From Paramicrosporidium saccamoebae KSL3 (lineage: Eukaryota > Fungi > Cryptomycota), in the NCBI GenBank assembly GCA_002794465.1, contig MTSL01000065.1:80450-112449 (forward strand): 32,000 bases of DNA, given 5' to 3'. Position 1 is the first letter of the stretch. Each line of letters starts with the position of its first letter. The notes below the pieces were generated by a model. It was not told the origin of the DNA and did no database searches. It was given only the letters and a program-made list of their open reading frames with translations. The position numbers and the translations under genes are program-made. Positions 1-32,000 of this stretch are shown piece by piece.

Positions 1-971
1 ATGAGGGAGAAGGAGAGAGCCTTCATTAAGAGAAACTCGACCTCTTCGAGGGGCACGCGGGTGGCCTGAGAGACGGTACGGAAAGGAAGGACTCGACTAC
101 TCTTTAGCTGACAAAATACAACCTCCACCAATGACATGAGACATAATTTCTGACGCAGCATCTCAATGTGGGGGGCCAGTGCTTCGTGTGTGGAGATTGC
201 CGGTAGAAGCTTGTCAAAGGCCTCGTGGTCTCCAGCGTTAAATGCCAAAAGTGCTTCGTGCAAATAACTTACCGAAGTTGCTCGTAGAACGGCGAGGATG
301 GGATGACACAACAACTCGCCAAAGTTGTAAATCTTTTCACCCAGGAGCGCAGCAAGACACAGGTCATGAGCACGCTGCTGCGCCTCTGCCAATTCCATCT
401 CTTCAATTTTGACGCATGTCAAGTAGAGCAGCATATTCTTATAGAAACTGGCATAGTTTAAAGTAACCTTGTCGTATTCTGCAGAGACACGGTAATATGC
501 GGCAGCAATGGAGGGATCCACCCCCACAAAAGATTCCACCGCACCAGCACACGACTCGATGGCAGCCTTTGTGGCAGCCACATCGGAACGCTTCAGACTA
601 TATTGTGCCAGCTCCATTGATGACAATACCAGCAAAACAGGCCCTTCCGGCTTTGGGAGCAGCTTGACCTCGGCCACAATACTTTCCATCAGTGCCATGC
701 CCTCCGCGTCGGGCATCTGACGGGACGCATCCACAGAGAGCTTGACAAAGACAAGAGAGTTCATCTTCTTGTGCCAACCGCCGACAAACTGGGTAAAGAC
801 GGCCGGAAGAAGAGGCTTGGCTGTCGGCTCTGCGAAAAATGCCTGAACCCGTAAAGTCAATTGGTGCCACAGCTTCTGCTCATAGAGAGTATGGAACTCT
901 TCAAAGTACTTTTGGAGAGGTGCGGGCGCAGAGGAGGCCAGACGTTGAAGAACAGCAGCCGCGTCGCTCAT
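1..971 (-). CDS. RPN9: 26S proteasome lid subunit Rpn9/PSMD13 (3' end runs off the window)
   Basis: ATG at 971, uninterrupted frame to base 1 (missing from the ORF track because there is no stop in the window). Translation MSDAAAVLQ...LYEQKLWHQLT...LAALLGEKIYNFGELLCHPIL...LRQKLCLMSLVEVVF...VPLEEVEFLLMKALS matches Rpn9/PSMD13 PCI-family motifs as I recall them. Confidence 0.9.
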   Translation of the reverse strand, partial: MSDAAAVLQRLASSAPAPLQKYFEEFHTLYEQKLWHQLTLRVQAFFAEPTAKPLLPAVFTQFVGGWHKKMNSLVFVKLSVDASRQMPDAEGMALMESIVAEVKLLPKPEGPVLLVLSSMELAQYSLKRSDVAATKAAIESCAGAVESFVGVDPSIAAAYYRVSAEYDKVTLNYASFYKNMLLYLTCVKIEEMELAEAQQRAHDLCLAALLGEKIYNFGELLCHPILAVLRATSVSYLHEALLAFNAGDHEAFDKLLPAISTHEALAPHIEMLRQKLCLMSLVEVVFCQLKSSRVLPFRTVSQATRVPLEEVEFLLMKALSFSL

Positions 972-1001
972 TAAAGATGAAAAGATAATATTTTCTTATG
1001 A

Positions 1002-2100
1002 TTAGGAGCCAAGTGTATAGTAGGACACCTTTTCGCAGAGCTTTTGATACGATTTTGCAGTCTCCACAAATGGGCGCAATAGTCTCCAGTGACTGAGAGT
1101 TCCAGCTACGGAATCAATATACTTTTTGCTGGCAGTGGAATAGAGTGGCTCCCTTAGCAGATACAATAGCAATTTGATCATCCGAATTTGCTTCTCATTC
1201 TTCTCGATGGGCGAATCTTTCGTTTCAACTTGCTTTCCCATAACCAAAGTCTTTAGCTGCGGCCATTCAGAGAACAGATCCATGGCAAGAGAAATGGACC
1301 AAGCCGACCAGCGCGTCTTCTCTCTCCCTGCCGTGAGGAGAATTGTATAGATCAGCGGTCTAAGGATGTGTGTCATCTCCCTAGCTCTTCCCAGCCAGTC
1401 ACCGACCGGCGAAACAGACAGCTCGGGCACCAAAGTGTAGGCATCCATCCGGTGTTTCCTCAAAAACGTCCAAACTCCTTCATTCTCCTTGCCCTCCCCC
1501 GAACATTTAATGTCCGAAACCAGCTCATCATAGGAATCCTGCTTTCCTCGATACTCACCCGCCATGACGTCTGGAAGATGGTTTCTCAAAACAGGTCGCC
1601 AGCCGCTCTTTACAAACAGATACAGTCGTGACGCTGCCTTGATCACTTCCAAAATCACGACATAACGAATTCGGCTGGACAAGCCGAGCAGTCGGGAGAC
1701 TAGCATTTCAAGGGGCACCTCGACTGTCCATGCAATATTTAGCAGTGTGAGGAGCGTGTCCAGGAGCTTGGATTTCCGACGAAGGTACAGGACGTAGGCA
1801 TTCCATGCGCCGCGGGCAACGCCCTCGCCACTCACCTTGCCGCTGCGGACAATTGCGCTCTCATTAACGAGACGAAGAAGATTTAGGGATGAGTACACTA
1901 TCGGCAATTAGATATCGTGGCGAGGGCGCATACAAACTTCAGCCGCAAACTCAGAGTCAGCAAACCGGCCTACGCTATAAGAATCAACTTGTGCTCCTAC
2001 CAGGAATGACATAGGATATTGAGCGCAGAACATTTTCAACTGCAGCAATTCGAGCCGCATTGTCACTCATAAATCTCTGGTAAGCATCGTGCGCGCCCAT
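1002..2100 (-). CDS. PEX16: Peroxisomal membrane biogenesis protein Pex16 (2 introns: 1970-2000, 1898-1933)
   Basis: Spliced N-terminus MGAHDAYQRFMSDNAARIAAVENVLRSISYVIPGRFADSEFAAEVLYSSLNLL, plus EVPLEM, EVIKAASRLYL, REMTHILRPLIY and WSAWSISLAMD, E..IR..KLLLYLLREP motifs typical of Pex16. The 343-aa model closes in frame. Confidence 0.88.
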
Positions 2101-2145
2101 TATGCGCGGAGGCTAAATTCGATTCCACTTTAAGAATTAAATTTA

Positions 2146-3498
2146 TTAAAATGAGTGGTTGGCAAGTTGGTCGAGTGGAATTTGGTGCAGTGTTCCGTCT
2201 CGCATCCGTTCGTGTTCCTCAGATGTGGGGGTGACTATTCTCACCTCTGTCATGCCAGAACTCTGTGCATCTTGTGATCTTGCTCGACCCCATCCACAGA
2301 CTGCACAGCAGCAGTATTTTTTGAAAAAGCCCTTGGTTTTCATCCAGAGCGTTGTACGGGCAGTCTGTGGATCGACCGGGTCGGTAGGGACTATGAAGAA
2401 ATCACGAACATCTTCCTTGCACATGGGGCAGTCGGGGGATCGATTTTGTAGCCACGGTCTAATACACGACATGTGGTAGAAATGACCACAGGGGAGTTCG
2501 TTGAGCACTTCGCCTTGGACAAACTCATCCAGACAAATCGGACAAGTCTCGTTCGGTGGTGCATGCGCATGGATCAGTGCATCTTCGACTTCTACAGCAG
2601 CACAAACTTTTTCGTCGGGAGAATGGGTCGGTTGGCTTACACCGGCAATGTCAGAGGCCATCTTGTGGTACTTTCTTACAGGCAGCTTTTCTAAAAATGC
2701 TTCATCAATGACAATGGCATTCCGTGCCTCTTCATTCCTCCTAGCCCCCAACTGCTGCTGCAGTCGGTAAATGTGAAAGTGCATGTAGACGGAGGCAGCA
2801 AAGGCTACTCCCAGCAATGCCATCACAAATAAAAGGGTGAATTGGAGGATGCTTTGGATCGGTCCATCAAAGGCAATGTATTGTAATGTAACCTTGACCC
2901 ACAGAGGATCGTTAGGTTTCCTCAAGTCACCACTTCTCATTTGATTGACCTGTTGAAGCAACTCATGCCCAAGTTTATAATCAACAAGAAATCCAGGAAT
3001 TGACGTCATCTCAAAAGTGGATATTTCAATATCGTTGGATAGGCTATCTCCGTCTGGAAGGTCAAACATTAGCATGCCGATAACATTGGGAACATTGTCC
3101 ACAAAGTCAAATTTTTCCTCAAAGGAGCAATTTCCACGTGCCACCAAAGCAACTACATGTGGATAGGGGCCAACATTAGCAAACTGAACCTTCCCACCAA
3201 CTATCCGAGTGTAGTTGGACAGCTGCAGTGGACTACAAGCATCCAACGGACTGAACGGCACAAGTTCGCCCCAAATACCTTCGGCGGGTGGGTTCGGTGC
3301 ATTATACGAAAACATTGTAGAATTCCGCTTGGTGAGGAGAAAGGAGCGTCCAGAACTGGTAACATTGTGCATGAAATCCACTCTCACTGTTCCACCCGGA
3401 GGCAAAGACGGGTCGGCAGCAGTGGCAGCAGCTGTAATCCCGAACACAGAAAGCAAAACGGTAGTCACTGCAAGACGCTTTGCCTTGATAATGTTCAT
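2146..3498 (-). CDS. PA-domain, single-TM, RING-H2 E3 ubiquitin ligase (RNF13/RNF167/RMR-like)
   Basis: Signal-peptide-like start at ATG 3498 (the ORF extends to ATG 3585), PA motif VALVARGNCSFEEK, hydrophobic TM segment, RING-H2 CPICLDEF...LPCGHFYHMSCIRPWL...CPMCK. No introns. Confidence 0.85.
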   Translation of the reverse strand: MNIIKAKRLAVTTVLLSVFGITAAATAADPSLPPGGTVRVDFMHNVTSSGRSFLLTKRNSTMFSYNAPNPPAEGIWGELVPFSPLDACSPLQLSNYTRIVGGKVQFANVGPYPHVVALVARGNCSFEEKFDFVDNVPNVIGMLMFDLPDGDSLSNDIEISTFEMTSIPGFLVDYKLGHELLQQVNQMRSGDLRKPNDPLWVKVTLQYIAFDGPIQSILQFTLLFVMALLGVAFAASVYMHFHIYRLQQQLGARRNEEARNAIVIDEAFLEKLPVRKYHKMASDIAGVSQPTHSPDEKVCAAVEVEDALIHAHAPPNETCPICLDEFVQGEVLNELPCGHFYHMSCIRPWLQNRSPDCPMCKEDVRDFFIVPTDPVDPQTARTTLWMKTKGFFKKYCCCAVCGWGRARSQDAQSSGMTEVRIVTPTSEEHERMRDGTLHQIPLDQLANHSF

Positions 3499-3669
3499 GC
3501 GCGTCCTTACCGAATCAATGCGTCGAGGGGGTGAACATATTGAGAGTGATACTATCCACATTAGGAAGGTTCCGAGTCTATCCAATTTAGGCCTGATGCA
3601 AATGGGCTAATCAGCGTGCTGAATGCTGAATGGTTGTTTTGAGAGATTTGGGGAGGGAGGTGAGAAGGT

Positions 3670-3993
3670 TGAGGGCTTTGAGAGATTCAAGAGGTTTGGG
3701 AGATTTGAGGGATTTGAGGGATTCGAGGGATTTGAGAGGTTTGAGGGATTTGAGAGGTTTAAGAGATCCAAAAGACCTACCAGATTCAAATGTCCCACCA
3801 GATTGAAGGGACCCACCAGATTCAAGAAACCCACCGGGTTCGAGAGATCCACCAGATTCAAGAGACTCATCGGGTTCGAGAGATCCATTAGGTTCAATAA
3901 ACCCACTGGACTCGATAGACCTACCAAAGTTTAGTGATCCACCAGAGTTGAGTGATCCATCGAGTTTGATAGATTCACGGTATTTGAGAGATA
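3670..3993. repeat. Degenerate 18-bp (2x9-bp) tandem array, about 18 units, overlapping the MPV17 3' end
   Basis: Minus-strand units such as gatctctcgaacccggtg, ggtttcttgaatctggtg and aacctctcaaatccctca, all in register with no indels. Confidence 0.85.
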
Positions 3994-4617
3994 TGCACAC
4001 CAGCCCAGTGCAATAAAATTTACAAATAATACACGATAGTTGAGCGGAATCATGTAAAAATTAACACATTGCACCAAAGGCCATATCATATAATTTGAGG
4101 CGAGGGCAGGCAAGTAACTCTAAAAATATGACGTACAAAATAACAAAATCCACTTGTCGCAACTTTTGCTCTAAGCCTCGCCGGCCCGTCCCTTCACATG
4201 CTCCATTATATAGAAAATAAATCCCCAGGAAAACGGGAGCAAAAATGCCCTGATCGAGTAACACTCGTTTGGTAGTCTCTACAAAATGATTTTTGCATGA
4301 TTCGGATACGTATTAGTGGACTAGTGTGGAATACGCGAGTATCTAGCAAACGAAACCATAAGCAACTGGCCGGTCCCTAACCGCTTAGCATCACTGTAAA
4401 AATTTACAATTATGCAGAGACCATACAGTGTCTGCTGGACAGTTCGACGGATATCATGACGGCACCAGCTTTTTTTCTCTATCCCTTGCTGGGCAATAAT
4501 ATCACCAAGACAGGAGAGAATCCCTTAAAATTGGACTCTAGTAATAAGGTTACCTGCAGAAATAATGGGGACACGAACGGGGTTTCGATTCAATAGCCGC
4601 TGGAACCCTTCAATCAT
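3931..4617 (-). CDS. MPV17: Mpv17/PMP22 family membrane protein (Sym1-like), 4 introns
   Basis: Spliced protein ...AGILSCLGDIIAQQ...DIRRT...KRVLLDQGIFAPVFL...NYMIWPLVQCVNFYMIPLNYRVLFVNFIALGWCAYLS has the family hallmarks. Introns are 30, 31, 31 and 34 nt. An in-frame alternative ATG lies at 4638. Orthology within the family is not resolved. Confidence 0.85.
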
Positions 4618-4716
4618 AATTTTTACCAGGGCTAACATTCGCCTTTGATCTGTAATGACGTCTATAATCATTTTACAGACAACAGGTGCCATTTATAATA
4701 CGAAAGCTTCACTAAG

Positions 4717-6030
4717 ATGGATTTTGCGCGATATCAACGCTGCCGCCCCGGGGCTACCCCGGAAAACGCGTTTCCCAAGTTTTTCTTTTCCATGGAGGCT
4801 ACTACATATCAAGGTCCGCCGAGTATTAGGCTTCGCGTACGAATCTACGGACTCTCTGAAGGCGTCGTCACTAAGCGTTTGGCTCTTGTTGGCGGAGCTT
4901 GTCGCTCGTCCTATGAAAGATGGCAGCCGTTGGAACTACCCTTTGCAGAGCATCTTAGGAAACGAGCCTACGCGAGAACGGACGACGAGGACGGTTTTTC
5001 TCATCAGTTTTTGTGTATTGCCTCACTAGACATGACACTCCGAGACGTCAGAGAACTAGTGCGAAAGCAGTTTTGTAAGCTGTATCCAGGGGAAGGCTTG
5101 ATAAGGGTACTGCGACTGAGAGATGAATTTGACTGCGACTTGGATGATGATTTTTTGGTGGGACAGCTTTATTCCAGCGAAGCTGTCCTCTTGGCCGTTT
5201 GCCAATGTGCATCTCACGAGGAGAGTCATGATTCTGGACGCACTTTCTTTACTCCCATAAGTCACACCGAAGATGTTGCCAGTGTGCTTGATCCTTCAGG
5301 TAAAGCATCCATATCAAAGCCTACCGGAAAGGACTTGGCCAAAAAAGTGCCGGCTCTAAACCCCAATTTAAATTCAAGCTCTAACGCGAGTTCGGGTGTG
5401 GATTCAGATGTACCTGCCATATCTCCAAAGCCGCGCGCATCAAGAAAAAAAGCGCCCGCTAAAATGTCCGCTGCTGTAGAACAAATTACTCAGACCGCCA
5501 AACCTGCAAAAGTTACAGAGACAGTTGTTCAATCTCCTAGGAAAAAGTCTGAATCGGCGAAGATGGCGCCCTCTGCAGCTACTATTGAATTCTCGGAGCC
5601 TCAGGTGATTGAACAAAGTACAGAAAACATTCATTCACCGCGTCCTATCCACATTTCCCCGGTTATCTCTCTGCCAAAGGACGTTACTGAATTTGCCGCA
5701 ATCATCCAGGCAGAGTCCTCGTCGGATGAATCCAGTGACGGCGAGCCTCTGATACCCATAGTCAGAAGCGAATCTATGAGTCAGAACGCCAACGAAGTAT
5801 CAAAGGCCGCTCTATCTTCTGACGACACTGAAGACGAGCAAGAGTCATTAGCGTTCACACAGCCACGCACGTCACTCACGGAACTGACACAGGAACTGAA
5901 ACGAAGCAGCGTAGATCCGGTCGCTCCTCAGTCTATTAGGACAAAGGCTTTGCTAGAGATTCAGGGAGACGCTGACGGCAATAAGGGGAATAGAAAACGA
6001 AGGCACCATTCGAAAAAGAGCGTACCTTAA
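4717..6030 (+). CDS. Ser/acidic low-complexity protein with an N-terminal Cdc14-binding-like (Net1/Tof2/Dnt1, PF10407-like) domain
   Basis: FLCIASLDMTLRDVRELVRKQFCKLYPGEGLIRVLRLRDEFDCDLDDDFLVGQLY resembles the Net1/Dnt1 N-terminal domain pattern (F.KLYP...L.D...CDLD.D..V). The rest is S/E/D/K-rich and ends in a basic NLS-like tail (RKRRHHSKK). The start may be ATG 4792, and a further 3' exon is possible. Confidence 0.55.
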   Translation: MDFARYQRCRPGATPENAFPKFFFSMEATTYQGPPSIRLRVRIYGLSEGVVTKRLALVGGACRSSYERWQPLELPFAEHLRKRAYARTDDEDGFSHQFLCIASLDMTLRDVRELVRKQFCKLYPGEGLIRVLRLRDEFDCDLDDDFLVGQLYSSEAVLLAVCQCASHEESHDSGRTFFTPISHTEDVASVLDPSGKASISKPTGKDLAKKVPALNPNLNSSSNASSGVDSDVPAISPKPRASRKKAPAKMSAAVEQITQTAKPAKVTETVVQSPRKKSESAKMAPSAATIEFSEPQVIEQSTENIHSPRPIHISPVISLPKDVTEFAAIIQAESSSDESSDGEPLIPIVRSESMSQNANEVSKAALSSDDTEDEQESLAFTQPRTSLTELTQELKRSSVDPVAPQSIRTKALLEIQGDADGNKGNRKRRHHSKKSVP

Positions 6031-6396
6031 TAAAGGACTACACCATTGTCTTGACGTGTTAAGATGAGTAGACCAAAACAGACGGCGATCCTAATTCAGA
6101 TAGTGGTTCTAGTTCAGATATAGTAGCACCACTAGTCAGGTCTGTCACGTTGTAAAGTAGGGAAACGATCAGCTGAGTGCTGGTTATGTGGCCAAATGTG
6201 GAAGAATCAGAGGTGAAAAACAGAAAGACTAGCACTCCAATGTACCTAAGTTTTATCGTCTTTCTCGTTGTATGAAAATACACCCAACTCCCGCCGCCGC
6301 CGCACAACACGACAATATGCCAAGAAGAGCGCACCTAAATAAGGGATTACACGTCTTGATATGTATGAATGTATTAATCATCAGTAGCTAGCACAT

Positions 6397-6783
6397 TTAC
6401 TCGTCAATAGCTTCGGTTTGGAGACCTACAATATTAATATCAAAGCAGACACTTTTACCAGAGAAAGACGCAACGGGAACAAAGGAAGCAACAGTGTAGA
6501 GCTTCTGCTTGGCCTCCTCGTCGTCATTGCGCTTACGCGCAAAGCGGACACGGATGCGACGGGGTACATTCTTAATTCCGTGCGACCAGATAGCCTTGTT
6601 GAGCTTAGGGTCGACGCGGACGTCCGTGGTGCCCATCAGCTTGAAAGCAGCAGCCTTGATAGCCTTGATGGCCGAGGGAGCGCGCTTCTTGAACTGGCGG
6701 CCATGGACAAACTTGTGCAAATGAACAGTCGTTTCGCGGGTAATGACCTCAGCAACGGCAGTACGCTTTTCGGTTTTAACCAT
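6397..6783 (-). CDS. RPL31: 60S ribosomal protein L31 (eL31), one 33-nt in-frame intron at 6426-6458
   Basis: [32 protein letters not shown]...[44 protein letters not shown] is unmistakable eL31. Removing the intron restores ...[12 protein letters not shown]. Confidence 0.97.
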
Positions 6784-6923
6784 TGTCTAGGATGGATGGA
6801 TGAGAGGATAGGGGTGGGACGTCTTACTATAGAAGCCGTAGCCTACTGTCCGGGGCTGGCGGGAGCCGAGAGACACGTCCCGGTCTGCTGGCACTCAATA
6901 GTGCAATGTGTGTATTAGAATTA

Positions 6924-7530
6924 TTACATCTGGAGACCCGGTGACTTTTCTCGAACCGTTCGGAAATATGCTACGTACTGAGTGGTGCGACTGTTGCCTA
7001 CCTTCCTGATCGGCCCATAAAGTGGCCGCGTGTGAATTCAGTGGACTGTCAATATTTGGCTCTTGCGATGAGAAATATGTGCATTAGTGATACCTCCGAG
7101 AAGGCTCTGCAGAGATAACATGATCGTCTGGACGTTGTAGACGGCGGACCACTTTTCCTACAGAGTCAGACCAGATGACGCTGCAACTTTTAGGATATCA
7201 AGACAGATTGTCCCATGCTGGTCTACGTTGGGATGGAATATGGGTGTATCAAAGGCCACTGTAGGCGGGGAATAGGGGTAGTCATTTGGGAACTTCATTT
7301 GGATTCGATATACGCGACCCTCGTAGGCGGTGCCGTGGGGACCGTGAATTGTGCCAGCCCAGTGGAACAAGTTGTCACCGTCGGGAAAGGCCGAGATTCC
7401 ACTCACTTGGGCCATCTATCATAGGACTCTCATGCCATTTTGTGTACCATCAAGTTCATTAGCTCTTGCTGCAGTCTATGACTATAGAAGAGACGGATTT
7501 GAGGGGATACCTTTTAGTTACAGCTTCCAT
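6924..7530 (-). CDS. UBE2C: APC/C-type ubiquitin-conjugating enzyme UBE2C/UbcX (Ubc11-like), 5 introns
   Basis: Spliced: [39 protein letters not shown]...[54 protein letters not shown]. The active-site HPN...C is intact. Introns are 35, 32, 30, 32 and 31 nt. Confidence 0.92.
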
Positions 7531-7556
7531 ATCCCGCCGATTTTAACAAAAACAGT

Positions 7557-8548
7557 TTATTCGTTAGATTTCACGGCTTCCAGATCAAACTTGTCGGAAG
7601 TGTATCGTTCCTTGACTAGCTCTAGTAAATGTTCTCGGCGCGATTCCGTGGCAGCTGCTGCCATGATGGACTCATTTCCAGGCGTCAGACCGCCGAATAT
7701 AAAACCGCTCGCTTTATCAATCTCACTAAGCAGGGCTGCCATGCACTCTTTATCTTCGATCGCAAGTGGAAAGAATGAAACCAAGCCGAGCTCTTCAACC
7801 AGCTCGCATAGTGCAGAATTCAGTCTCTCATACCTTTTACTGTATTCAAGGCCAGCAAGCAAATACCGCAAATCTTGAACATTCAAGTAGTATTCCAGCC
7901 TGAGGGGAAGAGTCCCATACGACTCAATCAAGTCTATTTTGGAAAGGACATTTACTTGAGGACATTCCAGTTGCATCATGGACTTGACAGTGACCATTAA
8001 CATTGAGATGTACTTTGTCGGATCAGCACAGTACGCGGCATCTGCAAGATGTACCACAACAAGACGAAAGTTTCGTTTCAGCAAAACTTGAATGATATTT
8101 AAAAGAGACGGATGACAAGTGGACAGTTCCACTTGTCCAGGAAGGTCAAAAATATAATGACTGCCACTACCACTGTCACTGCTAGTGTTGGTGTTACAGG
8201 CTTCAAGACGCTCAAGAAGCCATTCCACGTTCCTCTCCACCTCTTCCATGCAGTATAAAAGGGCACCATTGGGACCAAGTCCCTGCTCAGACATGACCGT
8301 CTCCACCGTAGTCAGCTCGGAAATATTAACATCACACTGATACGGAATATTTTCATTTGCAGGATCAAGATTCACCAAGATGGGTTGTCTAGAAGCATGA
8401 GAGAGGGGAGGTGCGTGCACCGTTCGAGGGAGGAGAGAAACTGCTGCATTCCATGGCAATACGTAGACTTTCCAGAACCCGGTGGTCCGATAACAAGCTA
8501 TTCACAGATCACAGGGAAGGACATTATAACTACCTGTCCAAACGACAT
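7557..8548 (-). CDS. GPN2: GPN-loop GTPase 2, 2 introns
   Basis: [57 protein letters not shown] and NVLSKIDL motifs. The N-terminus and C-terminal IDKASGFIFG fit GPN2 better than GPN1 or GPN3. Confidence 0.88.
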
Positions 8549-8642
8549 GGAGCTCTACGATGGGTCGAATTAAGTCAAATAAGGTGAACAGGGTGTCCTT
8601 CCACCAATAAGGAAGAAGCGAAGATGTATTCCGCAAATTTGA

Positions 8643-8650
8643 CCAATCAG
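8643..8650 (+). promoter_or_regulatory. CCAAT box (NF-Y/HAP-like, GACCAATCAG) in the GPN2/ELL divergent intergenic region
   Basis: CCAATCAG here and at 10961-10968 and 27486-27493; CCAATCA at 31867-31873 and TGATTGG at 25261-25267. All lie shortly upstream of start codons. Motif match only. Confidence 0.4.
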
Positions 8651-8789
8651 CGCACGCTGTTAGAGGATTTAACCACCGGCTGTGACAGCGGCGGGTGTGT
8701 TGGTTGGCAGACAGGTGTTGGGTTCCCGTTAACCCACCCAAGACTTTTAGTAGACACCCATCCATCTACCACTAGTTCCTGGCTCTACT

Positions 8790-9883
8790 ATGGATATTCC
8801 ACGTGCTACCGTCTTGCCTGTGGTGTCTTCTGGCCGTCGAATTGTGTATGCCGTCCGGCTCGATGATGATTTGGTCGCTCGTCTCAAGCTCGCAGCCCAG
8901 CCAACATTGCAGCTGTCGTTGGACCCGTCCGAGCCCTTAGCTAACAATGTACAACGTCCCCGTAGCCTCTAACCTCTAGTTAATTGTCGACGGGTGCAAA
9001 ATGTCCTTAGCAAAGGTCACTGAGGCTCAGTATGTCGACATTTCCAAGTTAAGGAAAACATCTTCTGGCCCTGCGCTGGACATTCTTGGCTCCATCAAGA
9101 CCAAGTTCGTTGTGCGCCAAGAACTTGCGCAGTCAAAGATGGCTCAGATTCGCCAGCAGACTGAGGATGCAGAGAAGGCTCGCCTCTCTCGTAAAACTGT
9201 TACTATCGAAGAACAGCCCAAGTGTACAATATTCCCTTTTATGGAAATTAATGCCTCTAGTGACCAGGAAAAGACATGCTGGGCCAATGAGTAAGAGCCT
9301 GTCTCTTCCAAGAATGAGGCCAGGATCTTCGCCCGCAACGCGGACATCTGATCTGCCTGGCCGTATTGACCAGCCAGTGCACTTGTATGGTCATGGGGTT
9401 CAGCCAATTTCGACTTCCCAATCACAGTCCGATTCGCAACACAGCTGGTCTCCCTTATTAACTGAACATGCGGCAATCCCACCCGCCCCACTAGATTCAT
9501 TACTGGACCGGCCTAAAACGAGCGCGACAGCTGATAGGAAACCACTCACCGACAGATTATTATCTTCGAGGGTCACTGGTTCGAAGCAGAGTACAGTCTA
9601 TCAGTTGGAAGATGAGTTTGGAAAACGATACCGGGAGTATATCACTCTGAATCGCTGGATGGATAACCGCCTGGCCGTGTTTAATCAACTGCAAACTGAA
9701 TTAGTCACTGTGGCTGACAAATCCAAGGCGCAAGAGCAGGTGATATTCCGAGTGGTTGTAGAAGAGCAGCGACTGAAAGATGATCGCGAGTACCAGGAGA
9801 ATGCAGAGAAGCTTGAAGAATGCTGTGCTGCACTGATGATGATTAAAGCCCGCCTTGCCTCTGCCGTCAAGGCACACAAATAG
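8790..9883 (+). CDS. ELL-like RNA polymerase II elongation factor (C-terminal occludin/ELL domain), 2 introns
   Basis: C-terminus EDEFGKRYREYITLNRWMDNRLAVFNQLQTEL...KDDREYQENAEKLEECCAALMMIKARL follows the Occludin_ELL helical pattern. Introns of 31 and 37 nt join ORFs 8790, 9001 and 9086 into 341 aa. Confidence 0.65.
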
Positions 9884-10024
9884 CAGTTCCGTTTGGTCAT
9901 ATTGGCTTTGTCTTGCTTGCTCTTAAACATACTGTAAGTTTACGACCTTATACATACGATACATATGATCAAATGCCAATAGATGGCCTTTTCTAGTCTA
10001 CTGTGTGGTTTATTCTTATCGTTA

Positions 10025-10516
10025 TTACTGAAAAACTGTGCCCTCTGAAGGCTGGGCAGCCTTCTTATTTGCGCCAGATGCCATTTCCCGTCGAATATCT
10101 CCCAGAACACTTTCCATAGTATTATTACGTGACCATGAGCCCAAGCTGCGAATTCCGGTTCCCAGGACCTAACATTACAACCAAACAATCCATGTACCCT
10201 TCCACTCCGCTGGTCCACAAAGGACAAGTTCACCTTTGACAAAAAGTACACCTCTGGCGGCGCCTCTGGATACTTCTCTCCACACTCAATCCGCAGCGAG
10301 TAAATTCTATTTTCGTGCACACTCTACAATTAGCCACGAATCGGAGCGTACAAAGGGCGGCCCCAGGACGGTGGCGTTCCAGTGGGTTAGGGTAATGTCG
10401 TCACCCGCAGCAAGACCATAGCTGATACTGCCGTCGCCAATACCCTTCTCTCCATTCTCGAGCTCCTCCAACAGACGAAAGTTACGCGGGATGCTCATGT
10501 TGCTGTTGGTGGGCAT
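10025..10516 (-). CDS. MMS2: Ubiquitin-conjugating enzyme variant Mms2/Uev1, 2 introns
   Basis: [27 protein letters not shown]...[36 protein letters not shown]...KVNL, and C-terminal [29 protein letters not shown]. Introns are 28 and 29 nt. Confidence 0.93.
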
Positions 10517-10571
10517 TTAAGAGAAATTTTGGTTTCTTTTTATTCTGATTTCCTAAGGATACAAAGATCTT

Positions 10572-10886
10572 TTAGTTACGCTCAAAGTGAGAAGGAGAGG
10601 CAACCTAGAGATGAGCAGTGAACGCAGGTGCTACTCTTATCTTTGAGTTGTCAACATGAACGCGTCCGAGCTCTGGATCTTGGAATGGCTGGTTAATAGG
10701 TATCTCACTCTCATCATAGTAGTCCTCCTGGCGGCCCCAATTTCCCTTGCCCCCGCCACTCTTCTTGAAGTTGGCGGGATGGTAAGCCGTGGCGCGGGGT
10801 GCATGTCGGTCTTTGATGGCCGCGTTCTTAGACCTAACTATGAGGGCTCATAAATGAATTAGTTACTTTGGTTCCGTACGAGTCAT
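10572..10886 (-). CDS. 83-aa STF2/TMA10-like microprotein with a HABP4/PAI-RBP1-type KKxGxGxxNWG motif, 2 introns
   Basis: Exons 10886-10867, 10833-10635 and 10604-10572 give MTRTEPKSKNAAIKDRHAPRATAYHPANFKKSGGGKGNWGRQEDYYDESE...ERN. Not in the ORF track. Confidence 0.65.
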
Positions 10887-10960
10887 ACTTTCGTCCTGGA
10901 TATATCCCGGCAACCTTGAAAGATGCTTTTTATACCCGACTGCTAGAAGCCTTATTTGAG

Positions 10961-10968
10961 CCAATCAG
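10961..10968 (+). promoter_or_regulatory. CCAAT box (GAGCCAATCAG) upstream of the STF2-like gene
   Basis: Match to the NF-Y/HAP consensus, 75 bp upstream of ATG 10886. Motif match only. Confidence 0.35.
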
Positions 10969-11174
10969 AAGGGACCTACCTCTCGTTTCCATAAACAATG
11001 CGTCCATCCAATGGGTCTTGTTTATTCTAGAATGAGGATCATCATTGGATCTATTGCTATATGAGATAGGTCAATTGTTTATAGTGGGCAAAGACAGAAT
11101 AGTAGCCATGCAATTTAAGGTTTGTATCAAAGATCTTTTGCTTGGGTTGTGAAGCGGGGGGTATGTGACAATGC

Positions 11175-11333
11175 CACTTTGTTGAGAGTTGTGGTAATAT
11201 CATTTTGTTAAGAGGTGTGGTAATATCATTTTGTTGAGAGTTGTGGTAATATCATTGTGTTGAGAGCTGTGGTAATATCATTGTGTTGAGAGTTGTGGTA
11301 ATATCACTTTGTTGAGAGTTGTGGTAATATCAT
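11175..11333. repeat. 26-bp minisatellite, 6 copies (consensus CA(T/C)T(T/G)TGTTGAGAGTTGTGGTAATAT)
   Basis: Units at 11175, 11201, 11227, 11253, 11279 and 11305, head-to-tail with at most a few substitutions each and no spacers. Confidence 0.93.
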
Positions 11334-11528
11334 CTTGCTAGGCCTTTAACCAGTGGTTTTATCCCTTCATAGCTAGGTACGTATCACTAGCTACGTCGAG
11401 CTGAACCAGCCCATGTGCTTCTTTGATTTAGCTTACCAAATTAATGCACATGCACCGTTGATCTAGACATGCTAAATTAACCCGTGCGCCTCGTCGAGTT
11501 AGACATTTCAAGTCAGCTTACATGCGCC

Positions 11529-11945
11529 TCACCGCTTCCGTCGCGGTTTTTTAAGAACCTTTGCTTTTACCGTGTCGCATATTTTACAAACCGTTAAAAG
11601 TCGCTTTGTACCATTTGCTCTTTCCACATGGATTGGGTCTGAATTAATGCCCGGTACCAGAAACGAGTAGCATGATTTGCAAGTCATTCGCTTTACTTGT
11701 GGGTCGATTCGAATGACCAACTTTTGGGCAACATCCTTCATAGTCTTCATGTAGAAACGACTCAAGTCCGGACCGCCGTCGACAACAGCCATCAATGCGG
11801 CCGCCTGGCTCAGAAAGTTCATGCGAATCAGCGCTTCAGGGTTGGGAACGCCGCGGCCGACAATATCCTTCGAGGACCTTATACTTCCAGAAGTGTCAAC
11901 CGGCACGTTGATAGGGTCGTGACCAGTGACATCTGAAGACGACAT
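11529..11945 (-). CDS. RPR2: RNase P protein subunit Rpr2/Rpp21
   Basis: RMNFLSQAA...SRFYMKTMKDVAQKLVIRIDPQVKRMTCKSCYSFLVPG...VCKIC: the two CxxC zinc-ribbon motifs of Rpr2/Rpp21. Confidence 0.85.
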   Translation of the reverse strand: MSSSDVTGHDPINVPVDTSGSIRSSKDIVGRGVPNPEALIRMNFLSQAAALMAVVDGGPDLSRFYMKTMKDVAQKLVIRIDPQVKRMTCKSCYSFLVPGINSDPIHVERANGTKRLLTVCKICDTVKAKVLKKPRRKR

Positions 11946-12043
11946 TTATCCCCGGCTGGCCCTCCTGGACATACGAAACAAAGTGCAATTTATTAGTGCA
12001 AAGTAGAATACAAGAAAGAAAGTTGGCAAAATCAGCAGCAACC

Positions 12044-13309
12044 CTACCAGATGTAAAGTGGAGTAGTGTAATCCGACGGGTTCGGCAGCCCCCGACGCCT
12101 AGAATTTGCTGATTGGGGTGTCGAGCTCTCTTCTGAGGAGAATAACCGGGTTTCAGGGGATGCTGACTTTCCAGTCTGTCTATTTGGTGAGGATGTAGCT
12201 GGAAGGGGGCTTGGTATTAAGTCTTGTGATGAATTTAGCGTGGAGTCCAATTTTAAATCCGTCGCTGAATCCAAGGCCGAGTCCACCAGTGGATCCATGC
12301 GGCCCGATGGAACCGGAGCTCCAGGCCGACAAGGAGGAGAGGCGCCTAATAGCGGCGGAGGACATGATTCTGGCCTCTTTGTCTCTGCCGTACTTTTGCT
12401 CAGAAGCATGGTCAGCATGGATACATTGGGTCTGTCAGAATGGGGAGGGGATGCGTGTTTCCGCGCGAGCTGGCCATGCCGCCTAAACAAGACATTTCCG
12501 TCTACTTCCTCTTTCGTCCTAGACAGAATCTCGCCAACCGAGCCGACCGAAATGGTGTCGTTCGTCGAACCGACGCTGGAATGTTCCGCCGCTGCATGTC
12601 GCACTGGCGCTTCCTTTGGTAAAATCATAATGTGCTTCTCCTCTAACAATGTATTCTTAGCCTCTTCAGCTTGCTCAGAAATTTTTTCCAGCGAATAAAG
12701 TTGTTGCCGTTTGATAAACTTGTCCACATTCTTCTTCCGCCGCCTTGAGGACTCAATTTTGTTGGTAATGACGCTAGAGTTGGACGTGGTGGATTCTGAG
12801 GATTCTATTGTGGCAGCAGCATCGGGACTCGTAGCAGTCAACGCAGTAGTTGATGTTTGGGTAGAATCGAGTGAATAGGGTCTATCCGCCATGACAGGGC
12901 CGCCAGCGCGCACCGAAGCCCGCTGGATTTCCAACAGGATTGCCGAGTACCCTTGACTGTATGTTGTGGTTGGCCTGGCCACCAAACGGGGTATTGCTGT
13001 TGCCTGGGAACGTATCTGGGACTCGCCTCGGGCCACCTCCAGCTCCACCTCGCGTCTCTCTCGTTCAGCCTTCTCGAGTTGGTTCTTTCGATGCCAGGCA
13101 CGCCAAGTCAGGTTCTCAAACCGCTCTCCTTCGGCCATGACCGATTTCACCTTTGTGGCAACCTTCCACATTGAATAGAGAGAGTCCTCAGATGCCTCTG
13201 AGGAGAAGACCTTTTGGGCGATATGCTTTGCAGAGTCATTGTCGTTGGGATGGTCCGTTTGCTCCGTGGACTGGAGTTCCATAAATACCGGTTGCAGGAG
13301 CAGGGCCAT
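12044..13309 (-). CDS. Fungal DUF1752 (PF08550, AreA-like N-terminal) domain protein, Mks1/Reg1-like regulator
   Basis: LYSMWKVATKVKSVMAEGERFENLTWRAWHRK matches the DUF1752 signature (MW.......G.RLENL.WR). The remainder is S/T/P-rich with an SMLTMLL motif and a terminal Trp. Confidence 0.7.
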   Translation of the reverse strand: MALLLQPVFMELQSTEQTDHPNDNDSAKHIAQKVFSSEASEDSLYSMWKVATKVKSVMAEGERFENLTWRAWHRKNQLEKAERERREVELEVARGESQIRSQATAIPRLVARPTTTYSQGYSAILLEIQRASVRAGGPVMADRPYSLDSTQTSTTALTATSPDAAATIESSESTTSNSSVITNKIESSRRRKKNVDKFIKRQQLYSLEKISEQAEEAKNTLLEEKHIMILPKEAPVRHAAAEHSSVGSTNDTISVGSVGEILSRTKEEVDGNVLFRRHGQLARKHASPPHSDRPNVSMLTMLLSKSTAETKRPESCPPPLLGASPPCRPGAPVPSGRMDPLVDSALDSATDLKLDSTLNSSQDLIPSPLPATSSPNRQTGKSASPETRLFSSEESSTPQSANSRRRGLPNPSDYTTPLYIW

Positions 13310-13909
13310 ATTGTCAAAGAAACGCGGCGAGGCCGAGTTTGATGGTGCGAGTGGGGGAGACGTTTTTGGAGATTGGGGCAGAGATAAGGGAGGTGCACTG
13401 GATGGGCCCGGTGCCGCTCGATTATAAAGAGTGGCTTGAGTAGACTGCCCGTTGTGTCACACCCCTCACCGCGCGCCCTGGTCCTTGCACGAAAAAGGCA
13501 GGAGCTAAAGTCACATGAAGTTCGACCACTTTCTTATCATCTCATCGCCTCTACAACTGTCGACCAAAATTCAGTATGTAGCAAAGATCTTGAATATAAT
13601 GATTTGAGGAATATAAATATTACAACGATGATGATGGCAAGACCGAACATTGCCGTCTGACTCTGCAAACACTCTTCCGCTTTGGCGGCCATCGGATCTA
13701 TTTATTACTCATGCCATAAAGATGTATCAAGTTCTACAAAAACAATGCTGGATTATGCCACAACACTCGGAATTGACGCGGGATCGGCGTCGATTGGACG
13801 AGAAAAGCCCGGGCTGGCTGGTCATTCCGAGTTGTGACGCGGCCCTCGCAGCAGCACCATGTTCGACACTTTGCAAACAGTAGACTTTCATTCATCCAAC
13901 ACTCTAACC

Positions 13910-15271
13910 ATGAAGAGGCCAGAGGAACTGGAGCAGGACGAGAATGCCGATAAGAGATTCGGAGCCAAGCTGATAGAGTCCAAAGGCCTCGCGGCGTTGG
14001 CGGGTTCTGCAGCCGCTGCGCGTCGGAATGTATTGGGCGATAAGAGCAATGTTGTTCAGTCGGTGCGCGGGAATGATTAAATTGATGGTTGTAGATTTCC
14101 GGGCCGGCTGCTCGCAATCTCCGCTCAACCACCCTCCAGACTCGCGCCAAGGTAACCAGGCACTACATTGCTCACTCTCGGCAGGTCCCTTCTCGTTCTG
14201 CGGGTATTGTTGAGCGCGCATGTATCGAGTCTGAGCAGCAGCTCCCCACCACTGCAGCGGATAAGGAGAACATTGCACCCAACATGATTTGTGTCCCGTC
14301 CATGTCTATGATGCGCGTGGATCGTCCTGTGGAGAGAGATTGGGACGATTTGGATGCCGAAGATGCCGGCGATCCTCTCATGGTCTCGGAATATGTCGTG
14401 GAAATCTTTGAGTACATGCGCCATCTTGAAGTATCCCCAACAGCCATGCTAACTCTATGTGTAGAAGAACATTATGCCTCAAGTGGATTACATGGAGAAT
14501 CAGAAAGAGTTGAATTGGCACGCAAGAAGTGTTCTAATTGATTGGCTCGTTGAGGTGCAATGGAAATTGAAGCTTCTCCCAGAGACTCTGTTTCTTTCAG
14601 TGAATATTATTGATCGTTTTCTTTCTAAACGAAGCGTCTCGCTGGTCAAACTGCAGCTTGTTGGCATGGCGGCGACGTTGCTTGCTTCCAAGTATGAGGA
14701 AGTGTTATCACCCTCCATTGCCAACTTGGTATACTTGGCGGAGAATGCTTATGACGAGCAAGAGCTTCTGAAAGCTGAGCGCTACATGCTCCATGTGCTC
14801 GCCTTTTCTCTTGCCTATCCGTCTCCGCTGGTGTTCTTGCGCCGCATCTCAAAGGCTGAAGATTATGACGTGCGAAGCAGGACGTTGGCCAAATATTTGA
14901 TGGAGCTCTGTTTGCTTGATCTGAACTTTGTCTCCTGTCCGCCTTCCATGGTAGCGGCAGTGTCCATTTTCCTTGCCCGTGAAATGCTCAAAAGCGGTCC
15001 TTGGGTACTGTTTGTGTTTGGCCACGCTAATTCTTAGACTGCCAACTTGAGACACTACAGCGGCGAGTACTCGAAGGAGGAGGTGCAGCAATGGGCTGAC
15101 GTGTTGATCGAGTTTCTCAAGAAGCCCGTTACCTACGAGGCGGTTTACAAAAAGTATGCTCTAAAGAAGATGATGAAGGCAAGCCTTTTTGTGGCTGACT
15201 ATATGAAGAGAAACTACAATGTGCCCCTTCACACCCTTCGTGATACCGGCAAGAGTGTCTTCTCCGCCTAA
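13910..15271 (+). CDS. B-type mitotic cyclin (Cdc13/Clb-like), 3 introns
   Basis: D-box RNVLGDKSN, KEN box (DKENIAP), DPLMVSEYVVEIFEYM, cyclin box RSVLIDWLVEVQWKLKLLPETLFLSVNIIDRFLS...LQLVGMAATLLASKYEEV, and FLRRISKAEDYD. Introns are 32, 34 and 33 nt. An in-frame upstream ATG lies at 13859. Confidence 0.93.
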
Positions 15272-15386
15272 TTTGACTTGACGCGTGAAGGTTTTGTAAA
15301 CACAACCATAATACACTTGTGGAATAATTTGCCACTCCCGAATCGTAGGATGTGAGGTAGTAACTGCGTGGTAGTAGGGTAGTGGG

Positions 15387-15588
15387 CTGTTCAGCAGGTT
15401 CTTTACTCAGGGCGGACCATGTTAGTCTTTATTTACAATTAGCGGCCTTAGTTCAGAGCCATCTCTCAATCCAATCCCGACATATTGATGATGGCGGCTT
15501 ATAAAGGCCCCGGATACTTTAATAGTCCCATTCACTATTCAACAGATTCTTTACTCAAAGCCCTGATTCGTATTTCCTCTCTCAATCC
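15387..15588. repeat. Degenerate two-motif direct repeat in the convergent cyclin/AASS intergenic region
   Basis: ctgttcagcaggttctttactca (15387-15409) vs ctattcaacagattctttactca (15535-15557); tctctcaatcc at 15462-15472 and 15578-15588. Confidence 0.6.
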
Positions 15589-15632
15589 CACGCACCCTCA
15601 CTATCGCTCTTGCTCTCGCTCGTGGCATTGAC

Positions 15633-18498
15633 CTATTTACTACTCGTCTCATTAAATCGGATCCCTGCAACTGATTCTAGTCGTTGCAGCATTGGATTGT
15701 ATATTGTCGGCATGAGCGGGGCTAGCACACCGGTATGGCGCAGAGCGTCATCCAAGATCATTTCAGCGGCCACTGCGGCGGGATATCCGACTGTTCGTGC
15801 CATTGCGCTGAAGCCGCCAATCTCGCCATATTCAATCAACGAAGAGCTCCTTTTCTCCATTGTTCCGTCTCTTTTCTTAATTACAAACTCGTGCTGCATG
15901 ACAACCATATCACGCTCTCCAGGCTCATACTTTAACTTTTGTTGGAGCAGGTCGCAGAAGCTATCAAGCATAGTAGTCTTGGCCACGAATGGCTCGGCAG
16001 AATTCAGACCAAGCCATTCAATTGCTTCCAAAGCTTTGCCGTCTAGCTGCTGCGTATTGAGCCTCGAATAAACCTCTTGCCACGATTTGCAAGTTGCCAG
16101 CTGGGTATCAATCGAATCCAGGCTAAATAGACCCATTTGTCGGAGTTGGCGCATAGTATCGCAAAACCCCTTATACCGAAGAGTTCCCCTTAGCATGGTG
16201 GGAATGCCAACCAGATCATATAATTGTTCATATTTCAAGGAATCTCGATTTGGGATTCCTTCCAAGTTAAATCTGGAGTGAAATGGATTCAACTTGACTG
16301 ACGCTAATAGCTGGTCGCCAGGAATGGAAATCTCTTTTCCATCTTGACGGTAGCGGGCTGAATTCAGAGCAGCCAGTAGCACTCCACGAGGACTCCAACT
16401 GAATTTGTAACCTATTGGGTTGTCGGCACATTCGGGTGCTGGTAGGCCGCCACACCATGAGGTAAAAGAGACGACCTAGATAAACTGATGGTATTGAGAC
16501 TGCATGTACCTCGTGTCCGCTCGCTTTAGCCTCGTCAATAATCTTCTTGGCCGACAAGTGATCCAGTCCAGGATCCAGCCCAATCTCATTCAAAAACAAC
16601 AGCCCCTTCTCCTGTGCTCTACATGGTGTCAATTTATCGTTGTACGTTACAGATCGTGCAAGTCTTGCATTTGGGGAGATATATAGCTGGCCGTGACCAA
16701 ATGGGCACCCTTCTCGAGACAAGCCTGAGCCACAGGAAGATGCATCGTAGCTGGAATCAAGCTGATGACAACATCGGAACTCTTTATAACCGTTCGCAGA
16801 CTTTCTCCATTGGAGACATCAAGCTGCACTACTTTGGCTCCATTTTCAGCCAGTTGGGAGAGTCGAGTCGCTTCGGATAGCAAGTTTGATCCTTATAACT
16901 GTAACGACATGAACACCGCGTACCTATTACAAGCTCAATGTCCCCTCGACTGCCAAGATGTTTTACGACCGGACCGGCGACAAACCCAGATCCCAACACG
17001 ACGACTCGTTTCTTATCATTAGCTGCTAGGTGTGCGGCAAGCCACTGGTGTCTCTGTTGCAAGGCCCCTTGAGACGCAATTGTGGCATTTTCGATCACGG
17101 GAGCCTTGGGACCTTCTTTAACAAACATTTCCAGCACTGGCATTAACTTGCTTCCAAAGTACTCGGTTGCATCCCGCGGCAGTTCGGCAGGTAGATTATC
17201 CACTGACATGATTTGCAACTTTTTCGGCCCATCTCCATAATAAAAGAATGGGTCGTCAATTGTAGTTGCCCTCTGGGTGACTTCAATAGATCCCTACAAA
17301 TTAACTATTTGGACATTGTGAAAACTTCCATGTCGCACGAAATATCTGCAATCGTCGCAAGTTTGGAATTTGGATCTTTCAGGAGATTATTAATTTGGGA
17401 CCTGGTCAGGATTTTGGGGTATCGACTCTCCCAGTAGATCCCATTAACTATCGCGGTTGCATATGGTGCATAGTTGTCATGAAAGACAGAGTAAAACTGT
17501 TCCGGGCTGGTGGTGTATTCTTGCAGCGAGAACAACTTTCCTTCCTTGTGGACACAGTAATCCTTTGCCTCTACTACACAAAGATAGACCACGTGAGCTA
17601 CATTGTGAGCAAGTGAGGTAAAACTTACGGTCAAAACTCTTTGATAGGCTGGCTACTTCAGAGGGCTCGATAAATTTGTGCGGCAGATTTTGCGCAATCT
17701 CTTGGGCACCCTGAAATCATCAAAACATTTGGCACTATCCACCTTGGAGACATTCCCATTGCCTGTAAACAGAATGACAAGTGGTTGAAGACATTTCCCC
17801 AACAGCCCCGAGCTGATGGCTGCACCCACATTGCGGATACTCTCACAGGCATCATGGAGAGAGCGATATGTATGACTTTGTGCTATATTCTAAGTACTTG
17901 TTAATCGTATGGATATATCACACCAGTAAGGGGGTCCTAAAACCACGGGCAAGCAATTGAAGTCCAATTCCATGCAGACAATTAATCATTCCCGCGTAAC
18001 CAGCAAACGCTCCGAACGCAACAGCTCTACGGCCCTCAGCATCAGTGAGAAGCTCATAGTCAACGAGCCTGCTACCCGAAGCAAGAAACTGTTTGAGAAG
18101 GGACATGTTATGAGATTGTCCTTTGTGAGTATGAGAGAAGCAAAAATACGTCTTGTCAGGAACGATATCTTCAACCGCAACTTCCTTTACTCCAACTATC
18201 ACTTTACAATCTGTCAAGTCTGTCGAGATCTCAGCTCCAGCCTACAAAGTTACAATGGTGCATAGTCATCTACTCGCTCATATTCTGCATCAGAAAATAT
18301 TCTGGTATGCGATGGCTGGACGACAAAGTTGACGCCGAGATGGCTTCGCAAGGCTTGAACGTGCTCTGGTGCCAGCGGAGCTCTTGCCTCCCAGACGCTC
18401 TTATCCTCCCTTCGTATCCCTATATTTAGCCATCTCTGCCCAGTCCGGGTCCGCAACTGCGCCCAATCCGCTCGTAACAATGTTCGCCAAACAAGCAT
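15633..18498 (-). CDS. AASS: Bifunctional lysine-ketoglutarate reductase/saccharopine dehydrogenase (alpha-aminoadipic semialdehyde synthase), 8 introns, about 868 aa
   Basis: Arg-rich transit-like N-terminus; LKR motifs [64 protein letters not shown]; then SDH motifs [62 protein letters not shown]. The model closes in frame. Confidence 0.95.
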
Positions 18499-18745
18499 TG
18501 CAACCCACAATTTGTTTAGAATGGAACAGTATAAATGAGTGACCGGGGATCAAAATCCTTACAAAGTCGATGCGGGCCAGAGTTGTAACGGTGACACAGT
18601 GAGCCTGTTACGCTTGAGCGCCGCTAGAGAATTGCAACACCCATTTGATTATTCTGCGTTGGTTGGGGTAATCATAAGAAAGCTTGCGTACAATTCTATA
18701 ATTTCAATATATAAAATCAATTGGAGAGCAGCCGGGCTACGCAAA

Positions 18746-19154
18746 ATGGCCGATGACGCCGAGACTCCCAAGGTCATGCCGCTCGGTACCCTCTCAACGT
18801 CCGTCTTTACAACTGTTAGAAATGATAGACAAGTGTATTGGCTCCAAAATTTGGATCATTCTCAAGTCTAAAAAAGAATTTGTGGGCACACTGCTCGGCT
18901 TTGACGACTATGTCAGTAACAAGCCCTATGCAACCTAATTGTAACTATAGATATGGTTTTGGATGATGCAGTTGAATAGTATGAGCGAAAAATTCAATCC
19001 AGTAACCTGTAGTGACGCGCAACCCGATGGAACGTATCGGTCACAAAAAGTTGGACATTTGTTACTGAACAGTAACTCTGTATGCATGGTACATTTACTT
19101 TCAGTTCTGTTTAATAATATTCAGTATGTTCCTGGTGGAAAGGGTCCCATGTAG
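18746..19154 (+). CDS. LSM5: U6 snRNA-associated Sm-like protein Lsm5, 4 introns
   Basis: Spliced: [55 protein letters not shown]...[19 protein letters not shown]. Confidence 0.93.
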
Positions 19155-19260
19155 TATCGTTAAATAAACGGCATAGGTCCCGTGTAGTATTACCGAGGGA
19201 TCCGCGTGATAATACCAAAGAATCCGTGTGATCATATCGAGGATCCGTGTGATGATATCC
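19143..19260. repeat. Decayed short tandem array beginning at the LSM5 stop codon
   Basis: ggtcccatgtagtat (19143), ggtcccgtgtagtat (19176), gatccgcgtgataat (19199), aatccgtgtgatcat (19221), gatccgtgtgatgat (19242). Confidence 0.6.
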
Positions 19261-19401
19261 CAGTTCTCTGCAAGTCTCGTGCAATGGTATCATTTACATC
19301 TCGTCGTCAATCCTCCCCCCACAACACAAGCCCTGTGCAGAGCCCATTGGATAGGCCGCTCCTAATCAGGCATAACCTAGTACCGGGATTCTGAAGCTTA
19401 A

Positions 19402-22061
19402 ATGCCCCTTCGTACATTCCCGCACTACGCGCTTCTTCCAGAAGTATCTACCCAGAAACCTGACGACATCAACTTGCGATTTCTGGCCAAAGCATCGGCG
19501 GCCGTCGCAATAGCGCAGATAAACTGCACTCCGCCGTTGCTGAGACTCATGGAGGTGCTCCAGGATGGATTTGCTGATGGCTGTTCCGTGACCTTGTTGG
19601 ACCATCACGTTAGGCCGAGTACTGTAAAGATACCTCCAAACATTGTGGATGTGCTCGTACAAACAATGGCACATGATCCCGGGATGTTGGACAAGGAGTT
19701 GATGCTGGTTGATCATTCTTCGTCAGTCTTCTACTTGACATTGCCCATGGATGACATTCCTGGGCTGACTGGGAGTCACAAGATGATCCTGTGGAGGCAC
19801 GAACGCATTTTTTCTGCAGATGATGTCACAGCAGCCAAGCTCATGCTTCAAATGTTTAGGGCACCATTTCAAGCAGCAGCCAGTGGAGCTGTGGTTGCCA
19901 GCCGGAGTAGATTCAGAGATACCCTTCACGACGGCGAGTTACTGATGGCTACTCTGGATGCGATTCCGGATATTGTTATCGTTTGCAACTGTGAAGGGAA
20001 TGTCCTTGAAAGGAATGCCGCTGCTTTGAAATGTTGGGGTTTGGTCAAAATCAAGGACCCTGACGGTAGCCATTTTCAAAATTATCTAAAGCTTGTGTGC
20101 CATCCTGATGACCTGCAATGCACAAATGAAGTCTGGACGGAGGCTTCCCATGGGGAACTTTCGAAAAAGCTTCGCTGTCGGATCCTAGTACGCAGTTTGT
20201 GTGAGCAACTAAATGGGTAGGTTGGAAATGACAAATATCACAAGCACCTGATGCGATTTCTGCCCATACAGGCAGAAAGACAGAGTATCGTCTGGGCAGT
20301 TGTCTGCACAGACCTGGAAGTGGGCGAAACCAGCGACGAAGTACGATCTATGGCGGCCATGAAGAGTCGATTTCTTGCTGAAATCTCGCATGAAATTAGA
20401 ACCCCACTGGCTTGTGTTTTGGGCACCTCTACTTTGTTGTCACATACCACTCTGAGCTCAGACCAACAGGAGCTTCTGAGAACAATCACACTATCTTCGC
20501 AGCAGTTGTCAAACTTGATTAGCAACGTCCTCGACTTGAGCCGCATTGAAGAGAACAAGTTAATCTTGGAGAGAGTGCCCATAATGCTGGAAAAGTGCAT
20601 TTCCGAAGTTATGGAGTTGTTTAGAGCCAATCTTGTTCGCATGAAGATGGATCACATCATTGAGCTGAATCCTTCAGTGCCCAAGTGGATAATATCCGAC
20701 GAACTACGTCTTCGTCAGGTTTTGACAAATCTCCTTGGTAACGCTATCAAGTTTTCCGAACCCAGCACAGCCGTATCTGTCAAAGTTCGAGGAGTGGAAA
20801 AAGATGGACTACCCTACATTGAATTCTCTGTTCAAGATGAAGGGCTAGGAATCGCCGAGACGGCGGGGAAAAAGTTGTTTCAAAGCTTTAATCAGGTGGA
20901 TGCATCGACTACAAGAAAGTATGGTGGATCAGGGTTGGGACTCGTTATAAGCAAGGTTACTTACTATGCCATTCACCTACTAGATTTTTTAGAAGCTTGT
21001 GGAAATTCTTGGCGGATCGATTGGGTTTACCAGCGAATTTGGCAAAGTAAGCGATCCTTGGATTAGATCAATGGTAGGGCTCAATCTTTTACTTTACGAT
21101 CCCGCAGGAAGCAATTAGCAATGTGCCCGAGATTAGCATAGAGTCGGCAACTGGGTTCCAAACATTGGAAGAGAAATTAACCGAACTTCGACAGACGGAT
21201 TTTCAACTACCATGGAGGGTTTGCATTAGTTTTAGGCACCCGCGATTGAATCATCATTTGGCGGACCTTGTTAAGGAGCTGCCAAATGTCGCGCTCGCTG
21301 CCACTCCGGATTTTGAAGATTGCAGACTCATATTGATGACTGATGATGCTGAGCTGGCCCAGGAAGCTCTTCGCAAAGGAAAGTGTCTCGGTGTTTGCTT
21401 TGCAGGTTATGAGCTTGCGCAAAGTTTGAACAATCCAAAGATCTACTTTGTACGGAAGCCCGCTAGCGATATCGCCTTCTTGAATTCTATCGAGTCACTT
21501 TTGCAGCGAGGGGCCGGGACCATCGCGGCAAATGCAAAATTGACCTCTTCGCGAGTAATGGGGATGACGCCCATTGCAGAGCACTATCCGCTTCGTATCC
21601 TGATAGCCGAAGATGATTCCCTGAGTCAGCAGGTACCAAAACTGTCAAACGATTTGTCAACTGGTAGCTCTTGGTGAGGATTCTGGAAAAGCTTGGCTAC
21701 AATAACATTTCTAGAGCCAATGACGGAGAAGAGGCTGTATCATTAGTTCTGGATAATCCGGATAATGTGCCGCAACTTGTTCTAATGGACATGCAAATGC
21801 CCGTATGTCAAAGCGATCGTCCCTGATGCATAGGTCTTGGATGGCTGCAGTGCAAGTCAAGCGATCCGGCAAGTAAATAGCACAACACATATCGTGGCAA
21901 TGACAGCCAATGCATTTACTGAAGATCGCGATACTTGCATGCGGGCCGGCATGTGTGACTATGCTTCAAAGCCTGTCAAGCTGGAGGCACTTGTGGACAT
22001 TCTAAAGAGATCCCACGAGGTCGTAGAGAAGCGTATTTCATGCAGATGTAATCGACTGTGA
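19402..22061 (+). CDS. Hybrid sensor histidine kinase (GAF-like, PAS, HisKA, HATPase, pseudo-receiver, receiver), 5 introns, about 830 aa
   Basis: H-box KSRFLAEISHEIRTPL (His codon 20389-20391), N-box DELRLRQVLTNLLGNAIKF, G1 VQDEGLGI, F-box LFQSFNQVD, G2 YGGSGLGLVISK. Receiver LIAEDD...LMDMQMP (Asp 21788-21790)...MTANA...SKPV. Introns at 20188-20220, 20956-20992, 21047-21077 and two in the receiver. Confidence 0.95.
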
Positions 22062-22166
22062 CTTGCCAAATAAAGAAACTTTCCGTGTCGAGAATCTTTG
22101 TAACAAACTTCCGAGCTACTTTTTTGTATCTTGTGATCTACGACCGGGCATCTTAGTAATAAGCTC

Positions 22167-24788
22167 ATGATCCGTAACTTGCCACTAAAGCTCGACAACG
22201 ACAGACTCCGCACATGCGACAGATTTTTGCACGAAGTGTACAAGGCCTTAAAGTTCCCAGAGAGGCCCGAAGAGCCTGCCATGTTGCGCTTCTTTGCCGT
22301 CATTCGAACATGCTTTGCTGATGGATGTGCTCTCGTGGCCTGTGATGAAACAGGACGAGCTACCAATTGGACGGGAGACACTCGCCTGACAGAATGGATT
22401 AACAATGTCGCTGCGCAGGCATGTAAGAGTACCTTTGTTCAAGAGCCAGTGCCGGGTTATGATGCAGCGAGGCAGACGTGCTATCTTGCAGTCCCGATTC
22501 CTTTGCAGGCCCGCGGCGCCATCTCTAGTTACATAATCCTGTGGCGCTCAGGAAAGCTGTTTACCACCGAGGACATGGTGGTCATCAAAGTGACTGTTGC
22601 AATGTACTTGGGACAGGCCAGCACTGAGCGCCCCTATACAGACCTGAATCGGACCATATTCACGCCAGACGATTCTGAGGCTTTGGCTATGGAAACGCAG
22701 CTCAAGAATGCTCTAGACGCCATCCACGACACGATTATCATTTGTGGGAGCAAGGGAGAGATCATTTGGTGCAACCGCCTAGCTAGAGCAACTCTGGAAA
22801 TGGGCGGATCAATGACTTCAACAGCATGTGATTTTGGATGGCTAATAAGCCTTATTCACGCCGATGATGTGCACATTGCCTCAGAGAAGATTGAGCATGC
22901 CTGCAATTGTCATGGAACAGTTTCTTTTTCGGCGAGATTTCCGACGGGATCGCGTCGTTATCAGCTGTTTGAGTGCCAAATTACTCCATGCTTGAGGCCT
23001 GCAAATATCATCAGAAGCTGGATTTTTACTGCATGGCAGGCTGACCGCTTTCTCCTTCCCCATGGAGAAACAAGACTTTCGGAGCAAGGATTGGCTTCGC
23101 TAGTGCAAAATCTTCGAGTTCCACTAGGAACCTGCAAAATGACGCTTGAAAATCTAAACTCGATGGAACTCCCTAGTGACATTCGAAGTCAGCTGGAGAT
23201 TCTTCAACAGGCCTGTCTCCAGCTCTACATCAACGTATCCAGTGCCTTTGTAATGACTGAAAGGCCAGAGCAGGAGTTTGTGGCAAAATACTCCACCATG
23301 TGTCTTGAAGAGTACATTGATTCAATAATCCGCCTGCGTGGTCCCGAACTTATTGAGAGAGACACAGAGGTGCTGTTGACGGTGGACCCGAATCTGCCCA
23401 AGGTGCTCTACACTGATGAATTGCGTTTTAAGCAGATTATCCTCAGCATCTTCAGCATGGGCTTGAGGGAAGGCCCTCGGAAATCGGCACTAATCTTGCG
23501 TTTGACCAAGGAATTGTCGCCCAAGGGCTCCAATTTGCAGATTGAAGTAAACTGCCCAAGAACGCCTCGTCTAGAGGAAAGCCATCACATGTCGTTAACA
23601 TTTGATTTGGACCTTGTCATCATAGAGGTAACGGATTATTAGGAATTGATCTAACAACGCTAGAAATTGACAAATCTCCTTTGTGGTTCCGTAAGGACAG
23701 AGGCTATTGAGGAGAAGCAGGTACAGGACGACATGGTCGTTTCATGGTTGTAGTTTTTAAAACTGCAGGTCCAATTGCCAATTCTAGACTGCCGCGAGAG
23801 TACCGCATGTGAATACAGGACTCGCCAAGTCGAACTTCAAGCACTGGGCGCATACATCCGATCGCTCGCTTCGTCTCGACCCATTTTTGTCCAGTGTTGT
23901 GCCGAATGCAAAGAACTAAGAGAACAACTTGCGACCACTTTTGGCTCGGTGTTGGGCTTGAGCATCGTTGACAGGTCGTTGGAGGAGACTCGTTTGGTAG
24001 TGGGGGCCATCAATGTGTGTATTGTAAACACTTTTGACAAGCATCTCACTAAATGGCTCGAAAAGCAACCGCCTGAACCGGCAACAAATGTTCGCTTTAT
24101 CCTACTCCGTGGCTTGTCCGAAACGCCGCCACCTGGGATAATGTATACAATTCTTTCAAGACCTGTGCTGGACATTTCCATTATTCGCGCCGTCCATGAG
24201 GCTATTATACGAAGTACTTTGGCCGTGGTCACGGACAATCCTGTCAGTCCTGAAAAGTCGACATTGAAGGAGGAGATTGTTGCCAAAAGTCTGGCTACCA
24301 ACCTTGCCACTGGACATCCAATGCGCATAATGGTGGTGGAGGACAGTTTTCTAAATCAACAGGTACTGGTAAAGACACTCAACAAACTTGGATATCTAGA
24401 TGTCGTCAAAGCAGCCGATGGGCAAGACGGTTTGGATCAATTTGTCAAAGAATTTCAAGGCGCCAACCCCATCGAGCTTATATTCATGGACATGCAAATG
24501 CCCATTCTCGACGGCTGTGGTTCTAGCATCAAGATTCGTGAATACGTTCGCAGCAACATGCCCGTTTCCAGAAAAAATGGCCCACACATTGTCGCCATGA
24601 CTGCCAACTCGTTTAGCGAAGATCGTCAGGCTTGCTTGGCGGCGGGCATGTGCTGTTTTGCAGGGAAACCTGTGCAGTGGGAGCGACTGGAACAGCTGAT
24701 CGTGGAGGCATATGACTCTTTGACCGCCAAGCGGGCCTGCACATGCCATAATGTGGCGATTACAAAGCCTGAAAGGAAAGCAATTTAA
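22167..24788 (+). CDS. Hybrid pseudo-histidine kinase paralog (degenerate HisKA/HATPase, intact receiver), 2 introns, about 850 aa
   Basis: Same domain order as the upstream gene, but the H-box reads ASLVQNLRVPLG (Gln at 23106-23108 where His should be), the N-box reads DELRFKQIILSIFSMGLR, G1/F are absent and G2 reads TFDLDLVIIE. Receiver VVEDS...FMDMQMP (Asp 24489-24491)...MTANS...GKPV is intact. Introns 23628-23663 and 23721-23753 join ORFs 22167 and 23775 in frame. Confidence 0.88.
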
Positions 24789-24797
24789 TAAAGTAGA

Positions 24798-25215
24798 CTA
24801 GCGAGAATTGAGATGGTAGGCCAGGAGACCGAATGCTATCGCGCCACCCAGAGCTATTGGAATCCTACAAAATGTACGTTTCACAAATACTAGTACCAGA
24901 CACTATTCACTGATGGCGACAAGCATGGCTCGCATCTCTCCTCTCCATCCACATAGGTGCCAACTAGATATTGAGATAGCATGTCCCGGGCAAAGTCAGA
25001 ATGACCAATATCATCAAAGGCAATGGTGGCGTTCATGCCTGTTATCAGAACAGCGACCGAAAGGTACCTGCTTGCTCCAGCAATACCTCAGGTCCGCCGG
25101 GATGATTCTGCACAAACTCTGTCACGTCATATACTTTTCCGTGTATAGCCACCCACAAGTCAGTAGGACTACGATGTTCCTCAAGTTCTGCAAGTGTTAC
25201 GCACTTGGAGCTCAT
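24798..25215 (-). CDS. CYB5: Cytochrome b5 with C-terminal membrane anchor, 2 introns, 118 aa
   Basis: [44 protein letters not shown] (both heme-ligand His: HPGG and GHS), then hydrophobic WIPIALGGAIAFGLLAY. Confidence 0.92.
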
Positions 25216-25396
25216 ATGTACTCGACTCAAAATTAATATCTGTTAGACAGGTTCCATTTATGATTGGTGGTCCCAATCCAGAAGGCTATCCCGCAAGATA
25301 TGCTCACTATATTAAGAATAATAACGACCTATAGAAAAGGCACCACGAGCTTTGATAAACAACTCTAGTTCTTCAACAATATCTTTGTTTGACGAC

Positions 25397-25401
25397 AAAA
25401 A
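25397..25401 (-). terminator. RNA polymerase III terminator (T5) downstream of tRNA-Leu
   Basis: TTTTT on the minus strand, 4 nt after the tRNA discriminator base. Confidence 0.7.
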
Positions 25402-25405
25402 GAAT

Positions 25406-25487
25406 TGATCAGAGTGGGGTTCGAACCCACGCCTCCGAAGAGATGGCGGCCTTAACGCCACGCCTTAGACCGCTCGGCCATCTGACC
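25406..25487 (-). tRNA. tRNA-Leu, anticodon AAG, intronless, no encoded CCA
   Basis: GGTCAGATGGCCGAGCGGTCTAAGGCGTGGCGTTAAGGCCGCCATCTCTTCGGAGGCGTGGGTTCGAACCCCACTCTGATCA: acceptor stem, A box, TGGCG/CGCCA anticodon stem with loop TT-AAG-GC, long variable arm, GGTTCGAACCC T-arm; 82 nt. Confidence 0.96.
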
Positions 25488-25522
25488 TACGAGACGTTGA
25501 TACTTTTATAATACATGATTTA

Positions 25523-26119
25523 TTAGAAATAGACAGTTTCCAGTTTGCGTCCAAGGAAGATGACAAATGAGCTACACGCGGTAAATCCTGCCAGGACGTT
25601 GTAGAATATACCTTAGGGTAATGAGGGTGATAGAGGCTGGCAGGCCCCAGGCAAGACCATACCACCCCAGAACGCTATACTTGATACATCCCATTAACTG
25701 AACAGATTTAAATCACAGGTTAGATCCTACCACAGCGATAGCAACAGCAGTGACCGAGGCAATGGACACGGCAAAGACAAAAAACCTTGCCATACCGATA
25801 TTACTATTGGTAAAGAAATCCATGTCCGAGTCGGTCACCACTGCACGGTCCGTCAGCACATTCAGACTAGAGTGTCAACGTGGCTTGGGTGAGTACCAAA
25901 GAAAACACGAGAATGCGAGTAGTAGTGGTAGGAGTGAGAGTGCATCGTATTGATAGGCTCCATCCTTGGTCAAAGTTGTCACGCCGAAAATGTACGCCCA
26001 AATGCCAGCGGCAAACTATAATGTTCCCATACGCACGCAAAATGTACCAGAATGCCGGCGGTGTAAAAGACGACCTGTGTTCGGTCAATATGCTCGCGTA
26101 GATAGGTTAGCCAATTCAT
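25523..26119 (-). CDS. VPS68: Vps68/TMEM50 (UPF0220) family four-TM endosomal protein, 4 introns, 153 aa
   Basis: Spliced: ...VVFYTAGILFAAGIWAYIFG...LSLLPLLLAFSCFLCLNVLTD...ARFFVFAVSIASV...KY...SSFVIFLGRKLETVYF. The topology and the AG.LF..G.W, ARxxLF and KY motifs fit the family. Introns are 32, 30, 33 and 40 nt. Absent from the ORF track. Confidence 0.7.
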
Positions 26120-26216
26120 GCTACAAGGATTAGCTGCGCCAGCAATTTATGGCCCCGAGGGCCCCAGAGTTCCCAATGCGGCTATACGAAGGCTACTGAG
26201 AGAGACATTTATTTTG

Positions 26217-27449
26217 TTAGACATTACGTTCAGCATTGTTTGGGGCGGCTTTGGGGGTGTCTGATTTAGTCCCCTCCTTCTCTTCGGTGCGTGCAACCGA
26301 AGGAGACGGCTCGGCGCTGGGTGCGGGATGTGCAGGTTCATCCTGGATGGATAGGATGTTGGTAAAATTTTGTCGACAAAGCGGGCACTTTCCATCGCCA
26401 TCTGTTAGTGCGCCGGCGCAGAGGTAGCAGATGCACATGTGGCGACAAGGCAAGAAGAGAGTGTCGCGGACATTACTGAGGCAGATGACACAATCCGCCC
26501 GCTCCGTGTCGACTCTAGGCCTGCTTGAATAATCTCCGATGCTTTCCACCCGCTCCCTCCCGACCTTAGGTCCGCCTGCATAAACTCTGATGCTATCTGC
26601 TCGCTCGACCTTGGCCTTGTCTATGTCAATTCTGATACAGTCATCCTGCTCTGCTTTGTCAGTGGTCTCGTTGATATCTATTTTGACATGGCTGCCATTT
26701 GGCGCATCCCTCATCGGAGCCTGTGTAGCTTCGCCCGTGTCGGGATATTGCCCGTAAATATCGAGTATCTCAAATTCTCGATTATTGAACTGCAGGGTTT
26801 GGGTGGTGACTGAGATATCCAGGGCGCCGTCCGTGCCAACGGGTCTTATTTCCAGACGCGATTTTTGGATCGGCGTCTGATCAGTGATTGGTTTCCCAGC
26901 GGGACTACAAACAACGCAATAGGCCACGGCAGAGGTGGGAAAGGTTTTCATGGTAATCTTGAGTTCTACAACAACGTTAATACCAGGCCTATCGACCTTT
27001 TTAGAATCGACAAGTTTGTTCTTTAGTGCAGTCGTTAGCTTCACTGTCGTGGCTTCAGTGCAATCCAAGACGATGCTGAGCTGATAGGATTTCTTCAACT
27101 CGATCGGTTCAATCTTGATCAATTCGCGATCAAGAGAAGCCGTGAGCCTGATCGGTTTTAAGGTAATGGTCTGCGCAGATGCGCCGGTATGGATGTTAGC
27201 TTCGCGGCGAGTATTCGGACTGACTGGCACCTCAGTAGGCTGATTGGGATATGGGAACGCATTCCAACCACTTCGGCTGGTACGAAGCGACCCGGTGGGC
27301 ACGGAGGCTGATCCTCCCGGTTGCGTCGTGGATAGCAAGTTTTCAGAGGATCGCAATTGTCCGTCAACGATTTGTTCCATTTGGATAGTCTCCGACATGC
27401 TGGTGCTACCGTTTACTCTCCGTGTTTGCTCTGCCAGAATGGTAACCAT
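26217..27449 (-). CDS. MGRN1/RNF157/LOG2-like RING-HC E3 ubiquitin ligase
   Basis: AFPYP...TLKPIRLTASLDRELIKIEP...YQLSIVLD (DAR2-like), QTLQFNNREFEILDIYG, and RING-HC CVICLSNVRDTLFLPCRHMCICYLCAGAL...CPLCR. First ATG at 27449; no introns. Confidence 0.78.
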   Translation of the reverse strand: MVTILAEQTRRVNGSTSMSETIQMEQIVDGQLRSSENLLSTTQPGGSASVPTGSLRTSRSGWNAFPYPNQPTEVPVSPNTRREANIHTGASAQTITLKPIRLTASLDRELIKIEPIELKKSYQLSIVLDCTEATTVKLTTALKNKLVDSKKVDRPGINVVVELKITMKTFPTSAVAYCVVCSPAGKPITDQTPIQKSRLEIRPVGTDGALDISVTTQTLQFNNREFEILDIYGQYPDTGEATQAPMRDAPNGSHVKIDINETTDKAEQDDCIRIDIDKAKVERADSIRVYAGGPKVGRERVESIGDYSSRPRVDTERADCVICLSNVRDTLFLPCRHMCICYLCAGALTDGDGKCPLCRQNFTNILSIQDEPAHPAPSAEPSPSVARTEEKEGTKSDTPKAAPNNAERNV

Positions 27450-27518
27450 GGAGCTTCCCCTATATAGGTATCTTTTGGGCAAAATCCAATCAGCATTTCG
27501 TGGAATTTTATTCGTCGT

Positions 27519-29067
27519 CTATTCTCGTCGGTGAAGATAGACTTTGGGTCTGTATAAAATTTGACATGGGAGAGTGAAACGTCTTTTTTTAATCCAACCA
27601 GCCAAGTCACATCTAATTGAATCAAATCCCAACCAGTTCCCCACAAGACTAAAACCTCCAACCTTTGACTGATTCGTGAGCACATGGGTGTAGTTTTTGT
27701 AGTCGTCCGCTGATAGTCCTTCAGTCTTGTCAAACCTATCACGGTTATTGATATTTGCAATTTAGTGTACACCCAGTCCTGTCGGTATTGCAGAAATCGG
27801 GAAATGCCCGACATTGCTGTTGACTCGTCAATATGTATCACGACTGGTGTATCTATGATTCGCTGGGCGTCCAAAATCGCGACTGCTCCAGGATAGTTTC
27901 CCCTTGAGATGTACACCTTTGAGGTGGTCACAAAGATTGTACTAGTTAGTATGCACACAATCGCCGCGCGTCCAATCCACCGGACAAGTCTCAGAGGTGA
28001 ACCTGTGGCCCGGCTGAGGAGACGTGCCGCAGCAGTATTTAGCACGGGGATCACATGGAATATGAATCGCAGTTCCTTATGCGGTAGGAGTGACATTGCT
28101 CCGGTGAATGCCAGGAATGGCAAACACAAATAGCGCATTGGTCTGTCCACTGCGCAGATTGCGACGGCAAAAGGATAGGCTAGAAGCATGGTGCCGGGCA
28201 GTCCCACTTTCCAGTACCAATTCCAAGGACTAACGCCCCATTCAGAGCTCTTGTTGAGAATCGCGTTAAAGTAGAATACCGAGAGCTCTGGCCATGATAA
28301 TTTCTGCCAGAAGTAGCTGTCAATCGGCACAACGACAAGTACACAGGCGCTGCCTATGATGGCGAGAACGAGACTGTAACGAACGAATCCCATTAAGCTT
28401 TTAGCGGTGAAGAGCCCAATTAACAATGAAAGGAGCGCCATCTCAAATCGGAACGCCACAGAACAAATCGCCAGCAGGGCAATAGAGATCCTATCTTTAC
28501 CTCTGCCCATGGCCCCCATAGCAGCCATCACCAAATTGAATGCAAAAAGATTTGGCAGAAAACGTCCGGAGTAAAACATTAAATGGAACTGGGAGCAAGT
28601 GATAAGCACTGATAGTATCCATGTCGAATCGCCAAACCGCCCCCTAATTCCCCGGAAAAAGTATACCATAGAGCTGCAAGTAACCATTGCTAGGATATAA
28701 CGAACTGCCCTACATCAATGTAGAGTTAAAGGAATTACCAAAGAGCAGCATGTCAGTTGGGCTGGGGACGAGCCATTTAAAGGGATATGCAAGTAATGAT
28801 ATCAATATTGCGCCAAGGAAGGTCCTAGGGACCACGCCTGGAAATTCCAAATGGTCAAACTACACTAGGTCATCTCCGCATGAGGTGTACTTTGGAAATG
28901 TCGGGGAAGTAATACAACAGGTCATGCAGAGCTTGCATATTAAATGATTCTTCTACCTTGGTAAACGGGCACAGCCAGACATGAAAGATAGCCACCGTGC
29001 ACAATAGAATCCAATCCCAATATTTCCAGATTGGCAATATAGGGGGCGAAGACCGGGTTGCCAGCAT
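27519..29067 (-). CDS. ALG12: Dol-P-Man:Man7GlcNAc2-PP-Dol alpha-1,6-mannosyltransferase Alg12 (GT22), 3 introns
   Basis: [64 protein letters not shown]...[49 protein letters not shown]. An alternative ATG lies at 29085. Confidence 0.93.
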
Positions 29068-29083
29068 GCCGAACGTCCAGGCC

Positions 29084-29988
29084 ATGTCAAACTCGGTCAC
29101 TATCGAGTCGGTGGGTACAACCGCCACTATCCACAAATTAGGCGCAACGGTGATTTCGTGGCAGATTGAGGGAGAGGAGAAACTCTTTGTCAGGTGGCCC
29201 TCTCGACGGCTATGTAATTACTAGTTCAAAGGCAATTTGGGATGGAACCAAGCCTATAAGGGGCGGAATCCCGCTCGTTTTTCGTAATACTCGTAATAAT
29301 CTCTCCCTGATCCGTAGCACAATTTGGGACAGGCGAGATTATGGCAGGACAACACGGATTTGCTCGTAATCAAGTGTGGGAGTTGCAAAAAACAGCGCCG
29401 GATACCTTGAAATGTACACTAAGTGATAATGAAAGCACAAGAGAAGCCTGGAATAACAAGTTTAGCCTATGCTACATTGTCAAAGTGGCCAAGGGTCAGC
29501 TACATGTGTCATTTACTGTGGAGAATACAGGTCTCGAAGGATCGACTTTTAAATTCACATCGCTCCTACACACATACTTTGACATTGCCGATATTTCCAC
29601 TGTCAAAGTTACAGGCTTCCAAGGATTGACATACAAGGATAAGCTACTGGGTGGTAAGGAACTACATGAGGATCGGGCCGAGGTGACTGTCAACTCTGAG
29701 GTTGACCGACACTATATTAACGCTCCTGACAAACTTCGACTTCAGTCTGCGGCCGGCGCGATGGAGATTGAAAAGACTGGATTTAAGGATGTCGTCTTTT
29801 GGAATCCGTGGATAGAAAAGTCCAAGGCCATGGCCGACTTTGATGACAGCGAGGTAAGAGATTTATTAATGCATAACCGGCCATAGTATGGGCGCATGGT
29901 TTGTATCGAAGTAGGCCAAGTTTCAGAGCCCATCAGTCTTCCACCTGGCTCCACCTGGTCTGCCACTCAAACTCTCCGAGTTCTATGA
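29084..29988 (+). CDS. Glucose-6-phosphate 1-epimerase (aldose 1-epimerase family, YMR099C-like), 3 introns
   Basis: GATVISW...[27 protein letters not shown]...QHGFARN, FTSLLHTYF, EVDRHY, DVVFWNPWIEKSKAMADF, MVCIEVG. An alternative ATG lies at 29066. Confidence 0.9.
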
Positions 29989-30211
29989 TTAATCATGTCC
30001 GTTTCATTAATCTCATTAGCCAGCACCTATCGTCTTGGTCCATCAATTAATTGTAATTTACAAGTCGTATTTGTAGCCAAGAATAGCATTAGTACGCAAT
30101 CTAACTGGTCTGCGTGACCCACAACGGCACTCTCTCGTTGGCTGGTATTTTTGGCATCATCGTAAAATTACACCACTATAAAACAGCATCGCGCCGGGGA
30201 GACTTGGTAGA

Positions 30212-31430
30212 ATGTATCGATTACTCCCGATCGTCGTCGCCCTGTCCATCGGATCCCTCAGCGCCAAGGTGGTGAAACTTGATCTTAACAAAGTGGAGCC
30301 GTCCTTGCCGCAATTGGATAATGCGCACAGCAACATGATGAACCGTTTCCAGAAGCTTGTAGCGGATGGCAAGCCAGTATCCGCACTGAGCCTGGTAAAC
30401 AACATGGACACATCATACTATGGAACAATCCAGATTGGCTCACCACCGCAGGATTTCAATGTAATCTTTGACACGGGCTCCTCCGATCTGTGGGTAATGT
30501 CAACGGACTGCGGCTCAATCGCATGTCAAGGCCACCCGCGCTTTGACTCAAAGATGTCGAGCACCTACAAGAACAATGGCACTAATTTTTCCATTGCCTA
30601 CGGGACAGGACAGGTGTCGGGTAGTATTGGATATGTACCATAATAAGTTGTGCTGATCTTATCTTGTAGGACACCCTGACCATGTCTGGCTTAAAGATTC
30701 GCAATCAAGGATTTGGTGAAACCAAGAGAGCTCCTGGAGCGGTAATCCCCAGAATTTATTGCTAAGCGTATAGACATTTATGAACACTCCGTTTAACGGT
30801 CTCATGGGAATGGGATTTCAAGATCTGTCGAGTAGCAAGACGGTCACTCCGTTCCAAAACCTGCTTGCTCAAAAGCTCATTGACGAACCCGTCTTTGCCT
30901 TCAAACTCAACCCAAAGGACTATAAAACTGGCGGTCAAATGACTCTTGGTGGTATGGATCCGGCAGATTATGAGGGCGAGATTACTTGGCTTCCATTGAC
31001 ACGCGCATTATACTGGGAAGTGTCCTTGGAGCACATTAAACTGGGCCGTTTTGAAATGAAGGATCCTGCGAGGGCAATCATTGATACCGGAACGTCACTC
31101 ATCGCATGTCCGTCGTACATGGCGGAATATCTAAACATGCAAATCAATGCACGTCCATCAAGTTCGGGATTATATTTTCTGGACTGTGCAACGCTCCCCA
31201 AGCTGCCTACTCTCAGTCTGAATCTTGGTGGTCATAAATTCAGCCTTTCGCCCGAAGAGTACGTTCTCAGATTTGATAATGTATGTGTCTCTGTGTTCTC
31301 TGGGCTGGATCTGCCTACCGATGATGGCCGACCAATGTGGATCCTGGGGGATGCATTCATCCGTAAATATTATTCGGTTTTCGATATGGGGAATCGTCGC
31401 ATTGGGCTTGCCAAGGCCAGACACTCTTAG
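30212..31430 (+). CDS. Secreted/vacuolar A1-family aspartic protease (pepsin/cathepsin D/Pep4-like), 2 introns, 383 aa
   Basis: Signal peptide and short propeptide, [30 protein letters not shown] flap, second catalytic [23 protein letters not shown]...RIGLA. TATA-like TATAAAA about 35 bp upstream. Confidence 0.95.
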
Positions 31431-31582
31431 TTGTGGTCCTTTGGGTCTTAGAATAAAATATCTTGCAACCGTTTTGTAAGGTTAAAAGTAAGGACTGCCT
31501 GCAACTATAAGATAATGTTGATTAGCGAGTCGTGTTATCAAGATGTGTGGCGCCTTTATGGGTCAACACACTGGATTATGGG

Positions 31583-31897
31583 ATGGTCTTTTGGACTGAG
31601 GACACCATCATAAGCGGATCTTGCTTGATATGTGGTAGACCTGCAAAATAGGGGATTAATGTCTGCGTAGAGTATGGTCAGACGAAAGAATTAGCCCCAA
31701 AAACCGTCACTCGCTTAAAGTTTTATGGCAATGAGCTCCTGCACATAGGATATTGTATCACCACGTAACACTGTCTAATAAATTGTAAATTATTAAGGCA
31801 CTACGACTCTACACCTGCTTACATTCTAACCCTTACGCCGCATATATTTCGCGGGGATGTTGTGGACCAATCAAAATGTACAACGGGCTTGGACTGA
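31583..31897 (+). CDS. Tentative 81-aa spliced ORF of unknown function overlapping the CWC21 start
   Basis: Intron-like segments 31635-31670 (36 nt) and 31765-31797 (33 nt) fit the local intron signature, and splicing both gives an open frame of 82 codons. No family recognised. Confidence 0.3.
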
Positions 31898-32000
31898 GGA
31901 CAGCTCGCGGCTCTGGGACAAATGGATATGTGCAGCGAAACTTGAGTTTTGCAAAGCCCAAGCCGCAGGGAACATTTTCTTACGACCAGCCGCCGCCAAA
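31876..32000 (+). CDS. CWC21: Pre-mRNA splicing factor Cwc21/SRRM2 N-terminus (runs off the window)
   Basis: [24 protein letters not shown] is the highly conserved Cwc21/SRRM2 N-terminal motif. Confidence 0.92.

Follow-up and report, generated by a model that had tools for sequence, protein, structure and literature searches.

A canonical hybrid histidine kinase in tandem with a kinase-dead paralog that keeps its receiver, in Paramicrosporidium saccamoebae and its relatives

Introduction

What is a histidine kinase (HK) kept for once its catalytic residues are gone? The question is raised by two neighboring genes on contig MTSL01000065.1 of Paramicrosporidium saccamoebae (Rozellomycota), the source of the window, by which we mean the whole 32,000-nucleotide stretch of DNA analyzed here. 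The first, HK1, encodes a canonical hybrid HK, and the second, HK2, a kinase-dead paralog. Paramicrosporidium is an amoeba parasite related to microsporidia and has been placed sister to Microsporidia (PMC5701793), a group without HKs (PMC5285503, PMC6324907). An earlier reading of the window, made from the sequence alone (the sequence-only reading), had supposed a compact, fungal-like genome; at 7.28 Mb, that of P. saccamoebae fits.

Because fungal two-component surveys gather proteins with all canonical HK domains (PMC5285503), kinase-dead members are invisible to them. HK2 is doubly hidden, as it is also buried in the GenBank record, where a single 1551-aa gene model starting at window position 19402 fuses HK1 and HK2. 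In the searchable literature, we found no description of Paramicrosporidium HKs or of a conserved fungal pseudo-HK. We use DHp for the dimerization/phospho-His helices, CA for the catalytic ATP-binding domain, REC for the receiver and HPt for histidine phosphotransfer.

Results

The HK1 and HK2 proteins are collinear from end to end (BLASTP, 23% identity, E 2e-51), and the alignment confirms that both carry the N-terminal motifs the sequence-only reading had listed for them (FADGC, ILWR..F..(D/E)D, LDAI.D..I.C and H.DD). The coordinates and structure it had given for both genes also proved right, apart from two small corrections. The third intron of HK1 is 31 nt long (21047-21077), a choice that restores the conserved GKGSIFYFTIP strand, and HK2 has 845 aa, which use of the alternative donor at 23739 would raise to 851. 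There are five introns in HK1 (31–37 nt) and two in HK2; all are GT..AG, with lengths of 31–48 nt across both genes (Table 1).

Table 1. Features of the HK1/HK2 locus, in window positions.
Feature	Position	Strand	Remarks
HK1	19402-22061	+	ATG 19402, stop 22059-22061; 830 aa; canonical hybrid histidine kinase
HK1 exons (6)	19402-20187, 20221-20955, 20993-21046, 21078-21632, 21668-21802, 21834-22061	+	
HK1 phospho-accepting His319	20389-20391	+	CAT; H box FLAEISHEIRTPL
HK1 receiver phospho-Asp751	21788-21790	+	GAC
HK1/HK2 intergenic spacer	22062-22166	+	105 nt; AATAAA at 22069-22074, right past the HK1 stop
HK2	22167-24788	+	ATG 22167, stop 24786-24788; 845 aa; kinase-dead hybrid-HK paralog
HK2 exons (3)	22167-23627, 23664-23720, 23769-24788	+	
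HK2 sensor	22212-23054	+	GAF-like (aa 16-153) and PAS (aa 167-296); AF2 pLDDT 84
HK2 DHp-like helical hairpin	23073-23258	+	aa 303-364; Gln314 at the His position; from AF2 and alignment
HK2 CA-like alpha/beta domain	23289-23810	+	aa 375-520; without N, G1, F and G2 boxes; span contains introns 23628-23663 and 23721-23768
HK2 receiver-like (pseudo-receiver) linker	23823-24236	+	aa 525-662; AF2 beta-alpha pattern, pLDDT about 60-77
HK2 receiver	24324-24728	+	aa 692-826; E697/D698, D747 (24489-24491), T784 (24600-24602), K806 (24666-24668)

The same order, HK1 then HK2, is found at a syntenic saccharopine-dehydrogenase/LSM locus in five uncultured relatives, which we call A (L002), B (L006), C (L007), F (L011) and G (L013). 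The pair is thus adjacent in six species including that of the window (W). The sequence-only reading had named separated paralogs in relatives and a misaligned His as grounds against itself, and neither is borne out. The gap between the genes is 54–110 nt across five lineages, and strains from different samples have identical sequences. The relatives' gene models were curated by hand: complete open frames were obtained for HK2 of A, B, C and F (the short HK2 exons near the H box may be a few residues off in A, C and F), and G, which is partly modeled, keeps the same ORF segments.

HK1 and HK2 each form a clade with 100% neighbor-joining bootstrap support. Among the four species with both genes full-length, the internal topology is alike in the two clades, (C,F) and (W,A), and the paralogs have four intron positions in common. 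Together, these observations point to a single DNA-level duplication that predates the species split. HK1 and HK2 are tandem duplicates within a hybrid HK family that appears specific to Rozellomycota and has the order GAF-like, PAS, DHp, CA, linker, receiver.

HK1 follows this order, its linker being receiver-like. Pfam recognizes HisKA (5.7e-18, 65 bits), HATPase_c (8.9e-22, 78 bits) and Response_reg (1.5e-23, 83 bits), all beyond the curated cut-offs, and in the multiple alignment the motifs are intact: the H box FLAEISHEIRTPL, NLLGNAIKF, DEGLGI, LFQSFNQ and GGSGLGL. With a phospho-His, the N, G1, F and G2 boxes and a complete receiver site, HK1 is by its predicted protein a hybrid histidine kinase.

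According to the sequence-only reading, the second gene is a paralog that is dead as a kinase, has Gln in place of the phospho-His and retains an intact receiver, all of which holds. On HK2, Pfam reports Response_reg alone (8e-14; 52 bits against a cut-off of 30.2). Neither HisKA nor HATPase_c rises above the Pfam threshold in HK2 or its four curated orthologs; the best HATPase_c trace among the orthologs, in B only, is sub-threshold at 15.3 bits against a cut-off of 26.4. In the multiple alignment, HK2 lacks the Asn residues of the N box, the DxGxG of G1 and the F box, and its G2 reads DLDLV. The codon of HK1 H319 aligns with a CAA at 23106-23108, which encodes Gln314 of HK2. The phospho-His is absent from HK2 in 5/5 relatives: the H-box residue is Gln in B, Thr in A, Ser in C and Thr in F among the curated orthologs, and Arg, read by eye, in G. 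Besides BLASTP and the multiple alignment, this register is independently anchored by a phase-1 intron, which lies directly after the His codon in HK1 of C and F and directly after the Gln, Thr, Ser and Thr in HK2 of B, A, C and F. Some HK2 proteins have a His upstream of the H-box position (at −4 in F, −8 in C and −15 in W and B), none of which is conserved. HK2 had lost the phospho-His and the ATP-binding motifs by the time the sampled species diverged, and it has since stayed directly downstream of HK1 with an open frame, in what appears to be an expressible form.

In the AF2 model, HK2 retains both a two-helix DHp hairpin (pLDDT 75-90) and the CA fold, with a disordered loop (aa 463-478) at the expected site of the ATP lid; this retention of fold is partly imposed by the AF2 input, since the alignment held canonical kinases. 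Structures matched by Foldseek include the non-canonical NifL and RetS, as well as phytochromes with their degenerate kinase-related domain (HKRD). We infer that HK2 would be unable to autophosphorylate. Taken together, alignment and model indicate a pseudo-histidine kinase, that is, an HK fold kept under purifying selection without its catalytic residues.

The receiver of HK2 presents a different picture, and it is kept in 5/5 relatives. D698, D747, T784 and K806 are invariant in 13/13 aligned family members, and the first acidic position, E697 in HK2, is D in two of them (P0039 and P0045). The active-site loops of HK1 and HK2 are nearly identical in the alignment, and the modeled HK2 REC matches the Sln1 receiver (Sln1-R1) from Ypd1 complexes with a TM of 0.89 in Foldseek. 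All five residues of a putatively phosphorylatable site are present, including the Asp that the sequence-only reading had placed at 24489, whose codon we confirm. For the sensor, Foldseek returned PAS-HKs, phytochromes and the DhaR N-terminal domain; the GAF-like part, with its FADGC and LxWR motifs, is a previously unnamed sensor of this family, so far with metagenomic relatives only. The linker is best matched by the RcsC linker plus receiver (2ayx), and ShkA (6qrj) is also matched.

The two paralogs differ in where identity among orthologs is highest. For HK2, it is 61% in REC, 32% in the N-terminal domain, 30% in the linker, 27% in PAS, 23% in CA and 16% in DHp; for HK1, it is 80% in DHp, 58% in REC, 54% in CA, 45% in the N-terminal domain, 40% in PAS and 22% in the linker. 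Between C and F, the HK2 REC has a pN of 0.15 and a pS of 0.85, and HK2 DHp+CA a pN of 0.42 and a pS of 0.80, with codon-position distances of 0.55/0.30/0.67; saturation of dS, seen in all pairs, precludes an estimate of dN/dS. The aligned HK2 DHp region is also shorter in A and C. Constraint on HK2 is concentrated in the receiver, is weaker in the sensor and linker, and does not center on the DHp/CA core. The claim of the sequence-only reading that HK2 is no decaying pseudogene is borne out by complete frames in four relatives and a partial fifth, with the same losses and an equally well kept receiver. The two genes remain side by side in no fewer than five uncultured relatives, so that the dead copy looks like a maintained signaling partner. 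Their adjacency in all six species would also lend indirect support to a control of HK1, physical or functional, by HK2.

Discussion

Because the conserved core of HK2 is its sensor plus its receiver, its most likely role seems to be that of a phosphate acceptor in trans within the HK1 relay. We consider it an even call that HK1 and HK2 are separate tandem genes of which the second encodes a sensor-bearing phospho-acceptor in the relay of the first. Asp747 of HK2 would receive phosphate in trans directly from phosphorylated HK1 or, by an alternative route, through back-transfer from an HPt protein, which the two receivers seem shaped to dock. HK2 could then divert, buffer or gate the flow of phosphate according to a second input, perceived by its own diverged GAF/PAS. 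The sequence-only reading had likewise suggested that HK2 may take up phosphate in trans or serve as a phosphate sink. Our query with the HPt protein Ypd1, by shared 5-residue words only, returned Saccharomycetes and a few other fungi and nothing else. It is tempting to go further and to see in the pair a self-contained, co-inherited module, the dead kinase being the dedicated sensor-gated phospho-acceptor (a response regulator or phosphate valve) of its active neighbor; this is a tentative suggestion, about which we are more doubtful than confident.

A different arrangement, of the RetS/GacS or ethylene-receptor type, takes up the heterodimer proposed by the sequence-only reading: HK2 and HK1 would pair DHp to DHp through the HisKA bundle and HK2 would switch the HK1 autokinase on or off, the receiver being secondary. 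The modeled hairpin is compatible with this, Foldseek matched the kinase region of RetS as well as the co-complex of RetS with GacS, and such tight conserved adjacency suits an obligate partnership. However, an interface with a near-invariant partner should itself be conserved, and the proposed one is where HK2 orthologs agree least, shortened moreover in two relatives. The receiver, which this arrangement treats as dispensable, carries the strongest constraint. The heterodimer is weakened by these data, and we now think it unlikely.

Less likely again is a reversed, DivL-like flow, in which the receiver would be an input phosphorylated by HPt, and the dead DHp/CA with the GAF/PAS would serve as output or scaffold for targets that need not be HK1. 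An intact, highly conserved receiver and a still constrained sensor and linker agree with it, and DivL shows that a kinase-dead HK can be repurposed (PMC4211667). Yet no output is identified in the sequence, the DHp/CA with which DivL senses is what HK2 conserves least, and the close spacing to HK1 in five lineages is left unexplained.

Taken literally, the 1551-aa annotation would splice both frames into one polypeptide, a 'dual histidine kinase' such as those known from fungi and amoebozoa (groups XII-A and XII-B, including Cryptococcus Tco2), which have two successive duplicated HK-REC modules (PMC6324907). We regard this as very improbable. A stop codon in frame, an AATAAA and an ATG part the frames in 5/5 species with complete models (the chance of an AATAAA in the equivalent spacer being 0.012-0.06 each), and the homology between the paralogs begins at the HK2 Met. 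Among the variants we enumerated, the sole GT..AG bridge to 1551 aa requires an intron of 498 nt (21856-22353). Some ten times as long as introns at this locus usually are, it would remove the T and K of the HK1 receiver and the FADGC of HK2. Unlike the dual HKs, the locus appears to encode two proteins, the second with a catalytically dead module, and the public annotation should become two genes.

Finally, that HK2 is a non-functional duplicate heading for loss, as the disappearance of all kinase motifs and the highly divergent DHp/CA might suggest, has a negligible probability and is effectively refuted by the ortholog data, since five deeply diverged species still have open frames of 815–909 codons, their introns in the right places, and the receiver is under the constraint described above.

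Pseudo-histidine kinases are an already known theme, on which HK1/HK2 is a variant. The subfamily-2 ethylene receptors of plants (ETR2, EIN4 and ERS2) and the phytochromes with their HKRD combine GAF/PAS sensors with a degenerate HK domain and work with kinase-competent paralogs, and ETR2 and EIN4 retain a receiver. HK2 resembles them in being a eukaryotic protein of this composition with such a paralog; the sensor domains are unrelated, however, and the plant genes are dispersed, whereas HK1 and HK2 form a head-to-tail pair in Rozellomycota. Plant AHK receptors have a pseudo-receiver between CA and REC. The ABL domain of RcsC and ShkA likewise show a receiver-like alpha/beta domain between CA and the true receiver, as do HK1 and HK2, a likeness that for the latter is one of predicted structure only; ShkA binds c-di-GMP, and no ligand can be inferred here.

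Among bacterial proteins, DivL, which controls CckA in Caulobacter (PMC4211667, PMC9430884), shares with HK2 an HK fold without phospho-His that is maintained by selection in the relay of a true hybrid kinase. DivL has a Tyr at the His position and no receiver, and CckA is not its tandem paralog; HK2 has an intact receiver that is conserved better than any other part of it, and the DHp/CA used by DivL is poorly conserved. RetS, which modulates its partner hybrid kinase GacS in Pseudomonas (Foldseek matches 7n0e and 6dk8), is a receiver-bearing hybrid sensor whose signaling does not run through autophosphorylation of its own. It keeps the canonical HK motifs, which HK2 has lost, and works by phosphatase or siphon mechanisms and through heterodimerization of the DHp, a part that is unconserved in HK2.

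HK1/HK2 amounts to a natural experiment in which catalysis is gone and selection still holds the receiver, sensor and linker, the DHp excepted. If the proposed role is true, the two-gene module would be an independently arisen eukaryotic counterpart of the DivL/RetS logic, on the branch toward Microsporidia, where all two-component genes were lost later.

Gene structure at the HK1-HK2 locus

Paramicrosporidium saccamoebae is a member of the Rozellomycota that lives as an intranuclear parasite of amoebae; its 7.28-Mb genome (46.9% GC) has 3750 MAKER protein models, and a transcriptome has been published with it (PMC5701793). In the window, a hybrid histidine kinase gene (HK1) is followed on the same strand by its kinase-dead paralog (HK2), with 105 nt separating the stop of HK1 from the ATG of HK2. 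The proteins align end to end at 23% identity (BLASTP, E 2e-51), so that gene models and alignment bear out the tandem pair of shared architecture put forward in the sequence-only reading. HK2 would be 851 aa long if the alternative donor at 23739 were used. Short GT..AG introns are typical of the clade (31–48 nt in the window), and one of only 21 nt (10443–10463) occurs in a related kinase on contig L010. Several clade introns are in frame and hold no stop codon, with the result that gene callers that work from ORFs or run on default settings put them in the wrong place. Elsewhere in the window, ORFs for Pex16, an AreA-type GATA-like domain, saccharopine dehydrogenase, an Alg9-like mannosyltransferase and an aspartyl protease mark the genome as fungal.

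Features of the HK1-HK2 locus and of the HK2 structure model (window positions unless marked aa)
Feature	Position	Strand	Detail
Intronless neighbour ORF	12047-13309	minus	exact match in GCA_002794465.1 / MTSL01000065.1
HK1 exons	19402-20187, 20221-20955, 20993-21046, 21078-21632, 21668-21802, 21834-22061	plus	830 aa
HK1 introns	20188-20220, 20956-20992, 21047-21077, 21633-21667, 21803-21833		33, 37, 31, 35, 31 nt
HK1 GAF-like sensor	19474-19881
HK1 linker domain (predicted)	21180-21572
HK1 Cys-x-Cys	22041-22049	plus	C825-R-C827
HK2 exons	22167-23627, 23664-23720, 23769-24788	plus	845 aa
HK2 introns	23628-23663, 23721-23768		36, 48 nt
HK2 GAF-like sensor	22212-22625
HK2 linker domain (predicted)	23823-24236
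HK2 receiver Asp747	24489-24491
HK2 Cys-x-Cys	24741-24749	plus	C831-T-C833
HK2 model, GAF-like domain	aa 16-153		AF2
HK2 model, PAS domain	aa 167-296		AF2
HK2 model, two-helix DHp hairpin	aa 303-331, 337-364		AF2

In GenBank, MTSL01000065.1 is annotated with one 1551-aa gene that begins at 19402 and covers HK1 and HK2 together (L001, 1–3908). We provisionally read the locus as two genes, because in each of the five fully modelled species an in-frame stop stands behind the conserved C-terminal CxC motif, the 54–110 nt spacer holds an AATAAA (chance per spacer 0.012–0.06, measured on the same loci) and homology to HK1's own N-terminus starts at an ATG, and because the bridge is implausible. Among the enumerated intron variants, the sole GT..AG bridge giving 1551 aa is a 498-nt intron (21856–22353), about 10 times the local intron size, which would delete the HK1 receiver Thr and Lys together with the HK2 FADGC motif. 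On these grounds we rejected a single dual-HK polypeptide. Fungal dual HKs of groups XII-A and XII-B carry two HK-REC modules per chain, and their function has been called obscure (PMC6324907).

Catalytic and receiver motifs

HK1 matches HisKA, HATPase_c and Response_reg in Pfam; the Pfam scan of HK2 returned Response_reg alone, with no HisKA and no HATPase_c. In the family alignment, HK1 has the H box FLAEISH(319)EIRTPL and complete N, G1, F and G2 boxes. At the H-box position HK2 reads LASLVQ(314)NLRVPL, with Gln for His; its N-box Asn columns are Ser and Met, DxGxG and the F box are absent, and the G2 position is DLDLV. The active-site set of the HK2 receiver is kept in full (E697/D698, D747, T784, K806). 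The observation made in the sequence-only reading, namely an HK1 with all boxes and an HK2 with a degenerate core and an intact receiver whose Asp codon begins at 24489, is thus confirmed in every particular. Judged by these motifs, HK2 lacks the residues for ATP binding and for carrying phospho-His, and keeps a complete receiver.

Every family member, live or dead, has a Cys-x-Cys near the C-terminus, soon after the last receiver helix, and neither Cys column varies across the 13 aligned sequences. A metal or redox role is our guess.

The pair in uncultured relatives

A word-indexed protein search returned only bacterial receiver matches for full-length HK2 and nothing at all for its exon 1; exact-protein look-ups found no entry for the raw HK2 ORF or for one neighbouring ORF. 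An exhaustive HMMER search with exon 1 retrieved 70 proteins, the top three being HK2-type N-termini at 31–38% identity; all matches that we looked up came from metagenomes or Logan assemblies. They led to five uncultured relatives: A (the 126-kb JGI contig L002 and the identical L003–L005), B (L006), C (L007 and L008), F (L011 and L012) and G (L013). In all five, an HK1-type gene is followed directly by an HK2-type gene on the same strand, with synteny to the window on the upstream side (cyclin, saccharopine dehydrogenase, LSM) and on the downstream side (cytochrome b5, RING protein, Alg9, aspartyl protease). The adjacency in relatives, whose absence the sequence-only reading would have counted against its proposal, is therefore found, and HK2 is co-inherited beside HK1.

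Across both genes L002, L003, L004 and L005 are identical, as are L007 and L008; for relatives A and C, contigs from separate sequencing runs are 100% identical over 3.0–5.6 kb, which reflects either resampling of the same strains or very low diversity.

Farther family members sit at another locus, beside Rpn3, as a single canonical kinase in L009 and L010. On L014 (Logan ERR1598040, 959–6561), two canonical tandem kinases, both with HisKA, HATPase_c and REC, lie beside Rpn3; this could be either repeated tandem duplication in the family or the state before degeneration.

Exon models for A, B, C and F were curated manually, with ORF segments and the DNA as guides; the C HK2 model uses a 44-nt intron, a 26-nt alternative having been rejected by comparison with F. 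All curated HK2 orthologs have open frames (815–909 codons), and in Pfam nothing but Response_reg exceeds threshold. None of the orthologs has His at the H-box position, whether in the curated models of A, B, C and F or in G (SVRNLKGHL). The register of this column is independently anchored by an intron that the two paralogs have in common: a phase-1 intron stands right after the His codon of HK1 in C and F (AEISH|E), and in HK2 the same intron follows Gln in B (ASLIQ|D), Thr in A, Ser in C and Thr in F. The window HK2 has lost this intron and matches B motif by motif (ASLVQNLRVPL, ASLIQDLKIPL). A misplaced His, the error to which the sequence-only reading was exposed, is not what we see.

Three further intron positions are common to HK1 and HK2 genes, which indicates that genomic DNA was duplicated and that no processed transcript was the source. 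Neighbour-joining trees give 100% bootstrap support both to the HK1 clade and to the HK2 clade, and the groupings (C,F) and (W,A), W being the window species, recur in both, which points to a single duplication predating the split of these species. The placement of the HK2 clade relative to the Rpn3-locus canonical kinases (L009, L010, L014) is weakly supported, at 67% bootstrap with a long-branch risk.

Selection by domain

Mean ortholog identity by domain
Domain	HK1	HK2
N-terminal (GAF-like)	45%	32%
PAS	40%	27%
DHp	80%	16%
CA	54%	23%
Linker	22%	30%
Receiver	58%	61%

Synonymous sites are saturated or near saturation in every region of every pair (pS at least 0.73), so instead of a proper dN/dS we compared pN with pS and used codon-position distances; pN/pS in very divergent regions is somewhat biased by protein-guided alignment. 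Between C and F, which are the closest pair, the HK2 receiver gave pS 0.85 and pN 0.15, and DHp+CA gave pS 0.80 and pN 0.42 (codon-position distances 0.55/0.30/0.67). Since pN is below pS in DHp+CA, even the dead core is not neutral. Open ortholog frames, a constrained receiver and pN below pS led us to reject HK2 as a pseudogene, in agreement with the sequence-only reading. These comparisons indicate that HK2 is a maintained gene with the receiver as its functional centre and sensor and linker next, and that its former catalytic core is largely freed from constraint.

Predicted structure

The AF2 model of HK2 exon 1 (44-row alignment, pLDDT 84) has GAF-like, PAS and DHp parts followed by a CA-like alpha/beta domain in which a loop at the would-be ATP lid (aa 463–478) is disordered; retention of the fold is partly built in, because the alignment included canonical kinases. 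Its Foldseek matches are PAS-histidine kinases, plant phytochromes, NifL, DhaR(N) and the RetS kinase region. The GAF-like sensor, marked by FADGC ... LxWR..F..(D/E)D in both genes, has no Pfam match, and among 1.84 billion representatives searched exhaustively it turned up only in about 50 proteins, from uncultured organisms (including P0031–P0054).

The exon 3 model (5-row alignment, moderate pLDDT of 67) predicts that the linker folds as a receiver-like beta-alpha domain and has a receiver modelled with confidence; the best two-domain Foldseek match is the RcsC linker plus receiver (2ayx), with ShkA among the other matches. In both genes this predicted linker domain spans about 140 aa between CA and receiver, and it is conserved more among HK2 than among HK1 orthologs. 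The HK2 receiver alone matches Sln1-R1 in Ypd1 complexes (TM 0.89). The receiver active-site loops of HK1 and HK2 are almost identical, which suggests that both may dock the same histidine phosphotransfer (HPt) partner.

Proposed role of HK2

Kinase-dead HK-like regulators are already known as a class: subfamily-2 ethylene receptors and phytochrome HKRD belong to it, and RetS is a non-signalling hybrid partner. DivL is a further case (PMC4211667, PMC9430884). Unlike these, HK1 and HK2 are separate genes, one live and one dead, that are conserved as a head-to-tail pair, and the most constrained part of the dead copy is a receiver predicted to be fully competent. The setting also differs: Rozellomycota stand beside the Microsporidia, which have no HKs (PMC5285503, PMC6324907). 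The P. saccamoebae genome paper mentions neither histidine kinases nor two-component systems (PMC5701793), the one other paper found to name both Paramicrosporidium and histidine kinases has the species only as a phylogenetic outgroup, and in open-access text we found no description of such a live/dead tandem pair.

We propose that Asp747 of HK2 is phosphorylated in trans, by HK1~P or by an HPt protein, which would make HK2 a second, sensor-controlled acceptor in HK1's relay. A rival is reversed flow as in DivL, with the receiver as input and the dead core as output. Heterodimerisation of HK1 and HK2 through the DHp helix bundle in the style of RetS-GacS, which the sequence-only reading had favoured, fits poorly, since no part of HK2 is less conserved than the proposed interface (16% identity), whereas the partner surface on HK1 is nearly invariant (80%). 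We regard the description of the locus as solid; as to mechanism, our preferred reading is that HK2 would accept phosphate in trans and thereby gate or divert the HK1 relay.
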